In this document: positions 1-64,000 of the stretch, piece by piece
Position numbering within the stretch: position 1 is the stretch's first letter
Layout of the letters: each line of letters starts with the position of its first letter
NCBI GenBank assembly: GCA_035537955.1
Contig: DATLLF010000097.1
Span: forward strand, 13,184-77,183
Direction: 5' to 3'
Length of the DNA stretch: 64,000 bases
Source of the DNA: Vicinamibacterales bacterium
Lineage (GTDB): Bacteria > Acidobacteriota > Vicinamibacteria > Vicinamibacterales > 2-12-FULL-66-21
Position numbers and translations under genes: made by a program
Notes under the pieces: model-generated
Databases searched by the model: none
Told to the model about the DNA's origin: nothing
The model's input: only the letters and a program-made list of their open reading frames with translations

Positions 1-2
1 GG

Positions 3-554
3 TGCAGTCTGCTGGCGGATCTGCAACGGACCTCTGCGCTTCGCGCGGAGGCCTTCGAACTTCGCGAACTTCTACTGGAGGGGCGTTGGCGGGTCACACG
101 CCCGATATTCGAGGTGTATCTCGAATCCGCCTCCAATTGGGCTGGCGCAGGCGAGCCGCCCGCGAACTACCTGATCGCGCTATCCGAGGCTGTTCATTCT
201 GTCTGGTTGGCGCAGGCAACGGCGCCGCCGGGCAGCGAGCCGGCAGATCGCTGGGTTGGGCACCGCACGGTCATTGCAGCCGGCGGTTTCCAGTTCACCG
301 TCCTGTCGCAGCGGTTCGGTGCCCGCACGCACATCCTGATTGCAGGCCCAGCCTATGTCGAGGACCAATGGAAGTCGCGTATAGCCTCGCTCGAAGCGCG
401 TCACCATGTGCAAAGCACGCTTCAGGCGCCTGGCCAGCGCGGATCGGGCGATGTCATCCGTCGCGCCGCGCCGGAGACGGGTCTGCCATGGACCCTTGTG
501 GTCAGAGACGCGTCTCCACGTAATGGTGCTCGAGAATTTGCTGCCGGCCGGTAA
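3..554 (+). CDS. hypothetical protein, C-terminal fragment (5' end lies outside the window)
   Basis: Frame 3 is open from the window edge to TAA at 552-554; the ORF track lists only the internal GTG at 114. Amino-acid composition is plausible, unlike the Arg/Cys-rich alternative frame 2..523. No recognisable motif. Confidence 0.4.
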   Translation, partial: CSLLADLQRTSALRAEAFELRELLLEGRWRVTRPIFEVYLESASNWAGAGEPPANYLIALSEAVHSVWLAQATAPPGSEPADRWVGHRTVIAAGGFQFTVLSQRFGARTHILIAGPAYVEDQWKSRIASLEARHHVQSTLQAPGQRGSGDVIRRAAPETGLPWTLVVRDASPRNGAREFAAGR

Positions 555-688
555 CGGCGCAAAGCAGGTAAGGCGTACGTGTGAAAGGGCCGGCGAAAGA
601 AACCCGGAGCTCCGAATGGCGGCGAGTCAGAGGTCTGCGGCTGTGAACCGGCTCCTCAGAGGTCTTTCAGCGGCCCGTAAAGCCGTGA

Positions 689-708
689 AGGCCGGCTAAA
701 GCCGGCCT
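689..708. terminator. short GC hairpin between convergent genes (possible terminator)
   Basis: AGGCCGGCT aa AGCCGGCCT inverted repeat in the 178-bp spacer between the partial CDS and the ftsH stop. No clear T-tract on either strand. Confidence 0.3.
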
Positions 709-732
709 CTACTTCCTGACTCCTGGCTCCTG

Positions 733-2526
733 TCAAAGTCGCGCGTCGGCGCGGCGCAGAAGCTCCTGGATCTCGTCAGCCTCGAGCGACTCCTGTTCGA
801 GCAGCGCTTCCGCCATGAGCCGCACGGCGTCGCGGTTCTTCTCGATGATCGCCGTCGCGTGGCCGTACGCGTTCATCACGACGGTGCGGATTTCTTCGTC
901 GACGCGCTGTGCGGTCGCTTCGCTCACGGTATGGTGTTTGTCGCTCTCGAACGCGTTCCCCGGCTTGCGGAATGCGAGGGGGCCGAGCGGCGACATGCCG
1001 AACTCGCAGACCATGTGCTGCGCGATGTCGGTGGCGCGCTCGATGTCGTTCGAGGCACCGCTCGTCATGTGGTTCATGAAGATCTCTTCGGCGACGCGCC
1101 CGCCCATCAGCACGGCAACCTGCGTCTCGAGGTAATGCTTTGTATACGTGTGCCGGTCCGCCTCAGGCAGCTGCATCGTCACACCCATCGCACGGCCACG
1201 AGGGATGATCGTCACTTTGTGCAGCGGATCGGCATCGGGGAGCAGCGCGGCAACTACTGCGTGCCCGGCCTCGTGATACGCGCAGTTCACGCGGTCCATC
1301 TCGCTGAGGACGACCGAGCGGCGCTCGACGCCCATCAGGACCTTGTCGCGCGCCTCGCGCAGGTCCGAATCCGTGACCATCGCGCGGCCCGAGCGGCCGG
1401 CGAGCAGCGCCGCCTCGTTGACGAGATTCGCGAGGTCTGCGCCGGAGAACCCCGGGGTGCCCCGCGCGATCGATCGCAGGTCCACAACCTCGGCGATCGT
1501 GATCCGTCGCGCGTGCACGCGAAGAATGGCCTCGCGTCCCTTCAGATCCGGATTGCCGACGGTGACCTGGCGGTCGAAGCGCCCCGGACGCAGCAACGCG
1601 GGATCGAGAATGTCCTGACGGTTGGTCGCGGCAATGACAACGATCCCCGCGTGGCCCTCGAAGCCATCCATTTCGACGAGGAGCTGATTCAGCGTCTGCT
1701 CGCGTTCCTCATGGCTCAGCGAACTGCCGCCGCGGCTCCGTCCGACGGCATCGAGCTCGTCGATGAAGACGATGCACGATTTGTGGCGGCGGGCCTCTTT
1801 GAAGAGTCGACGCACGCGAGAGGCGCCGACGCCGGCATACATCTCGACGAAATCCGAACCACTGGCGAAGAGGAAGGGCACGCCGGCCTCCCCGGCGATC
1901 GAACGCGCAAGCAGGGTCTTGCCGGTCCCAGGAGGGCCCACGAGAAGAACGCCCTTCGGGATGCGTCCGCCGAGACTCGAGAACCGCTCGGGCTCGCGAA
2001 GGAAGTCGACGATCTCCTTCACTTCGTCCTTTGCCTCATCGACACCTGCGACATCCTGGAACGTGATGACGCTGTCGCCGCGGACCGCGACGCGGGCGCG
2101 GCCCGTCATCGACGGGATTCGTCCGGCGGTGACCCGGTAGACTGTGAAGCCGATGAGCCCGAGGAAGGCCATGCCAATCATGATCGCGGGGTAGTTCAGC
2201 GCGTTCGGATCGGGTTGCGGCCGCGCGTCTACGCGGATCCCGCGGCTGACCAGGTTGGTCACGAACGAGGCGTTCGCCGCGAGAAATTGCGGCGGCGGCA
2301 CCGTGCGGATCGCGGTGCCGTCCTTCAGTGTGACTTGAAGATCGCGCTCGTCGAACATGACTTGCGCGACGTGCCCGGCCTCGACGCGCTGGAGGAAGTC
2401 TGAGAAGGGTACCGATGTCGGGGCGGGCGCGCGGCTGGTCAGATACAGAATGGTCGGCGCGCCCGTCAAGGCGAGCACGACGACAAGGAGAATGATCAGT
2501 CGGCGACGAGGGCGCGGTAGCTCCAC
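733..2526 (-). CDS. ftsH: ATP-dependent zinc metalloprotease FtsH
   Basis: 597 aa. N-terminal TM segments, Walker A GPPGTGKT, Walker [10 protein letters not shown] and zinc site HEAGHAV. GTG start. Confidence 0.95.
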
Positions 2527-2696
2527 AAAAGTTCCGTTCCGAGTGGCCCCCAGGCGCGAGAGCCATTCGAACGCGGACCTCCGTCCACGGACGCGGCACT
2601 GCAGCTGGCAGCGGATCTAATGTTTGAAGAAGAACACTCCGCTGGGGGTGGAATGTGCTCAGATTTTACAACGTGCCGGTGACTTAAGTAAGAGGG

Positions 2697-3410
2697 ATGA
2701 CTGCAAAAAGCTCGCCTCAGCCGTTTGCCTGGCTCGTCCATTTCTATACGGCGAGTGGCGCTGTGCTCGCCTTCATGGCAACGATAGCGACGTTCGATGC
2801 ACGCTTTCGCATGGCGTTTCTCCTCCTGATCGTCGCGACGGTGGTGGACGCCACTGACGGGATGCTCGCGCGGCGATCGGGGATCCCGGGGGCCACCCCC
2901 AACTTCGACGGCGCGCGGCTCGACGATATTGTCGACTATCTAACGTTCGTGTTCGTACCGATGCTGATCCTTTACCGCGCTGGCGATCTCCCGGACCGCT
3001 GGGACATATGGATCGTGGCAGCCGTCCTGCTGTCGAGCGGATACGGCTTCGCGTCGCTCGATGCGAAGACCTCCGATTACTTTTTCACCGGCTTTCCGTC
3101 CTACTGGAACATCGTGGCGCTGTACCTCCATGCGGCGCGGACTCCCGACGTCGTGAACGCCGCCGTGCTTCTTGCATTCGTGGTGCTGGTGTTCGTACGG
3201 ATCGGGTACGTCTATCCGTCGAGGACGCCGGTGCTGCAGGGAGTGACCAACGTGCTTGGGGCGGTCTGGGGTGTGATGATGCTTGTCGTCGTCTGGCGAC
3301 TGCCTGACGCTCCGCAATCCCTGCTGATCGCGTCCCTCTTTTTTCCCGTCTATTACGCCGTGCTCTCTTTCTGGCTCCACGCCAACCGTCCTTTCGTGCG
3401 ATCAACCTAA
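2697..3410 (+). CDS. pcs: phosphatidylcholine synthase (CDP-alcohol phosphatidyltransferase family)
   Basis: 237-aa multi-TM ORF. The motif DGMLAR-x12-G-x3-D-x3-D has the Pcs-type spacing. The block KTSDYFFTGFPSYWNIV resembles the Pcs block KTDEYFFSGFPVVWNMV. Confidence 0.8.
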   Translation: MTAKSSPQPFAWLVHFYTASGAVLAFMATIATFDARFRMAFLLLIVATVVDATDGMLARRSGIPGATPNFDGARLDDIVDYLTFVFVPMLILYRAGDLPDRWDIWIVAAVLLSSGYGFASLDAKTSDYFFTGFPSYWNIVALYLHAARTPDVVNAAVLLAFVVLVFVRIGYVYPSRTPVLQGVTNVLGAVWGVMMLVVVWRLPDAPQSLLIASLFFPVYYAVLSFWLHANRPFVRST

Positions 3411-3440
3411 GTGCCTCTCTATCTGAGAGTTGAAGCAAAC

Positions 3441-3529
3441 GGGGCCTGTCCCCGGTTTGGCGCCGACGGCGCCAAACCGGGGACAGGCCCCGTGTTGGCC
3501 ACGCCGTGCTGAAAACGGGGACAGGCCCC
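3441..3529. repeat. 24-bp perfect inverted repeat plus a third, direct copy of its distal 14-mer
   Basis: GGGGCCTGTCCCCGGTTTGGCGCC (3441-3464) and its exact reverse complement (3468-3491) are separated by a 3-nt loop. CGGGGACAGGCCCC recurs at 3516-3529, inside the first codons of the PBP ORF. Confidence 0.85.
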
Positions 3530-5518
3530 CTCCGGGACCGCATCGCGAAGATCGTCTTCGCGGTGCTCGTGATCGTCAGCGTCAGCGGACTCACGTGGCT
3601 CATGCGGCAGACGTACGTCGTCTACAAGCTGCGCCGCGGCGTTGGGGATACCTGGTTTCTCGCGGCTGACGGGACGCGCTGGTTCAGGCTCGACGAACAC
3701 CGGCACGACGTGCCGCTGGCGGACATCCCGCCGCACGTGCGCGCGGCGTTCGTCGCCGTCGAGGATCACCGCTTCTACCACCACATCGGTGTGGACCCTC
3801 TCGCGCTCGGACGGGCGATCGTGCGCAACGTCTCCACGGGATCCACGCAGGGCGCCAGCACGCTGACGCAGCAACTCGCGCGAACGCTGTTCCTCTCGAA
3901 CCAGAAGTCATACGGACGCAAGCTGAAGGAGGCGATCCTCGCCGTCAACATCGATGCGCAGCTGACGAAGGATCAGGTCCTCGAGCTGTACTTGAACCGC
4001 ATTTACCTGAGCGCCGGCGTGTACGGAGTGGAGACGATGGCGCGCAGCCTGTTCGGGCGGCCGGCGCGGACGCTGACTATTGCGGAAGGCGCGCTGATCG
4101 CCGGACTCGCGCGCGCGCCGTCCGCGCTGTCGCCGTGGTCGAATCTCGACGGTGCGATCGAGCGCAGTCACGTCGTGCTGACGCGGATGCGCGAGGAGGG
4201 CTTCATCACCGAGGCACAGGAACGCGAGGCCAAACGGGCCCGCATCCGGATCCGCCCCTATCCCGCCGCCGCGGATCCGCGCGGCGGGTACGCGAAGGAG
4301 TATCTGCGTCAGCAGTTCCGCGACGAGTTCGGCGGTGATCATCCGCCCGACTGGGAGGTCCACACCACCTTCGTTCCCGAGTTGCAGGATGCCGCAGAGC
4401 GTGCGGTCAGCGAAGGCCTGCGGCGCTTCGGTGATGCCAACCTCCAGGCGGCGCTCGTGGCGGTCGACCCCGAGACGGGTGACATCCTCGCGATGGTTGG
4501 CGGCCGCGACTTTCGCGAATCGCAATTCAACCGCGCCGCGCGCAGCCGGCGTCAGCCCGGTTCTGCCTTCAAGCCGTTTCTGTTCGCAGCCGCGCTCGAA
4601 GGCGGTTACTCGCCAGTGTCGGTGCTCTCCGGCCTGGCGAACATTGCGCCCCAGGGCCCCGAGGAGTGGTCGCCGCGCAACTCCGATGGTGAGATCGTTG
4701 ATGCGGTGACGATCCGCGAAGCGGTCGTGCGCTCGAACAATCGCGCGGCTACGGCGCTGCAACAGCGCATGGGATCACGACCGGTGCTCCGTCTCGCCTC
4801 TGACGTCGGCATGCACGATCTGCCGGACGTGCCTTCGCTCTCGCTTGGCTCCGGCGTCGTGACCCCCATCGAATTGACCGTGGCGTTCGCGGCCTTTCCC
4901 AACGGTGGTTACGCGGTTCGTCCACGCGCGATCAAGACGGTGATCAATGGAGACGGCGCCACCGCGCTGCTGCGCGACAGCCAGCCTGAGCGCGTCATCT
5001 CCGAGCAGACGGCCTTCCAGATGGTGTCGATCCTCGAGGACGTCCTCGACCGCGGCACCGCGTCCGCGGCGCGCAGCTGGGGCATCACCTTTGCCGCCGG
5101 GGGCAAGACCGGCACTACGAACGATTTCAAGGACGCCTGGTTCGTCGGCTTCTCGTCTTCGATCGTCGTCGGGGTGTGGGTTGGCTTCGACCAGCCGAAA
5201 ACGATCGCGCCGAACGCGTATGGATCGCGTTACGCGCTCCCGCTATGGGCAGACTTCATGCGCCGCAGCACGCGCCTCCGTCCGCCGCAACCCTTCGAAG
5301 TGCCCGCGGGCATGCGCGAAATCGACCTCTGCGCCGTGTCGTACCTGCGACCCGTCGACGGCTGCCCGGTCTACGTGGAGTACCTCAAGGAGGGCGACGA
5401 GGCGCCGGGCCGCCTGTGCACAATCCACAAGGGCTCGGTAAAGCAACGCGTCCGCCGCGCCGTCGAAGGGCTCTTCACCGGCCTCGGCAAGAAGCTGAAA
5501 GGCATCTTCAAGCGCTAG
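3506..5518 (+). CDS. class A penicillin-binding protein (PBP1A-type transglycosylase/transpeptidase)
   Basis: 670 aa with an N-terminal TM anchor. GT51 motifs EDHRFYHH and GASTLTQQ. Transpeptidase motifs SAFK (SxxK), SNN (SxN) and KTGTT. GTG 3506 is the only start before the TM segment. Confidence 0.9.
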   Translation: MLKTGTGPLRDRIAKIVFAVLVIVSVSGLTWLMRQTYVVYKLRRGVGDTWFLAADGTRWFRLDEHRHDVPLADIPPHVRAAFVAVEDHRFYHHIGVDPLALGRAIVRNVSTGSTQGASTLTQQLARTLFLSNQKSYGRKLKEAILAVNIDAQLTKDQVLELYLNRIYLSAGVYGVETMARSLFGRPARTLTIAEGALIAGLARAPSALSPWSNLDGAIERSHVVLTRMREEGFITEAQEREAKRARIRIRPYPAAADPRGGYAKEYLRQQFRDEFGGDHPPDWEVHTTFVPELQDAAERAVSEGLRRFGDANLQAALVAVDPETGDILAMVGGRDFRESQFNRAARSRRQPGSAFKPFLFAAALEGGYSPVSVLSGLANIAPQGPEEWSPRNSDGEIVDAVTIREAVVRSNNRAATALQQRMGSRPVLRLASDVGMHDLPDVPSLSLGSGVVTPIELTVAFAAFPNGGYAVRPRAIKTVINGDGATALLRDSQPERVISEQTAFQMVSILEDVLDRGTASAARSWGITFAAGGKTGTTNDFKDAWFVGFSSSIVVGVWVGFDQPKTIAPNAYGSRYALPLWADFMRRSTRLRPPQPFEVPAGMREIDLCAVSYLRPVDGCPVYVEYLKEGDEAPGRLCTIHKGSVKQRVRRAVEGLFTGLGKKLKGIFKR

Positions 5519-5596
5519 CACCGAGCACCGAGCACCAGCACAGAGCACCAGCACAGAGCACCAGCACCGAGCACCAGCACCGAGCACCCAGCACGG
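5517..5596. repeat. tandem hexa/heptamer repeat AGCAC(C/A)(G), about 12 units
   Basis: Read directly: AGCACCG AGCACCG AGCACC AGCACAG AGCACC AGCACAG AGCACC AGCACCG AGCACC AGCACCG AGCACCC AGCACGG. It starts within the PBP stop codon and ends 24 nt before the kinase start. Confidence 0.85.
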
Positions 5597-5604
5597 TAAC
5601 GGTG

Positions 5605-5613
5605 TGATCTAAT
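5605..5613 (+). promoter_or_regulatory. extended -10-like element TGaTCTAAT, 6 nt upstream of GTG 5620
   Basis: TG-n-TCTAAT followed by CCGTTC and then GTG. No Shine-Dalgarno sequence in the gap. Confidence 0.3.
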
Positions 5614-5619
5614 CCGTTC

Positions 5620-7326
5620 GTGCTGGTCCCCGGGGCCCTGCTCGACAACCGCTATGAGATCCTGGCGCCGCTCGCCGAGGGCGGCATGGGCGCGGTGTAT
5701 CGGGCCCGGCGGATGCTCCTCGGCGACGAGGTCGCGATAAAAGTCGTTCGACAGGACGACGCCGACCATGCGGCGCGCGACCGCTTTCTTCGCGAGAGCC
5801 GCATAGCCGCGCGCCTGCGGCATCCATCCATCGTGTCGATCTTCGATTTCGACATGCCGGTCGGCGACGACCCGTACCTCGTGATGGAGCTGCTGAGCGG
5901 GCCGAGCCTCCGCGACGAGATCGGCGCGCGCGGACGGCTGGACGTCGAAGACGTTCAACGGATCCTGCCCGGTATTTGTGCCGCCCTGCACCTCGCGCAC
6001 ACGCATGGCATCGTGCACCGCGACATCAAGCCCGCGAATATCGTGGCGCACGAATACGAAGCGGGCGGACGCGTGTACAAGCTGGTGGACTTCGGCGTCG
6101 CCAACCTGCGTCAGTCGTCGATCGAGACGCGCCTCACGTCTGGCCATCAGTTCGTCGGGACCGCGGCCTACGCCTCGCCCGAGCAGATCAGCGGCCATGA
6201 AGTAGACGCGCGCAGCGACATCTACTCGGTCGGTGTCGTGCTGTTCGAGATGCTCACCGGCCAGATGGCATTCGCAGGCAACGACCTGATGGCGGTGGTG
6301 ACGGCGCAGATGAGCGCTGAGGTTCCCGATGCGCTGCGCGTTCGTCCCGACCTGCCGCCGTGGGTTGCCGCGGTGGCACGCAAGGCGATGGCTAAGGATC
6401 CCGCCGCGCGCTGGGCATCCGCGGCGGAACTTGCCGATGCGCTCTGCCCGGACGTCACGCCGACGAGAATCGGCGCGGCGTCCGCCGGCGGGTCACAGCT
6501 CGCACGCACCTACGACCTGCAGGAACGCATCGGGCCGGGAAGACTTGCCAGCGACGTATATCGAGGCGTTCACCGCGCACTCGGGCACCCGGTGGCGATC
6601 CGGATCCTCAGGCCGGGGTCTCACCCCAACTGGGACGCGGCCCGCGAGCGCTTCCTGCGCGAAGCGAAGGCGCTCCAGGTCTCGCACCCATCCGTGATCA
6701 ACGTGCGCGATTACGGAGAAGGCCCCGAAGGCGTCTACATCGTCACCGACTACATCGAGGGAGCGAGCGTCAGAACGCTGCTCGCGGAAGGAGGGCGGCT
6801 GCCGTGGGCGCAGCTCGAGCCGCTGCTGCAGCAACTGCTCGACGCGGTCCGCGTGCTGCACCGTCGCAACGCGTTCGTGTGTGGATTGACCCCGGAGATC
6901 ATGCGGATCAGAAATCCGGAAAGCGCCGAGGATCAGCCCCAGCTGATGATCTCGACCGCGGGTATATGGAGTGCGAAAGACCTTCTGGCGACGCTGCACG
7001 AGGACACGGTGCGCGGACTCTCCATCGCCGACGTCGAGCTTCGTTACGTCGCGCCGGAGTTGCTGACCGGCGGGACCGTGGACGCACGGTCTGACATCTA
7101 CACGATCGGGGTGCTGGCCTACGAAATGGCCACCGGCGGGCTGCCGTTCGATGGAGCGACGATGCCGCACCTGCTCGGCCGGATGCTGATCGGTGCCGCC
7201 GCCGATCCGCGCGCTATCGCCCCGGACCTGCCACAACACGTGTCTGACGCAATCATGCGGGCGCTGAAGCCGGATCCAGCGGATCGGTTTGCCAACGTGC
7301 GGGAGTTCGCGGCGGCGCTGGCCTAA
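5620..7326 (+). CDS. Ser/Thr protein kinase with an intact N-terminal kinase domain and a C-terminal pseudokinase domain
   Basis: Domain 1 has GGMGAVY, VAIK, HRDIKPAN, DFG and SPE. Domain 2 (aa ~297-565) keeps the fold and APE but has VAIR for VAIK, FVCGLTPEIM for HRDxKPxN and STAG for DFG. No TM segment or PASTA domain. Confidence 0.85.
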   Translation: MLVPGALLDNRYEILAPLAEGGMGAVYRARRMLLGDEVAIKVVRQDDADHAARDRFLRESRIAARLRHPSIVSIFDFDMPVGDDPYLVMELLSGPSLRDEIGARGRLDVEDVQRILPGICAALHLAHTHGIVHRDIKPANIVAHEYEAGGRVYKLVDFGVANLRQSSIETRLTSGHQFVGTAAYASPEQISGHEVDARSDIYSVGVVLFEMLTGQMAFAGNDLMAVVTAQMSAEVPDALRVRPDLPPWVAAVARKAMAKDPAARWASAAELADALCPDVTPTRIGAASAGGSQLARTYDLQERIGPGRLASDVYRGVHRALGHPVAIRILRPGSHPNWDAARERFLREAKALQVSHPSVINVRDYGEGPEGVYIVTDYIEGASVRTLLAEGGRLPWAQLEPLLQQLLDAVRVLHRRNAFVCGLTPEIMRIRNPESAEDQPQLMISTAGIWSAKDLLATLHEDTVRGLSIADVELRYVAPELLTGGTVDARSDIYTIGVLAYEMATGGLPFDGATMPHLLGRMLIGAAADPRAIAPDLPQHVSDAIMRALKPDPADRFANVREFAAALA

Positions 7327-7449
7327 CGGCAACGCCAAACTACAAACTTCAAAAACTCCAAACTACAAAAACCTTCAAACTACAAAACTCCACAAGTCCA
7401 AGGCTGGCAAGCACATGAGGCTTTGGAGCTTTGAAGTTTGGCGTTGCCG
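7327..7449. repeat. low-GC heptad-repeat (NCAAACT) hairpin element, copy A
   Basis: The left arm CGGCAACGCCAAACTACAAACTTCAAA... pairs with the right arm ...TTTGAAGTTTGGCGTTGCCG. It fills the spacer between convergent stops at 7324-7326 and 7458-7460. Confidence 0.8.
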
Positions 7450-7457
7450 GTCTCTCG

Positions 7458-9062
7458 TCAGTTCCTCGACCGGACAATGGGATAAACCGTGACGCCTTCA
7501 CCGAGGACGGAGTCGAGGAGGTTCCAATCCGCCAGACCGTCGTCACTGCGCGGTTCGATCAGATAGAAGCCGAGGCGGCCGAGCGGCTGTTTCACGTCGA
7601 TGACGATCGTGCCTGCCGGCAGCTCACGTTCGACGGGAACCCACTTGCCTTCGAGCGTACGTTCACTGTGCCCTTCGAACGGACGCTGCGCGACGGTGTT
7701 GCCGGTGATCTGGAATTCTTCCACCTGTACCGTGGTCGGCTTCGCCAGCGTTGTGGTTCGCACGCCGTGCGCACGCAGGTTCGCGATCGCGCCGGTCAGA
7801 TTCGCAGGCAGGTAATAGGCCGACGGAACGCGCTCCGTTTCAGTCGCTTCGAACGTGCCGTACTCCACCATCTTCACCGGGTTCTTGACGTCGTCCTTCC
7901 GTAATTCCATGGTGTGTCCGTCGACCGGGTGCTTCTCCTGCGTCGTCTCTCCCATGAGAATATCGACCATCTCGCCACGCGCCATCTGCGCGCGCAGTCC
8001 GAGCCGGGTTCCTACGATCTGTTTGCTATCTGCGTCCGCGACGATCTTCCGGATCTTTGCTGCGTTGGAGTTGACGAAGTTGAGATTCTCCTCGACGAAT
8101 CTCGACGTCGCGAGCACGCGGTCCTTGAAGGAGGCGTATGCGAAAGCCTCGCTCAGCACGGCGATCCGGTTGCGCAGCCCGACGTAGTTGTTGTTGAACC
8201 GTGGGCGGTTGTCGAAGGTGCGCCAGGCGCGCTCCTGCGGCGCGTCGCCGCCGCCTCCGCGCCGTCCGCCGCCGCCGGTATTGCCGTAGTAGTAGTAATC
8301 CCAGTTGTACTTGTCGTGAATCGTCCTGGTGACCCAGGGCAGCCACTCTTTCCGGAGCAGGTCGATGATCGCGGGATCCGTCGACTGATTGAGCGGCGGC
8401 GCATACGTGAGCATGTAGGCATGCCGCGAGCCGTTCGTGGTGTGCAGGTCCATCGCGACGTGCGGGTCGTAGTCGTTCAGCAGCTTCACGAACGCGTGCG
8501 CTTCGGGCGAATCGAGCTTCATGTGATCCCGGTTGAGATCGAGCCCCTGGGCGTTCGGGCGCTGCCCCTGTCCGCCCATCGGTCCATGCTGAGGACCGCG
8601 GTTGTTCAGCGCCCACTTTTCGTTGCCGTCCGCGTTGTAGATGGGCGCAATGAGGAAGACCATCGTCTTCAGCCAGTCTTCGTGCTTTCCCTGCGCGAGC
8701 TCGCGGATCAGGATCTGCGCCGACTCCTTGCCCTCGACTTCGCCGCCGTGGATGTTGCCCTGGATGTAGACGCGGATCTTGTTCGTCGCGCGCACCGCCT
8801 GCGGCGTCGCATTGGCCGCCCCAATTACCGCGAGCGGAAGCGCACGCTTCTCGTTCGTCTCGCCGAACGTCGTCAGAAACACTTTCTTGGGCGCGGCCTT
8901 CGCGACGGCGTTCACGAAGTCGACGACGTCCTGGTAGTGACTGGTCTCCTGGTAATCCGTGCGCTCCGCGACGGTCTTCAGCTGGTCGAGCGCGGCGGGC
9001 GTCTGTGCGGATGCCGTTGCGACACAGGTGAGCAGGGCCGTCATCGTCAGGATGGCTCTCAA
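7458..9062 (-). CDS. secreted M14-family zinc carboxypeptidase
   Basis: Motifs IQGNIHGGEVEG (HxxE) and LDLNRDH. I prefer the TTG start at 9062, which is preceded by AAGGAG at 8 nt and yields the signal peptide MRAILTMTALLTCVATASAQ. The track ORF extends to 9200. Confidence 0.85.
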   Translation of the reverse strand: MRAILTMTALLTCVATASAQTPAALDQLKTVAERTDYQETSHYQDVVDFVNAVAKAAPKKVFLTTFGETNEKRALPLAVIGAANATPQAVRATNKIRVYIQGNIHGGEVEGKESAQILIRELAQGKHEDWLKTMVFLIAPIYNADGNEKWALNNRGPQHGPMGGQGQRPNAQGLDLNRDHMKLDSPEAHAFVKLLNDYDPHVAMDLHTTNGSRHAYMLTYAPPLNQSTDPAIIDLLRKEWLPWVTRTIHDKYNWDYYYYGNTGGGGRRGGGGDAPQERAWRTFDNRPRFNNNYVGLRNRIAVLSEAFAYASFKDRVLATSRFVEENLNFVNSNAAKIRKIVADADSKQIVGTRLGLRAQMARGEMVDILMGETTQEKHPVDGHTMELRKDDVKNPVKMVEYGTFEATETERVPSAYYLPANLTGAIANLRAHGVRTTTLAKPTTVQVEEFQITGNTVAQRPFEGHSERTLEGKWVPVERELPAGTIVIDVKQPLGRLGFYLIEPRSDDGLADWNLLDSVLGEGVTVYPIVRSRN

Positions 9063-9101
9063 ATCGCAATCTCCTTGATGGTCGATGATATCAAGCAGAG
9101 A

Positions 9102-9107
9102 TATAAT
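9102..9107 (+). promoter_or_regulatory. -10 hexamer TATAAT upstream of the TonB-dependent receptor gene
   Basis: Perfect TATAAT lies 30 nt before ATG 9137, with GGAGG at 9126-9130 as the Shine-Dalgarno sequence. No good -35. CTTGAT-n10-ATCAAG inverted repeat just upstream (9074-9095). Confidence 0.35.
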
Positions 9108-9136
9108 TCCCGCTTGCTCATAGTTGGAGGTATTCA

Positions 9137-12061
9137 ATGAGGCTTGCACGTCTCTGTGCTGCACTAATGACGTTGCTCGCACTTGCCGCAGGCCCGGCAT
9201 ATGCGCAGCAGACCGGATCCATCGTGGGGAAAGTGGTCGATACCAGCGGCGGCGTGCTGCCCGGCGTGACAGTCACGGCGAGTTCCAGCGTGCTGCCCAC
9301 ACCTCGAACGGCGATTACGCAGGCCAATGGCGAATATCGTCTCGTGGCGCTTCCGCCGGGAAATTACGAGGTCAGATTCGAACTCTCGGGCATGCAGCCG
9401 ATCACGCGTACGGCGGTCGTTCAGCTGCAGGAAGCCACGGTGGCCGACGCGACGCTTGGCGTTGGCGGCCTCTCTGAAACGGTCGAAGTCACCGCCACGT
9501 CGGGCCTGGTCGATACGAGCTCCGCGACGATCAAGAGCGGCGTATCGAATGAGCAGATCATGGCGTTGCCCGTCGGCCAGGAATACCGTGACCTGGTCAA
9601 GTTGATCCCGGGCGTGCAGTACACGCAGGAAGCTACGCGCGGCCCGAGTGCCGGCGGCAGCGGCCAGGACAATGTGTACCAGTTCGACGGCGTGAACGTG
9701 ACCCTGCCGTTGTTCGGTACGCTCGCGTCGGAGCCGGCGTCGCACGACATCGCACAGGTGACGACGACGAAGGGCGGCGCGCGGGCGGTAGACTTCGACC
9801 GCTCGGGCGGATTCACCATCGATTCGGTCAGCAAGTCCGGAACGAACCGCTACGCGGGCGAGGTGAGCTACCAGTTCCAGAGCTCGAACATGATCGCAGA
9901 GCTGAATACGGGTAGCGCGTCGCGCTACGAGCTCGATCGCAGCTGGCTGGTGGGCAACGTCGGGGGCCCGGTGATTCCGGAAAAGCTGTTCTTTTACGGC
10001 TCGTACTTCCGTCCGGAGAATTCACGCGCGAACCGCGCGAACCTGTACGGTGAGCTGCCCGACTACAAGCGCACGCGTAACGAGGGATTCGGCACTCTCA
10101 CATATACGCCGATCTCCTCCGTTCTTCTCGATGGCAGCTCTCGAGATTCTCACCGTCTCGACAAGAGCGACCTGTTCGCGACCAATGCTTCGGCGACGAC
10201 CGGCACCGGCAACGAGTCCTGGCAGAAGATCGCGATTGTCGAAGGCTCGTGGATCGTCAGCGCGGCGAGCCACGCCACGATGAAGTACACGCACTTCGCC
10301 CTCGAGACGCAGGGCCGGCCTGATTTCGAGTCGAGCGCGGTGATCAACACGAACCCCGGCGCGAGGCTCGATATCGTGAACCTCGACCAGCAGGGACTGG
10401 TCTCGCTGCCGTTGCCCGTCGCTGGCAATGACGCCTTCAATGCTTTCCTCCAGCCGTACATCGACCGTTACGGCTATGTCCTGAATGGCAACAAGGTCGG
10501 CGGCAGCACCGTCGGATACGGATCGACGTTCGATGGCGACGATTTTTTCCGCGATGCGGTCCAGTTTGGCTACAACTACTCCTTCGGCGAGCGGATCAGG
10601 CACGAACTCCACGCCGGATACCAGTGGTATACGGATTCCGAGGACCTCGTGCGCACGTCCAACGGATGGGGCTCGATCTCGATGCCCGGCGGACGCACCA
10701 GCATCAATGGGTCGCCCATTTTCTTCACGGCCCGGTACCTTCAGGGAACGACCGGCCTGATCCCGAAGATTCATTCCGAGTACCGGTCACAGAGCTTCGA
10801 GGTGAACGACGTCGTACGGTTGAACAACTGGACGTTCAACGCCGGCCTGCTGGCGAGCAGAGACACGCTTTACGGCCAGGGGCTGCGCAACGACGACTCG
10901 GCGGTTTCGGGCTTTACGCTCGCGCGCGGCGACAAGTACGAGATGTACGACATTCCGTTCAGCAAATTGCTGCAGCCGCGTGTCGGCGCGACGTGGGCGT
11001 ATAACGGTCAGGACACCCTGTATGCGAGCTATGCGCGCTACAACCCGGCGGCGAACTCGCTGCCACGAGCGGCCTCGTGGGACCGCGCCACGGGTAACGC
11101 ATTCGTCGACGCGCACTTCGACGCCGAGGGCGTGCTCATCGCCACCGAGCAGGTGCTTTCGTCGACGGGCAAGCTGTTCTCGGACGATCTCACTCCGCGT
11201 GGGACCGATGAATTCCTGCTCGGCACGGCCCGTCAGATCACGCCGGAATGGTCCGCGCGGATCTTCGGGCGCTACCGCGAGACGAACCACTTCTGGGAAG
11301 ACACGCAGAACAACGCCCGCGTCAATTTCAACCCGCCCGCGGGCGTGCCGCGCGAACTGTATATCCCCAACCTGGTCGACCAACTAACGCAGATCGGCAC
11401 GGGGGGATCGAACTCGTCCTACGTGATCGCAGAACTCGACGGCGCCTACACCAAGTACCACGAGGTTACGGTGGAGAGCGAGTGGCGCGGGCGTTCGACC
11501 TTCGTCCGCGGTGCCTACACCTGGAGCAAGTACTACGGCACCTTCGACCAGGACAGCACGACCGGTCTCGTGAACGACATGAACACGTTCATCGGTTCGT
11601 CGAACATCGGAGACGGCGCCGGGCGACAGATGTGGGACAACAAGGAAGGCCGGCTTCGCGGCGATCGTCCCCATATGCTGAAGGTGTACGGCTACCGCGT
11701 GCTGCCGTGGAAGGCCACGGCCGGCGCATTCTTCATCGCCCAGTCGGGTCAGCCCTGGCAGTCGGAGAACTTCGAGATCTACAGGCCGCTTGTCGGCACC
11801 AGCACGAGCGACTCCAACCGCTACGGCGAACCGGCGGGTTCACGGCGAACCGACGCGCACTGGCAGCTGGACCTGAACTACACGCAGGACATCCGCGTCA
11901 TGTCGCGGCTCACCGTACAGCTCGTCGGCGACCTGTACAACGTCTTCAACAAACAGACGGGATATAACCCGCAGCCGAGCGTGCACAGTTCGGTGTTCGG
12001 TACTCCTCGGAACTACTTCGACCCGCGGATCTTCCAGTTCGCGGCGCGGCTGCGTTTCTAG
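9137..12061 (+). CDS. TonB-dependent outer-membrane receptor with CarboxypepD_reg-like N-terminal domain
   Basis: 974 aa. Signal peptide ends AYAQQ. N-terminus GSIVGKVVDTSGGVLPGVTVT. Beta-barrel-like composition with C-terminal ...AARLRF. Confidence 0.9.
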   Translation: MRLARLCAALMTLLALAAGPAYAQQTGSIVGKVVDTSGGVLPGVTVTASSSVLPTPRTAITQANGEYRLVALPPGNYEVRFELSGMQPITRTAVVQLQEATVADATLGVGGLSETVEVTATSGLVDTSSATIKSGVSNEQIMALPVGQEYRDLVKLIPGVQYTQEATRGPSAGGSGQDNVYQFDGVNVTLPLFGTLASEPASHDIAQVTTTKGGARAVDFDRSGGFTIDSVSKSGTNRYAGEVSYQFQSSNMIAELNTGSASRYELDRSWLVGNVGGPVIPEKLFFYGSYFRPENSRANRANLYGELPDYKRTRNEGFGTLTYTPISSVLLDGSSRDSHRLDKSDLFATNASATTGTGNESWQKIAIVEGSWIVSAASHATMKYTHFALETQGRPDFESSAVINTNPGARLDIVNLDQQGLVSLPLPVAGNDAFNAFLQPYIDRYGYVLNGNKVGGSTVGYGSTFDGDDFFRDAVQFGYNYSFGERIRHELHAGYQWYTDSEDLVRTSNGWGSISMPGGRTSINGSPIFFTARYLQGTTGLIPKIHSEYRSQSFEVNDVVRLNNWTFNAGLLASRDTLYGQGLRNDDSAVSGFTLARGDKYEMYDIPFSKLLQPRVGATWAYNGQDTLYASYARYNPAANSLPRAASWDRATGNAFVDAHFDAEGVLIATEQVLSSTGKLFSDDLTPRGTDEFLLGTARQITPEWSARIFGRYRETNHFWEDTQNNARVNFNPPAGVPRELYIPNLVDQLTQIGTGGSNSSYVIAELDGAYTKYHEVTVESEWRGRSTFVRGAYTWSKYYGTFDQDSTTGLVNDMNTFIGSSNIGDGAGRQMWDNKEGRLRGDRPHMLKVYGYRVLPWKATAGAFFIAQSGQPWQSENFEIYRPLVGTSTSDSNRYGEPAGSRRTDAHWQLDLNYTQDIRVMSRLTVQLVGDLYNVFNKQTGYNPQPSVHSSVFGTPRNYFDPRIFQFAARLRF

Positions 12062-12082
12062 GAACAACCCGTTTCATTCGGG

Positions 12083-12120
12083 AGCCCGGCAAAGCGGTCT
12101 CTTTGCCGGGCTTTTCTTTT
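12083..12120 (+). terminator. rho-independent terminator
   Basis: 12-bp perfect stem AGCCCGGCAAAG / CTTTGCCGGGCT, loop CGGTCT, then TTTCTTTT. It starts 22 nt after the receptor stop. Confidence 0.8.
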
Positions 12121-12147
12121 CAGCCTCATTGCGCGACCGGGTCCCGC

Positions 12148-14196
12148 CTATCGAACGGTCTGGAACAGCCTTTCGCGGGCGATCAGTTCACGTGTCGTCG
12201 CGTCCGCTCGTTGCCGCGCGCGAGCGATGCGCTCGGCGCGATCCGGCTCGTTCAGCAGCACGCTGACCTGCGCGCGTTTGAACAGCGCCATCGGGTAGTC
12301 CGGGTGACTCGAAGGAACTCGATCGAGCGCATCACGCGCCTCCGTCAGGCGGCGCGCCGAGAGGTACAACACTCCGAGCTCGAGATGCCTGGCGAACGCC
12401 GATCCCTCCTGCGCTCGCGCCTTCTCGAACGCTTCGATGGCCGCATCCGTCTGTCCGGCCGACATGGCGAGATCGCCAAGGCGAAGCCATGCCGCCGCGG
12501 ACGGAGCCTCGAGCGAATAGGCCTTCCGCCGCAACTCCACCGCCTCGGCCAGTCGCTGCTGCTTCTCTCGGACCGTCGCGAGCCCCTCGAGCGCAGCCAC
12601 TCGCTCGGGCTGCCCGGCGACGATGCGCTCGAGGACCGGCACCGCTCGTGTCCAGTCCTTGCCGCGCGCGTAGTGCAGCGCCAGGTACATCTGTGCGTCT
12701 TCAGATTTGGGTGCGATGGCGGCGGCGCGCCTGAACGCCGCCAGCGCATCGACGTCCTGCCCCAGCGTCGAATAAGAAGTGGCAAGACGCAGCGCCGCAT
12801 CAAGGTTTTGTGGATCCGTTGTCAGGATCCGCTTGAACAGCGGAATCGCCTCGCGATAGCGGTCCTGCACGAACAGCGCCGATGCAGCTTCGATGACGGG
12901 GAGCAGTGACGTCATGTCCGCCGGACGTGGTGCATCCTTGCGCACGATGGGCGTCGCGGTGCCGCTCACGTATCCCAGGCTCGCCAGGCTGCGGCGCGCC
13001 TCTTCGCTCAGGTTTTCCGGCGCGCGGTTTACGCCGAGCGACGGCACGGGATAGTCGTCGAGTGCCTTGCGCATTTCGGCCGGGAGGCTCGTGCCCGCAC
13101 CGAGGTTCTTCTCTTCGCGCGGGTCTTTCGAGAGGTCGTAGGTTTCGAGCTTTCCCGCGAAGATCGCTTTCTGAGAGCCCGCGACAGCCATGATCTGCGG
13201 CTGCCAGCCGTAGCTCAGAAACGGCTTCATGGCTTCAGCAAGAACGACGTCCTGCGCTGCGGTACGAAGACTATCGCCACCACCGAGCCCGGCCCAATCG
13301 AGGACGGTGTGAAAGATGCGCCGCGTGCTCACCGGCGTGTCGTTGATCCCCGCAGCAATTCCAGGTCCCGCGACGACTAGAGGCACGTGCATCGTCGACT
13401 GGTAGAGCAGATTGCCGTGCTGCGGTTCACCGTGATCGCCGAGACCTTCACCGTGATCGGCGGCGACGATGATCGCGACGTTCCCCTTCCGGGATTCGAC
13501 GGCAGCGGCGAAGGCGGTGATGACGCGGCCGAGCTCCGCGTCCATCGCCTCGACTTCGCCGAGGTACGGCTTGTCGGGATGCCGCGCTCGAAACGACGCC
13601 GGCGGGGCGTAAGGCGTGTGCGGATCGAAGTAATGGACCCACAGCAGCAATGGCTGCGCTGGTGCAGTGGAAAGATACGCGATGGCCCGATCCGTCGTGT
13701 CCTTCGAAGATCGTTCCGCCGACCCCGGCGCCAGTTCGTCGTCGTAAATGTCGAATCCGCGCGACAGGCCAAAGCGGCCCGCCAGCACGAATGCCGACAC
13801 AAATGCGGCGGTCCGATAGCCGCTCTGCTTCAGCCGCTCGGCGAGAACGGGCTGCGACCCGGACAGGAACCGCGCGTTCTCGTGGATGCCGTGACCGGCG
13901 GGATAGAGCCCGGTCATGATCGAGGCGTGCGATGGCAGGGTCTCGGGGACGGTGGCGTAGGCCTGGCGGAACCTCACGCCTCGCGCGGCGATCGCATTGA
14001 AGGAGGGCGTCTGCATTCCGGCCGCCTCCGGTCCGATCGCGTCGGCACGCGTCGTATCGAGGGTGACGAGCAGAATGGATGGTCGCTCTCCGCCGCCTGA
14101 GCCGCTCGAAACGCGTTCAGGCTGCTTGCTGCACCCGGCAAGAACCAGCACGAGCAGAGCGATCGTGATTCGAACAGTCACGACGCGTTGGCGCAT
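12148..14196 (-). CDS. sulfatase-fold (alkaline-phosphatase superfamily) lipoprotein with C-terminal TPR repeats
   Basis: Lipobox LVLAGC. N-terminal LLVTLDTTRAD. The sulfatase signature position reads TLPSHASIMTG (Thr/His in place of Cys/Arg). The C-terminal ~250 aa are TPR-like. Confidence 0.8.
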   Translation of the reverse strand: MRQRVVTVRITIALLVLVLAGCSKQPERVSSGSGGGERPSILLVTLDTTRADAIGPEAAGMQTPSFNAIAARGVRFRQAYATVPETLPSHASIMTGLYPAGHGIHENARFLSGSQPVLAERLKQSGYRTAAFVSAFVLAGRFGLSRGFDIYDDELAPGSAERSSKDTTDRAIAYLSTAPAQPLLLWVHYFDPHTPYAPPASFRARHPDKPYLGEVEAMDAELGRVITAFAAAVESRKGNVAIIVAADHGEGLGDHGEPQHGNLLYQSTMHVPLVVAGPGIAAGINDTPVSTRRIFHTVLDWAGLGGGDSLRTAAQDVVLAEAMKPFLSYGWQPQIMAVAGSQKAIFAGKLETYDLSKDPREEKNLGAGTSLPAEMRKALDDYPVPSLGVNRAPENLSEEARRSLASLGYVSGTATPIVRKDAPRPADMTSLLPVIEAASALFVQDRYREAIPLFKRILTTDPQNLDAALRLATSYSTLGQDVDALAAFRRAAAIAPKSEDAQMYLALHYARGKDWTRAVPVLERIVAGQPERVAALEGLATVREKQQRLAEAVELRRKAYSLEAPSAAAWLRLGDLAMSAGQTDAAIEAFEKARAQEGSAFARHLELGVLYLSARRLTEARDALDRVPSSHPDYPMALFKRAQVSVLLNEPDRAERIARARQRADATTRELIARERLFQTVR

Positions 14197-14218
14197 GTGC
14201 TCATGCGCCTAATCTAAG

Positions 14219-14253
14219 GCAAAACGGGCGGCTGCATCCAAGCGCAGCCGCCC
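14219..14253 (-). terminator. rho-independent terminator (minus strand)
   Basis: 10-bp stem GGGCGGCTGC / GCAGCCGCCC with an 8-nt loop, followed on the minus strand by GTTTTG. It lies 30 nt after the receptor stop at 14283. Confidence 0.6.
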
Positions 14254-14282
14254 GCTCAACTCCAACGTTCAGCAGTTTCGAG

Positions 14283-17200
14283 CTAGAAGGAGTACTTCAC
14301 TCCAAGCATGACTTTCCGCGATCCGCTCGTAACCGTGTTCCGGATGCGCCCGAACGTCGTGGAGGTCGTCGTCAGCGTGGGGAAGCCGAATACCGGGTGA
14401 TTCGTCACGTTCGTGCTGTCGGCCCGAAGTTCGAGCATGTGGTTCCCGGCGACGCGCGTTCTCTTCGAGAGCGACAGATTGATGAAGTACCCGCCGGGCC
14501 CGCGGAAGTAGTTACGGCCGGTGTTGCCGAATTCTCCCGGTGCCGGCGTGCTGAATTTCGCGCGCTCTTCGGGTGTGAAGTACCAGATGATCCCGTCCTC
14601 CTCGTGCACGGACCCGAAGCTTCTGGAGCACCCGTCGCAGTTTGCCGGCGTCTGCACCACGTTGCTCAGCGTGTTGGAACCGCCGTAGACGGTCATGGGA
14701 CGTCCGCTCTGTGCGACGAACTGTCCCGACAGCTGCCATCCCCCGATGAGAGTGTCCGTGGCCTGGTTTACCGACCCGCCGAAGGCTTTTCCGCGGCCGA
14801 ACGGGAGTTCCCACACAGCCTGTGCCTGGAGCACGTGCGTGCGATCGAAGTCTGACAGCGCGAAGTTCAGATCGCGGTTGAAGATGTCGAACGGCGTGCT
14901 CGAGGCTGACTGGTTGTTGGCCGTACTCACAACAGTGAAGGCCGGGTCGTACGACCGCGTGTCCTTCGACCGCGAGAGGGTGTAGCCCACCAAGTAGCTG
15001 TAGCCATTGCCGAAGCGCCGTTCCAGTTTCATTTCCAGGGCGTGGTAGCGCGAATAGTCCTCCGAGTCGATGACGTTGACGGCGCCGAGAAACTGTGGAT
15101 ACGGGAAGAAGAAGTTCGATCCGAGCCCGGCCAGTTCAGGCAGCGTGGAGGTGCCCTGCACACGCTGGCCGAGCGAGGCAGCGAGCGCGGCAACGGAATT
15201 CAGCGTCAGGTTCGACGCGAACAGCCGCCGCACCATGTCCGAGCCGCTCTCGGTGGCGCCGCGCCGTGTGTCGGGGGCAAGCAGCTGGTTCATCAACTCG
15301 CTTTGTCCACCCGCCTTGACGATGTTAAAGGCGTCGAGGAACCCGTTGTCGAAGATCTCGGCCTGGTTCACGTTGTAAGCGCCAAACAGGTGTTCGGCGC
15401 GCCGGCCCACGTACGCAATCTCGAACAGGGTCTGGGAGAACAACTCGCGCTGATAGGTGATGGCCCACCCGTGGGTGATCGGCGTCTGAAACTCCGGATC
15501 GACCACGCGGATGCTGCCGCTGCCGACCGGTGCCGGCTGCAGAAAGCTTTCTGGCGAGACGGTCGGCTGCAGACTTGGCAGCCCTTGCCGCAGGCGTCCG
15601 CCACCCTGTCCGAATGCGGTATTCACGACGCTCGTCGTGATCCCGGGAATGCTCTGGAAGATGTTCGACGAAAGTACGAACGTGTTTATACGGTCGAAAG
15701 CCATACGGTAATTGCCGCGAATGACCTGTCGGCCATCACCGCGCGGATCCCACGCGACGCCGACCGAAGGGGCGAAGTTGTTCCAGTCGTCTTCGTACAG
15801 CTTCCCCTTTTCAAAGCTCACGGTGTTGCTCGGCGGCTGCCCCACCGCCAGGCTCTGACTCGGACGGCGGATCAAGTCGTCAGGATTTCGAGGTGCGAGC
15901 TTTGCCTCCCACCGCACACCGAGATCCACAGTGACATTCGAGCGCGGCTTCCAGGTGTCCTGCGCATACAGGTCGATCTCCGGGTAGTCAGCTTTGAAGT
16001 CGAACAACGTGCCTCCAGGGCCGTACGTATCGCCCTGCTGAACAAAACCCTGCGTCAGCGTTCCCACGCGTCCAAGCAGGAAGTTGATGCTGGACTGGAG
16101 CGCCGGCCGGTCGTTCGCCGTCTGGATGTTCGTGGGTATACCGAATGTCGCGGGGTCGACGGCATTGACTCCCGTGCTGAAATCCACCGTCGGCGAGACG
16201 TTCACGCCTGCAACGGATCCGCGCGTATCCGTGTGGCGCTGGAAGCGCATGTTGGTACCGAATCGGAAGCCGTGCGCGCCCTTCTGCCAGCTCAGGTTGT
16301 CGACAAACTGCAGGGTGTCAACCGAACGAAGATTGCCCCACTGATGATCCTCTGGCAGTGTGACCGGCGCGCTGATCAGCGAGTACTGCGATGGATCGGC
16401 CATCGGGCTCACGAAGTCAAACGTGAAGTGGTTCTGGCCGACGACGAGCTCGTTCACGAGATTGTCGCGCGCGCTCCAACGATAGTTGCCCGCCCAGTTG
16501 TAGGGATCGCGCTCGGTATCAACGAAACAGGTCGTGCCGGGGAATGCCGGGTCGCCGCCGTTCACCTGGTCGCACAGCGTATTCTGGTAGCCCTTCGAGT
16601 AGCGGATGAAGGCGGCGTGGCTCGGGGTGAAGGTGTGGTCGACCTTCGTCGTGAAGTCCAGCTGGCGCTCCTGCTCGAACGCCGAGAACGTGTACCCTGC
16701 CGTGTTCAAGCCGTCTCCGGTCGTGAAGTTGTTCGGGAGCGGCGTCGTGCCGAGGATGCCGTGGATCGTCGGATCCAGTCCAAGGCCCTGCGGATCGCTG
16801 GCAGGAATGTTGTACGTGCCGATCGGCACGATCGGATTGCCGTTTGCGTCAACCGACGCGCCGGCCACACCAGCCGGCTGGTTGCGGCCGCCTGTGTTGT
16901 AGCGCCAGAGGCCCTCGCGCGCCGAGGCGGTGTAGACCGTGCGGGTGAACTCTGAAGACTGCTCCGCCCGGAGCACCTGCATATTCATGAAGAAGAACGT
17001 CCTGTTGCGACGAATCGGCCCGCCCAGGCTGAAGCCTGGCATGTACTGCGTAAACTGCCGTTTATCGAGGCCGGCGATGTTGTTCTCCCATTCATTCGCG
17101 TTGTACTCGGGGCGGCGGTCAAAATAGAAGGCACTGCCGCTGAACCTGTTGGTACCGGTGCGCGTCACCATCGCGACCTGCCCGCCGCTGTTCCGGCCGA

Positions 17201-17879
17201 ACTCCGCGGTCTGGTTGCCGGTCAGTACCTTGAACTCCGCCAGCGCGTCCGGGTTCGTCCGCAGCGGGGAGAAATTCGATCCGCCCGCGCTCGACTCATT
17301 CGTATCGATGCCATCGAGCGTGAAGTTCCAGGACCGGTCACGCGCGCCGTTCACGTGCACACCGCCGCCGGTGTTGGCGCCCGACACGACTCCGGGTTGT
17401 GTGAGGACGAGGTCGAGCGGGTTGCGTCCGCGTCCGCCGAGGATCGGCAGGCTTTCGATCGTCCGCTGGTCGAACGTCGAGCCGAGATTTCCCGACGTGT
17501 TGGTCTGGACGACCTGCGCAGACGCGCGCACTTCAACGGTTTCAGTCACTCCGCCTGGGTCGAGCACCGCATTGACCGTAGCCGGTTCTCCGATCCGGAC
17601 CGCGTTGCCGGTCGATGCGAACCGCTTGAAGCCCTGCAACTCGACGGCGACCGTGTAGGTGCCGACCTGGACGGCCTCGAAGGCATACGTGCCAGTTTCA
17701 TTCGTGACGTCGGTGAACTTGACTCCAGTGGATTCATTTGTCAGCGTGACCGTCGCGCCCGGAATGACCGATCCCGACCGATCGGCGACGACACCGGTGA
17801 CACGCGAGGTGGTGCCCTGTGCGAATGCAACGGTAGATACGACCAGCACGATCGCCAGAGCGGAAGCAAGTTGCCGCAT
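14283..17879 (-). CDS. TonB-dependent outer-membrane receptor with CarboxypepD_reg-like N-terminal domain
   Basis: Start ATG 17879 has AGGAGG 5 nt upstream and gives the signal peptide MRQLASALAIVLVVSTVAFAQG. N-terminal VTGVVADRSGSVIPGATVTL. C-terminal ...GVKYSF. The track ORF extends to 17933. Confidence 0.9.
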   Translation of the reverse strand: MRQLASALAIVLVVSTVAFAQGTTSRVTGVVADRSGSVIPGATVTLTNESTGVKFTDVTNETGTYAFEAVQVGTYTVAVELQGFKRFASTGNAVRIGEPATVNAVLDPGGVTETVEVRASAQVVQTNTSGNLGSTFDQRTIESLPILGGRGRNPLDLVLTQPGVVSGANTGGGVHVNGARDRSWNFTLDGIDTNESSAGGSNFSPLRTNPDALAEFKVLTGNQTAEFGRNSGGQVAMVTRTGTNRFSGSAFYFDRRPEYNANEWENNIAGLDKRQFTQYMPGFSLGGPIRRNRTFFFMNMQVLRAEQSSEFTRTVYTASAREGLWRYNTGGRNQPAGVAGASVDANGNPIVPIGTYNIPASDPQGLGLDPTIHGILGTTPLPNNFTTGDGLNTAGYTFSAFEQERQLDFTTKVDHTFTPSHAAFIRYSKGYQNTLCDQVNGGDPAFPGTTCFVDTERDPYNWAGNYRWSARDNLVNELVVGQNHFTFDFVSPMADPSQYSLISAPVTLPEDHQWGNLRSVDTLQFVDNLSWQKGAHGFRFGTNMRFQRHTDTRGSVAGVNVSPTVDFSTGVNAVDPATFGIPTNIQTANDRPALQSSINFLLGRVGTLTQGFVQQGDTYGPGGTLFDFKADYPEIDLYAQDTWKPRSNVTVDLGVRWEAKLAPRNPDDLIRRPSQSLAVGQPPSNTVSFEKGKLYEDDWNNFAPSVGVAWDPRGDGRQVIRGNYRMAFDRINTFVLSSNIFQSIPGITTSVVNTAFGQGGGRLRQGLPSLQPTVSPESFLQPAPVGSGSIRVVDPEFQTPITHGWAITYQRELFSQTLFEIAYVGRRAEHLFGAYNVNQAEIFDNGFLDAFNIVKAGGQSELMNQLLAPDTRRGATESGSDMVRRLFASNLTLNSVAALAASLGQRVQGTSTLPELAGLGSNFFFPYPQFLGAVNVIDSEDYSRYHALEMKLERRFGNGYSYLVGYTLSRSKDTRSYDPAFTVVSTANNQSASSTPFDIFNRDLNFALSDFDRTHVLQAQAVWELPFGRGKAFGGSVNQATDTLIGGWQLSGQFVAQSGRPMTVYGGSNTLSNVVQTPANCDGCSRSFGSVHEEDGIIWYFTPEERAKFSTPAPGEFGNTGRNYFRGPGGYFINLSLSKRTRVAGNHMLELRADSTNVTNHPVFGFPTLTTTSTTFGRIRNTVTSGSRKVMLGVKYSF

Positions 17880-17956
17880 AGAGGCCTCCTGGAAAGGGTG
17901 GCATCGGTGAGTGCTGCCAGTGGCCGCGACCAAAAAATCGCGTTGAGAACCGGCCT

Positions 17957-17985
17957 ACACTATTCATCCCGGGACGAACAGTCAA
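17957..17985 (-). promoter_or_regulatory. sigma-70-like promoter candidate (TTGACT-n17-TAGTGT)
   Basis: On the minus strand, TTGACT is at 17985-17980, a 17-nt spacer follows, and TAGTGT is at 17962-17957. This is ~78 nt upstream of ATG 17879. Confidence 0.35.
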
Positions 17986-18018
17986 GGTCGCGTTCGAGTG
18001 CGGGCGCCATGGAAACCC

Positions 18019-19050
18019 TCATGAATCGAGCGTCAACTGCTGCGCGTGGACGGCGGCCCCGAGCAGGCCGGCGTCGGGATTCAGGATGACCGACACCGGA
18101 ATGGTGGCCACCAGGTGCGCCATCGGCTCCTTGTCGCGGAAGGCGTCCATGAACGAACCAGACTCGAGCGCCGGCAGAATCTTTGGTGCGATACCCCCGC
18201 CGATGTAGACGCCGGCAGTTGCGACATAGCGGAGCGCAATGTTGCCGGTTTCGGCGCCGTACGCCCTGATGAAGATGTCGAACGCCTCGACACAGCGGGC
18301 GCAGCGCTTCTCGAAAGCCGCCCGGCTGATCCGCGCCGGCAGGTCGCTCGCATCCTTCGATGGCCCGACGCCTTCGCACAAATGGGACGGGGCGATGCTG
18401 TTGGGCGTAATCGTCGGTCCCGAGCCGAATGAGTTGTGCGTGAACTGGTAGATGTTCACCAGCCCCGGCCCCGAGAGAACGACCTCGACGCCGACGCGGC
18501 CGAAGATCCGCGTCAACTGCTGCACCATTTCCATCTCGCGCGGCGTTCTGGCGGCGAAATCGCTGTGGCCGCCTTCGGACGCCGCCGGAATGAACCTGCC
18601 GTCGACGTTGTGGAGCATCGCTTCGCCGAGCCCGGTGCCCGCCGCGATCACTGCAGCGTTGCCGTCCGCGAGCGGCACGCCGACCTGGAGCGCCTTCAGC
18701 TCTGACGGCTCGAGCACGGTCACACCGTACGCCAGCGCTTCGAGATCGTTGATGATCCGCACCCGCTTGAAGTTGAAGGCCTCTTCCACGACATCGCCGT
18801 CGACGAGCCAGGGCACGTTCGTCAGCCGCGCGACCTGCTCTGTCACCGCGCCCGCTACCCCGAGGCAGACGGCTTCGATTCGTCGCGGTTCGATGTTCTG
18901 CGCGGCGAGGAACTCGCGGATCATCGGCTCGAGCGCGTCGTACTCGAGCGTCACGAACTCGCCCACTTCGATCGGCCGCGGACGCTCGGGCGAGGTGGCA
19001 AAGATGCCGAACAGCGTCTTCGTTCCGCCGATGTCGCCGGCCAGAAGCAT
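18019..19050 (-). CDS. glk: glucokinase
   Basis: The N-terminus MLLAGDIGGTKT is the Glk ATP-binding motif. The track ORF extension to 19173 runs through repeat element B and is not credible. Confidence 0.85.
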   Translation of the reverse strand: MLLAGDIGGTKTLFGIFATSPERPRPIEVGEFVTLEYDALEPMIREFLAAQNIEPRRIEAVCLGVAGAVTEQVARLTNVPWLVDGDVVEEAFNFKRVRIINDLEALAYGVTVLEPSELKALQVGVPLADGNAAVIAAGTGLGEAMLHNVDGRFIPAASEGGHSDFAARTPREMEMVQQLTRIFGRVGVEVVLSGPGLVNIYQFTHNSFGSGPTITPNSIAPSHLCEGVGPSKDASDLPARISRAAFEKRCARCVEAFDIFIRAYGAETGNIALRYVATAGVYIGGGIAPKILPALESGSFMDAFRDKEPMAHLVATIPVSVILNPDAGLLGAAVHAQQLTLDS

Positions 19051-19056
19051 CGTTTC

Positions 19057-19062
19057 ATTAGA
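19057..19062 (-). promoter_or_regulatory. -10-like TCTAAT, 6 nt upstream of glk ATG
   Basis: The minus strand reads TCTAAT GAAACG ATG. No Shine-Dalgarno sequence. Confidence 0.3.
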
Positions 19063-19070
19063 ACTCAAAA

Positions 19071-19164
19071 CGTCAACTTCAAACTTCAAACGCCAGACTT
19101 CAAAAGATTTCGCGACTGCAAAAGGTACTTTTTGGGAGTGTGCAGTTTGTAGTTTGGAGTTGAC
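19071..19164. repeat. low-GC heptad-repeat hairpin element, copy B
   Basis: GTCAACTTCAAACTTCAAAC pairs imperfectly with GTTTGTAGTTTGGAGTTGAC. It shares a 17-mer AACTTCAAACGCCAGAC and a 13-mer AGTTTGTAGTTTG with copy C. Confidence 0.7.
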
Positions 19165-19197
19165 AAGGAGCATGCCTTCGGCTCATCTTCCGGGTGA

Positions 19198-20064
19198 ATG
19201 ACGTCGTCTTCGTCATCGGCTGGTGGTCCACTGGGGCATCGTCAGGTACGCAGTCTCTATCCCGGAGTCACCGAGAACCATCTGCGGTATCTGGAGAAGT
19301 GGGGACTGCTGCGCCATCAGTCACACGTTCCTCGCGAGCTGCGCCAATACACGTTCCCCGACCTGCAGACGATCAAGCAGCTCGCCGCGGAGTTGGAGCG
19401 CGGCACGCCGCTGCGTATCGTCCTCCGCTCGCTCGACGCCGAGCGGCAGGGGCAGCTGCAGTTGGACTTTCAGGATGCGACGGCCGCGAGCCACGCGCCG
19501 CGCGCCAAGGTGGTGGCGCTCGATCAGCATCGCGCCAGGCGTGAAGCGCTCAACGCTCCGCACCCGAAAGACGCGTCACTCCAGTTTCCCTTCGCCGATC
19601 CGCAGTCGGCGCTCGCCGCCAAATACTTCGTCGAGGGCTCGCGCCTCGACGACGGGGAAGAGCACAACATGGAATCGGCGGCGGCGGCGTACCGAAAGGC
19701 GCTGATCGTCGATCCGGATCTGGTGCCCGCGATCGTCAACCTGGCGAATATCCACTATGCGCGCGACGAGCTGATCGAGGCACAGGCGCTCTATGAACGA
19801 GCCATCGGCCTCGAACCCGATTGCTTCGAAGCGCACTTCAACCTGGGGAACATCCTTCACGACCTCGGGCGGTTCGATCGCGCGCTCACCTGTTACCGGA
19901 ACGCGGTCGCGCTGAATCCGTCGTACGCCGACGCGCACTTCTACCTGGCGGTGACGCTCGAGAAGACGGGTCACTCACCCGAAGCGAGGCCGCACTGGAA
20001 GGCGTACCAGGAGCTCGCGCCCAGCGGAGAATGGGTGGAGCTGGCCAAAGAATTCACTGAATAG
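19198..20064 (+). CDS. MerR-like HTH protein with C-terminal TPR repeats
   Basis: N-terminal VRSLYPGVTENHLRYLEKWGLL...YTFPDLQTIKQL resembles the MerR HTH and wing. The C-terminal half has three or more TPR units (AYRKALIVDP, YERAIGLEP, YRNAVALNP). Confidence 0.7.
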   Translation: MTSSSSSAGGPLGHRQVRSLYPGVTENHLRYLEKWGLLRHQSHVPRELRQYTFPDLQTIKQLAAELERGTPLRIVLRSLDAERQGQLQLDFQDATAASHAPRAKVVALDQHRARREALNAPHPKDASLQFPFADPQSALAAKYFVEGSRLDDGEEHNMESAAAAYRKALIVDPDLVPAIVNLANIHYARDELIEAQALYERAIGLEPDCFEAHFNLGNILHDLGRFDRALTCYRNAVALNPSYADAHFYLAVTLEKTGHSPEARPHWKAYQELAPSGEWVELAKEFTE

Positions 20065-20158
20065 ACTCAACTTCAAACGCCAGACGAGAAACTCCAAGAA
20101 GGACGAAGAACGCCCTCTTTTGATTCTTGGAGTTTGTAGTTTGAAGTTTGGAGTTGCC
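20065..20158. repeat. low-GC heptad-repeat hairpin element, copy C
   Basis: The inner stem AAACTCCAAGAA / TTCTTGGAGTTT is perfect and the outer arms pair imperfectly. It fills the spacer between convergent stops at 20062-20064 and 20171-20173. Confidence 0.75.
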
Positions 20159-20170
20159 TTTGGTTCAGCG

Positions 20171-20461
20171 TCAGTAGGAGTTGTAATCCCGCTTCTTGGG
20201 TGTGCGGCGAAGCTTGTAGAAGCCGCAGTCGGGGCACCAGGACTCGGCGACGAATCCCTCTTTGCCCGCAAACGGGAGCACGTCGCGATGTGTGCAGAAC
20301 TCTCCGGAGTCGGGATCGCAGCGCCACCGGCAGGACTGGAACTTCATGATCGCCTGCGAGGCAGCGGAGGGCTCGGCCGCCGCCGCAGGCGCACCATCCC
20401 CCGGCTGCGACGATTCGGTCTCGGGAAGAGGCGGCGTGAACCGGTTCGAGTCGTCCATCAT
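20171..20461 (-). CDS. small Cys-rich protein (putative zinc ribbon), translationally coupled to the helicase gene
   Basis: 96 aa: MMDDSNRF...SCRWRCDPDSGEFCTHRD...WCPDCGFY. Its ATG overlaps the helicase TGA in an ATGA overlap at 20458-20461. Third-position GC is high. Confidence 0.55.
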   Translation of the reverse strand: MMDDSNRFTPPLPETESSQPGDGAPAAAAEPSAASQAIMKFQSCRWRCDPDSGEFCTHRDVLPFAGKEGFVAESWCPDCGFYKLRRTPKKRDYNSY

Positions 20462-21729
20462 CCCTGCATCTCGATGCCGACGGAGCGCTGAAGTGCCTGC
20501 AGCGCCCGCAGTTCTTCGGGAGCGACAAGCGTCAACGCGGTCCCCGTGGCTTCCGCGCGACCCGTCCGGCCGACGCGATGGACATAGGTATCGCGATTGG
20601 TGGGCACCTCGTAATTGACGACATGCGTGATGCCGTCGATGTCGAGGCCGCGCGCGGCGACGTCGGTGGCGACGAGCACGCGGTAAGTGCCGCTTCGGAA
20701 CCCTTCGATCGCCTGTGTGCGTTGTTGCTGCGTTCGATCCGCGTGCAGCGCGGCTGCCTTCAATCCGAACGACGCCAGCTTGCGCGCGAGCCGGTCCGCC
20801 CCGGACTTCGTTCGCACGAACACCAGCACGGGACCGTGGGCGCGGCGCAGGAATTTCGCGAGCCACTCCGTCTTCTGCCCGGAGGGCACCGCTTCGGCGG
20901 TGTGCGTGATCGTTTTTGCCGCACCGGCCTGCGCCCCGATCTGCACGTACTTGGCATCGACGACGAGTTCGTCGGCCAGCTTCATTACTTCCTCGGCTAT
21001 GGTGGCCGAGAAGAGCAGCGTCTGCCGTTGCGCGCTGTCGGGCAGTGCCTGGACGATCCGGCGGACGTCGGGCCAGAAGCCCATGTCCATCATGCGATCC
21101 GCTTCGTCGAGCACGAGCGTATCGAGCTTGTCGAACGCTCCGATCTTGCTGCGCATGTGGTCCATCAATCGACCAGGTGTCGCGATGACGATGTCGACGC
21201 CTGATTTGAGGGCGCGTTCCTGCGGGCCCATCTCGACGCCGCCGTAGACGGCTACGCTGGTGATGTCGGTGTGATACGTGAAGCCCTCGACGTCGTCAGC
21301 GATCTGGACGCAGAGCTCGCGAGTGGGCGCCAGGATCAGGACGCGGGTGTAACCGCGTTCGTCGGGTGCCGCCGCGCGCGACTTCAGCATGCGATTGAGG
21401 ATCGGCAGCAGGAACGCGGCGGTCTTGCCAGTGCCGGTTGCGGCGCAGCCGATCAGATCATCGCCGTCCATCACGAAAGGTATGACGGCGCTCTGGATCG
21501 GTGTCGTTGCATTGAACCCGCGAACCCGGATCCCCTCGATGAGCGACGGTTCCAGGCCGAGCGACTCGAAGGCAACCGGACGCGGATCGTATTGAGCCTG
21601 CGGCCGCGTCACCGGTGTAGGTGCGGTCATCGGGGCTTCGTGCCGGGGGGCGCGGCGCGCGTTCTGGCGCGGAGCCCGACGTCCTCCCCGGCGGCCACGA
21701 GCGTTGGATTGTGATGTATGGGAGTTCAA
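20458..21729 (-). CDS. DEAD-box ATP-dependent RNA helicase
   Basis: Motifs AATGTGKTAAF, DEAD, SAT and HRVGRTGR. The track start is TTG 21729, which adds an Arg-rich N-terminal tail. An alternative ATG lies at 21630. Confidence 0.9.
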   Translation of the reverse strand: MNSHTSQSNARGRRGGRRAPRQNARRAPRHEAPMTAPTPVTRPQAQYDPRPVAFESLGLEPSLIEGIRVRGFNATTPIQSAVIPFVMDGDDLIGCAATGTGKTAAFLLPILNRMLKSRAAAPDERGYTRVLILAPTRELCVQIADDVEGFTYHTDITSVAVYGGVEMGPQERALKSGVDIVIATPGRLMDHMRSKIGAFDKLDTLVLDEADRMMDMGFWPDVRRIVQALPDSAQRQTLLFSATIAEEVMKLADELVVDAKYVQIGAQAGAAKTITHTAEAVPSGQKTEWLAKFLRRAHGPVLVFVRTKSGADRLARKLASFGLKAAALHADRTQQQRTQAIEGFRSGTYRVLVATDVAARGLDIDGITHVVNYEVPTNRDTYVHRVGRTGRAEATGTALTLVAPEELRALQALQRSVGIEMQG

Positions 21730-21739
21730 ACCTGTTTAC

Positions 21740-21958
21740 TTAGCGAGCGCGGAAGGTGATGATGCCGCGGACCGGATCGTAGGGGGAAACCCCAACGGTG
21801 ACTCGATCGCCAGGTACCACCTTGATGCGGAAGCGGCGCATCCGGCCGCTCAACTGCGCGAGAACCTCATGGCCCTGGTCACATTGCACGCGATAGAGGC
21901 CGCCGCTGTGCACCGCGACGACGGTGCCTTGCACATCAATCAGATCATCCTTGCTCAA
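21740..21958 (-). CDS. infA: translation initiation factor IF-1
   Basis: 72 aa with an S1-like fold sequence (...RVQCDQGHEVLAQLSGRMRRFRIKVVPGDRVTVGVSPYD...). TTG start. Confidence 0.95.
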   Translation of the reverse strand: MSKDDLIDVQGTVVAVHSGGLYRVQCDQGHEVLAQLSGRMRRFRIKVVPGDRVTVGVSPYDPVRGIITFRAR

Positions 21959-22024
21959 GCGCTGTCCTTTCCAAACAAAGATTGTGCCACATTCTGCTCC
22001 TCATCTCAATCTCAGCCGCATCCA

Positions 22025-24577
22025 TCAAAGGCTCCGAACGGCCGCTTCAACCCGCCCCGCGAGGGTGCCGTAGTCGTTGCCTGTCAACGACATAGCTGGG
22101 CCGAAGCTCACGCGAGCGCAGCCGTATCGCGGAACCGTCCAGGTATGGTGGAGAATCCTATCAAGACCCTCGACACGAACCGGGACGACTGGAATGGCGA
22201 GTCGCGACGCGATCATCCCGACGCCTCGCTGGAATTCGGCGATCGCGCCATCATCGGTCCGCCGGCCTTCGGGAAAGATGAGGACCGAATAACCGCTTTC
22301 CGCCACCTCACCGATATAACGCAGAGCCTGCCGTGCGCCCGCTTCCCGCTGCGGAAGCGGAAACGCGGCGAAGAACAGCGAAGCGAGATAGTAATTGAGG
22401 CTGTTCGTAAGACGCTTCGACAGTGGATATTGATCCGGGTGGAAATGCGGCGCGAAGAACTCCTTGAGCATAGCCGGAGCGACGCGATACCGCCACTGTG
22501 GCGGTAGCGCCTTCAGGATCGCGGGCGTGTCGAAGTGACTCTGATGGTTGGCCGCAAAGATCACGGGCCCATGGAGACCACGGAGATTCTCGACACCGCG
22601 AACCTCGAGTTTCACGAAGAGTCGCATCGGCGGCAGGATCCACGTCGGCAGGCTGATGCGGCGCGCGGCGCGCGCGACTGAGGATCGATTCCACGAGGGA
22701 AGGTCGAAAGTGTCGATGAGGCGCGCCTCCGGGGCCGCGCCTTCGATCGGACGAACCAGCGCCTCGAGATCGCCGACCGTTTTCGCCGCAGCGAACTGCG
22801 CCTCGTCGACGGTGACCTCGAACGATTCTTCGAGGGCCATCATCAGCTCGACCCGTTCAAGCGAACTGAGCCCGAGCGCGTCGATCGCGGTTTCCGCGGT
22901 GATCGAACGTCCGGGCGCGAAGCGGTCGAGCATCGCGATCACGCTGCGTCCCCGGGAGGGCGGGCGCGATGATCCATGCTGGCCCGCCAGCCACTGCTTC
23001 AGCTCGCGCCGTTTCAATTTGCGAGTGCCTTCGGTGCGCGGCAGATCGCCGGCGGTCCAGGCAACGACGGCGCGGATCTTCTGGTGATCCTGCAGTTGGC
23101 TGTTCGCTTGCCGCACGACGTCGTCGAGGTCCACGCCTGGATCCGAGACGATGACGGCCTGGACGCGCTCGGTGGTGCTCGAAGATCCGGTCACGGGCGC
23201 CCCGATTACCGCTGACTCACGAACGCCGGGAATGGCGTTCAGCACGCGCTCGACGTCCTCGGGAAACACATTCAGTCCCTCGGGCGTGACGATCATCTCC
23301 TTCTTACGGCCGCGTATGTGCAGGTGACCGGAGCCGTCGAATTCGCCGATGTCGCCAGTGTGAAACCAGCCGTCCTCGAACGCCGTCTGCGTTTCGTCCT
23401 TCGCGTTGTAATAGCCGCTGGTCACGTTTTCACCGCGCACGAGGATCTCCCCGTCGGCCGCGATCTTCACCTCCACTCCGGCGAGAGGCTTGCCGACGCC
23501 GCCTCTCGCGGCGCGCAGGGGGTGGTTCAGCGTGACGACGGGAGCCGTTTCGGTGAGACCGTACCCCTGGACGACGAGAAAGCCGAGGCGTCTCCAGAAC
23601 TGTTCGAGCTCGGGATCCAGCGGCGCCGCCCCGACGACAAACGCCCAGAATTTGAACCCGAAGATGCGATGGATGCGGCGGTAGCGCCACCAGTTCTTCG
23701 CCCAGTGCGTGCCAGGCGGAGGAGGCTCCGCGGCTTCGGGTGCGAGGCGCAGGACGTGATCGCGCAGGACCTCGAGCATCTTCGGCACGCACACGACGAT
23801 GGAGACGCGCCGATCGTGAATCTGTCGAACGATGTCCGGCGGCGCGAAGCTGCGGGTGAACACCGTCATCCCGTCGAGCATCGGAGGAATGAACGTCGCC
23901 ATCGACTGCCCGAACATGTGGCTGAGCGGCAGCAGGTTGAGGAAGCGGATCGGCGCGAACGGTCTCGCATACTTGCGATACTTTGCGATCTCGCGTTCGA
24001 TCGGCACGATGTTCGCGAGGATGTTCCGGTGGGTGAGGACGACGCCTTTCGGGTCCGCCGTCGCGCCTGACGTGAAGATGATCTCCGCGGTGTCCGTCGC
24101 ATCCGCTGCGTAGGTCTGTGGCAAGGGATCGCTGCTGTCGGCGGAGGCCCGGCCAGTGCTGCGCGCCACGTCGCGGATCGACCACACGGCCCGATGCGTC
24201 TCGATGTTTCCTTCCACATCGCCGATCACAATGAGCGGCGCGTCGACGATGTCCGCGATGCGAAGGACGAGTTCGGCTGACGATCGATAGTCGATGGGCA
24301 CGAGGATCGCGCCCTCGAGCAGACATCCCCAGAGCACCACCAGCCATTCGGCCCGGTTCTCGCACCACAGAACGACCTTGTCGCCGCGGCGGACACCGGT
24401 GCTTCGCAGGCGAGTCGCGCATGCACGCGCCGCGGCGGCGATCTCGCGGTACGTGAACGTCCACGCACGATAGCCGTCGTCGTACACGACGAAGTCGCGC
24501 TCGATCGTGGAGAGATCCTCGAAGAAGTCGAGGAGCGTGCGCCGCAGCATGCGCTGAATTATGATGGAAAACTCCAT
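22025..24577 (-). CDS. tri-domain fusion: acyl-AMP ligase (AMP-binding), carrier (PP-binding-like) domain and PlsC-type acyltransferase
   Basis: AMP-binding core TSGATADPKGV and GYGLTE. Carrier-like IDALGLSSLERVELMMALEE. Acyltransferase motifs NHQSHFD (HX4D, nt 22529-22546) and FPEGRRT. The start may be ATG 24550 (MLRRTLLDFF) rather than 24577. Confidence 0.85.
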   Translation of the reverse strand: MEFSIIIQRMLRRTLLDFFEDLSTIERDFVVYDDGYRAWTFTYREIAAAARACATRLRSTGVRRGDKVVLWCENRAEWLVVLWGCLLEGAILVPIDYRSSAELVLRIADIVDAPLIVIGDVEGNIETHRAVWSIRDVARSTGRASADSSDPLPQTYAADATDTAEIIFTSGATADPKGVVLTHRNILANIVPIEREIAKYRKYARPFAPIRFLNLLPLSHMFGQSMATFIPPMLDGMTVFTRSFAPPDIVRQIHDRRVSIVVCVPKMLEVLRDHVLRLAPEAAEPPPPGTHWAKNWWRYRRIHRIFGFKFWAFVVGAAPLDPELEQFWRRLGFLVVQGYGLTETAPVVTLNHPLRAARGGVGKPLAGVEVKIAADGEILVRGENVTSGYYNAKDETQTAFEDGWFHTGDIGEFDGSGHLHIRGRKKEMIVTPEGLNVFPEDVERVLNAIPGVRESAVIGAPVTGSSSTTERVQAVIVSDPGVDLDDVVRQANSQLQDHQKIRAVVAWTAGDLPRTEGTRKLKRRELKQWLAGQHGSSRPPSRGRSVIAMLDRFAPGRSITAETAIDALGLSSLERVELMMALEESFEVTVDEAQFAAAKTVGDLEALVRPIEGAAPEARLIDTFDLPSWNRSSVARAARRISLPTWILPPMRLFVKLEVRGVENLRGLHGPVIFAANHQSHFDTPAILKALPPQWRYRVAPAMLKEFFAPHFHPDQYPLSKRLTNSLNYYLASLFFAAFPLPQREAGARQALRYIGEVAESGYSVLIFPEGRRTDDGAIAEFQRGVGMIASRLAIPVVPVRVEGLDRILHHTWTVPRYGCARVSFGPAMSLTGNDYGTLAGRVEAAVRSL
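24558..24565. promoter_or_regulatory. AT-rich core ATTATGAT shared by two divergent genes
   Basis: The minus strand reads CATAAT-n7-ATG(24550). The plus strand reads TATGAT-n10-ATG(24576). Confidence 0.3.
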
Positions 24578-25922
24578 GTCGCTTCCGCCGGTCTTCGCCG
24601 CCAGCGCCCTCTACGACAACCTGCTGCAGGCGGCGCTCAGACAGTTCTTCGGACGCGCGACCTTCGAAACGGAACCGATCCCTTCGCTCTCCTCGGACGG
24701 GCGTCTCGCGATCGAGCCGACGAACGACCCCTCGGTGTTGTCGATTCGCTGGTTCGGATCGCGGCACGTGCTTCACGTACCGGCGCGGCGTCCGTTCACG
24801 AAACACGAGGTCAGACTTGCGCGCGCGATCGGCACCGTTCTCGCGGCGCGCTACCGCGCGATCTTCGATCCGAAACAGATGCTCGAACGCGGCGAACTGT
24901 TCCGCGGATCGATCGAGGACCGCTACGTGAGCGCGTTTCTCGATCCCGTGCCGATGACGGATCCGTCGCAGTCGCGCGCGGACCTCGCTGCCACCGCGAT
25001 CGAGGTGCTGCGTGTCGCAGCGCTGTCGAGCTACGAGAACCGTGCGATTTCCTCAGGTGTTCTGCTCCTCGGCGGGCTGGAAGATCCAGTCCGGGCGAGC
25101 ACGCGCCCGTCCGGCAGTGAGTATCGCTACTCCGCGGCGCTGACCGGGATCAAGAGTTTCTACCGTCTCTGCGATGGACTGCGGACGCTCTTCCTGGTGA
25201 ACCGTGACGGGGCCGTCCTCGACATTGTCGAAGTGCAGCGCTACGACCATCCCGCGCCGCTCGCCGTGCCGTGCTCGATCACCTATCGCTCGCATGCGCG
25301 CGCCACGGTCGGCAACGAGAACATCTCCATCGTCTTGAGCCCGACACACGAAATCAAGATCTTCGCGGAGGGGAAGCAGGTTTTCAGCTTCCGTAATGCG
25401 AAATGGAACCTGCTGGACGTCGAGGCGAAGTACGAGATCTGGTCCTACTCGTTGGGCAACCGCGCGCTCGCCGAACGGCTGTTCCACACGGCGCTCGATC
25501 TTGCGGATTCGCGCGAAGGGGCGCTGTTCGTCGTCCTTCGCGACGCGGCTGCCTCGCTGCCGCTGCTCGTTGCGCCGGGGGACCAGCTGGATGCGATTCG
25601 CGTCGTTGGCGGCGAAGTGCCGACGCGGGCACAACTGATGTACATGCTCAGGGGCCGCAGCGTCACGGATCTCGATCCTGCCGTGCTCGAGGGGCTCGCC
25701 CGGACTGATGGCGCGACGGTCATGGATGCGTCCGGGCGGCTCCTTGCGGTCGGCGCCATCCTGCTGCATCCGGAGCCACTCGAGCCACACTCGAGTCTGG
25801 CCGTCGAAGGCGCACGCACTACCGCCGCCATGGCCGCGGGCCGGTATGGCGCCGTCCTCAAGGTGAGCGAGGACGGGCTCATCACCTTCTACGATCAGCA
25901 GGAGCGGATCTGGGACATCTGA
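24561..25922 (+). CDS. protein with two tandem degenerate diadenylate-cyclase-like (DisA_N/DAC-like) modules
   Basis: Module 2 has GALFVVLRD, DGATVMD (nt 25707-25715) and GARTTAA (nt 25809-25829) where DAC has GTRHRAA, then VLKVSEDGLITFY. Module 1 has GVLLLGG, DGAVLD (from nt 25206) and YRSHARA (nt 25284-25304), then SIVLSPTHEIKIF. The start may be ATG 24576. Confidence 0.6.
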   Translation: MMENSMSLPPVFAASALYDNLLQAALRQFFGRATFETEPIPSLSSDGRLAIEPTNDPSVLSIRWFGSRHVLHVPARRPFTKHEVRLARAIGTVLAARYRAIFDPKQMLERGELFRGSIEDRYVSAFLDPVPMTDPSQSRADLAATAIEVLRVAALSSYENRAISSGVLLLGGLEDPVRASTRPSGSEYRYSAALTGIKSFYRLCDGLRTLFLVNRDGAVLDIVEVQRYDHPAPLAVPCSITYRSHARATVGNENISIVLSPTHEIKIFAEGKQVFSFRNAKWNLLDVEAKYEIWSYSLGNRALAERLFHTALDLADSREGALFVVLRDAAASLPLLVAPGDQLDAIRVVGGEVPTRAQLMYMLRGRSVTDLDPAVLEGLARTDGATVMDASGRLLAVGAILLHPEPLEPHSSLAVEGARTTAAMAAGRYGAVLKVSEDGLITFYDQQERIWDI

Positions 25923-26027
25923 ACTGAACCTGGCCATGCTGAACGCTGAAGTAAGGCTGCAAGGCGGAAGTGCGCAAGTAAGGCCCGCAATTAAGCAAGC
26001 ACGCAAGGAAGCAAGGACGTAATCGGA

Positions 26028-26921
26028 ATGCGCATCTTTTTGACCGGCGGCACCGGCTACATCGGGTCGGCGGTTCTCGACGCGTTCGTGCGGGCGGGGC
26101 ATCACGTGGATGCGCTCGTGCGGAACAGCGAGAAGGCGGAGCGCGTCCAGTCGCGAGGGGCGACGCCGGTGCTCGGCGATGCCTCCGAGCCTGCTTCCTA
26201 CGCGGATGCCGCGGCTGCGGCGGATGGTGTCGTGCTCACGGCTTTCGACACTTCACGACGGGCGGTCAGAGTCGATGCGACGACTATCGACACCGTGCTG
26301 TCGACGCCCGTGCGCCCGGGGCGGTTCATCATCTACACCTCGGGCGTGTGGGTGCTCGGCCCTGCGCCCGCGTCGGTGGATGAATCTGCGCCGTTGAACC
26401 CCATCGAACATGTCGCGTGGCGACCGGCACACGAGAAGCGCATCCTCGATGCGGCGACTGCTGGCTGGCGAACGATCGTCGTCCGGCCCGGGATCGTCTA
26501 TGGAGGAACCGGCGGCATTGTCGGCGATCTGCTGAAGGATGCCTCGAACAGCCTGATTCGCGTCGTCGGCAGCGGCGACAATCACTGGCCCCTCGTCTAC
26601 GATCGCGATCTCGCCGATCTCTACGTGAGGTTTGCGGCGAACCCCGGCGCCTCCGGCGTTTATCACGCGAACGACGAGGGGGACGAAATCGTCAACGATA
26701 TCGTTCAGGCGATCAGCGAGCACGCGAAGACGGAGCCGAGCGTGCGTCATCTGCCGTTGTCCGAAGCCAAGAAGAAGATGGGCACCTACGCCGAGGCGCT
26801 GGCGCTCGATCAGATCGTCCGCAGCCCCCGCGCCCGTGCCCTCGGCTGGAGCCCCTCGCTTCACTCCGTGTCGGGCAACGCAGCGAGGTTGTTCGAAGAA
26901 TGGAAACAGAAAAAACGCTGA
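26028..26921 (+). CDS. NAD-dependent epimerase/dehydratase family protein (extended SDR)
   Basis: N-terminal Rossmann motif MRIFLTGGTGYIGSAV. 297 aa. Confidence 0.8.
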   Translation: MRIFLTGGTGYIGSAVLDAFVRAGHHVDALVRNSEKAERVQSRGATPVLGDASEPASYADAAAAADGVVLTAFDTSRRAVRVDATTIDTVLSTPVRPGRFIIYTSGVWVLGPAPASVDESAPLNPIEHVAWRPAHEKRILDAATAGWRTIVVRPGIVYGGTGGIVGDLLKDASNSLIRVVGSGDNHWPLVYDRDLADLYVRFAANPGASGVYHANDEGDEIVNDIVQAISEHAKTEPSVRHLPLSEAKKKMGTYAEALALDQIVRSPRARALGWSPSLHSVSGNAARLFEEWKQKKR

Positions 26922-26944
26922 GGAACCTGCGTCGAAGCCCTGCC

Positions 26945-27059
26945 AAAGACCTCACCACAGAGACCGCAGAGGGCGCAGAGAGAGGTTTTAGAAAAGAAAG
27001 GGAAAAAAGAAAAAAAAGAAAAACTCTGCGTTCTCTGCGTTCTCCGTGGTGAGGTCTTT
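26945..27059. repeat. long imperfect hairpin with a poly-purine loop between convergent genes
   Basis: AAAGACCTCACCACAGAGACCGCAGAGGGCGCAGAGAG pairs with CTCTGCGTTCTCTGCGTTCTCCGTGGTGAGGTCTTT. The loop is TTTTAGAAAAGAAAGGGAAAAAAGAAAAAAAAGAAAAA. Confidence 0.75.
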
Positions 27060-27078
27060 TATGAGCAGTTGTCGCCGA

Positions 27079-27750
27079 TCACCGCACACTTACACCAGCG
27101 CTGAACACCGTCACCGAGGTCGACGCAAAGCCAGGCCGCAGGACCGCCGGCGGCTGCGCGTTGATTTTGTAGAAGCGCAGATCGAACGAGAACGCGAGGT
27201 GCTTCTTCGCGAACCACCGCGCACCGCCGCCGTAGTTGATGGCCCGCGGTAACGATTCCGGATCCTCGAACGGCGCGTCCTCGAGCTCGGTCGTGAAGTT
27301 CGCCCAGCCGATGCCGCCGCTCAAGTAACTCCAGCCATCCCGCTTTCCGAAGTTGAGCGAGACCTGTGGCGAGATCGCGGTGAGGTTCGTGGCGATCGCC
27401 GGTCCTTCGGGCCCGTCTTCAACCACCGGCGGAATCGTGCGGCTTGCGTGTGCGCGCAGCAGGATCTCGCCGCCGACACCCAGCGCGAATATGCGTTTAC
27501 GAACCGGATATAGATGTGCGCCGACGACGAGACCGAGGCCGCGTGTGGGGAGATCCGCGGGCTGGACGCCAATCGCCGCGGCACTCAGCGGATCCTGCTT
27601 GAAGCGCGCAAGCGTTCCGCGCGCGTCGACGACGAAGGGGCCGATCGGTTGATCGAGAAGTGGCGGCGGGACGGGATCCTGTGCGAACGCCGAAGCAGAA
27701 CTGAGGACCAGCAGACCGGCGCAAAGCGCCGTGCGAAACGATCGCGACAT
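27079..27750 (-). CDS. putative outer-membrane beta-barrel protein
   Basis: Signal peptide MSRSFRTALCAGLLVLSSASAFAQD. 223 aa with an alternating beta-strand-like pattern. Its ATG shares one nt with the cca stop (TGATG). Confidence 0.55.
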   Translation of the reverse strand: MSRSFRTALCAGLLVLSSASAFAQDPVPPPLLDQPIGPFVVDARGTLARFKQDPLSAAAIGVQPADLPTRGLGLVVGAHLYPVRKRIFALGVGGEILLRAHASRTIPPVVEDGPEGPAIATNLTAISPQVSLNFGKRDGWSYLSGGIGWANFTTELEDAPFEDPESLPRAINYGGGARWFAKKHLAFSFDLRFYKINAQPPAVLRPGFASTSVTVFSAGVSVR

Positions 27751-29105
27751 CAGCGCCGATTGTACTCGCGTGCGAATGCGAGGCCTTCGTCGGTGGTGGT
27801 GATCGTTCCGTCGAGTTGCCGTTCGTAAATGGCGCGAAGCAGCTCACCGACCCGCGGCCCGGGCTGCATCCCCAGCGCGAGGAGGTGCCGGCCGAGCACG
27901 AGAGGCGGTGGTGGCGCGTGCTGAACCCCAAGCTGCCGCGCCCGCTCGAGGAACCAGTCCATCGAGGAACAATCGAAGTTGCCGGTGCGCCCCATGCAGT
28001 CTGATCTGGCGAGGATCGCGAGCAGCTCGAGGTCGACTTTCTGTGCCAGGCGGCGAAACGCGCCGTCGGAGACTGGAGTCTTCGACATGCCGAACATGCC
28101 CGGCTTCAGATGGTGCGCCGTGATCCCGAGAACCTGCTTGCGCACGTCGAACCCATCCATCGTGTGGATGTTCAGGCGATCGAGCAGCGCCGTCGCCGGT
28201 CCGACACCAGCCTGCTCGTGATCGATCGAACGGATGCGGCCGTCGACGAATGCCGTGGTCGGCGGCTTGCCGAGATCGTGGCAGACCGCGCCGAGCATCA
28301 GCGTGACCTGACGGGGCCGATCGAAACCGCCGATCCGCGTTCTGGCCTGGTCGATGACCATCAGCGTATGGATCCAGACGTCTCCCTCGGGGTGCCACTC
28401 GGGCTCCTGCGGGCAGCCGACAAGCGCCTTCAGTTCGGGGAACAGGCGATCGATGACGCCGAGGCGCAGCGCGAGATCGAACCCTCGCGACGGCCGTGGC
28501 GCCGCGAGCAGCAGCTTCTCGATCTCACCCCAGATTCGCTCGGCCGGCAGATCGTCGAGCGGGATAGTCCTGCACAGATCCGCCGTCGCCTCATCGAGGT
28601 TGAATTCGAAGCGCGCCGCGAACTGGATCGCCCGCAGTACGCGAAGGCTGTCTTCACCGAATGTGGAAGGGTCCACGGCGCGAAGGGTCCGTCGCTCGAT
28701 GTCTCCGCGGCCGTCGAAGGGATCGAGGTATTCGTCCGTCAGCGGATCCCATGCGATCGCGTTGATGGTGAAATCGCGCCGGCGCGCCGCTTCTCGCGGC
28801 GACAGGGTCGGATCGCCGTGCACCTCGAATCCCTTGTGCCCGCGCCCGACCTTCGACTCGCGCCTCGGCAGCGCGACATCGATGTCGGCAACTTTATAGA
28901 CCGTGAAACTCTCGCCCACGGCATTTACTGGACCGAATGTCGCGAGCACGGCTCGCAGCGAGTCAGCCGGCAGCCCGTAAACCTCGATGTCGATGTCCTT
29001 GGACGTCCGTCCCATCAGGCGGTCGCGCACCCATCCACCTACGACGAGCGCGCGTCCGCCGGCATCCCTGATGGCTCCGATGATCGAAGCCGCGAGATCA
29101 GGCAC
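27750..29105 (-). CDS. cca: CCA tRNA nucleotidyltransferase with HD domain
   Basis: Motif LVVGGWVRDRLMGRTSKDIDIEV and the HD region VCHDLGK. I prefer GTG 29105, which overlaps the SDR stop by 8 nt. The track ORF to 29309 would overlap the SDR gene by 212 nt. Confidence 0.85.
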   Translation of the reverse strand: MPDLAASIIGAIRDAGGRALVVGGWVRDRLMGRTSKDIDIEVYGLPADSLRAVLATFGPVNAVGESFTVYKVADIDVALPRRESKVGRGHKGFEVHGDPTLSPREAARRRDFTINAIAWDPLTDEYLDPFDGRGDIERRTLRAVDPSTFGEDSLRVLRAIQFAARFEFNLDEATADLCRTIPLDDLPAERIWGEIEKLLLAAPRPSRGFDLALRLGVIDRLFPELKALVGCPQEPEWHPEGDVWIHTLMVIDQARTRIGGFDRPRQVTLMLGAVCHDLGKPPTTAFVDGRIRSIDHEQAGVGPATALLDRLNIHTMDGFDVRKQVLGITAHHLKPGMFGMSKTPVSDGAFRRLAQKVDLELLAILARSDCMGRTGNFDCSSMDWFLERARQLGVQHAPPPPLVLGRHLLALGMQPGPRVGELLRAIYERQLDGTITTTDEGLAFAREYNRR

Positions 29106-29898
29106 GCGAAACGGTCCTGCGGCGTCCGTACTTTCGTACGAGTCGATCGGTGTAGCCCGGCGCGACGGCGTTGAGAATCGCAAGAGCCCTCGACGTGCGA
29201 TGCGGATATATCTCGGGGCGCGGGTGACGCATGCCATCGACGATGGCGGCGGCCACGTCCTCGACCGACTGCGTCGGTCCGAGCCCGGATACCGAATGGC
29301 CGTAGTCACGCGACATCGCCTCGCGGAACTCGGTTTCCGTCGATACCGGATACACGACCGACACGTGGATGTCGGAGTCGGCGAACTCCGTTCTCAGCGC
29401 CTCCGCGAATCCGACCTGCGCCGCCTTCGTCGCGCTGTACCCGCTCATGTGCGCGATGCCGCGCTGCCCGACGATCGACGACACGAGCACCAGGTGGCCA
29501 TGCCCTTGCGCCCGGAAGACCGGGAGCGCGGCGCGCGTGCCGAAGTACGTGCCCATGAAATTGACGTCCATCATGCGCTGCATGACGTCGGGAGGCGTTT
29601 CTTCAACCGTGCCGTAATAGCCGAACCCCGCGTTGCAGATCATTCCGTCCAGGCGGCCGAATACTGCCTGCGCGCGCGCGACCATGCGCAGGCAATCCTC
29701 CTCCTTCGTCACGTCCATCGTCACCGCATCGGCCTGTCCGCCCGCGGCGCGGATCCGCGCGACGGCGGCGTCGAGGAGCTGCGTGCGCCGTGCACCGAGA
29801 ACGACGTGCGCGCCGCCGCGCGCGAGACGCTCGGCGCAGGCGAGCCCGATGCCGGATGATGCACCGGTGATGGTGATGGCGCGCCCGCGGAGGTCCAT
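29098..29898 (-). CDS. short-chain dehydrogenase/reductase
   Basis: Motif TGASSGIGLA and a catalytic YSATK-type motif (GYSATKAA). 266 aa. Confidence 0.9.
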   Translation of the reverse strand: MDLRGRAITITGASSGIGLACAERLARGGAHVVLGARRTQLLDAAVARIRAAGGQADAVTMDVTKEEDCLRMVARAQAVFGRLDGMICNAGFGYYGTVEETPPDVMQRMMDVNFMGTYFGTRAALPVFRAQGHGHLVLVSSIVGQRGIAHMSGYSATKAAQVGFAEALRTEFADSDIHVSVVYPVSTETEFREAMSRDYGHSVSGLGPTQSVEDVAAAIVDGMRHPRPEIYPHRTSRALAILNAVAPGYTDRLVRKYGRRRTVSRA

Positions 29899-29904
29899 TT
29901 CCGC

Positions 29905-29910
29905 ATGATA
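29905..29910 (-). promoter_or_regulatory. -10-like TATCAT, 6 nt upstream of SDR ATG
   Basis: The minus strand reads TATCAT GCGGAA ATG. No Shine-Dalgarno sequence. Confidence 0.35.
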
Positions 29911-29981
29911 CAGTCCCGCCTACGCCGCTGTGCGGCTTCGGCGTGGCACGCTCCGCACTCGACCTCCGATTTCGTCCGCCC

Positions 29982-31124
29982 ATGGCTGATCCTTGCATCG
30001 AGCTTCTGCAGCGACTCGTCGCGATCAATTCCGTGAATCCGTTGCTCGTACCCGGCGCGCCGGGTGAGCGCGAGATCGCCGCCGCGATCGCGGACCATTT
30101 CTCCTCGCTCGGGCTCGACGTGCACGTGCAGCAGGCGCTGCCCGGCCGGCCCAACGTGATCGGTGTTCTCGAGACCGGCGTCCAGGGTCCCTCACTGATG
30201 TTCTGCGGTCACACCGATACGGTCGGCGTCGAGGGCATGTCAGCGCCGTTCTCTCCCGAGATCCGCGACGGCCGTCTGTACGGACGCGGTTCGCAGGACA
30301 TGAAAGCCGGAGTCGCCGCGATGATCGATGCGACGCGCGTGGTCCGCGAGCGAAAGCCCCGCTGCGGACGTCTGGTCGTTGCTGCCGTCATCGACGAAGA
30401 GTTCGCGAGCACCGGCGCCGACGCGCTCGTCACTGAATGGCGCGCCGACGCCGCAGTGGTCACCGAACCGACCGACCTGCAGATCGGAGTGGGTCACAAG
30501 GGATTCGCCTGGCTGGAGATCGAAACCATCGGACGTGCGGCGCACGGAAGCCGTCCGAAGGAAGGCCGCGACGCGATCCTGCGCATGGGACGCGTACTCG
30601 GCGGGCTCGAGCGTCTCGACCGTGAGCTGCAGGCGCGCCCGCCGCACCCGATGATGGGCCAGGCGTCTCTTCACGCGTCGATTGTCGAGGGCGGGCGCGA
30701 GCTGAGTGTCTACCCGGATCGCTGCCGGCTGCAGATGGAACGGCGCACCGTTGCTGGCGAATCCGGCGAGATCGCCCTGCAGGAGATCGAAGGCATGCTC
30801 TCAACCCTGCGCGATGAAGATCCTGAGCTCGAGGCGAGCGCGCGCCTCATCTTCGCGCGTCCGCCGTACGAGACGCCCCCGGGGCATGATCTGGTTCGCA
30901 GAATTCAGACGCTGGCCGCTGCATGCGGCGTCGGCTCGGAATCGACCGGCATGAGCTTCTGGACCGATGCGGCCGTTCTCGGTGAAGCCGGGGTGCCGTC
31001 GGTGCTGTTCGGGCCGGGTGGCGCCGGCCTTCACAGCACTGAGGAATATGTGCGCGTCGACGAGGTGATCGCCTGTCGTAACGTATTGGCTGAGCTTGCC
31101 CTGGGCTGGATGAGCCCCGCGTGA
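29982..31124 (+). CDS. M20-family metallopeptidase (ArgE/DapE-like deacylase)
   Basis: N-terminal MADPCIELLQRLVAINSVNP, then HTDTV and the DEE metal-ligand block (VIDEEF). The track ORF starts at GTG 29943; the start is uncertain. Confidence 0.85.
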   Translation: MADPCIELLQRLVAINSVNPLLVPGAPGEREIAAAIADHFSSLGLDVHVQQALPGRPNVIGVLETGVQGPSLMFCGHTDTVGVEGMSAPFSPEIRDGRLYGRGSQDMKAGVAAMIDATRVVRERKPRCGRLVVAAVIDEEFASTGADALVTEWRADAAVVTEPTDLQIGVGHKGFAWLEIETIGRAAHGSRPKEGRDAILRMGRVLGGLERLDRELQARPPHPMMGQASLHASIVEGGRELSVYPDRCRLQMERRTVAGESGEIALQEIEGMLSTLRDEDPELEASARLIFARPPYETPPGHDLVRRIQTLAAACGVGSESTGMSFWTDAAVLGEAGVPSVLFGPGGAGLHSTEEYVRVDEVIACRNVLAELALGWMSPA

Positions 31125-31143
31125 CCAGACATTTGTCTGGTCA
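31122..31143. terminator. perfect palindrome TGACCAGACA tt TGTCTGGTCA overlapping the M20 stop codon
   Basis: Read directly. It lies between convergent stops at 31122-31124 and 31156-31158, so it is a possible bidirectional terminator or protein-binding site. Confidence 0.45.
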
Positions 31144-31155
31144 GAGGCACCGGTT

Positions 31156-31446
31156 TCAGGCCGATTTGCGCAACACCAACTGGGGTTTCAACGCGTGCCG
31201 ATGCGCGTCGCCGTCGAACCGTTTGCGCGGACCGCGGCCGCTGATTTCCCATCCCGGCGTGTCATGCCCGCAGGACGTGCACCGCATCATGACCCTGTTG
31301 CCCTCGAAGTGCAGCACCGAATCATGACCACTCAAGCCGCAAAGTACCTGTCCGAGGCGTGAAAAGGCGCGTGCCACAACTCCGCTGGTCTTCCCGTACG
31401 TGATCTCCGCCGCGACCGCGAGCTGCTGGGGGTAATTGGTAACCAT
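31156..31446 (-). CDS. small hypothetical protein with a Cys/His cluster
   Basis: 96 aa: ...LCGLSGHDSVLHFEGNRVMMRCTSCGHDTPGWE... GAGGGA lies 8 nt upstream of the ATG. Third-position GC is high. Confidence 0.5.
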   Translation of the reverse strand: MVTNYPQQLAVAAEITYGKTSGVVARAFSRLGQVLCGLSGHDSVLHFEGNRVMMRCTSCGHDTPGWEISGRGPRKRFDGDAHRHALKPQLVLRKSA

Positions 31447-31526
31447 GGGAGATATCCCTCGCTCCTGTCCTCTTTTATGACGCCGGACCGGCCTCTGCCG
31501 TTCCGCTCCATTCCTGCCTCAGGCAT

Positions 31527-31542
31527 ATCAAGAGGTGTGCCA
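31527..31542 (-). promoter_or_regulatory. weak sigma-54-like element TGGCAC-n5-TTGAT
   Basis: The minus strand reads TGGCACACCTCTTGAT, ~80 nt upstream of ATG 31446. The -12 element reads TTGA rather than TTGC. Confidence 0.2.
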
Positions 31543-31717
31543 CGGTCGGGGCGGCGTTTTCGACCCGTCAGAAGCGTTATTTGGCGCAATTTAACCATTT
31601 ATTCCAGAAGAGCTGCCAGGCATTGGGGGCAACTCCGGGAGTCACGAACCGGGGCCCAGTTGGCAAACGACACCACAGGTGGAACTCCGCACCTATGGCT
31701 CAGGTGTAACTGGAGCT

Positions 31718-32653
31718 TCAGCGCTCCGCCAGCACGGCGCGCATCACGAACCCGACGTTCGCCGGGCGTTCACCCAGCCGACGCATGAAGTAGGGGAACC
31801 ATTCACGACCGAAGGGGACGTATACGCGAAGGCGAAAGCCAGCGGCCGTGAGTTGGGCCTGGAGGTCCCGGCGGATCCCGTACAGCATCTGAAACTCGAA
31901 GCGGGCGGGGTCGATCCGGCGCTGAGCGGCGTAGGCGCGCGCGGCCGCGATCATCGCCGGGTCGTGGGTGGCGATAGCGGGGTAGGTGCCCTCTGAAAGA
32001 AGAAGCTTCGTGATCTCGACGAAGGCCGCGTCGACCTGCGCCTTGTCCTGATACGCCACGAACCGCGGTTCCTTGTACGCGCCCTTGACCACCCTGACCC
32101 GTGCGCCCAGTTCATTCATCCGTCGGGCATCGTCGATGCTGCGCGGAAGGGCCGACTGAAGCACCACGCCGGCGTTGCGGTACCCCTGCTGCCACATCGT
32201 CTCGAAGACATCGAGCGTCACCTGCGTGAACGCTGAGTTCTCCATGTCGATCCGCACGAAGAAGTCCTGCGCCGTGGCCGTATCGAGGATCCGACGGAGG
32301 TTGTCGACGCAGGTCGCGCGGTCGACCGTGAGCCCAAGCTGCGTCAGCTTCAACGAGATGTTGCGGTCGATGCCGGCTCCGACGACTCTGTCCAGCACCG
32401 TGAGGTACGTACGCGTCGCCGCGTCCGCTTCCCCCATGCTGTCGACGCTTTCTCCGAGGAGATCGAGCGTGTGCAGCATTCCCGCCGATTCGACGGACCG
32501 CGCGGCCTCGATCGCTTCCTCGATGGTTTCTCCCGCAATGAATCGTCTCGCAAAGCCCCGCGGGCCCCGCATGCCGTAGGTGGAAGCGAGATCCTTGAGG
32601 GTCGTGCTGGCGGCGAGCGAGGAGAAAACAGCCTTGGAAACCGTTTGCAGCAT
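31718..32653 (-). CDS. proline dehydrogenase (monofunctional)
   Basis: 311 aa with ProDH-like blocks (VRVVKGAYKEP, IATHDPAMI, FEFQMLYGIR). Confidence 0.85.
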   Translation of the reverse strand: MLQTVSKAVFSSLAASTTLKDLASTYGMRGPRGFARRFIAGETIEEAIEAARSVESAGMLHTLDLLGESVDSMGEADAATRTYLTVLDRVVGAGIDRNISLKLTQLGLTVDRATCVDNLRRILDTATAQDFFVRIDMENSAFTQVTLDVFETMWQQGYRNAGVVLQSALPRSIDDARRMNELGARVRVVKGAYKEPRFVAYQDKAQVDAAFVEITKLLLSEGTYPAIATHDPAMIAAARAYAAQRRIDPARFEFQMLYGIRRDLQAQLTAAGFRLRVYVPFGREWFPYFMRRLGERPANVGFVMRAVLAER

Positions 32654-33783
32654 CAGTGCGTGCGAGGGGCCCGGCGCCCGCCAGGCAGCAGGTGCTGTAT
32701 CGTGCGAGCGTAATAGCGGAGGACCGTCCGTTCGCGGATCCGGAAGCGTCCGCCGCGTTCGATGTGAATGATGTTCCGCGCGGCGAGTAGTTCGGCGGCG
32801 GCCTCGACAGCTTCTTGTCCGGACCGAACGCCCATGTTCGCTCCGGCCGCGGCGACGGTCTCGATCACCGTATCGCAGCGCGCCTCGAGGTCGCGCCGCG
32901 TGATCGAGGGCCGCAGCGCGGCTGCAACGACTGCCGTCGGCAGTACCTTGTAGAGCATCCCGATCGTGTCATGCGTGAGATGAGCGATCGCCATCACGTC
33001 ACGGCGGGACTCAGGATCGTACCCGCTCGTATTTATCGGTGCGCCGAACGTGACGAACGCCCGCGACTGGTAGCCGACGGCGTAGCGCACCATCTCGGCG
33101 ACTTCGCGCCCGAACGGTCGCTGACGCCGCTTCGCCGCCTGGTGGGCGAGGATGTGGTCCTCGAGCACCAGGTCGTACGCCACGGCCACCGGAACGATCA
33201 TCGCGTCGTGCCGCGCCTGCAGCGTCGCGTGGAGCAGCCCCGTCTTCGGCGGCTTCAGCTCACCCGAATAGCTGCGCCCGCCTTCGATGTAGAAAAGCAG
33301 ATCGTGACGTCGCAACAGCTCCGCGACATACGCCTTCAGGGTGACGAGATAGGCCGGGTCCTTCGTGTTGCGGCGGATCGGGATGGCCCCCGTGACATGA
33401 CGATGGATCAGCCCGAGCGGCCCGCCGAAAAGGTTGATGCCGGCCGCGATCACCGGCGGCCGCACGCCGCTGTCGTCGAGCACGAGCGGCTCGACGAGAT
33501 AATCGAGATGACTCTTGTGGTTCGAGATGTACACGACGCGTCCGGCCGCTGTCGCCTGCCGCGCAATGTCGACGTGCTCGTCGACGCGGTCGATCTTTCG
33601 CAGGATTGGATACAGCGGGTGCTTGAGGGCGCGGTAGATCGGATACCGCTGCGTCGTTCGCAGCTCATCGAGGTAAGCCTCGATGCGCTCGCGTGCCTGG
33701 ATCTCCGTCTGGCCGTTGCCACCACGCAGGTACCGCGCAACGTCCTCGCGCGCAAGTACGGCTTGCGTGATGTCGTCGAGCAT
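32653..33783 (-). CDS. PlsB-like glycerol-3-phosphate / lysophospholipid acyltransferase
   Basis: SNHKSHLDYL (HX4D), AAGINLFGGPLG, GAIPIRR and YIEGGRSYSGELKPPKTGLL parallel the PlsB motifs. Confidence 0.8.
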   Translation of the reverse strand: MLDDITQAVLAREDVARYLRGGNGQTEIQARERIEAYLDELRTTQRYPIYRALKHPLYPILRKIDRVDEHVDIARQATAAGRVVYISNHKSHLDYLVEPLVLDDSGVRPPVIAAGINLFGGPLGLIHRHVTGAIPIRRNTKDPAYLVTLKAYVAELLRRHDLLFYIEGGRSYSGELKPPKTGLLHATLQARHDAMIVPVAVAYDLVLEDHILAHQAAKRRQRPFGREVAEMVRYAVGYQSRAFVTFGAPINTSGYDPESRRDVMAIAHLTHDTIGMLYKVLPTAVVAAALRPSITRRDLEARCDTVIETVAAAGANMGVRSGQEAVEAAAELLAARNIIHIERGGRFRIRERTVLRYYARTIQHLLPGGRRAPRTH

Positions 33784-33797
33784 TGAGCGCGACTATA

Positions 33798-34802
33798 TCA
33801 GACCTGCAACTGGTGACATATGGCGTCGGTGAATTCGGTCGTGCTCGCCGAGCCGCCCAGATCGCGCGTTCTGACCGCGCCGTCCGTGAGGACTTTGTCG
33901 AGCGCTGCACGAATCCTTGCGGAGGTTTCCCGCTCCCCGATGTGATCGAGCATCATCAGCGCCGAGAGCAGCAGCGCTGTGGGGTTCGCGAGATTCTTCA
34001 GTGCGATGTCGGGAGCACTCCCGTGCACGGCCTCGAAGACCGCGGCATCCGTTCCGAGATTCGCACCGGGAACCACACCCAGACCGCCAACCAGCCCCGC
34101 GCACAGATCCGAGACGATGTCGCCGTACAGATTCGGCAGAAGGAGCACGTCCAGCTTCTCGGGGTTCATGACGAGATGCATACAAGCCGCGTCGACGATC
34201 CGTTCGTCGTAGACGATGTCGGTGTACTCCCGGGAGACCCCGCGCGTGCAGTCGAGGAACAGCCCGTCGCTGAGCTTCATGATGTTGGCCTTGTGAATGG
34301 CCGTCACGCGCTTGCGTCCGTACTTCCGCGCGTACTCGAACCCGAACCGTGCGATCCTGGTCGAGGCGCGCTCGGTGATGATCTTGAGCGACTCCACTAC
34401 TCCCGGCACGACCTCGTGCTCCAGACCCGCGTAGAGATCCTCGGTGTTCTCGCGGACGATCACGAGATCCACGTCGGCATAGCGGCTCTGGACGCCGGGC
34501 AGGTTGCGCACAGGGCGGAGATTCGCGTAGAGATCGAGCGCCTTCCGAAGACCGACGTTCACGCTCGTGAAGCCCTGGCCGATTGGCGTGGTGACCGGCC
34601 CTTTCAACGCCACCTTGTTCCGCTTGACCGAATCCAGCAGCGACGCGGGCAGCGTCTCGCTCGTCTTCTCGAACGCGAGCACTCCGGCGTCGTGCCGGTC
34701 CCACTCGATATCCAGCCCCGCCACCGTGAATATCCGGAGGACCGATTCCGACACTTCGGGACCGATGCCGTCGCCGGGGATGAGCGTGATGACGTGTTTC
34801 AT
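33798..34802 (-). CDS. NAD-type isocitrate dehydrogenase (isocitrate/isopropylmalate dehydrogenase family)
   Basis: 334 aa with LIPGDGIGPEV and NLYGDIVSDLCAGLVGGLG. Confidence 0.9.
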   Translation of the reverse strand: MKHVITLIPGDGIGPEVSESVLRIFTVAGLDIEWDRHDAGVLAFEKTSETLPASLLDSVKRNKVALKGPVTTPIGQGFTSVNVGLRKALDLYANLRPVRNLPGVQSRYADVDLVIVRENTEDLYAGLEHEVVPGVVESLKIITERASTRIARFGFEYARKYGRKRVTAIHKANIMKLSDGLFLDCTRGVSREYTDIVYDERIVDAACMHLVMNPEKLDVLLLPNLYGDIVSDLCAGLVGGLGVVPGANLGTDAAVFEAVHGSAPDIALKNLANPTALLLSALMMLDHIGERETSARIRAALDKVLTDGAVRTRDLGGSASTTEFTDAICHQLQV

Positions 34803-35290
34803 AGATGGTCCGCGGGACGGATGCGGCCGCTCGCGAGCTTCGGCGCGAGCAGGGCGGCGACGCGCTCCAGCAGTGCACGATCGGCGTCGGTGAAAGCGGC
34901 GCGGGCGTCGCTGTCGATGTCCAGCTCACCGAGAACTTCGCCGTCGAGCATGATCGGCACGACGATCTCGGACCTCGTCTCGATGCTGCAGGCCAGGTAC
35001 CTGGGATCGGCGTTCACATCGTCGACGATGATCGATGCCTTTTCGCTCGCCGCCGCCCCGCAGATGCCGCGACCGAGCGGGATGCGTGTGTGCGGTGACG
35101 GCTTGCCGGCGTACGGGCCCAGGTAAAGTTCGTTGCCGTCGAGGATATAGATGCCCGTCCACGTGTAGTGGGGCAGATGCTGCGCGAGCAGCTTGACGGT
35201 GTCTTCCGCGGCAACCTGCGCATCAGGCGAGTTCGCCACGGCGGTCGTCACGGCATCGAGGGCGGTCTTGCGTTGGTCGGTCGTCGTCAA
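34799..35290 (-). CDS. GAF-domain protein, free methionine-(R)-sulfoxide reductase-like
   Basis: WTGIY, GRGICGAAA, ACSIETRSEIVVPI and LDIDS match the fRMsr/YebR-type GAF family. Confidence 0.8.
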   Translation of the reverse strand: MTTTDQRKTALDAVTTAVANSPDAQVAAEDTVKLLAQHLPHYTWTGIYILDGNELYLGPYAGKPSPHTRIPLGRGICGAAASEKASIIVDDVNADPRYLACSIETRSEIVVPIMLDGEVLGELDIDSDARAAFTDADRALLERVAALLAPKLASGRIRPADHL

Positions 35291-35775
35291 TCGGTCAGCT
35301 CCCGGAACAGCAGCACGAGTCCACCGGCCAGCGGTACGATCTTCACCAGCGTCGACAGCGCGTGCAGGCGGCCGAAGGCCATCCGCCGCGGATCTCCGTC
35401 AGGCAGAGAAGACGGCGCGCCGCCAGCAGCCATTCTCGAGCGCTCGATTTGCCTCGAGAGCACCATGCCGGAATACAACGCCGTACCGAGCATCGCGACG
35501 GCAATGGCGAGACGCAACCCGAGCAGCGCGGGTCTGGGGCCAAGCGCCGCTCGCGCGACGAGCGACGCGATCATCACCGCGGCGCAGGCATAGGCGAACA
35601 GGTGAAAGCGCCGGAAGGCCTCGCCGAACACCGCACCTGCGAGTATCCGGCCATCGGTGACGCCTCGGGCCGCAATCGTGTCGAAGATCGCCGGCGCCGC
35701 AACAGCCCCAAGTACGATGAGGCCACCGACCCAGAGCGCTGCCGCCACGAGCGCGGCGTAACGCAGCGCGAGCAT
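35287..35775 (-). CDS. DUF4149-like integral membrane protein
   Basis: 162 aa with four hydrophobic segments. N-terminus MLALRYAALVAAALWVGGLIVLGAVAAPAIF. Confidence 0.7.
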   Translation of the reverse strand: MLALRYAALVAAALWVGGLIVLGAVAAPAIFDTIAARGVTDGRILAGAVFGEAFRRFHLFAYACAAVMIASLVARAALGPRPALLGLRLAIAVAMLGTALYSGMVLSRQIERSRMAAGGAPSSLPDGDPRRMAFGRLHALSTLVKIVPLAGGLVLLFRELTD

Positions 35776-35781
35776 CCACTC

Positions 35782-35789
35782 ATTATAAT
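35782..35789. promoter_or_regulatory. palindromic -10 core ATTATAAT that reads TATAAT on both strands
   Basis: The minus strand reads TATAAT(35787-35782) GAGTGG ATG(35775). On the plus strand TATAAT(35784-35789) lies 9 nt before TTG 35799 and 21 nt before ATG 35811. Confidence 0.4.
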
Positions 35790-35798
35790 CACCACCTT

Positions 35799-37178
35799 TT
35801 GCTGAATCTCATGCCGGATCGCAGCGGGATCGATTGGCTGCCGTGGTGCCGCGAGGCCTTCGCACGCGCTCGCCTGGAGCGCAAGCCGATCCTCCTCTCG
35901 CTCGTCACCACGTGGGCGGCAGGCTGCGCCGAAATGGATCGCACGACCTACGCCGATCCAACGACGATGGCGTTGATTGCCGCGACAGTGATTCCGGTCC
36001 GCGTCGACGCGGATCACCGTCCTGATGTCGCCGATCGATATGACCTCGGCGGGTTGCCAACGACCGCGTTTCTGACACCGGCGGGCGAGATCCTTGGTGG
36101 TGGCACGTTCGTCTCGCCGGAGCGTCTGCGTGCAGCCGTGTCAAAGGCGGCGAGAGCTGTCGAGCGGGTTCTTCCGGCGGAAGCCGGCGTCTCGTCACCG
36201 GCCGGAAGAGAACTGGACGATGCGACGCTCACCGACATCGTGTTCGCCACCTTTGATGACGAGCACGGGGGTTTCGGCTCCGCTCCCAAGTTTCCGCTGG
36301 CCGCGCCCGTCAGGCTGGCGATCGATATCTACGCCGAGAACGAAGCACCGGCGATGCTGGAGTTCGCCGTGCGCACGCTCGACGCCATGGGCTGGGGACC
36401 GCTGTTCGATGAGACGAGCGGCGGCTTCTTCCGTTGTGCCTCCGGCGCAGACTGGAGCGATCCGCAACCCCCGAAGCTGCTGTCGACCAACGCCCTCCTG
36501 CTCGATCTCTATGTCCACGCCGGCGAGATGCTGCGTCAGGACCGCTGGTTCCAGCGGGCGGCCGACATCGTCCGCTATCTCGACGCCGCGTGCGGGCCGC
36601 GCGCGTGGCCCGCGGCCGACTGCGGCGACTCGACGACACGGTTCACCGACGTCAATGCGCTGGCAGCGTCGGCGATGCTTCGTGCCGCGGCCGCATTCCA
36701 GGACGATGCGGCTGGCAAACGATCGCTCGACGTACTCGAACACGTGCTCCTCGTGTCGTACAAGCCTGGTCATGGCGTCGCGCACAGCGCGAAGGGGGCG
36801 CGCGGTCTGCTCTCGGACCAGATCTCCATGGCCATCGCGAGTCTCGATGCGTGGGAGTCCACGGGCAACATCGTTTATCGCATGATGGCTGAGGAGCTTG
36901 CCCATTACGCGCTGCGAACGATGTGGGACGACGAACGAGGAGGGTTGTTCGATCGCGATCCCGAGGCGGAGCCAGTGGATCCGCTGCCGAGAGCAGGAAA
37001 GCCGTTCGTCCTCAACTGCGACGCAGCCGTCCTGCTGCGGCGATTGGCCGAAGCGACCAACGATCGGATGTTCGCGACGCGCGCGCAGGAGACGGTCGCC
37101 GCCATGAGCGCCATCGCCGCGGATTCGGGCCCGCTGGCAGCGCACTATCTGCTCGCCCGGCGCGCCGTTCTCAGGTGA
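35799..37178 (+). CDS. thioredoxin-fold DUF255 / YyaL-like protein
   Basis: IDWLPWCREAFARARLERKPILLS...VRVDADHRPDV...FLTP parallels the YyaL N-terminus. The CxxC position reads AAGC. The start is TTG 35799 or ATG 35811. Confidence 0.75.
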   Translation: MLNLMPDRSGIDWLPWCREAFARARLERKPILLSLVTTWAAGCAEMDRTTYADPTTMALIAATVIPVRVDADHRPDVADRYDLGGLPTTAFLTPAGEILGGGTFVSPERLRAAVSKAARAVERVLPAEAGVSSPAGRELDDATLTDIVFATFDDEHGGFGSAPKFPLAAPVRLAIDIYAENEAPAMLEFAVRTLDAMGWGPLFDETSGGFFRCASGADWSDPQPPKLLSTNALLLDLYVHAGEMLRQDRWFQRAADIVRYLDAACGPRAWPAADCGDSTTRFTDVNALAASAMLRAAAAFQDDAAGKRSLDVLEHVLLVSYKPGHGVAHSAKGARGLLSDQISMAIASLDAWESTGNIVYRMMAEELAHYALRTMWDDERGGLFDRDPEAEPVDPLPRAGKPFVLNCDAAVLLRRLAEATNDRMFATRAQETVAAMSAIAADSGPLAAHYLLARRAVLR

Positions 37179-37197
37179 TAAACTTTCGACTCCCGAC

Positions 37198-39054
37198 ATG
37201 AATTCCACATCCGTTCCCGCGCTTCACAACATCGCCACACGTCTTCGCATCGATTCGATCCTGTCGACCACCGCGTCCGCGAGTGGCCATCCGACGACGT
37301 GCATGTCGGCGGCGGAGATCGTGGCGACGCTGTTCTTCTCCGAGATGCGGTTGGATCCTCACGATCCACAGAATCCGCACAGCGATCGGTTCGTGCTCTC
37401 CAAGGGTCATGCGGCGCCGATTCTGTACGCGGCATGGGCCGAGGCGGGGCTGTTTCCGCGAAGCGAGCTGCTGAAGTTGCGGCAGATCGGCTCTGATCTC
37501 GAAGGGCACCCGACGCCGCGCCTGTCGTTCGTCGACGTCGCCACTGGATCGCTGGGGCAGGGGATCTGTGCGGCGGTCGGATCGGCGCTCAACGCGAGGC
37601 GGATCGGGTCGGATTACCGGACGTACGCGCTCATCGGCGATGGCGAGATGGCCGAGGGTTCGGTGTGGGAATCGGCCAACGCGGGCATCCACCATCGCCT
37701 CGACAATCTCTGCGCCATCGTCGACGTGAACGCGCTGGGACAGAGCCAGGCGACGCAATTCGGCCACGACACCGCCGCGATCGCGTCGCGCTGGACCGCC
37801 TTCGGCTGGCACACCATCGAGGTCGACGGCCACGACGTGCAGCAGTTGCTGAATGCGTACGATCAGGCGCGGCAGACGAAGGGACGGCCGACGGCGATTG
37901 TTGCGAGAACGCTGAAGGGGAAGGGCGTCTCGTTCGTCGAAGGCAAGGAAGGCTGGCACGGGAAGGCCTTCAAGAAGGACGAAGCCGACAAGGCGGTCGC
38001 GGAGCTCGAGAAACAGATGATCGCCGACGCCGCCGCCCCGGAGATTCGCCGGCCGGACTCGAGCGGGCATCCGTTCGCCGCGCCCGCTGATTACTCGAAG
38101 ATGCCGCCGCCCGCGTATACGCTTGGAGATTCCGTGGCAACGCGCGAGGCATGGGGCACCGCGCTCGCGGCGCTGGGCGGCGTGGATCCCCGCGTGGTCG
38201 CTCTCGATGCGGATGTGAAGAACTCCACGTTCAGCGACCGTTTCGAGAAGGCGCATCCGGAACGCTTCTACGAGTTTTTCATCGCCGAGCAGGCGATGAT
38301 CGGCGCCGCGATGGGCCTCGCCGCACGAGGTGCGATCCCTTTTCCCTCGACGTTTGCCTGCTTTCTCACGCGCGCCAGCGACTTCATCCGCATGGCAGGG
38401 ATCTCGAGGTCGAATGTGAAGCTCGCCGGTTCTCACGCTGGCGTGTCGATCGGCGAAGACGGGCCGTCGCAGATGGCGCTCGAAGACCTCGCCATGATGC
38501 GCGGCGTTCCGGATTGCGCGGTGCTCTACCCGTGCGACGCGACGAGCGCCGAGCGGCTCGTCGCCGCGATGGCGCAGCGCCCGGGCATGGCGTACATGCG
38601 CACATCGCGCCCGAAGACGCCGGTCATTTACGGTCCGGATGAAACGTTTCCCATTGGCGGGTCCAAGGTGCTCCGGCAGAGCGACAACGATGTCGCGGCG
38701 GTGATCACTGCCGGAGTCACCGTCTTCGAGGCGCTGAAGGCGTTCGATCAGCTCCAGAAGGAGGGCATCGCGATCCGCGTGATCGATGCATATTCGGTGC
38801 AGCCGATCGATGCGCAGGCGATGATCGACGCGGCGACAGCCACCGGTGGCGCCGTGATCACCGTCGAGGATCACTATGCCGCCGGAGGTATCGGCGACGC
38901 GGTGAGCGAGGCGATCGCGCCGGCTGGTTTCGCGGTGCGCCGCCTGGCGGTGCGTGAGATTCCGCGCAGCGGACAGCCCGAGGAACTCCTGGACCGCTAC
39001 GGGATCTCGGCCCCTCACATCGTGGACGCGGTCCGCGCCGCGCGCCGGCAGTAA
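37198..39054 (+). CDS. tkt: transketolase
   Basis: 618 aa with the N-terminal TPP-binding block SGHPTTCMSAAEI, then GDGEMAEGSVWE, and the C-terminal pyrimidine-binding and C-terminal domains. Confidence 0.9.
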   Translation: MNSTSVPALHNIATRLRIDSILSTTASASGHPTTCMSAAEIVATLFFSEMRLDPHDPQNPHSDRFVLSKGHAAPILYAAWAEAGLFPRSELLKLRQIGSDLEGHPTPRLSFVDVATGSLGQGICAAVGSALNARRIGSDYRTYALIGDGEMAEGSVWESANAGIHHRLDNLCAIVDVNALGQSQATQFGHDTAAIASRWTAFGWHTIEVDGHDVQQLLNAYDQARQTKGRPTAIVARTLKGKGVSFVEGKEGWHGKAFKKDEADKAVAELEKQMIADAAAPEIRRPDSSGHPFAAPADYSKMPPPAYTLGDSVATREAWGTALAALGGVDPRVVALDADVKNSTFSDRFEKAHPERFYEFFIAEQAMIGAAMGLAARGAIPFPSTFACFLTRASDFIRMAGISRSNVKLAGSHAGVSIGEDGPSQMALEDLAMMRGVPDCAVLYPCDATSAERLVAAMAQRPGMAYMRTSRPKTPVIYGPDETFPIGGSKVLRQSDNDVAAVITAGVTVFEALKAFDQLQKEGIAIRVIDAYSVQPIDAQAMIDAATATGGAVITVEDHYAAGGIGDAVSEAIAPAGFAVRRLAVREIPRSGQPEELLDRYGISAPHIVDAVRAARRQ

Positions 39055-39056
39055 CA

Positions 39057-41927
39057 ATGCGACGCGTACTCGCCGCCGCCGCATCCGCGGCTGCGATCGT
39101 CACGGTCGGTCTCACCCTGCTCGCACAATCGTCGCTGCAGCACGGCGTACAGGATCCCGCGTGGGCAACGACAGGCAAGCAGCTCGCCTTCTCTTTCTTC
39201 GATCGCATCTGGATTTCCGGAACCGACGGCCGGGGCGGCCGCCAACTGCGCCCGCAATCATCGTCGGTGGAGCGTGATCCGTCGTGGTCGGCCGACGGTC
39301 GATCGATCGCGTTTGCCGCCGATGAGGGGCAGGGATTCGATCTGTTCGTCGCGAGCGCCGACGGGAAGAACGTGCGTCGACTGACCGAGACGAGCGGCGA
39401 CGAACGGTGGCCGTCCTGGACGACCGATGGCCGGATCGTTTTCAGCCGTCGAGCGAGCGCGTTCGATCCCTGGCAGATGCACGTGATCTCCGCCACCGGC
39501 GGTGAGGCCAGCGCACTCTTTCCCGATGCGTCCTCCGACAGCGAGCGCGAACCGCGCGTGTCGCCCGACGGCAAGCGCGTCGCTTACATTTCGGACCGCG
39601 ACAGCACCGACGGTGATGTCGATCTGTGGGTCGCGGAGTTGCCCGGTGGCGACGCGCGGCGCAGGCAGCGTTCTCGCCTGACGCGCGTTCGTGGAACCGA
39701 GGGATATCCCGCGTGGGCGCCAGACGGGACGCGCATCGCGTATTACGCCCAACGTGAAGGCGCGGGATCCGTATGGGTGACCCCGGTGAACGCATCGCAG
39801 GGTTCCGGGCCCGCAGCCGCTCCCGACCTTCGACCGGCCGAACAGCCGGTGCTCGTGTCACGCCGCGGTGGTGCTCCCGCGTGGTCGCCTGATGGAAGAC
39901 GCATTGCCATCGCCGAGCTGCCGCCCGCCGAGCCCTCGTACAACGGCAACCCGCTCCGCAATCCCGACGATCCGCCGCCGGCGTTCGCACCGGAAGGCTT
40001 CAGCCTGTGGCTCGTCGATGCGCCGACGCCAGTCGATTCGGGCGCGCGGCCGCTGAACCCCGGTTCGATTTCGTCCGCGCAGCTGACCGCCGCATTCGAC
40101 CGGGTGTGGGAAACACTCCGCCGCCTCTATTACTCGACCGGATCGTCGGCTGACGAATGGCGTGCGCTGAAGGAGAAGTACCGCCCGCAGGCGGCCGCCG
40201 CGCATGACGATGCATCCCTCGAGAGCGTTGTCGACCGGATGGTGGCCGAGCAGCCGCTGATCAAGACTCCCGTTTCCTCGAGGCGCGCCGTCGTCGTTTC
40301 CGGGAATCCGCTTGCATCGCAAGCGGGGCTGCTGGCGCTCGAAAAAGGCGGTAACGTCGTCGACGCGGCGATCGCGGTGTCCTTCGCGCTCGGCGTGGTC
40401 GAACCGGACGCATCGGGCGTCGGCGGCGACGGAATGGCGCTCGTGTATCTGAAGGGGATGAGCGAGCCGGTCGCGATCGACTACAAGGACCAGACGCCGA
40501 TTCACGCGACGAGCGACAACCCAGTCCTGCGCGCGTCGACCGGCGACGGGCCGGCCGCCGCGAACATTCCCGGCGTCGTTGCCGGTCTCGACGAGTTGTA
40601 CCGCCGGTACGGCAGCAAGAAGGTGGAGTGGGCCGATTTGATCGCCCCCGCGATCGAGCATGCCGAGAAGGGATTCGTGCTCGACGAGGCGCTGCCGACG
40701 TCGGTTGCCGAAGGACGTCGCTTCTTCGACAAGTATCCGGCTGCGAAGAAGATCTACCTGCCCGACGGGAAATTGCCAAAGCCCGGTGACCGGTTCGTGA
40801 ACAAGGACTACGCTGCTACGCTGCGGGCGATCGCGCAGGGTGGCGCGCAGGCGTTCTACCGGGGCGAGATCGCGCGGCGGATCGCCGCGGACATGGCGCG
40901 CAACGGCGGTTTGATCACCGTCGACGATCTCGCGCAGTACCGCGCCATCGAGCGGCGTCCTCTCGCGGGGCGCTACCGCGAGCACGCGATTTATTCCGCG
41001 CCACCGCCGGTTTCAACCGGTCTGCAATTGATCGAAACGCTGCAGATCCTGGAGAATCTTCCCTCGGCGCGTTTTTCCTCGACTCGCTCCGCCCGCTCGG
41101 GACAGGCGCTCTATGCGAGCGACGCGGATTACTTCCACTACGTCATCGAAGCGTGGAAGGTGCGCGACCAGTCGGCGCGCATTGCGGATCCCGCGTTGTG
41201 GAATGTCGATCTCGGGCCGCACCTGGATCCGGTCCATGCCGCGACGTTGTTCAAGCGCATCGACCCGCAAAAAGCATCCCGCTACGGCGGTGGCCCTCAG
41301 GAGTCCACCGACAGACCCGAACGCATCGGCCGCGGCACCACCGCATTTGCCGTCGCCGACAGCGAAGGCAACATGATCGCGGTGACGCAGACGCTGAGCA
41401 CGTGGGGCGGAACGTTCTACGTATCCGACGGCCTCGGCTTCCTCTATAACAATCACCTGCGTTTCGGTGGCGGCGGCGCGCCGGGACGATTCCTCCCGCT
41501 CGCACGGTCGTCCAGCACCAGCGTCCCGACGCTGGTCTTCAAAAAGGACGCCGCCGCCGCCGGCCCCGGCGCGCCACTGCTCGCCGTCGCCGCTGCCGGG
41601 AATGCATGGATACCGGCGTCGGTCTACGACGTGATCCTCAACGTGGTGGACGGAGGGATGAGCGCGCAGCAGGCGATCGAAGCTCCGCGCTTCCTCGTGG
41701 GAAGAGATCCGCTGGAGAACGCCGTCGGACGGATGCAGATCGAGGATCGCTTCCCCCGCGAGATCCTGCAGGATCTGATGAATCGAGGGCATCGCTTCAC
41801 CAAGATCGGCCGCAAGGGCGAAGTGCGCTACGGCTACGCCGCGGCGGTCGTCATCGATGCGACGAAAGGGGAAGTGCAGGGAGGCGCAGAGCCGCGCAGG
41901 TCACACGGGGCTGCGGGGCTCCGCTGA
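39057..41927 (+). CDS. fusion of TolB-like PD40 beta-propeller repeats with gamma-glutamyltranspeptidase
   Basis: Signal peptide, then five PD40-like units (PSWSADGRSIAF, PSWTTDGRIVF, VSPDGKRVAY, PAWAPDGTRIAY, PAWSPDGRRIAI). GGT region has SGNPLASQAGL and the nucleophile block GTTAFAVAD. Confidence 0.85.
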   Translation: MRRVLAAAASAAAIVTVGLTLLAQSSLQHGVQDPAWATTGKQLAFSFFDRIWISGTDGRGGRQLRPQSSSVERDPSWSADGRSIAFAADEGQGFDLFVASADGKNVRRLTETSGDERWPSWTTDGRIVFSRRASAFDPWQMHVISATGGEASALFPDASSDSEREPRVSPDGKRVAYISDRDSTDGDVDLWVAELPGGDARRRQRSRLTRVRGTEGYPAWAPDGTRIAYYAQREGAGSVWVTPVNASQGSGPAAAPDLRPAEQPVLVSRRGGAPAWSPDGRRIAIAELPPAEPSYNGNPLRNPDDPPPAFAPEGFSLWLVDAPTPVDSGARPLNPGSISSAQLTAAFDRVWETLRRLYYSTGSSADEWRALKEKYRPQAAAAHDDASLESVVDRMVAEQPLIKTPVSSRRAVVVSGNPLASQAGLLALEKGGNVVDAAIAVSFALGVVEPDASGVGGDGMALVYLKGMSEPVAIDYKDQTPIHATSDNPVLRASTGDGPAAANIPGVVAGLDELYRRYGSKKVEWADLIAPAIEHAEKGFVLDEALPTSVAEGRRFFDKYPAAKKIYLPDGKLPKPGDRFVNKDYAATLRAIAQGGAQAFYRGEIARRIAADMARNGGLITVDDLAQYRAIERRPLAGRYREHAIYSAPPPVSTGLQLIETLQILENLPSARFSSTRSARSGQALYASDADYFHYVIEAWKVRDQSARIADPALWNVDLGPHLDPVHAATLFKRIDPQKASRYGGGPQESTDRPERIGRGTTAFAVADSEGNMIAVTQTLSTWGGTFYVSDGLGFLYNNHLRFGGGGAPGRFLPLARSSSTSVPTLVFKKDAAAAGPGAPLLAVAAAGNAWIPASVYDVILNVVDGGMSAQQAIEAPRFLVGRDPLENAVGRMQIEDRFPREILQDLMNRGHRFTKIGRKGEVRYGYAAAVVIDATKGEVQGGAEPRRSHGAAGLR

Positions 41928-42031
41928 CAACTCCAAGCTTCACACGTCAAAAACTCCAAACTCAAAATCCTGGCAAGCGGTTGTCTGCCGTTTCCTCTTT
42001 TTGTTTTTGCAGTTTGGAGCAAGAAGTTGTC
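41926..42031. repeat. low-GC heptad-repeat hairpin element, copy D
   Basis: GACAACTCCAAG...AAACTCCAAACTC pairs imperfectly with GCAGTTTGGAGCAAGAAGTTGTC. Its loop shares CTGGCAAGC with copy A. It lies between convergent stops at 41925-41927 and 42036-42038. Confidence 0.7.
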
Positions 42032-42035
42032 AGGT

Positions 42036-45000
42036 TCAGGCGACCACCGGAATACTGGTCGTCGAACTTTCGTAGAGTCCGGCCTGGCCGGGCGCTTCCA
42101 TGATCCCGGCGAACACCTGTTTCAGCATTTCCGGCCGATCGCCGAGCATCTCGAAGAGATCGTCGCGATCGATGAACAGCGCGAGGCCGGCGCGGGTGAC
42201 ACGGGCGTTCTGTCCGATGCGCGGTCCCGCGAGCGCCGCGAACGACCCGATGGCGTCGCCTCCGCGCGCCACCGCGGCGGGGTGAGTGTCGTTCGCCTCG
42301 AGTTCCACTTCGCCTGAGAGGACCAGCCACGTGCCGGGCTCATCGGACGCCTGGAACAGCTGCGTGCCCCCTGTCATCTCCACTGCGCGCGTGATGCTCG
42401 CCAGCTGCTGCGTCTCCTCCGCCGAGAGGTTGCGGAAGATCGGCACGTGCTGGAGGGCGATGACCTTTTCGACCGGTGTCAAACCACCCGCGCCGAGCTG
42501 CTCGAACTCGCGCGCCGCGCCGGTCGGGAAGACCTGCGCCACACCCGCCTTCTGCGCCCGGATCGCCATCGTCGCGAAGAGGCCGCGCACCAGCTCCGTG
42601 CTGTAGGCGAGCTGCGTCCGCAGTTCTTCGGCGGTGAGTGCGAGCGTCACCGCAATGCCCGACGTCTTCACGGTCTTGCGCATCGGCCTGGACTGCAGCG
42701 CTTCCATGAAGCCCAGTGACGACGGGGCGGTCAACGTCTCCGGCGGCCGACGCTCGCTCGTGACGATGACCTCGCCATCGAGCAGCACGTGGATCATCTC
42801 CGGCGCGGAGCGTTCCAGGAGGAGGATCGTGCCCGGCTCGTGGCGTATCTGCCGTGAGGCGCCCGCGATCCTGAAGAGCTCGTCGACGGTGACCGACGAG
42901 AAGAGGGGGAGCGCGCGCAGTTCCGACGCGAGCACCGCCGCCGGAAGCGGCTCCAGCCACAGCTCTCGTCTGCGCTCGGCGGGCATGCGCTGCTCGGCGA
43001 GCGCCCATGATGCCGCTTCGAACACGAACCAGTCGCTCACGTCGCGGTGCGCGAGCACGTGCTCGATGTCGGGCGCGAGCGTCCACATCTTGCGCTGCCG
43101 TACGACGTCGATGGCGCAGGCCGAGACGACCTGGTCGTCGTCGTTGATCAACTGCAGCAGCGTTTCCTCCACATCGCGCGGACGGGTGCGGATAAGCACG
43201 TTGCCGCGGCGCACCTTTTCTTCGACCGGCATGTCCTCGAGCACCGGCATCACCATCTTGCGGATGTTGCCGGTCAGCAGGTTGTCGAGGTACTCGGACG
43301 CGCTTGCGCGGTTGCGCGCGTCGCCCTGGGCGAGCGTCCACTGGGCCGCCGCGATGTCGTTGGGCGGATAGATGAGCGCGAGCAGCCGGTAGATCCGATC
43401 TCCCGCCCGCTCCATCTTCTGGCGCAGTGCCGTCGCCAGCAGCGACGCATTGTCCAGTTCGCCGCGTCCGGTCAGGTTGTGCCGCAGCGACAGATACGTG
43501 AAGTAGTGCCGCGCCTCGCGCGTGATCGACGCTTCGATCTTCTCGGGCGGGAACTTGAGGCGCTCGTCCGCTCGCCGGACCCGGCCGAGTGCCGACACCA
43601 CTTTGTAGCGCAGGAACCCGTCAGGGTCGTCGATTCGAGCGAGCAGCGCGTCGGCCGCCTTCTGCGACGGGATCATTGCAATCGTGCTCGGCACGTGGCG
43701 GCGGATCCAGATGTCCTCCTGCTCGTCCGCCATGAAGTAGGCAAGCGGATCGATGACCGCCTCGCCATAGCTGACGAGCACGTCACGCGCACGCCCTTTC
43801 AGATGACGGTTGCGCAGCAGGCTGACCAGCACCGGCACGAACATGAAATCCGCGGTGCCGCTCTTGCGCACGCTTTCCATCGCCTCATCGGCGACATCGC
43901 CGTAGGGATCGTGCAGCAGGGGAATGAGCAGCCGCTGGAAGCGCGCCTCTTTCACCTGGCCGAGTGCGGCCGCGACTTCGCGGCGTGCCGACCGTGTGTC
44001 TTCGTCGGTGCCCGACACGATGTCGCCGAGTGTCGCCTCCGCGGCGTTCAGATCTGCAAGATTCTGGCTGGCGGCCAGCGCAACCGCGGCCGTGGCGCGA
44101 ATGCGCGGATCGGCGTCCGCGAGCATGGGTCGCGCGAGCGTCGACGCATCTTCTCCCGCGATCGCGCCGAGCGCCCTGAGCGCGGCGGCGCGGACGCCGG
44201 GATGCGGATCACCCACGGCGCGCCGCACCTGTGCCACCCATTGACTGGCGAAGTCGCTCTTCGTCTCGCCGATCGCGCGAAGCGCGCGCTCGCGCACCGG
44301 CGCCGACTCGTGGTAGAGCAGCAGCGGTGTCACGAGGTTGCTCTTGTCGAGCGACGTGAGCATGTCGATGGCGTAGAGCACGCGCGCCGGCTGTGGATGC
44401 GACAGCTCCTGGACCAGCGTCTCGATGGTCGAGAGATCGCCGCCGCTCAGCCGGACCTCCGCGGGCTCGACGGCCCGCGATTCGAGGCTGCGACGGAACG
44501 ACAGGAGGTACTCGCGCTTCGCGCGCACCGCCATGAAGTACCAGACCACCGTGAGCACCAGGCTGACGAAGCTCAGTTGATACCACTGGAGCGCCAGGCC
44601 CCACGGCTGAATCAGCACGAGCATCAGCAGTGCGCCGAGCCCTCGCGACAGCCGATCGACCGTCACGTCAACGAACGGCTTCACCTCCTGCCGCAGCGCT
44701 GTCGGCAGCGGGAGGAACAGCACTTCGCGCGTCGTCTTGTCGACCGTGTAGCGGAGCGAGCGGTCGAGCACGCTGGCCGCCGCGGGAGCCCAGAGCGCGG
44801 CGTTCAGCAGAATGATCACAGCGGTGGCGCCGAGGTTCGTCGGCAGCATCAGCAGCGCGAAGCCGATGCCGAGGTACTTGTGGATCCTCGGCGTGATCCA
44901 GACCTGGATGACGAACGCGGCTACCGATAGATAGAAGCGGACCTGCGCCAGGAAGGCGCTGATCGAGTCCGTCTCTCCGCGCCCCTTGAACACCTCGGCC

Positions 45001-45764
45001 GCCATGTTGAGCTGCTGATCGATCAGCGCCGCGCCGAGCGAACCGAACGCGATCACGACGGCGATGAGCTGAATCTGCTTCGATTCTCGCAGCAGCCCGA
45101 ACGCGCGTGACAGGCTGACGCCACGCTCCTCGTCAGGAACCGCCGCCGCCGCGGCCGCATCCTGCTCGCGCTTGACGATGATCACGACGATGCCCGCGCA
45201 GGCGAGAAGCAGGGCGGAGCTGCACAGCAGCAGCGTGTTTACACCGATCCGCTCGACCAGCGTGGCGGTCAGCCCCGCGCCGGTCATTCCGCCGAGGGCG
45301 ACGCCGCCGCCGATGAAGCCGAACATCCGTTTGGCCTGACGCGGGTCGTACACGCCGTTGGCGAGTGTCCAGAACTGGCTGATGAGCAACGCGCCGAGCA
45401 ACAAGCCCCAGAGATAGAAGGCGACCGACACCCACTCGCCGCCACCCTGGAAGAGGACCCAGAACCCGAGCATGATGACAGCCATGCCGGCTTGCGTGAT
45501 CGGCAGCGCCCAGCGGCGAGGCAGCGCGCTGACGATGCGCGTGTAGGCGAGCATCAGAAAGCCGATGATGAGTCCGGAACCGAAGATGACCCATGGCACG
45601 TTCACCGCTCCCAGGCTGGCGATCAGCTTCGATCGCGTGAGCGGTTGAATGATGTTGTACGCGGTCATACAGAGGAACGCGTAGACGAACATCAGCGTGA
45701 TGCCCGTCGCTTCCTCTTTACGCACCTCCACCATGGGGGAGAGCAAGCGCTGCAGCAGGGACAT
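42036..45764 (-). CDS. TLC/Npt-type transporter homologue fused to HEAT repeats and two cyclic-nucleotide-binding-like domains
   Basis: TM domain has LWGLLLGALLISQFWTLAN...QAKRMFGFIG and YTVDKTTREVLFLPLP. HEAT units include DPHPGVRAAALRALG and DADPRIRATAAVAL. CNB-like modules begin LRALPLFSSVTVDELF and LQHVPIFRNLSAEETQ. I prefer ATG 45764 over GTG 45770. Confidence 0.8.
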   Translation of the reverse strand: MSLLQRLLSPMVEVRKEEATGITLMFVYAFLCMTAYNIIQPLTRSKLIASLGAVNVPWVIFGSGLIIGFLMLAYTRIVSALPRRWALPITQAGMAVIMLGFWVLFQGGGEWVSVAFYLWGLLLGALLISQFWTLANGVYDPRQAKRMFGFIGGGVALGGMTGAGLTATLVERIGVNTLLLCSSALLLACAGIVVIIVKREQDAAAAAAVPDEERGVSLSRAFGLLRESKQIQLIAVVIAFGSLGAALIDQQLNMAAEVFKGRGETDSISAFLAQVRFYLSVAAFVIQVWITPRIHKYLGIGFALLMLPTNLGATAVIILLNAALWAPAAASVLDRSLRYTVDKTTREVLFLPLPTALRQEVKPFVDVTVDRLSRGLGALLMLVLIQPWGLALQWYQLSFVSLVLTVVWYFMAVRAKREYLLSFRRSLESRAVEPAEVRLSGGDLSTIETLVQELSHPQPARVLYAIDMLTSLDKSNLVTPLLLYHESAPVRERALRAIGETKSDFASQWVAQVRRAVGDPHPGVRAAALRALGAIAGEDASTLARPMLADADPRIRATAAVALAASQNLADLNAAEATLGDIVSGTDEDTRSARREVAAALGQVKEARFQRLLIPLLHDPYGDVADEAMESVRKSGTADFMFVPVLVSLLRNRHLKGRARDVLVSYGEAVIDPLAYFMADEQEDIWIRRHVPSTIAMIPSQKAADALLARIDDPDGFLRYKVVSALGRVRRADERLKFPPEKIEASITREARHYFTYLSLRHNLTGRGELDNASLLATALRQKMERAGDRIYRLLALIYPPNDIAAAQWTLAQGDARNRASASEYLDNLLTGNIRKMVMPVLEDMPVEEKVRRGNVLIRTRPRDVEETLLQLINDDDQVVSACAIDVVRQRKMWTLAPDIEHVLAHRDVSDWFVFEAASWALAEQRMPAERRRELWLEPLPAAVLASELRALPLFSSVTVDELFRIAGASRQIRHEPGTILLLERSAPEMIHVLLDGEVIVTSERRPPETLTAPSSLGFMEALQSRPMRKTVKTSGIAVTLALTAEELRTQLAYSTELVRGLFATMAIRAQKAGVAQVFPTGAAREFEQLGAGGLTPVEKVIALQHVPIFRNLSAEETQQLASITRAVEMTGGTQLFQASDEPGTWLVLSGEVELEANDTHPAAVARGGDAIGSFAALAGPRIGQNARVTRAGLALFIDRDDLFEMLGDRPEMLKQVFAGIMEAPGQAGLYESSTTSIPVVA

Positions 45765-45770
45765 GGGCAC

Positions 45771-45776
45771 AGCCTA
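45771..45776 (-). promoter_or_regulatory. -10-like TAGGCT, 6 nt upstream of ATG 45764
   Basis: The minus strand reads TAGGCT GTGCCC ATG. No Shine-Dalgarno sequence. Confidence 0.3.
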
Positions 45777-45813
45777 AGCCATCGCGTGACCTGAAGTAAA
45801 CTCACGTCTGTCC

Positions 45814-48366
45814 ATGTTTCTTCGGCTTCGGCGGTTCTTCGACGTCCGGGCGGGCGAAGGGCTGCCGGTGCTCCTTTCCTTCCTGTACGTCGCGTGCGTC
45901 GTCGCGGCCTTCCTGCTCGCAAAACCCATAAGGAACGGGTTGTTCCTGCGCGAATATGGCGCGTCCAAGCTGGTTTACGCCTACGTGGCCGTGCCGCTGG
46001 CGCTCTGGGCGTTCGTGCGCGTTTATACGGCGGTTGCCGCCCGCGTCGGGATGCGGCTTGCCGCCATCGGTACGCTGACGTTCTTCAGCCTGAACGCGGT
46101 GGGGTTCTGGGCGGCGTTTCGCTGGGCGCCGTTCGACCTGCTTCCCGGCCTCTTCTATATCTGGGTGAACTGCTTCGGGGTGATCGCCCCGGTGCAGGCG
46201 TGGAGCTTCGCCAACCGGCTGTTCGACGTGCGTCAGGCCCGGCGTCTTTTCGGACTGATCGGCGCCGGGGCGTCGTTCGGCGCACTCATGGGCGGGCTGG
46301 GAGCCCGTTACCTCGTGCAGCCCGTGGGTGGCGCCGTCAACCTGCTGCTGGTGCTCGCCGCGCTGATCGCGTCCGCAGCCGTCATCGTCGGAGTCATTTC
46401 GCGCCGACTGCGCAGGACGTCGCCAGTGCCGAAGAGGCGGCAGGAGGCGCTGCCCTTCAACGAGGCGCTCGCCGCGATCGGATCCAATCGTTACCTCCGG
46501 CTCATGACCGCGCTCGTCCTGCTGGTGGCGATCGCGACCCAGTGGACCAACTTCCAGATGAGCATCGTCGCTGACGAACGCTTTGCCGGTGACGCGGACT
46601 CGATCACCCGGTTCTACGGGACGTTCAACTTTCTGACGGGACTGGCCGCATTCGTTCTGCAGCTGTTTCTCACGTCGACGTTGTTGACGCGGTTTGGTGT
46701 TACGGCGGTCGTCATGATTCTGCCCCTCGGCCTGGCGCTCGGAAGCGGGCTGACGTTCCTGTTTCCGGTTTTCACAGCCGTTTTGTTCACGAGCTCTATC
46801 GACTACGGGCTGCGCTTCTCGGTCGACAAGGCGGCGTACGAACTTCTCTACCTGCCGATTCCGCCGCACGAACGGCAGCCGATCAAGAACGCGCTCGACA
46901 TTCTGGGCAGCCGGATCGGTGATGCCGTCGGCGGCGTGCTGCTCGGCCTGGCGACCGGCGGGTTCATCATGCTGCCGGGCGCGGGCCTTGGCATCCGCGG
47001 CACCGCTGCCATCATCTTCGTAATGACGCTCGCCTGGACCGTCGTCGCGTGGCGCCTGCGGCGAGCGTACGTGGTGGCCATTGAGGAGAACATCCACCAG
47101 CACAGGCTCGATACCGAACGTATTTCGGCGGCTCGCCTCGATGCGTCGGTCCGCGACGCCCTGACCGCTCATCTCCGATCCGACGATGCAAACATGGTGG
47201 CCGAAGCGCTCGAGAACATCTCGTTGCTGAAGATGCCTGTACCCAGCAGCGACCTGCACCGGCTGCTCTCGCACACCGACATCCGGGTGCGCGCGCGCGC
47301 GCTTGCGGTTCTCGGCACTTCAGGCGATCGAACCGCCGCGCCGGTTGCCGAGCGACTGCTGCGGGATGCGGACCTGAACGTGAGGACTCAGGCGCTCTTG
47401 TACCTCTCGCGTGCTGGCGGCTTCGATCCTCTGGAACGGATCGCGGAGCTAGGCGACTTCGCGGATTTCTCCATCCGCGCGGCGATGGTCGCCTTTCTGG
47501 CGTCACCGGGACCGGCGCGCAACGAAGAGGCCGCGCGCATTCTGCTCGAGCAGATGGCGGCGTCGGAAGAGCCGCGCGATCGCGCCGAAGCCGCGCGAGT
47601 GCTGGCGATCGTTCCCCATCCGGCGACCGACGTGCTGACGACTCTGATTCTCGACGAGGATCAGGACGTCGCCGAGCAGGCGATGCGGACGGCGCATTCG
47701 GTGGGATCCGGCGATGTGGTCGCCGCGCTGGGAGCGGCCCTTGTGTCGCGGCTCTTCGAGGCTGGCGCGCCGCTGCGGCGGCGCCTGATCAGGACGCTCA
47801 ACAAGATCAAGCAGAATCACCCGAACATGGAGCTCGATGCGACATTGATCGAGCTGCTTCTCGCCGCGGAGATCTCCGGTCATTACCGCTCGTATCAAGT
47901 GCTGGCGCCGCTCGATGCGTCGCAGCCCCGCCAGCAGAAGATCATCGCCGCTGTGCGGCATTCGATGGAGCAGGAACTGGAGCGGATCTTCCGGCTGACG
48001 GCGCTGCTGTCGCCGTCGGCCTCGCTGCACGATGCGTACGTCGGGCTGCGATCGTCGAACTCGCTGGTTCGTGCCAATTCGATCGAGTACCTGGAGAACG
48101 TACTGAAACCTGGATTGCGCGAGGTCCTGCTGCCGCTGATCGACAGTCAGGTCACCGAAGCCGACCGCGCCGCGCTCGCGGAAAAGGTCGTGGGTCCGCC
48201 GCTCGAAAGCTCCGAGCAGGCGATCGGTGTTCTGCTCACAAGCGATGATCCGTGGCTGCGCTCGCGCGCGGAGATCGCCGCGAACCGCGCCGCCGAGGCG
48301 AGTGCGGTGCCGGAGGAGTACACACCCGAGCCGGCGAACATGGACGCGGGCATCGGCGCCGGCTAG
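45814..48366 (+). CDS. TLC/Npt-type transporter homologue fused to HEAT repeats (paralogue of 42036-45764, no CNB domains)
   Basis: TM domain has IWVNCFGVIAPVQAWSFANRLFDVRQARRLFGLIG and RFSVDKAAYELLYLPIP. HEAT-like units include HTDIRVRARALAVLG and DADLNVRTQALLYL. Confidence 0.8.
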   Translation: MFLRLRRFFDVRAGEGLPVLLSFLYVACVVAAFLLAKPIRNGLFLREYGASKLVYAYVAVPLALWAFVRVYTAVAARVGMRLAAIGTLTFFSLNAVGFWAAFRWAPFDLLPGLFYIWVNCFGVIAPVQAWSFANRLFDVRQARRLFGLIGAGASFGALMGGLGARYLVQPVGGAVNLLLVLAALIASAAVIVGVISRRLRRTSPVPKRRQEALPFNEALAAIGSNRYLRLMTALVLLVAIATQWTNFQMSIVADERFAGDADSITRFYGTFNFLTGLAAFVLQLFLTSTLLTRFGVTAVVMILPLGLALGSGLTFLFPVFTAVLFTSSIDYGLRFSVDKAAYELLYLPIPPHERQPIKNALDILGSRIGDAVGGVLLGLATGGFIMLPGAGLGIRGTAAIIFVMTLAWTVVAWRLRRAYVVAIEENIHQHRLDTERISAARLDASVRDALTAHLRSDDANMVAEALENISLLKMPVPSSDLHRLLSHTDIRVRARALAVLGTSGDRTAAPVAERLLRDADLNVRTQALLYLSRAGGFDPLERIAELGDFADFSIRAAMVAFLASPGPARNEEAARILLEQMAASEEPRDRAEAARVLAIVPHPATDVLTTLILDEDQDVAEQAMRTAHSVGSGDVVAALGAALVSRLFEAGAPLRRRLIRTLNKIKQNHPNMELDATLIELLLAAEISGHYRSYQVLAPLDASQPRQQKIIAAVRHSMEQELERIFRLTALLSPSASLHDAYVGLRSSNSLVRANSIEYLENVLKPGLREVLLPLIDSQVTEADRAALAEKVVGPPLESSEQAIGVLLTSDDPWLRSRAEIAANRAAEASAVPEEYTPEPANMDAGIGAG

Positions 48367-49136
48367 GCCGGCGGCATCGGAGGTAGCGAGCGCTTGTGTT
48401 CGCTTGCGCGGGCGAGCCGCGTGATCGTGTCTGCGATCGGCGCAGCCACGGCTCCGGATCCCCCGTTCAGATACCGCTCGAGATCCGCGTAGGTGAAGCC
48501 CATCTCTCCTTCGTCGGTCTGTCCGGCCCAGAGGCCGGCGGACGGCGGTTTCTCGATAATCGGCTCGGGAACGCCGAGCTCGCGTGCGAGTGCGCGGACC
48601 TCGCTCTTCACCAGCCGTCCGATCGGCAGCATGTCCACGCCGCCGTCGCCATACTTGGTGAAGTAGCCGATGGAGAGCTCACTGCGATTGCCGGTGCCGG
48701 CCACGAGGTAGTTCAACGTGTTGGCGACGAAGTAGAGGGTCGCCATGCGCAGGCGCGGCTTGACGTTCGCCAACGGCAGCCGCGCGCGCGGATCCACTTC
48801 GTCGGCCGGCGCCACCGGGAATTCGCCGCGCGGCAGCGCCGCAATGGCCGTTAGAAGATCGCCCGTCAACCCGTCGTACGCGCCTGCCAGGTCGATGTGC
48901 AGCGCGTGTACGCCGAAGTGTTCCGCCGCCATTCTTGCGTGCGCCTCGTCGGTCGGATCGCTGTGGCAGGGCATCATCACGCCGACCACCGCTCCCGGCA
49001 GCGCGTGCGCGGCGAGGCCGAGAACGACCGCGGAATCGATCCCGCCGCTCGAGCCGACAACGATTCCGCGCGCTCCTGCATCGGAGACCCTGGCCTTCAT
49101 CCACGCACTGAGGCGTGTACGTGCGTCACTGCTCAT
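48363..49136 (-). CDS. nadE: ammonia-dependent NAD+ synthetase
   Basis: 257 aa with the SGGIDS PP-loop. 4-nt overlap with the upstream response-regulator gene. Confidence 0.9.
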
Positions 49137-50182
49137 GACTGGATCTCAGGCTCGATGATCGTCAGAAAGGCGTCGACCAGCGCGGGATCGAAGTGACGCG
49201 CCCGCTGCCGTTCGATTTCGGCGATCGCTTCCGTGACTGGCCATGCCTCCTTGTACGGACGTTGCTGGGTGAGGGCGTCGAAGACGTCGGCGACCGCCAC
49301 GATCCTGCCCGGGAGCGGAATCGATTCGCGCCGGATCCCCGCATACCCGTTCCCGTCCCAGCGTTCATGGTGGCTGAAGGCGATTTCTTCGGCGAGCCGC
49401 AGGATCGGAAAACGGCTCCCCGACAGAATGCGCGCGCCGATGGTCGTGTGCGTCTTGACGACTTCGAACTCGGCTACGGTGAGCTTCCCGAGCTTGAGCA
49501 GGATCGAGTCCGGCACTCCGATCTTGCCGACGTCGTGCAACGGTGCCGCTCGACGGATCAGCGACACCTGCGCGTCGGGCAAGCCGATCTGCCGCGCGAT
49601 GAGCGCTGCCATCTGCGCGACGCGCTCGGTGTGCTGGCCGGTATTGTCGTCGCGGAACTCGGCCGCCTTTGCCAGCCGCTCGATGATCTCGATCTGCGCC
49701 GCCTCGAGCTCGCGCGTGCGCTCGCGCACCTTCGCATCGAGCATCTGGTTCTGGCTCTGGATCTGCAGATAGAGGAAGCGCGTATCGAGCAGGGTGTTGA
49801 TGCGCAGCAGCACTTCGTCAGGGCTGAACGGCTTGTGCAGAAAGTCCTTGGCGCCGCGCGACAGCGCATCCCGCCGTGCCTCGGGCGACACGTCCCCGGT
49901 CAGGATCAATATCGGCAGGTATGTGGCCTCGGCGATCTGATTGAGCTCCTGCATCACCGCCAGGCCGTCCATGTTCGGCATGTGGAGATCGAGCAGGATC
50001 AGGTCAGGGCGGAACTCCACGTACAGTGTGCGCGCGTCTCGCGGATCGCAGGTCGTTGCGATACGCGTGAACCCGGCGCGCTCGAGCAGCCTGCGCAGGA
50101 CCTGAACGTTCGTGATCTCGTCATCAACGATCAGGATGCGTGCTCGGCTGTGGAATCGCTGCGACATGGGCCTCCAGGGCAT
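49133..50182 (-). CDS. response regulator with HD-GYP-type phosphodiesterase output domain
   Basis: REC domain (ILIVDDE...[13 protein letters not shown]...KPF) followed by HDVGK and [12 protein letters not shown], a GYA variant of GYP. Confidence 0.9.
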
Positions 50183-50191
50183 CGTCGAACG

Positions 50192-51214
50192 TCAGGGACC
50201 GATCGGGTTCGCGTTGGCTATGCTCTCCGCCGCGGGCGAGTCGGGCCACTCGATGGCCGGCGCCGCCGTGTAGTCCGCATGCGCCAGCGCTGACTGGAGC
50301 AGCGACGTCTGCGATGCATAGAACACCAGCTTCAGATAGTGGCGTCCGACGATGTAGGCCTGCCCGAGGAGCAGCACGATCCACATCGTCACGCCGGCAC
50401 CGGGAGCGCCGGGGGAGAGCAGCCCGTAGGCCGCGGCCAGCACGGCGAAGGCGGCTCCGTTCAGAAGGTAGAGTGCGATCACGCGCGCGAAGTGGCGGCG
50501 GAAAAATCCCCAGCTCGCCGCAATCGCTCCGATTGCGCTGCGGCGGTCTTCGACAACGATGCGAAATCGTGCGTAATCGAACACCACATTGAAGAAGATG
50601 AGCACCGCGCCAAAAATAACGTAACCAGCGAGCCGGATGAGCAGGGCTGTTCGTTCTACGGTGAGATCACCGGTCAGGCGGCCAAACAGATCATCGAACA
50701 ACCACGGATGCACCCAGCCGAAGAGAAACGAATACACCAGAAGGGCAACGATCCCGAGCCGCAGAAAGCGCCAGAAGTGAACGCCGGCGGCGGCAAAAAA
50801 ATGATGCGCTCGCGTGCGCCGGCTCCGCGCCAGTCGATCGATCACGCCGCCGCTGAGGAAGGACCAGATCAACAGCCAGCCAGTCGTGACGCCGGCAATG
50901 GTCGTCGCCATCTCTCTGTTGTCGAGTAGCGCATCCAGGTTTCTGAGCACCGCGCCGAAGCCGATGATCGAGGGAACGAACGTCGTGCCGAGACCCGCCG
51001 CCTGAAAGAGGAACTCCTGCCACCATTGATAGTCCGCGCGAGACGCGACCTGTTCGGCGACCAGGCTCGAACCCAGATGCGCTTCGAGCATGGCGCGCAG
51101 CGCGAGTGCCAGCGGCAACGCAAGGAGCAGCGTCAGGATGCACATGCCGGCGAGGAGCACCGGAGCTCCGTTGGTTCGGCGCATGCCCTCGCGGAAGGCC
51201 GTGGTGGCAGTCAT
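50192..51214 (-). CDS. hypothetical polytopic membrane protein
   Basis: 340 aa with about 6-8 hydrophobic segments. One nt separates its ATG from the M1 peptidase stop. Confidence 0.6.
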   Translation of the reverse strand: MTATTAFREGMRRTNGAPVLLAGMCILTLLLALPLALALRAMLEAHLGSSLVAEQVASRADYQWWQEFLFQAAGLGTTFVPSIIGFGAVLRNLDALLDNREMATTIAGVTTGWLLIWSFLSGGVIDRLARSRRTRAHHFFAAAGVHFWRFLRLGIVALLVYSFLFGWVHPWLFDDLFGRLTGDLTVERTALLIRLAGYVIFGAVLIFFNVVFDYARFRIVVEDRRSAIGAIAASWGFFRRHFARVIALYLLNGAAFAVLAAAYGLLSPGAPGAGVTMWIVLLLGQAYIVGRHYLKLVFYASQTSLLQSALAHADYTAAPAIEWPDSPAAESIANANPIGP

Positions 51215-51215
51215 T

Positions 51216-53171
51216 TCAGACGAAGAAGCCGTAAGTGAGGAGGTGGTCCTGCAGCCAGATCAGCCAGGCGAGTGACCACTTGTTGGCGGCAGCGCGAGCC
51301 GCGGGCCGAGCCGAAACGGAGTTATTGGTGCGATTCACATCGAGCAGGAGCACGTGTTCGGGATCCACTTCGGCGGAAAGCGGCCGTGCGTGACCGGCCA
51401 GTTCGAATGCCGTCCAGCGGTCGCGGCCATCCCAGCGCCAGCGCCGCTCCTGTCCACCCTCGAGGCGAACGCGGACATCCACCGGAAAGACTCCCTCGCC
51501 GAGGCGGCGCACGACGACAGTGGAGGCGTCTTCGTCGGGCGTCTCCAGTTCGATCGCATAGTCGAACGTATTCGAGCTGCGATGGACCTGATCGAAGAAC
51601 CACGTCAGATCCTGTCCGCTCACTTCGTTCGCGATGCGGAAGAAGTCGTCAGGGCGCGGATGCTTGAACGCGAATCTCTCGTAGTACGTGGAGAGGATCC
51701 GCCGCAGTGTCTCCCATCCGAGCATGTGCTCGAGCGTGCCGAGCCACAACGCAGTCTTGTCGTAGGTGATGAAGCCCCCCGAACCCGGCCAGTACCGCCA
51801 GCTCGGAGTGGACTGCGCGTCGCTCTCTGCAAACTGCCTGTACGAAGGCATCCGGTTCCCGTCCACGTCGCGCGTGAGCGGGAGGTCCTTGAACACCAAG
51901 GGGAAGAAACCGCCGAAGTAGCGCCGGGAATAGTAGGCCGGATAGAACGCCTGCTCCAGGACGCGGGCGGTCGAGAACGTATTCAGGCCCTCATCGAGCC
52001 ACGCGTGCTCGAATTCATTGGACGCGACGATCCCGTACCAGAACTGGTGGCCGGCCTCGTGAACGGTAACGTCTTCGAGGTCGCGAGTGCCGGCGGGCTC
52101 CAGCCACCGGGTTCCCGCGGTGAACAGGGTCGGGTACTCCATGCCCTCGGCGCCGCTCTGCCAGGCAGGATCGACGATCGTGATCTGCCTGTATGGATAG
52201 GCGCCGAACCACTCGCCGTAATAACGGAGCGCTGCCCTGGTGGACGCGAAGAGACGGGCCTCCTGGCCGGCGTGTTCCGGTTGCAGCAGCAGGCGCATTT
52301 CGACGGCGGGCAGCGACGCATGCTCGAAGCGCGCGCGCCGCTCCATGTAGTCAGGGCTCGTCGTCCATGCGAAATCGTGCACGTCTTCCTGGATATAGCG
52401 ATGCGTCGTACGATCCGGCGCCGCCTCCGTTCGCGCCATCTCGCGCCCGGTGGCGCCGACCATCCATCCTTTCGGCACATCCAGCTGAACGTCATAGGTG
52501 CCGAAGTCGGCGAAGAACTCCGTCGACGCGTGAAACTGATGGCAGTTCCACCCGTCGTCCTGGAGCACACCTATCTTTGGAAACCACTGGGCGATGAAGA
52601 AGAAGTTGCCGATCGCGCCCGTGCGGGCAAACGGTCTTGGCACGTGACTTGTCCAGCGGATCCTGATGTCCACGGTCTCGCCGGGTTGAACGGGCGCCTC
52701 GAGCGGCGCCTCGACGACCGTCCGGTCACGCGCGTTACCATCATCGGGGGCCATGAATCGCAGACGTGATGAGAGGTTGCTCTCGTTGCCGGTCTGCGTG
52801 ACATGCATCTCCGCGATGTCGATCGACCCGGCGTCCTCCGGCTCGATCGCGCCATGCGACTCACCGGTGGCCAGCGCCTCTTCACGCATCCACGTGGAGT
52901 GCGTGTCACGCCACGCGTTGTAATAAAGGTGAAACTGCAGCGTCGTCGTCGCGCGGTTCGAGATGTTCCGCCACGAGATCACCTCCTCGCCAGTGATCGT
53001 CCGTGCAGAGGGATCGAGCCGGGCCAGGATGCGGTAGTTGGCATTCCGAGGTGAGCGCGGCTGGCCCGTGCCTGCCGCCATTGCCGTGTTTTCCGGTGCG
53101 GCAGGCTGCTGCGGCGCCGCGGGCGCGCTCAGCGCAAGGAGGGTGATAGCCATCGCGACCCGCGGCAACAC
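51216..53171 (-). CDS. secreted M1-family metallopeptidase
   Basis: HEAGHQFWY...x18...WLDEGLNTF (HExxH-x18-E). N-terminal signal-like AMAITLLALSAPAAP. GTG start at 53171, with an alternative ATG at 53153. Confidence 0.85.
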   Translation of the reverse strand: MLPRVAMAITLLALSAPAAPQQPAAPENTAMAAGTGQPRSPRNANYRILARLDPSARTITGEEVISWRNISNRATTTLQFHLYYNAWRDTHSTWMREEALATGESHGAIEPEDAGSIDIAEMHVTQTGNESNLSSRLRFMAPDDGNARDRTVVEAPLEAPVQPGETVDIRIRWTSHVPRPFARTGAIGNFFFIAQWFPKIGVLQDDGWNCHQFHASTEFFADFGTYDVQLDVPKGWMVGATGREMARTEAAPDRTTHRYIQEDVHDFAWTTSPDYMERRARFEHASLPAVEMRLLLQPEHAGQEARLFASTRAALRYYGEWFGAYPYRQITIVDPAWQSGAEGMEYPTLFTAGTRWLEPAGTRDLEDVTVHEAGHQFWYGIVASNEFEHAWLDEGLNTFSTARVLEQAFYPAYYSRRYFGGFFPLVFKDLPLTRDVDGNRMPSYRQFAESDAQSTPSWRYWPGSGGFITYDKTALWLGTLEHMLGWETLRRILSTYYERFAFKHPRPDDFFRIANEVSGQDLTWFFDQVHRSSNTFDYAIELETPDEDASTVVVRRLGEGVFPVDVRVRLEGGQERRWRWDGRDRWTAFELAGHARPLSAEVDPEHVLLLDVNRTNNSVSARPAARAAANKWSLAWLIWLQDHLLTYGFFV

Positions 53172-53177
53172 GGCGCA

Positions 53178-53183
53178 ATCCTA
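53178..53183 (-). promoter_or_regulatory. -10-like TAGGAT, 6 nt upstream of GTG 53171
   Basis: The minus strand reads TAGGAT TGCGCC GTG. Confidence 0.3.
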
Positions 53184-53202
53184 CCAGAAGGTGCGCGGGC
53201 GG

Positions 53203-53235
53203 CCCCGCCTCCCGCGGAGGCGGGGAGACTATAAT
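53203..53235 (+). promoter_or_regulatory. 10-bp GC hairpin immediately followed by TATAAT
   Basis: CCCCGCCTCC cgc GGAGGCGGGG spans 53203-53225 and TATAAT lies at 53230-53235. AGGAG (53258-53262) is 8 nt before ATG 53271. Confidence 0.35.
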
Positions 53236-53270
53236 CAGCGGTCGTTCTCATAACTGCAGGAGCTCATTGC

Positions 53271-54290
53271 ATGCCATCCAGAACAGGACCCATTCGAGTG
53301 ATTCATTTCGGTCTCGGGCCCATCGGCGCGGGTGTCGTTCGCCAGGTCGCGAACCGGAAAGGATTCAAGATCGTCGGCGCCGTGGACATCGATCCCGCGA
53401 AGACCGGCCGCGACCTCGGCGAGGTTGCCGGCGTGGGGCGCGCGCTCAAGGTCAAGATATCGGACGATGCGAAGAAAGCGATCAAGGCCGGGAAGCCCGA
53501 CGTCGCCGTGCTGTGCACGAATTCGTCGCTGAAGAAGGTGCTGCCGCAGATCGAGTCCATCGTGAAGCTCAAGGTGCCGATCGTGTCGACGACCGAGGAG
53601 CTGGCCTATCCGAGCAAGGCGAACATGAAGTACGCCCGCGCCATCCACCAGCTGGCGAAGAAGTACAAGGTGGCGATCCTCGGCACCGGCGTGAACCCGG
53701 GCTTCGTGATGGACGCGTTGCCGACCATGCTCACCGGTGTGTGCGAGCGCGTGGAAGCCGTCCGCGTCGACCGGATCCAGGACGCGCGCATCCGCCGCCT
53801 GCCGTTCCAGCAGAAGATCGGCGCCGGCCTCACGCGCGAACAGTTCCAGAAGAAGGTGGACGATGCGAGCGTTCGACATGTGGGGCTGACCGAATCGGTG
53901 TCGATGATCGCCGATGCCCTCGGATGGAAGCTCGATCGGATCACCGACGAGATCCAGCCGAAGATCGCGTCCGAAGCGGTGTCCAGTGAATTCCTCTCCG
54001 TCGAGCCCGGTCTGGTTTGCGGGATCATCCAGGACGGCGTCGGCTATCGCGAGGGCCAGGCGGTGATCACGCTGCACATGGAAGCGTATCTAGGGGCACC
54101 GGAGTCGTTCGACGCGGTGGAGATCACCGGCTCCCCCGCATTGAAGATGAAGCTCGCCGGTGGCGTCCACGGTGACATCGCCACGGCATCAATCACAGTC
54201 AATTCGCTTCCGAAGATCCTAGACGTTGCGCCGGGGCTTCACACCATGCGCGACATGCCGTTGCCGTCGTTCTTTGGCGGCACAAGGTAG
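53271..54290 (+). CDS. NAD(P)H-dependent amine dehydrogenase family protein (DapB-N-like; 2,4-diaminopentanoate dehydrogenase-like)
   Basis: N-terminal Rossmann IRVIHFGLGPIGAGVVR. 339 aa. The family call is from overall resemblance only. Confidence 0.7.
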   Translation: MPSRTGPIRVIHFGLGPIGAGVVRQVANRKGFKIVGAVDIDPAKTGRDLGEVAGVGRALKVKISDDAKKAIKAGKPDVAVLCTNSSLKKVLPQIESIVKLKVPIVSTTEELAYPSKANMKYARAIHQLAKKYKVAILGTGVNPGFVMDALPTMLTGVCERVEAVRVDRIQDARIRRLPFQQKIGAGLTREQFQKKVDDASVRHVGLTESVSMIADALGWKLDRITDEIQPKIASEAVSSEFLSVEPGLVCGIIQDGVGYREGQAVITLHMEAYLGAPESFDAVEITGSPALKMKLAGGVHGDIATASITVNSLPKILDVAPGLHTMRDMPLPSFFGGTR

Positions 54291-54293
54291 CCG

Positions 54294-54833
54294 ATGGATC
54301 GCGACCAGGCCGCTCATCTCTCGCGTGTGCGTCACTTGCGCGAATCGTTCGCCTCCGAGAACGAGCATCTGGTCGGATTGTTGCGGAGCAGCGATGACGC
54401 GCTTGCCACTCACACTGCGCCCGGGCGCTGGTCCGCGGCGCAGGTGGCGTGGCACGTCGCGGCGGTGAACACCAGGTTTGCGGCGTTGATTGCGGGGGAC
54501 GCGCCGGCGGCCAGGCCTCTGCCTGCGGAGTTCGTCGAGCGTCCGTGGGCGGAGATCGTCGCCGGTATTCCAGACAAGCTGGAGGCCGCAACCGCGGCCG
54601 TGCCGCCGGCGAAGGTGTCACGGCACGATGCGATTGCCGCGCTCGAAGCCTCCGCGGTCCGCATCGCGCGCGCGTTCGACACGTTGACGCCCGAGCGCGC
54701 CGCCCACGTGGGCGTCACCAGTCCGGTCGTCGGAACCATCAATCTCTATCAGCTTGGCGAGTGGGCCGCGTCTCACGTGGAGCGTCACGTGAAGCAGGCG
54801 CGGCAGGCGATCCACGGCGAGGTCGCTGATTAG
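54294..54833 (+). CDS. DinB-family protein
   Basis: 179 aa. His-containing helices WSAAQVAWHV and AASHVERHVKQ are typical of DinB_2 four-helix bundles. Confidence 0.7.
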   Translation: MDRDQAAHLSRVRHLRESFASENEHLVGLLRSSDDALATHTAPGRWSAAQVAWHVAAVNTRFAALIAGDAPAARPLPAEFVERPWAEIVAGIPDKLEAATAAVPPAKVSRHDAIAALEASAVRIARAFDTLTPERAAHVGVTSPVVGTINLYQLGEWAASHVERHVKQARQAIHGEVAD

Positions 54834-55062
54834 AAGCACGTTTACGGCCGACCGCGCCAGCGCCGCAACTCGTTGAGGCGAGCCTAGTATTAAAAGACAG
54901 CGGAAACGTCGTCCTCACGGCTGTCGGTCCTTTCTCCATTGCCGTATCGCCCACCTGTGATGCTGTACTCCTGACCGGCGGAGTCGAATACAAGTACGTG
55001 TGGACCGGTGATCGCCGCGGTAGACGCACATGGTCCGTGATCTGATAACCCTCCCAAGTCGT

Positions 55063-56205
55063 TCAGATATAGCGAAGCCATCTCGAGTCGCTCCGCTGCT
55101 TGAGGTGCGCGTACCAGCGGCACGGGAAGTACAGGATCACCACGCACACGAAGAAGACCAGGTACAGCAGCGGCAGCCCCCAGCGTTGGTCGGGTGGAAC
55201 GGACACGTAAGGGGCCGTCGCGAACCAGTCGGCATGGGCAGTACCGTCACGAAGAAACCACACGAGCATCGACACGGCGTGGATGGTCGGAATGTGCAGC
55301 AGGTAATAGAACATCGGCACGCGTCCGAAGACCGCGAGCATTTCGCCGATCCGCCCCTTGGCGCGCTCGGCGAACGGCAGCAGCGCAATGGTGGGTCCCA
55401 GGGTCATCAGGAGGAACATCTGTGACGCCGGATACTTCTGCTGATTCAACAGGCGCATCAGTGCGGGAGGGGCGTTTTCCGGAGCGGGCCCTGCGATGAC
55501 CTGGATCACACCGAGTATGAGAAAGGCAGCCGTTGCGAACAGTCCGATGCGAAGACAGAGCCTGCGTCGAATGGATGCTTCGCGGGTGAGGATCGATCCG
55601 AAGGCGTAACCCGCCGCCATCACACCGATCCACGGGACGATCGTGTAGAGAACAGTGACCGATGGTCCGTCCGTCCCGAGCTTGACGTCTTCTCCAAGAT
55701 AGATGAACTGCGAAACAGCGGCCGGCGGCAGCCAGCCGAATACGCTCTGGCCGATGATGACCGCGAGACCGATCGCACCCACCAGCGATGTCGGAAGGAA
55801 GATGAGTCCGGCGAGCAGCACCATGCACCAGCCGAGCATCCAGATCACCCCTGCCAGGATGAACTGTGAGTAGTCGATCCCGAAGGTCCACGAAGCGCGG
55901 ATCACCGTGAGTTCGAGCACGACGAGCATCAATCCGCGCGTGGCGAGATATCGCGCCATCGCGCCGCGGTCACCAGTCTTTCGCAGGTGGAGATACGCGC
56001 CCGTCCCGGCGAGAAAGACGAACGCCGGCGCGCAGAAGTGCGTGACCCAGCGCGTGAAGAATACGCCGGGGCTGGGGCCGCCGGCCGGCACACCCGAATA
56101 GACACGCACGTGGTCGATCGCCATCAGGACCATCACGGCCCCGCGGACGATGTCGACCGACGCCAGTCGCGAGACCCGGGACACGGGAGAGGTGGTGGTG
56201 GTCAT
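55063..56205 (-). CDS. DUF1624 / HGSNAT-like membrane acyltransferase family protein
   Basis: N-terminal RLASVDIVRGAVMVLMAIDHVRVY. About 10 TM segments. GAGGA lies 5 nt upstream of the ATG. Confidence 0.75.
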   Translation of the reverse strand: MTTTTSPVSRVSRLASVDIVRGAVMVLMAIDHVRVYSGVPAGGPSPGVFFTRWVTHFCAPAFVFLAGTGAYLHLRKTGDRGAMARYLATRGLMLVVLELTVIRASWTFGIDYSQFILAGVIWMLGWCMVLLAGLIFLPTSLVGAIGLAVIIGQSVFGWLPPAAVSQFIYLGEDVKLGTDGPSVTVLYTIVPWIGVMAAGYAFGSILTREASIRRRLCLRIGLFATAAFLILGVIQVIAGPAPENAPPALMRLLNQQKYPASQMFLLMTLGPTIALLPFAERAKGRIGEMLAVFGRVPMFYYLLHIPTIHAVSMLVWFLRDGTAHADWFATAPYVSVPPDQRWGLPLLYLVFFVCVVILYFPCRWYAHLKQRSDSRWLRYI

Positions 56206-56306
56206 CGGCGTCCTCGGCGTGCATCATCTCCAACTCCGCCGCCCTTGCCAAGGGTCATGGGCTGGAACCGCCGTGCGAGCTTCGGCAAAGGCACCCCTAC
56301 ACAGCT

Positions 56307-58766
56307 TTACTCCGTCTTGAGTGCGATAACTGGATCCACGCGCGTCGCGCGAAGTGCCGGAACCAGGCTGGCGAGAATCGCCACGATCGTGAGCACCGCA
56401 CCGACGGCGGCGAACGTCAGCGGGTCACCCGGTTTGACGCCGTGCAGCATGTCGCGCATCAACGTCGAGGCCCAGATCGCAATGCCAATGCCGATGACCA
56501 CACCGGTCAGCGTCAGCGCGATGCCCTGGCCGAGCACCATCTGCAGCACCTGAAGTCGCCCAGCCCCGATCGCCACTCGGATGCCGATCTCGCGTGTCCG
56601 CCGGCTGACCACGTAGGACAGCACACCGTAGATTCCAATCGCCGACAGCACCAGCGCGAGCAGCGCAAACACGAGCAGCAGCATTCCAGTGAAGCGCGGC
56701 GTCGACAGTGTCGCACCGACGACGTCCTCCATTGTCCGAATGTCGGCAACGGGCAGATTCGGATCGAGACGACGCAGCCCGGCGCGCACCGGTGAAGTCA
56801 ACGACGCCGGATCGGCCGACGTCTTGAGCACCAGCGTCATGCTGCGGATCGGATTGCCGCTCGATCTGTGCCACTGCGTGTGCGGAATGTAGAACTTCTC
56901 CTTCACCACGCCGGTCAGCTCGTTATGCCGCACGTCACCCACGATCCCGACGACGGTGACCCACGGCCTGTCGGGGCTGTCGCCGCCAAGCCGGATCCTG
57001 CGGCCCAGCGGATCCTGGCCCGGCCAGTACTTGCGCGCCATGTCTTCGTTGATCAGGGCGACCGGCTGGCTGTCGGTGCGGTCCTCCGGCGCGATCCCGC
57101 GGCCGCGGATGATACGCTCCCCGATCGCCTCGAGGTACCCCGGGGTAGCGATCTGCCAGTCACCCTTGGCATTGGTGCCCGGCGGCGGCACGAACCCCTC
57201 GATCTGCAGCCCCCAGTCGCCGATGGTGGAACCGAGCGGCAGCGACCGGACGGCGCCCGCGACCTTCACCCCCGGCAGCGAACGAACGCTCGCCAGCAGA
57301 CCCTCGAAGAAGGCAATCACCTGTTCGGGCCGCTGGTAGCTGGCCTGTGGCAGTGACACTCTCATCGTCAAGACGTTCACCGGGTCGAAGCCAAGGCGGA
57401 TCTGCTGAAGCGACCACAAGCTGCGCACCATCAGGCCGGCGCCAACGAGCAGCACGACGGCGAGCGCCATCTCGACGACGACCAATGCGTTTCTGAACCG
57501 GTGGCGGGCGCCGCCGCCCGACGTGGTCTGGCCGTCCTTCAGCGAGTCGGTCAGATCGACGCGGCGAGCGCGAAGCGCGGGGGCGAGACTGAAGACGATG
57601 CTGGTGAGCAAGGCGACGATCGCCGTAAATGCGAGGACCCTTCCGTCCAGACCCACCGCTCCGACTCGGGGAATGTTTGCGGGGTTCCACCACGCGACGT
57701 ATCGCACGGCGGCGAACGCAAGCAGCAACCCGATGGCAGCCGCGACGCCGGTCAGGACGACGCTTTCGGTCAGCAGCTGCCGGACCAGCCGCCATCCGCC
57801 GGCGCCGAGCGCGGAGCGGACGGCGATCTCGCGCTGACGTGCATCGGCGCGCGCCAGCAACAAGTTGGCAACGTTGGCGCAGGCGATCAGGAGGAGGAAG
57901 CCGACCGCGCCGAGGAGCAGCAGGACCGCTCGGCGCACCCGGCCGACGACTTCATCCGCCAGCGAGACGACGACAGTGTCGAACCGCATCTGCACCGGGT
58001 AGAGCCCTTCTTTGGTCATCGCCTCGGCTATGCCGTGCAGTTCCTCCGCCGCCTGCTGCACCGTGGTACCAGGCTGCAGCCGCCCGGCGGCGTAGTAGCC
58101 GTGACTACCGTGATCGGTGGACGCCGGATCGAGCTGGAGCGGCGTCCAGAGCTGCGTGGGTGCCGGATTCTGAAAATCGGTGGGCAGCACGAAATCGCGC
58201 GGCATGATGCCGACGACCTGGTAAGGCCGGCCATTCAACTGAATCGATCGGCCGATGATGCTGGGATCAGCCCCGTACCGGCGCGTCCACAGCCCGTGAG
58301 CGATCACCACGAGGTCAGGGCCGTTCGGGATGTCCTCCGCGGGTGTGAATGCCCGGCCTTGCTGCGGCGACACGCCGAAGACCGAAAAGAGGTTCGCGCT
58401 GACGGCGGCGTAAGGCACACGCTCGGGCTCACCGTCCCCGGTGATGTTGATCTGCCCTTCGCTCCATCCGGCAACATTCGACAACGTCCGGCTGCGCTTT
58501 CGGTAGTCTACGATCTCGCCTTCGGCGACCCACGTCTTGTCGAACGCCGTCCACTTGCTCCAGATCATCACGGCCCGATCAGGATCGGTCCATGGCAGCG
58601 GCCGCAGCAGGACCGTATTGACGACGCTGAAGATGGCGGCGTTCGCGCCGATACCCAGGGCCAACGTGATGATCGCGACGGCGGCGAACATCGGGTTGCG
58701 GCGAAGGCTGCGCGCCCCGAACTTCAGGTCCGCGACGAGGGTCTCGAGAAAGGTTGAAAGTCGCAT
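56307..58766 (-). CDS. ADOP-type duplicated MacB/FtsX-like ABC transporter permease
   Basis: 819 aa. N-terminus LKFGARSLRRNPMFAAVAIITLALGIGANAAIFSVVNTVLLRPLPW. Two FtsX modules. No adjacent ATPase gene. Confidence 0.9.
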   Translation of the reverse strand: MRLSTFLETLVADLKFGARSLRRNPMFAAVAIITLALGIGANAAIFSVVNTVLLRPLPWTDPDRAVMIWSKWTAFDKTWVAEGEIVDYRKRSRTLSNVAGWSEGQINITGDGEPERVPYAAVSANLFSVFGVSPQQGRAFTPAEDIPNGPDLVVIAHGLWTRRYGADPSIIGRSIQLNGRPYQVVGIMPRDFVLPTDFQNPAPTQLWTPLQLDPASTDHGSHGYYAAGRLQPGTTVQQAAEELHGIAEAMTKEGLYPVQMRFDTVVVSLADEVVGRVRRAVLLLLGAVGFLLLIACANVANLLLARADARQREIAVRSALGAGGWRLVRQLLTESVVLTGVAAAIGLLLAFAAVRYVAWWNPANIPRVGAVGLDGRVLAFTAIVALLTSIVFSLAPALRARRVDLTDSLKDGQTTSGGGARHRFRNALVVVEMALAVVLLVGAGLMVRSLWSLQQIRLGFDPVNVLTMRVSLPQASYQRPEQVIAFFEGLLASVRSLPGVKVAGAVRSLPLGSTIGDWGLQIEGFVPPPGTNAKGDWQIATPGYLEAIGERIIRGRGIAPEDRTDSQPVALINEDMARKYWPGQDPLGRRIRLGGDSPDRPWVTVVGIVGDVRHNELTGVVKEKFYIPHTQWHRSSGNPIRSMTLVLKTSADPASLTSPVRAGLRRLDPNLPVADIRTMEDVVGATLSTPRFTGMLLLVFALLALVLSAIGIYGVLSYVVSRRTREIGIRVAIGAGRLQVLQMVLGQGIALTLTGVVIGIGIAIWASTLMRDMLHGVKPGDPLTFAAVGAVLTIVAILASLVPALRATRVDPVIALKTE

Positions 58767-58990
58767 GGCTCTGGGTTTGGACGGATGCAGGCGTCGTTAC
58801 GGTTGCTTACGCCACGGTCAATAGCATGGATCGCTCAGGGACTGCGATCGCTGCACCTCGTAATGCAGCTGAACCACGGCGTCGGGAAATTGTTGAACGC
58901 CGGCACGACCACGCAGCACCGAGCAAGCACAACAATCCAGGGCAGGCGCGCGGGTCCGCGGCTTGCACCCCATCCCGATAGCCTGCGGCC

Positions 58991-59023
58991 ATCGGTCGAT
59001 CGTCGATCGACCGATCGGTCGAT
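58991..59023. repeat. three copies (direct, inverted, direct) of ATCGGTCGAT upstream of a small ORF
   Basis: ATCGGTCGATCG t CGATCGACCGAT is a palindrome at 58991-59015, and ATCGGTCGAT occurs again at 59014-59023. The Shine-Dalgarno sequence GGGAGGAG follows at 59027-59034. Confidence 0.7.
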
Positions 59024-59041
59024 GGCGGGAGGAGCTGAGCA

Positions 59042-59254
59042 ATGGAGATCTCGACTGCCGTCGTGCTCGCGATCGTGCTCGTGATGGCGCTCTGGCTTCC
59101 GTACGCCATCTATTACATTCGCGAGGGTAAGGCGCGCGGACACACCTGGTTCACCTGGTGGAAGCCGCGGGGCCACTCGGACATCGGCAAGGACATTGGT
59201 GGACCGCGACTCACTCGGCCTGGCGCAGACGATGCGAAGGGGGCACGTTACTGA
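59042..59254 (+). CDS. small single-TM protein
   Basis: 70 aa: MEISTAVVLAIVLVMALWLPYAIYYI... Strong Shine-Dalgarno sequence 7 nt upstream. High third-position GC. Confidence 0.5.
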   Translation: MEISTAVVLAIVLVMALWLPYAIYYIREGKARGHTWFTWWKPRGHSDIGKDIGGPRLTRPGADDAKGARY

Positions 59255-59291
59255 GCGAGCGATACTTTTGCGGGACGTATCATCGGCGGCC

Positions 59292-60074
59292 TCACACCGG
59301 TGACCGGATCCGCCGGCACCATGCATGGACGGCCTGATCCACCGCGTAGCCGATGACACCCGCCGCAATGATCGCGAGAAACCAGCGTCCCTCGCCCAGG
59401 CCTCCCAGCTGGAGCATCGACTCGCGCTGACCGGCGGCCTCCGACGGATCATGCGTCCACGCGGCGCGCACGAGGAAGAAGCCGAGTGTCGCGATGAGAC
59501 CGCCGCGCACGGCAATGCCGAAATGGCTGATCGTCGCGATCCGGCCTCGCCAGTCACTGGTGACGCATGACATGTCGACCTTCGGATCCGGCTTGCCGCG
59601 CACGCCGGCGAGAAGCTGCGATGCACCGTAGACCAACACAATTGCGCCGACGATCCCGAGCAGCAGCTCACCGAATGGTAGATCCAGAACGCGCGCGCTG
59701 TAGAGTCGTGCCTCGTTGCCCTTCGAACCGCTGAGACCGCGCAGCAGCCGGAACGCCTCGACCCCGAGTCCGCCGTACAGGACCCCGCGGATCGCGTTTC
59801 CGATGCGCGTCACCAGGCCGCCCGCCGACGTGCCATCTCGATCGGGATCGAGAAAGGCGTCCAGCAACCGCCACACGCCGTACCCGCTGAGGCCGACTGC
59901 GACCACGATCAGCAGGAAGCGGCCGAATGGCTGCGTCAACACGACACGCAGTGCTCCACTGGTGTCGGTGACGCGTCCGCCACGGTTGAGCGCCGTCATG
60001 ATCGCCAGCATGCCGACGATGGCGTAGACGACCGCCTTCGATGCATAGCCAAGACGAGCGAGCGTTTCGAGCAT
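59292..60074 (-). CDS. DUF1206-like membrane protein
   Basis: Repeated helix pairs (LARLGYASKAVVYAIVGMLAI...). I prefer ATG 60074, which has GAGGAG just upstream. The track ORF extends to 60221. Confidence 0.65.
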   Translation of the reverse strand: MLETLARLGYASKAVVYAIVGMLAIMTALNRGGRVTDTSGALRVVLTQPFGRFLLIVVAVGLSGYGVWRLLDAFLDPDRDGTSAGGLVTRIGNAIRGVLYGGLGVEAFRLLRGLSGSKGNEARLYSARVLDLPFGELLLGIVGAIVLVYGASQLLAGVRGKPDPKVDMSCVTSDWRGRIATISHFGIAVRGGLIATLGFFLVRAAWTHDPSEAAGQRESMLQLGGLGEGRWFLAIIAAGVIGYAVDQAVHAWCRRIRSPV

Positions 60075-60224
60075 CAACTCCTCAATAGAGTGTGCATGCA
60101 AGTCTGGTGCGGGGTCTCGCCGCTTGAAGTCCGCGAGCGCGTTCCGCCCCGCCAAATCCGATCGTGCCGGAGGCGGAGCACACACACACAGTTGCAAGAG
60201 TGCGACGCGCGGAACAGTCACAGG

Positions 60225-61205
60225 CTAGTCCTGGACTTCGTAGATCTTGATTGCCGCCTTCTGCGCACCCCTGTGGGGGACGGCGAGGTACAGGCGTCGC
60301 TGATCGGGCGTGAACAGCGCCGTGCGAGCACCTGCGTCGGTTTTGATCCGAGCGAGGCGCGCGAGCTTCGCGTTGAGTGCGGTGTCGAGGACGTCGATGA
60401 ATCCTTCGCCGCCAGCCACATAGAGCCGATTCAGCCTCGTATCGAGGAACATATCGTCAGTGTCGCCAACGATTTCGGCCGAACCGATCGGCTTCCCGCT
60501 CTGGGTGTCATAGACCAGCACCCTGGCCGGATTTCGACATCCGATGAAGAGGCGGTGATGGGCCTCATCAAGTGCCATCGGGTAGTTCGCCCGCGCCTCA
60601 GAGACCGGCCACGTGGCAGTGACCCGCATCGCTGATCGGTCGATAACGGCAATCTGCCCGCCCGACGGCACGTTGACAAAGATGCGGGGACCCGCGCGCT
60701 CGAGTTGAAACGATTCGGGATGGCCCGCGAGCTTTACAGTGCCGACAATGGTCGCGCCGATGGGATCGACGGCCGCGATCGCGCCGCTGCCGTAACCAAC
60801 GAAAAGTCTCCTCGCTCCCGCGTCGTACCGTACGTTGTCCGAATCGTCGCCGAGCGCAATCGCTTTACGTGGTTGCGAGTCGTCGAGGCCAATAAACTGG
60901 ACGCCCTCTCCCTGACCATTTGCAACCGCGACCACACCTGCATCCGTCGCGAGCGCGATGCCTTGCGGCTCACGAAAGCCTGCGAGGCTCTTCACATGGA
61001 CGGCCTTCTTCACGTCGATCACTTCCACGGTGTTGTTGCCAAGTGCCGCGATGAACACCCTCCCGCCCACCGCGTCGAACGCGAGATGGTCGATACGGCC
61101 CTCAACTCGTGGCAGCTCGATCGTGTGGACCAGCGTCAGGGGCGGCTTCGAAGAAGATTGCATCGCGATCGCAAGCACAATGGCGACGGCAGCCCATGCA
61201 CGCAT
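60225..61205 (-). CDS. secreted beta-propeller repeat protein (YncE/YVTN-like)
   Basis: Signal peptide, then repeated ~40-aa units ending in V(I/Y)D-type strands (VEVIDV, IAAVDP, IAVIDR, VLVYDT, IDVLDT). Confidence 0.65.
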   Translation of the reverse strand: MRAWAAVAIVLAIAMQSSSKPPLTLVHTIELPRVEGRIDHLAFDAVGGRVFIAALGNNTVEVIDVKKAVHVKSLAGFREPQGIALATDAGVVAVANGQGEGVQFIGLDDSQPRKAIALGDDSDNVRYDAGARRLFVGYGSGAIAAVDPIGATIVGTVKLAGHPESFQLERAGPRIFVNVPSGGQIAVIDRSAMRVTATWPVSEARANYPMALDEAHHRLFIGCRNPARVLVYDTQSGKPIGSAEIVGDTDDMFLDTRLNRLYVAGGEGFIDVLDTALNAKLARLARIKTDAGARTALFTPDQRRLYLAVPHRGAQKAAIKIYEVQD

Positions 61206-61213
61206 AACGCCTC

Positions 61214-62134
61214 CTACTTCGGTGCCGGCGCGCCACGTTTGCCAAGCTCCGCCAGTGCCGCTTTGAATCCCGTCGCGAGCTTTTCCGCTGGCCCGGTGCC
61301 CCAGTAATGAAGAAAGAAGATCGTCGGCTGTGTCTGCGTCATGTGGTGGTGAATCGAGACGACGTCGAGGCCATTCTTCCGCAGCGCCTTCAATACCGGC
61401 GTGACCTCATTCGCCAGCATGGCGACGTCGCCGGCGATTGCGGCGTTGTCGCTGGTGCCGACGAAGGCTGCCCACGTATTCAGTCCCATCCGCGCGTTGA
61501 TCGGTGCGCCCATCTCCGTCAGCTTCAAATCGTCGCGACCGACCGTGATCTTGTAGACGGCGCCGTTCTGCTCGCCTTGCGCGCCAACGATCTGCGCGAT
61601 CTTTGCGGCGTCAAGCTGCCCGCCGGCCGGCGCCGAAGTCGCCGTCGCGGCGGTTGCACGCGCGCCGCCCTTGCCGATCAGGGTCAGCGCCGGTTTGAGC
61701 TTGTTCGCGAGATCGGCCGCCGCGCCGTGGCCGTGCACGTGCATGTAGAAGACTCTGGGCTCCTCCCAGAAGAAATGGTTGTGCAGGGCTGTGACCTCCA
61801 ACCCGTTATCGAGCAGTGCCGACATCACCGGATTGACTTCGTCCTGCGTCAGAACGAGATCTCCCATCAAGACTTCCATTCCTCCGGTGCCCTTCGTCAT
61901 CGCCACCCATCCGCCAAAACCAAACGGTGTCGGCGTTCTGACCGTGCCGACCGTGACACTGAGATCGTTCCGGGGGATATTCACTTTGAGCACGTTGGCC
62001 TTGAAATCCCCTTGTTTCCCTAATGTCGTCAACACCTGCTGGTACTCGGCCGGCATGTCCTGCGCGAGAAGTGAAGAGAAAGATGCCGAACCGATCGCGA
62101 GGACCCATAGCGCGACAGCGACACACCGTTTCAT
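61214..62134 (-). CDS. DUF1259 (LppY/LpqO-like) secreted protein, two internal repeats
   Basis: Two copies of the ...GDLVLTQDEVNPVMSALLDNGLEVTALHNHF... / ...GDVAMLANEVTPVLKALRKNGLDVVSIHHHM... module. GGAGGG Shine-Dalgarno sequence. Confidence 0.75.
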   Translation of the reverse strand: MKRCVAVALWVLAIGSASFSSLLAQDMPAEYQQVLTTLGKQGDFKANVLKVNIPRNDLSVTVGTVRTPTPFGFGGWVAMTKGTGGMEVLMGDLVLTQDEVNPVMSALLDNGLEVTALHNHFFWEEPRVFYMHVHGHGAAADLANKLKPALTLIGKGGARATAATATSAPAGGQLDAAKIAQIVGAQGEQNGAVYKITVGRDDLKLTEMGAPINARMGLNTWAAFVGTSDNAAIAGDVAMLANEVTPVLKALRKNGLDVVSIHHHMTQTQPTIFFLHYWGTGPAEKLATGFKAALAELGKRGAPAPK

Positions 62135-62289
62135 GATGTCCCTCCAAGACGCTCGTATCTGGCTGCTGATTGCTCAGTCGCGTCAGCGTCCGGAAACGAA
62201 CTCTATTACCATCTTTTTTCACTGTACGGTCGGAGGTTTCGAATGTTCGTGCGTGGACGCGCGCTAGAATGGCGGCGCCGGAACGAATC

Positions 62290-63669
62290 ATGAAATCAGC
62301 GACCCGGGCGCTCGCTACGACCGGCATTCTTCTCAGTCTCCTCTACGGCAATCGAGAAGTCGGTAACGGTCAAAGACGACGACCGAACATCCTATTGATC
62401 GTCGCCGACGACTTGGGCTATTCCGACATCGGAGTGTACGGCAGCCGGGATATTCCAACGCCGAACATCGATCGACTCGCTGGACAGGGGATTCGCTTCA
62501 CGGACGGTTACGTCAGTGGTCCCTATTGCGCCCCGACACGCGCCGGTCTCATGACGGGCCGTTATCCGCAGCGTTTCGGTTTTGAATTCAATCCTGACGG
62601 ATCACCGGAGTTCGGCTTGCCTCTGAGCGAGAAGACGATCGCCGACAGGCTGAAGGCGGCCGGATATCGCACCGCGCTGTTCGGCAAGTGGCATCTCGGT
62701 TTGTCAGATCGATTGCACCCGATGCGGCGCGGATTCGAAGAGTTCTATGGTTTTCTGGGGGCTGAACACTCGTACATGAAGGCAGGGTACGTCGATGTCG
62801 GTACGCATCTGCCAGACCCGCTGCTCGACGGCCGCAAGCCCGTTTCGTCGGTGACGTACCTCACGGACGCTCTCGGCGATCGCGCGGTGGCCTACATCAA
62901 ACGACGCGCGTCAGAACCGTTCTTCCTCTATCTCGCGTTCAACGCGGCGCACGTGCCCATGGAAGCTCCCCAAAAGTACGTCGCCCGTTTTCCGAACATC
63001 GCGGATCCGCAGCGCCGCACCTACGCCGCCATGCTGTCGGCGATGGACGACGCGATAGGCCGAACTCTGAGCGCCGTGCGTGATGCGGGCCTCGAAGACA
63101 ACACGTTTGTGATTTTCATGAACGACAACGGCGGGCCGACGATGCCGACAACGTCGATGAACGGATCTAATAATGCCCCGCTGCGCGGGTCAAAGCGGCA
63201 GACCTGGGAGGGCGGCATCCGCGTCGCGTTTCTAATGTCCTGGAAGGGACATCTCGACGCGGGGCGCGTGGAGCACCGGCCGATCATTCAGCTCGACGTG
63301 CTGCCGACGGTGCTTGCGGCGGCGGCCGCGACGACAAACGCAGCCGAGTACGACGGTGTCAATCTCCTGCCGTTTCTGACCGGCACAGTGCCCGGTGAAC
63401 CGCACGACGCGCTGTTCTGGCGCCTCGGCGGCATGATGGCCATTCGGAGAGGCGACTGGAAGTTGGTGAAGACTCGCGACGGGCCGCTGATTGACATCGA
63501 TCCGGCGGCCTTGCGCGATTTGTCGGACGCCGGTCTCTACAATCTTTCCGAAGATATCGGCGAGACGCGGGACCGTGCCGCCGAGCGTCCGGACAAGGTA
63601 AAGGAGCTCAGCGACGTCTGGCAGGCGTGGAATCACCAACTGCCCAAGCCGTCGTGGATGCCTCGATGA
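62290..63669 (+). CDS. type I arylsulfatase (Cys-type formylglycine motif)
   Basis: ILLIVADDLGYSD and the canonical CAPTRAGLMTGR motif. The start is ATG 62290 or 62269; the track ORF begins at 62170. Confidence 0.85.
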   Translation: MKSATRALATTGILLSLLYGNREVGNGQRRRPNILLIVADDLGYSDIGVYGSRDIPTPNIDRLAGQGIRFTDGYVSGPYCAPTRAGLMTGRYPQRFGFEFNPDGSPEFGLPLSEKTIADRLKAAGYRTALFGKWHLGLSDRLHPMRRGFEEFYGFLGAEHSYMKAGYVDVGTHLPDPLLDGRKPVSSVTYLTDALGDRAVAYIKRRASEPFFLYLAFNAAHVPMEAPQKYVARFPNIADPQRRTYAAMLSAMDDAIGRTLSAVRDAGLEDNTFVIFMNDNGGPTMPTTSMNGSNNAPLRGSKRQTWEGGIRVAFLMSWKGHLDAGRVEHRPIIQLDVLPTVLAAAAATTNAAEYDGVNLLPFLTGTVPGEPHDALFWRLGGMMAIRRGDWKLVKTRDGPLIDIDPAALRDLSDAGLYNLSEDIGETRDRAAERPDKVKELSDVWQAWNHQLPKPSWMPR

Positions 63670-63691
63670 AAGGGCCAGAGAGATCCCGCAC

Positions 63692-64000
63692 ATGCAGGCG
63701 ACCGCGCAACAGGAGCGGATGACCAGTACACCGAGCGCAAGGCGACGGCTCGCTGGCCTGCTGGTGCCGGTGGCGGTCTTTGCCGTTCTCCTGGCGAACG
63801 CGCTGACTGATGGATACTTCCGGGACGAGTTCTATTATCTCGCCTGCGCCCGGCGACTCGCGTGGGGATATGTCGACCATCCGCCTTTGAGCGTCGCGCT
63901 GCTCGCCGTCATCACAGCCATCTTCGCCGATTCCTTGATCGTCCTCCGCGTGACTGCGGCGGCCGCAGGCGCTGCGTCCGTGTGGCTGACGGGCCGGCTG
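63692..64000 (+). CDS. PMT_2 / GT39-like membrane glycosyltransferase, N-terminal fragment (runs off the window)
   Basis: The frame is open to the window end. The motif RDEFYYLACARRLAWGYVDHPPL is typical of ArnT/PMT-like enzymes. An alternative ATG lies at 63719. Confidence 0.7.
   Translation, partial: MQATAQQERMTSTPSARRRLAGLLVPVAVFAVLLANALTDGYFRDEFYYLACARRLAWGYVDHPPLSVALLAVITAIFADSLIVLRVTAAAAGAASVWLTGRL

Follow-up and report, generated by a model that had tools for sequence, protein, structure and literature searches.

The ATP/ADP translocators of Chlamydia, Rickettsia, and plastids belong to the TLC/NTT family of MFS-fold carriers (TCDB 2.A.12), and an NTT carrier is commonly taken as a hallmark of energy parasitism. 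One branch of the family, NTT-HEAT(-cNBD), is widespread and occurs in free-living bacteria, cyanobacteria, Chlamydia trachomatis, and oomycetes. NTT-HEAT and NTT-HEAT-cNBD fusions in free-living bacteria, including forms with a duplicated cNBD, were described in 2017 by Major, Embley and Williams (Genome Biol Evol), who had Acidobacteria among the taxa sampled (PMC5381601). In that study all NTT-HEAT fusions fell into one clade, with every characterized NTT outside it, and the cNBD was proposed to regulate transport (PMC5381601).

Here, we analyzed two divergent genes, P1 and P2, in a 64,000-nucleotide stretch of DNA (the window) from a free-living-type Vicinamibacterales genome (Acidobacteriota) of a soil lineage. 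The domain order is that of the published fusions, namely, an N-terminal NTT/TLC domain (PF03219), HEAT repeats (PF13646 and PF02985), and, in P1, a C-terminal cNBD (PF00027). However, the only duplicated cNBDs that Major et al. report are those of oomycetes and Bacilli, whereas P1, with its duplicated cNBD, is from Acidobacteriota; moreover, they describe same-strand operons of NTT-HEAT and cNBD, while here a cNBD-bearing and a cNBD-less paralog diverge. A search of representative sequences returned a continuous NTT-HEAT/NTT-HEAT-cNBD series of 2416 clusters at an E value of ≤1e-30, and NCBI and JGI already annotate such proteins. Thus, the architecture is not new, and the novelty that an earlier note on this DNA had attached to it was overstated, the fusions having been described in 2017; its statement that no member is characterized stood, and we found no functional characterization of any NTT-HEAT protein in the literature. 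By itself, the locus leaves current knowledge unchanged; it bears out a bioinformatic observation already in print and takes it a little further, adding to it the divergent pairing in most Vicinamibacteria species and a conserved intergenic element.

Divergent pairing and the intergenic element

The features of the locus are listed in Table 1. The ORF list and the translations bear out the divergent genes of 1242 and 850 codons, 49 bp apart (45765 to 45813), that the earlier note had described. The 1242 residues of P1 are counted from an ATG, and its opening residues, MSLLQR, also open its homologs. Hundreds of full-length homologs exist, which rules out chance ORFs in GC-rich DNA, so the features of P1 and P2 are not products of chance. 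The database search listed 120 full-length homologs of P1 with 62 to 98% identity and the same Pfam set, and across these relatives every domain is under purifying selection (55 to 84% identity to the window protein). P2 is 100% identical to the NCBI protein [quoted passage not shown] and aligns with P1 over all 850 residues at 24% identity (E value of 2e-48). No riboswitch or other structured RNA was detected in or around the locus at Rfam gathering thresholds.

Table 1. Positions (in the window) and strands of the features of the P1-P2 locus, with the evidence for each
Feature	Position	Strand	Evidence
P1 gene, NTT(TLC)-HEAT-cNBD-cNBD, 1242 aa	42036..45764	-	ORF and translation; stop codon at 42036-42038
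P1 CNB-like domain B, aa 1100-1225, cassette I-G-S-F-A-A-L...Q-N-A-R-V	42090..42467	-	Best cNMP_binding stretch (aa 1132-1207); beta-barrel model
P1 CNB-like domain A, aa 946-1075, cassette G-F-M-E-A-L...P-M-R-K-T-V-K-T	42540..42929	-	cNMP_binding stretch; beta-barrel model; Foldseek
P1 cytoplasmic stalk and HEAT/helical solenoid, aa 421-945	42930..44504	-	HEAT_2; alphaRep matches; AF2
P1 TLC/NTT 12-TM carrier domain, aa 1-420	44505..45764	-	Pfam PF03219 over aa 37-419; profile matches; hydropathy peaks
Conserved intergenic promoter-like element	45771..45805	- (P1 strand)	Sequence and conservation
P2 gene, NTT(TLC)-HEAT, 850 aa, without cNBD	45814..48366	+	ORF and translation
P2 TLC/NTT 12-TM carrier domain, aa 1-420	45814..47073	+	AF2 model; Foldseek
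P2 stalk and HEAT/helical solenoid, aa 421-827	47074..48294	+	AF2 secondary structure; HEAT_2; alignment to P1

Of 80 species-level Vicinamibacteria loci, 60 have a P2-like gene divergent from and adjacent to P1, most often across a gap of 40 to 50 bp; co-conservation of the pair in most close relatives, on which the earlier note had made its proposal depend, is thereby borne out. Average-linkage clustering separated a second clade that is still paired, in which identity to the window proteins falls to about 50% for P1 and to only about 35% for P2, and several P1-type clades without a paired P2. A scan of metagenome loci seeded with distant members supplied another 18 adjacent pairs, all with at least 47% identity to P1, and 39 distant loci (24 to 30% identity) that were unpaired. 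On these grounds, pairing was rejected as a general property of NTT-HEAT-cNBD proteins; it occurs only in one Vicinamibacteria clade, in which gene order in general is conserved as well.

The syntenic block runs M1 peptidase, 340-aa protein, RR-HD-GYP, nadE, P2, P1, and transketolase-like gene, and in the syntenic loci no partner gene apart from the paralog is consistently co-located. The adjacency of nadE was considered as a clue to an NAD substrate and set aside as a weak hint only, since nadE and P2 are convergent, the distance between them differs from relative to relative, and the block is syntenic as a whole. Because the entire neighborhood is syntenic, adjacency alone could be inherited. 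It is thus quite possible, though we lean the other way, that P1 and P2 are independent and that their head-to-head arrangement reflects inherited Vicinamibacteria synteny and not functional pairing or a heteromer. Consistent with independence, the synteny extends to the flanking genes, pairing is missing from several P1-type clades and from every distant relative, and P2 has been lost without loss of P1 at some loci (L062, L006, L008, and L009), in some relatives, such as L062, with the flanks intact; to our knowledge, characterized NTTs also act as monomers. What tells against it is that the pairing outlasts divergence of P1 and P2 to the low identities of the second clade, that a spacing of 40 to 50 bp is kept in most species, and that the common intergenic block is nearly invariant. 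Such constraint on both spacing and intergenic block points to linked expression.

On the P1 strand, the element reads GAGTTTACTTCAG-N-...-GCTTAGGCT, with TTTACT at 45795 to 45800 and TAGGCT at 45771 to 45776, the latter preceding the P1 ATG by 6 nt. The P2 strand has TAAACT at 45797 to 45802, which precedes the P2 ATG by 11 nt. The window has a single copy of AGTTTACTTCA. The element was found in 46 sequences (the window and 45 relatives' loci), in which GCAGTTTACTTCAG and TAGGCT come close to maximal information content. The distance from TAGGCT to the ATG is 6 to 7 nt in 26 of the 46, and relatives with a longer gap have a GAGG Shine-Dalgarno sequence inserted before the ATG. A scan of the intergenic region with the E. 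coli sigma-70 consensus stayed below threshold, and the promoter reading therefore draws only on conservation and geometry. As far as sequence can tell, this strongly conserved element of ~30 bp, common to the pair, implies leaderless or near-leaderless mRNAs. It may consist of two overlapping promoters placed back to back, from which P1 would be transcribed as a leaderless and P2 as a near-leaderless mRNA, and expression of the sensor-bearing and sensor-less paralogs would thus be linked.

Carrier domains and substrate

The N-terminal domains of P1 and P2, claimed earlier to be TLC and not generic MFS domains, scored 35.0 and 47.2 bits, respectively, with Pfam TLC (PF03219; gathering score, 21), while their MFS_1 scores of 29.4 and 21.7 bits were both under the gathering score of 33.4. 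A profile of 10 diverse TLC domains of the family, including that of P1, retrieved Chlamydia NTT1 (9j3n) with an E value of 2.9e-36 and AtNTT1 (9j3j) with 9.8e-30; the best other MFS protein was MFSD2A (7oix), at 4.8e-4. The AF2 model of P2 (pLDDT mostly 80 to 96) has 12 TM helices, and its top five Foldseek matches in the PDB were AtNTT1 (9j3l, 9j3m, and 9j3j) and C. pneumoniae NTT1 (9j3n and 9j3o), with TM-scores of 0.59 to 0.73. The best match had an E value of 1.7e-10, a TM-score of 0.72, and an rmsd of 3.9 Å, and the first generic MFS protein, NorA, appeared at 1e-5. In P1, hydropathy peaks fit a polytopic domain over aa 1 to 420. The TM part of the P1 model is of low confidence, with uncertain inter-domain geometry (pTM, 0.59), and the assignment of a 12-TM NTT fold to P1 therefore rests on sequence.

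The sequence blocks quoted in the earlier note are present in both proteins, as YLWG...SQFWTLAN...QAKRMFGF and RYTVDKTTREVLFLPLP in P1 and as YIWV...QAWSFAN...QARRLFGL and RFSVDKAAYELLYLPIP in P2. The NTT motifs FW.(F/L)AN...AK/R-R/K-F and (K/R)Y...D..(K/R)E...P(L/I) align between the family and NTT1. Taken together, both N-terminal domains are true TLC/NTT carriers, P1 by sequence and P2 by sequence and model. A generic MFS identity was rejected, as MFS_1 is below gathering and both profile and fold favor NTT1 by many orders of magnitude.

The AtNTT1 and Chlamydia NTT1 structures thus share a homologous 12-TM carrier domain and signature motifs with P1 and P2; however, identity to NTT1/Npt1 is only 15 to 17%, and those carriers have no HEAT or CNB extension and have established substrates of their own. 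With TIGR00769, the model of the classical NTP/NDP exchangers, P1 and P2 scored 38.8 and 52.8 bits, about a tenth of the cutoff of 387.2. By these scores, P1 and P2 appear to be superfamily members outside the classical exchanger subfamily, and, given so wide a margin, a substrate is not transferable to them from Npt1/NTT1. The architecture and regulation could therefore be as proposed while the solute is not a nucleotide but another organic anion, a phosphorylated sugar, or a cofactor precursor, in which case "nucleotide transporter" would be annotation by family name only. The TIGR00769 scores, the low identity to the NTT1 structures, and the position of the characterized NTTs outside the NTT-HEAT clade (PMC5381601) all favor such a solute, as does the lifestyle of the host, a free-living soil bacterium for which energy parasitism is not an obvious necessity. 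We nevertheless consider it rather unlikely, because the most conserved NTT motifs, several charged positions among them (AKR, (K/R)Y..D..(K/R)E, and K...D), are retained and because every substrate known for the wider NTT family is a nucleotide or NAD (PMC5381601).

The CNB tandem of P1

The cNMP_binding model (PF00027; gathering score, 27.5) matched P1 with 37.4 bits at full length and 41.7 bits on the C-terminal fragment, in two stretches. The AF2 model of P1 has two beta-barrel modules, at ~aa 945 to 1075 and 1100 to 1225, so the cNMP-binding-like modules predicted earlier at ~aa 945 to 1070 and ~1100 to 1225 pass the Pfam model and lie where they had been placed. The top Foldseek matches of the soluble part were the tandem CNB-A/B domains of PKG and PKA-R, at E values of about 1e-8, and the C terminus of P1 is accordingly modeled as a PKA-R/PKG-like tandem CNB fold. 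The matches include trypanosome PKA-R (6hyq, 6hyi, 6flo, and 6ftf), deposited as cAMP independent and crystallized with guanosine or inosine. These proteins share the tandem CNB-A/B fold and offer a precedent for CNB domains with a nucleoside as ligand in place of a cyclic nucleotide; unlike P1, they are soluble kinase regulators, and they have ~16 to 17% identity to P1 and different cassette substitutions.

The canonical phosphate-binding cassette is G-E-[LIV]-A-L ... R-[ST]-A, in which the Glu contacts the ribose and the Arg contacts the phosphate. Neither CNB-A nor CNB-B of P1 has the canonical pair of Glu and Arg. Among the 120 listed relatives, Glu1021 of CNB-A is invariant (120/120), the canonical Arg position is Met in 92, and the next position is variable. 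In CNB-B, Ser occupies the Glu position in 109 of the 120; the family consensus for the second half is R-S-A-T-V, with Arg in 72, and the window protein reads Q-N-A-R-V, with Gln for Arg. In the three distant family members with a locatable cassette, Thr, Val, or Ile stands in place of the Glu, and one of the three retains the Arg. The non-canonical cassettes reported earlier for this one protein thus prove to be family-wide.

These substitutions bear on the hypothesis, put forward by Major et al. (PMC5381601), that the tandem is a genuine cAMP/cGMP sensor, which here would tune ATP uptake to the energy state via adenylate cyclase output. The Pfam score above gathering, the fold matches to cAMP- and cGMP-bound PKA-R and PKG, the invariant Glu1021, and the site B family consensus are all in keeping with it; the Met for Arg in site A, the Ser for Glu and Gln for Arg in site B, and the non-canonical cassettes of distant relatives make it improbable in our view. 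Many CAP/CNB-fold domains bind other ligands, the guanosine and inosine of trypanosome PKA-R being an example. A Pycsar-like anti-phage defense function was rejected, as PADLOC gave only weak local similarity of the P1 cNBDs to the PycTIR and Effector models (E values of 1e-5 to 1e-6, with no stretch passing singly) and no match for P2, and no cyclase or effector gene is adjacent.

HEAT solenoids and the proposed mechanism

Both proteins continue from the carrier into a solenoid of ~400 to 500 residues with DP..VRA..A..AL-type repeats. P1 scored 86.7 bits with HEAT_2 and 30.0 bits with HEAT at full length, above gathering, and 80 bits with HEAT_2 over aa 420 to 860, in three stretches; P2 scored 50.0 bits with HEAT_2 at full length and 57 bits over aa 430 to 850 alone. 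P1 also matched PDB entries of alphaRep, a designed HEAT protein, at E values down to 1e-16. Its modeled solenoid is all-helical, within a soluble part of pLDDT 85 to 94. The aa 421 to 827 region of P2 aligns with aa 421 to 850 of P1, and in the P2 model TM12 runs on into the cytoplasm as a single helix of ~60 residues (aa 394 to 454). These scores and AF2 solenoids agree with the HEAT-like arrays ascribed earlier to both proteins.

Across the 120 relatives, aa 851 to 945 form the best-conserved stretch of P1, with a mean identity to the window protein of 0.84, and the TLC domain has 0.74 identity within the family. HEAT repeats are classical protein-protein interaction platforms, and with the soluble part at least as large as the carrier and its aa 851 to 945 conserved best, P1 and P2 might be membrane-anchored sensors or scaffolds ("transceptors") and not net transporters, the NTT domain sensing a solute outside the cell or in the periplasm and the solenoid of HEAT repeats recruiting partner proteins; but this is very unlikely, since the TLC domain is itself highly conserved with its carrier motifs kept and no partner gene other than the paralog is consistently co-located.

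The explanation that we favor, at about even confidence for the whole of it, is that P1 and P2 are anciently diverged paralogs of the NTT-HEAT(-cNBD) branch of TLC/NTT carriers and act as putative co-regulated secondary carriers of nucleotides or related anions, P1 being subject to modulation by a ligand other than cAMP. Both would be inner-membrane secondary carriers, most likely counter-exchangers, with cytoplasmic C-terminal domains. Their substrate would be a nucleotide or a phosphorylated or anionic metabolite close to one, with ATP/ADP, other NTPs, and NAD as examples. By its rigid coupling to TM12, the HEAT solenoid would relay the state of the distal CNB tandem to the carrier and so influence its rocker-switch cycle. 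The CNB domains probably do not bind cAMP or cGMP in the classical manner, and their ligand is more likely to be a nucleoside, a nucleotide, or some other small molecule.

Such coupling may be likened to the cytosolic helical-plus-CNBD modules of SLC9C1 and SOS1, which are among the whole-chain Foldseek matches of the P1 model. Like P1, these are secondary transporters in which the carrier is followed by an extensive helical domain in the cytosol and by a CNBD or CNBD-like module, which in their case controls activity; unlike P1, they have an unrelated carrier fold (NhaA/CPA), no HEAT solenoid, and a single CNBD, and their whole-chain superposition on the P1 model is poor (rmsd of about 40 Å). 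P1 and P2 may form a heteromer via their HEAT domains or be two carriers with complementary specificity. In the most specific version, a P1/P2 HEAT heteromer would be a ligand-gated nucleotide/NAD exchanger, its degenerate CNB tandem sensing a non-cyclic nucleoside or nucleotide and switching both subunits, which we regard as a long shot. A ligand-regulated transporter, possibly working as a paralog pair, stays the best hypothesis for the locus, and a putative one.

The locus is a clean, well-conserved example of the branch from a dominant soil lineage and offers a natural pair of sensor-bearing and sensor-less paralogs under a single compact control region. The pair and its control region are thus a convenient choice for transport assays in which the CNB tandem or the partner is either present or removed. 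If the heteromer reading is true, it would mean regulated uptake or exchange of extracellular nucleotides in an abundant free-living soil lineage of Acidobacteria, and it would give the widespread NTT-HEAT family its first assigned function and its first heteromeric case.

Two NTT-type carriers encoded head to head

The minus-strand gene P1 and the plus-strand gene P2 diverge across a 49-bp gap (45765-45813). Their ORFs and translations bear out the head-to-head pair of 1,242- and 850-residue products claimed in the earlier note, and all of the sequence blocks quoted there were found in the translations. GC content is ~65% across the window, with no compositional break at the P1/P2 locus, and P2 is 100% identical to an NCBI protein labeled 'Npt1/Npt2 family nucleotide transporter [Vicinamibacterales bacterium]'.

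Features of the P1/P2 locus and conservation of P1 segments
Feature	Position	Strand	Description
PD40-GGT fusion	39057-41927	+	956 aa; N-terminal PD40/TolB-like beta-propeller, then full gamma-glutamyltranspeptidase domain
P1 ORF	42036-45764	-	1,242 aa from ATG; homologues likewise start MSLLQR
Promoter-like block	45771-45805	-	~30 bp, noncoding; near-invariant in P1/P2 intergenic regions (window and relatives among related loci L003-L082)
P2 ORF	45814-48366	+	850 aa
nadE and response-regulator HD-GYP-type (HD_5) gene	48363-50182	-	nadE convergent with P2
340-aa ORF	50192-51214	-	conserved in synteny in 41 related loci, 37-74% identity
TLC segment of P1			identity of family to window protein, 0.74
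HEAT segment of P1			identity of family to window protein, 0.61-0.66
aa 851-945 of P1			identity of family to window protein, 0.84
cNBD-A of P1			identity of family to window protein, 0.61
cNBD-B of P1			identity of family to window protein, 0.55

Pfam searches placed TLC above its gathering score of 21 in both proteins (P1, 35.0 bits; P2, 47.2), together with HEAT_2 (86.7 and 50.0, respectively) and, in P1, HEAT (30.0) and cNMP_binding (37.4, split over two stretches); MFS_1 stayed under its gathering score in both. Against TIGR00769, the classical exchanger model, P1 and P2 reached 39 and 53 bits, far under the cutoff of 387, and thus they belong to the family without being Npt1/NTT1 orthologues. 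We combined 10 diverse TLC domains of the P1/P2 family into a profile, which matched Chlamydia pneumoniae NTT1 (9j3n; E, 2.9e-36) and Arabidopsis NTT1 (9j3j; 9.8e-30), the next MFS protein after the NTT1 structures appearing only at 4.8e-4. The AF2 model of P2 (mean pLDDT, 80; transmembrane region mostly 80-96) has 12 transmembrane helices, the last of which runs on into the cytoplasm as a helix of ~60 residues. In a Foldseek search of the PDB with the P2 model, the five NTT1 entries took the first five places (best E, 1.7e-10; TM-score, 0.72; rmsd, 3.9 A), with NorA, SPNS2, VMAT2, and similar carriers ranking below at ~1e-5. Hence, the N-terminal domains are TLC domains, as had been proposed, and a generic MFS identity is ruled out by the subthreshold MFS_1 scores and the NTT1-first ranking of profile and fold matches. 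P1 and P2 are both NTT-type carriers with a HEAT solenoid joined via the extended TM12.

NTT-HEAT and NTT-HEAT-cNBD fusions had already been described by Major, Embley and Williams in 2017 (PMC5381601), who found the NTT-HEAT fusions to be one monophyletic clade, which is widespread among bacteria (cyanobacteria and Chlamydiae among them) and extends to oomycetes, with duplicated cNBDs in oomycetes and Bacilli. According to that survey, none had been characterized; it proposed that the cNBD might link cAMP with ATP uptake (PMC5381601). We found no functional work on NTT-HEAT proteins in the literature searched, including other uses of the term NTT-HEAT. P1 homologues carry the JGI label 'ATP/ADP translocase/HEAT repeat protein/CRP-like cAMP-binding protein'. 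Thus, the domain interpretation of the earlier note stands, whereas the novelty it implied is overstated: the architecture was previously described and annotated, though functionally unexplored. The family is large: when 1.84 billion cluster representatives were scanned in full with HMMER, 13,229 of them matched at E<=1e-3 and 2,416 still did at E<=1e-30, including two-cNBD forms of ~1,240 aa, forms of ~1,080-1,140 aa, and many NTT-HEAT proteins of 900-960 aa. The match of the ~1,080-1,140-aa forms stops after the first cNBD, and these are therefore probably single-cNBD proteins.

A tandem CNB fold with noncanonical cassettes in P1

P1 and P2 align over all of P2 (24% identity; E, 2e-48), and P2 amounts to a P1 that lacks the CNB tandem and the final helical segment. 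In the AF2 model of P1 (aa 43-1242), the soluble part is well predicted (pLDDT, 85-94), while the transmembrane part is poor, probably owing to the truncated TM1 and a shallow alignment. In Foldseek, this model matches PKG and PKA regulatory subunits best among PDB entries, through their tandem CNB-A/B modules, and these matches include trypanosome PKA-R proteins deposited as 'cAMP-independent' and crystallized with guanosine or inosine. SLC9C1 and SOS1, both composed of a transporter, a cytosolic helical domain, and a CNBD, are loose whole-chain matches.

Both phosphate-binding cassettes, site A of cNBD-A and site B of cNBD-B, are noncanonical across 120 P1-family sequences, which extends to the whole family what had been claimed for P1. 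Site A follows the pattern G-F-x-E-A-L-...-P-M-x-x-T-V-R-T, in which Glu is invariant and Met occupies the expected phosphate-binding Arg position in 92 of the 120. Site B starts I-G-S-..., Ser replacing Glu in 109/120; its family consensus retains R-S-A-T-V (Arg in 72/120), and P1 of the window has Q-N-A-R-V. The canonical Gly-Glu is also missing in three distant single-cNBD relatives whose cassette could be located. P1 thus carries a tandem CNB fold with noncanonical cassettes, which makes cAMP or cGMP in the canonical binding mode an unlikely ligand. All P1 domains are under purifying selection (table).

Divergent pairing and a conserved intergenic element

A scan of GTDB species representatives returned 510 relatives, and pairing was counted in the best 80 of these, all Vicinamibacteria or Acidobacteriota; in 73 of these 80 loci, the sequence extended 2.7 kb or more upstream. 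A P2-like gene lies directly upstream on the opposite strand in 60/80, mostly across gaps of 40-50 bp. A Luteitalea sp. MAG (L035) is one of the genomes with the pair. Clustering of the P1-type relatives showed that pairing tracks clades: the main clade (>=55% identical to P1) is nearly always paired, a second paired clade has P1 proteins ~50% identical and partners just 34-37% identical to P2, and several further P1-type clades are unpaired. A metagenome scan seeded with distant members added 18 adjacent divergent pairs, all at least 47% identical to P1. At 24-30% identity, 39 distant metagenome loci were unpaired, bar one with a TLC gene 1.5 kb off, which rules out pairing as a general family property. 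Thus, the co-conservation anticipated for the two genes is found, but it is lineage specific.

P2 is missing from some loci though the flanks are intact, e.g., L062. One Acidobacteriota MAG contig, CAWIAX010000003.1, holds two P1-type genes ~1.9 Mb apart (L066 and L008), one with a divergent P2 partner and the other without, which indicates a duplication of the P1 type in one genome. In the distant metagenome locus L152 (5890-10107), a stand-alone TLC gene (468 aa) lies directly upstream of a TLC-HEAT gene (921 aa) on the same strand; L153, L096, and L143 share this arrangement, and other lineages thus also have NTT paralogues side by side, as tandems on one strand.

Within the gap, 46 sequences (the window and 45 relatives' loci) share the P1-strand consensus GCAGTTTACTTCAG-(nTtcc)-GCAT-ggC-tTAGGCT, in shorter form GCAGTTTACTTCAG...GCAT..C(T/A)TAGGCT, with near-maximal information content at GCAGTTTACTTCAG and TAGGCT. 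The block is near-invariant although the encoded proteins are only 55-70% identical. The spacing between TTTACT and TAGGCT is 17 nt for most relatives and 18 nt for the window, in which the 11-mer AGTTTACTTCA occurs once only. The end of TAGGCT lies 6-7 nt upstream of the P1 ATG in 26/46 sequences; relatives with longer gaps have instead a GAGG Shine-Dalgarno sequence inserted ahead of the ATG. On the P2 strand, TAAACT lies ~11 nt ahead of the P2 ATG. The second paired clade has a longer spacer between two hexamer-like elements, each still beside its own gene, the P1-proximal one being TGT-TAAGCT, an extended -10-like form. No sigma-70 match emerged when the intergenic region was scanned with the E. 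coli consensus. The divergent arrangement of P1 and P2 and their control region are both conserved, and we infer that the block may comprise back-to-back overlapping promoters, from which the P1 mRNA would be leaderless and the P2 mRNA near-leaderless. In many species, CAGTTT is directly repeated at 10-bp spacing in the first half of the block and might there mark the site of a regulator.

Neighboring genes and a proposed mechanism

The wider neighborhood is largely syntenic in relatives too, in the order M1 peptidase, 340-aa protein, response-regulator HD-GYP, nadE, P2, P1, an optional PD40-GGT fusion, and a transketolase-like gene, and P1/P2 adjacency alone could thus be inherited. The PD40-GGT fusion (G_glu_transpept, 375 bits; propeller with Tricorn-like segments) adjoins P1 in just 11 related loci. 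The 108-bp spacer between these convergent genes (41928-42035) is unusually AT-rich for the genome; a hairpin at 41975-41993 with a T-run behind it resembles a terminator, and the spacer also holds a longer inverted repeat, CTCCAAACTCAAAA / TTTTGCAGTTTGGAG. The 340-aa protein had no match in Pfam, NCBIfam, or PADLOC. nadE and the HD-GYP gene, likely encoding a c-di-GMP phosphodiesterase, are syntenic with the pair in ~30 relatives. The nadE product is an NAD+ synthase of 257 aa, and the stop codons of nadE and P2 overlap by 4 nt. Since NAD is cargo of some NTTs (PMC5381601), this adjacency is a weak hint at the P1/P2 substrate.

Since P1 and P2 retain the NTT signature motifs and several charged positions, a nucleotide or a related anion is their most likely substrate. 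From what is known of MFS and NTT proteins, P1 and P2 would be inner-membrane proteins whose N and C termini both face the cytoplasm, and they would transport by a rocker-switch, probably in counter-exchange. If SLC9C1 and SOS1 are a guide, the solenoid and CNB tandem on the cytoplasmic side may modulate the transport cycle according to an intracellular ligand. The two proteins may either assemble into a heteromer or act as separate carriers under common control that differ in specificity or regulation. The new elements here are the clade-specific conserved head-to-head pairing of a sensor-bearing with a sensor-less paralogue and the conserved promoter-like element common to both genes.
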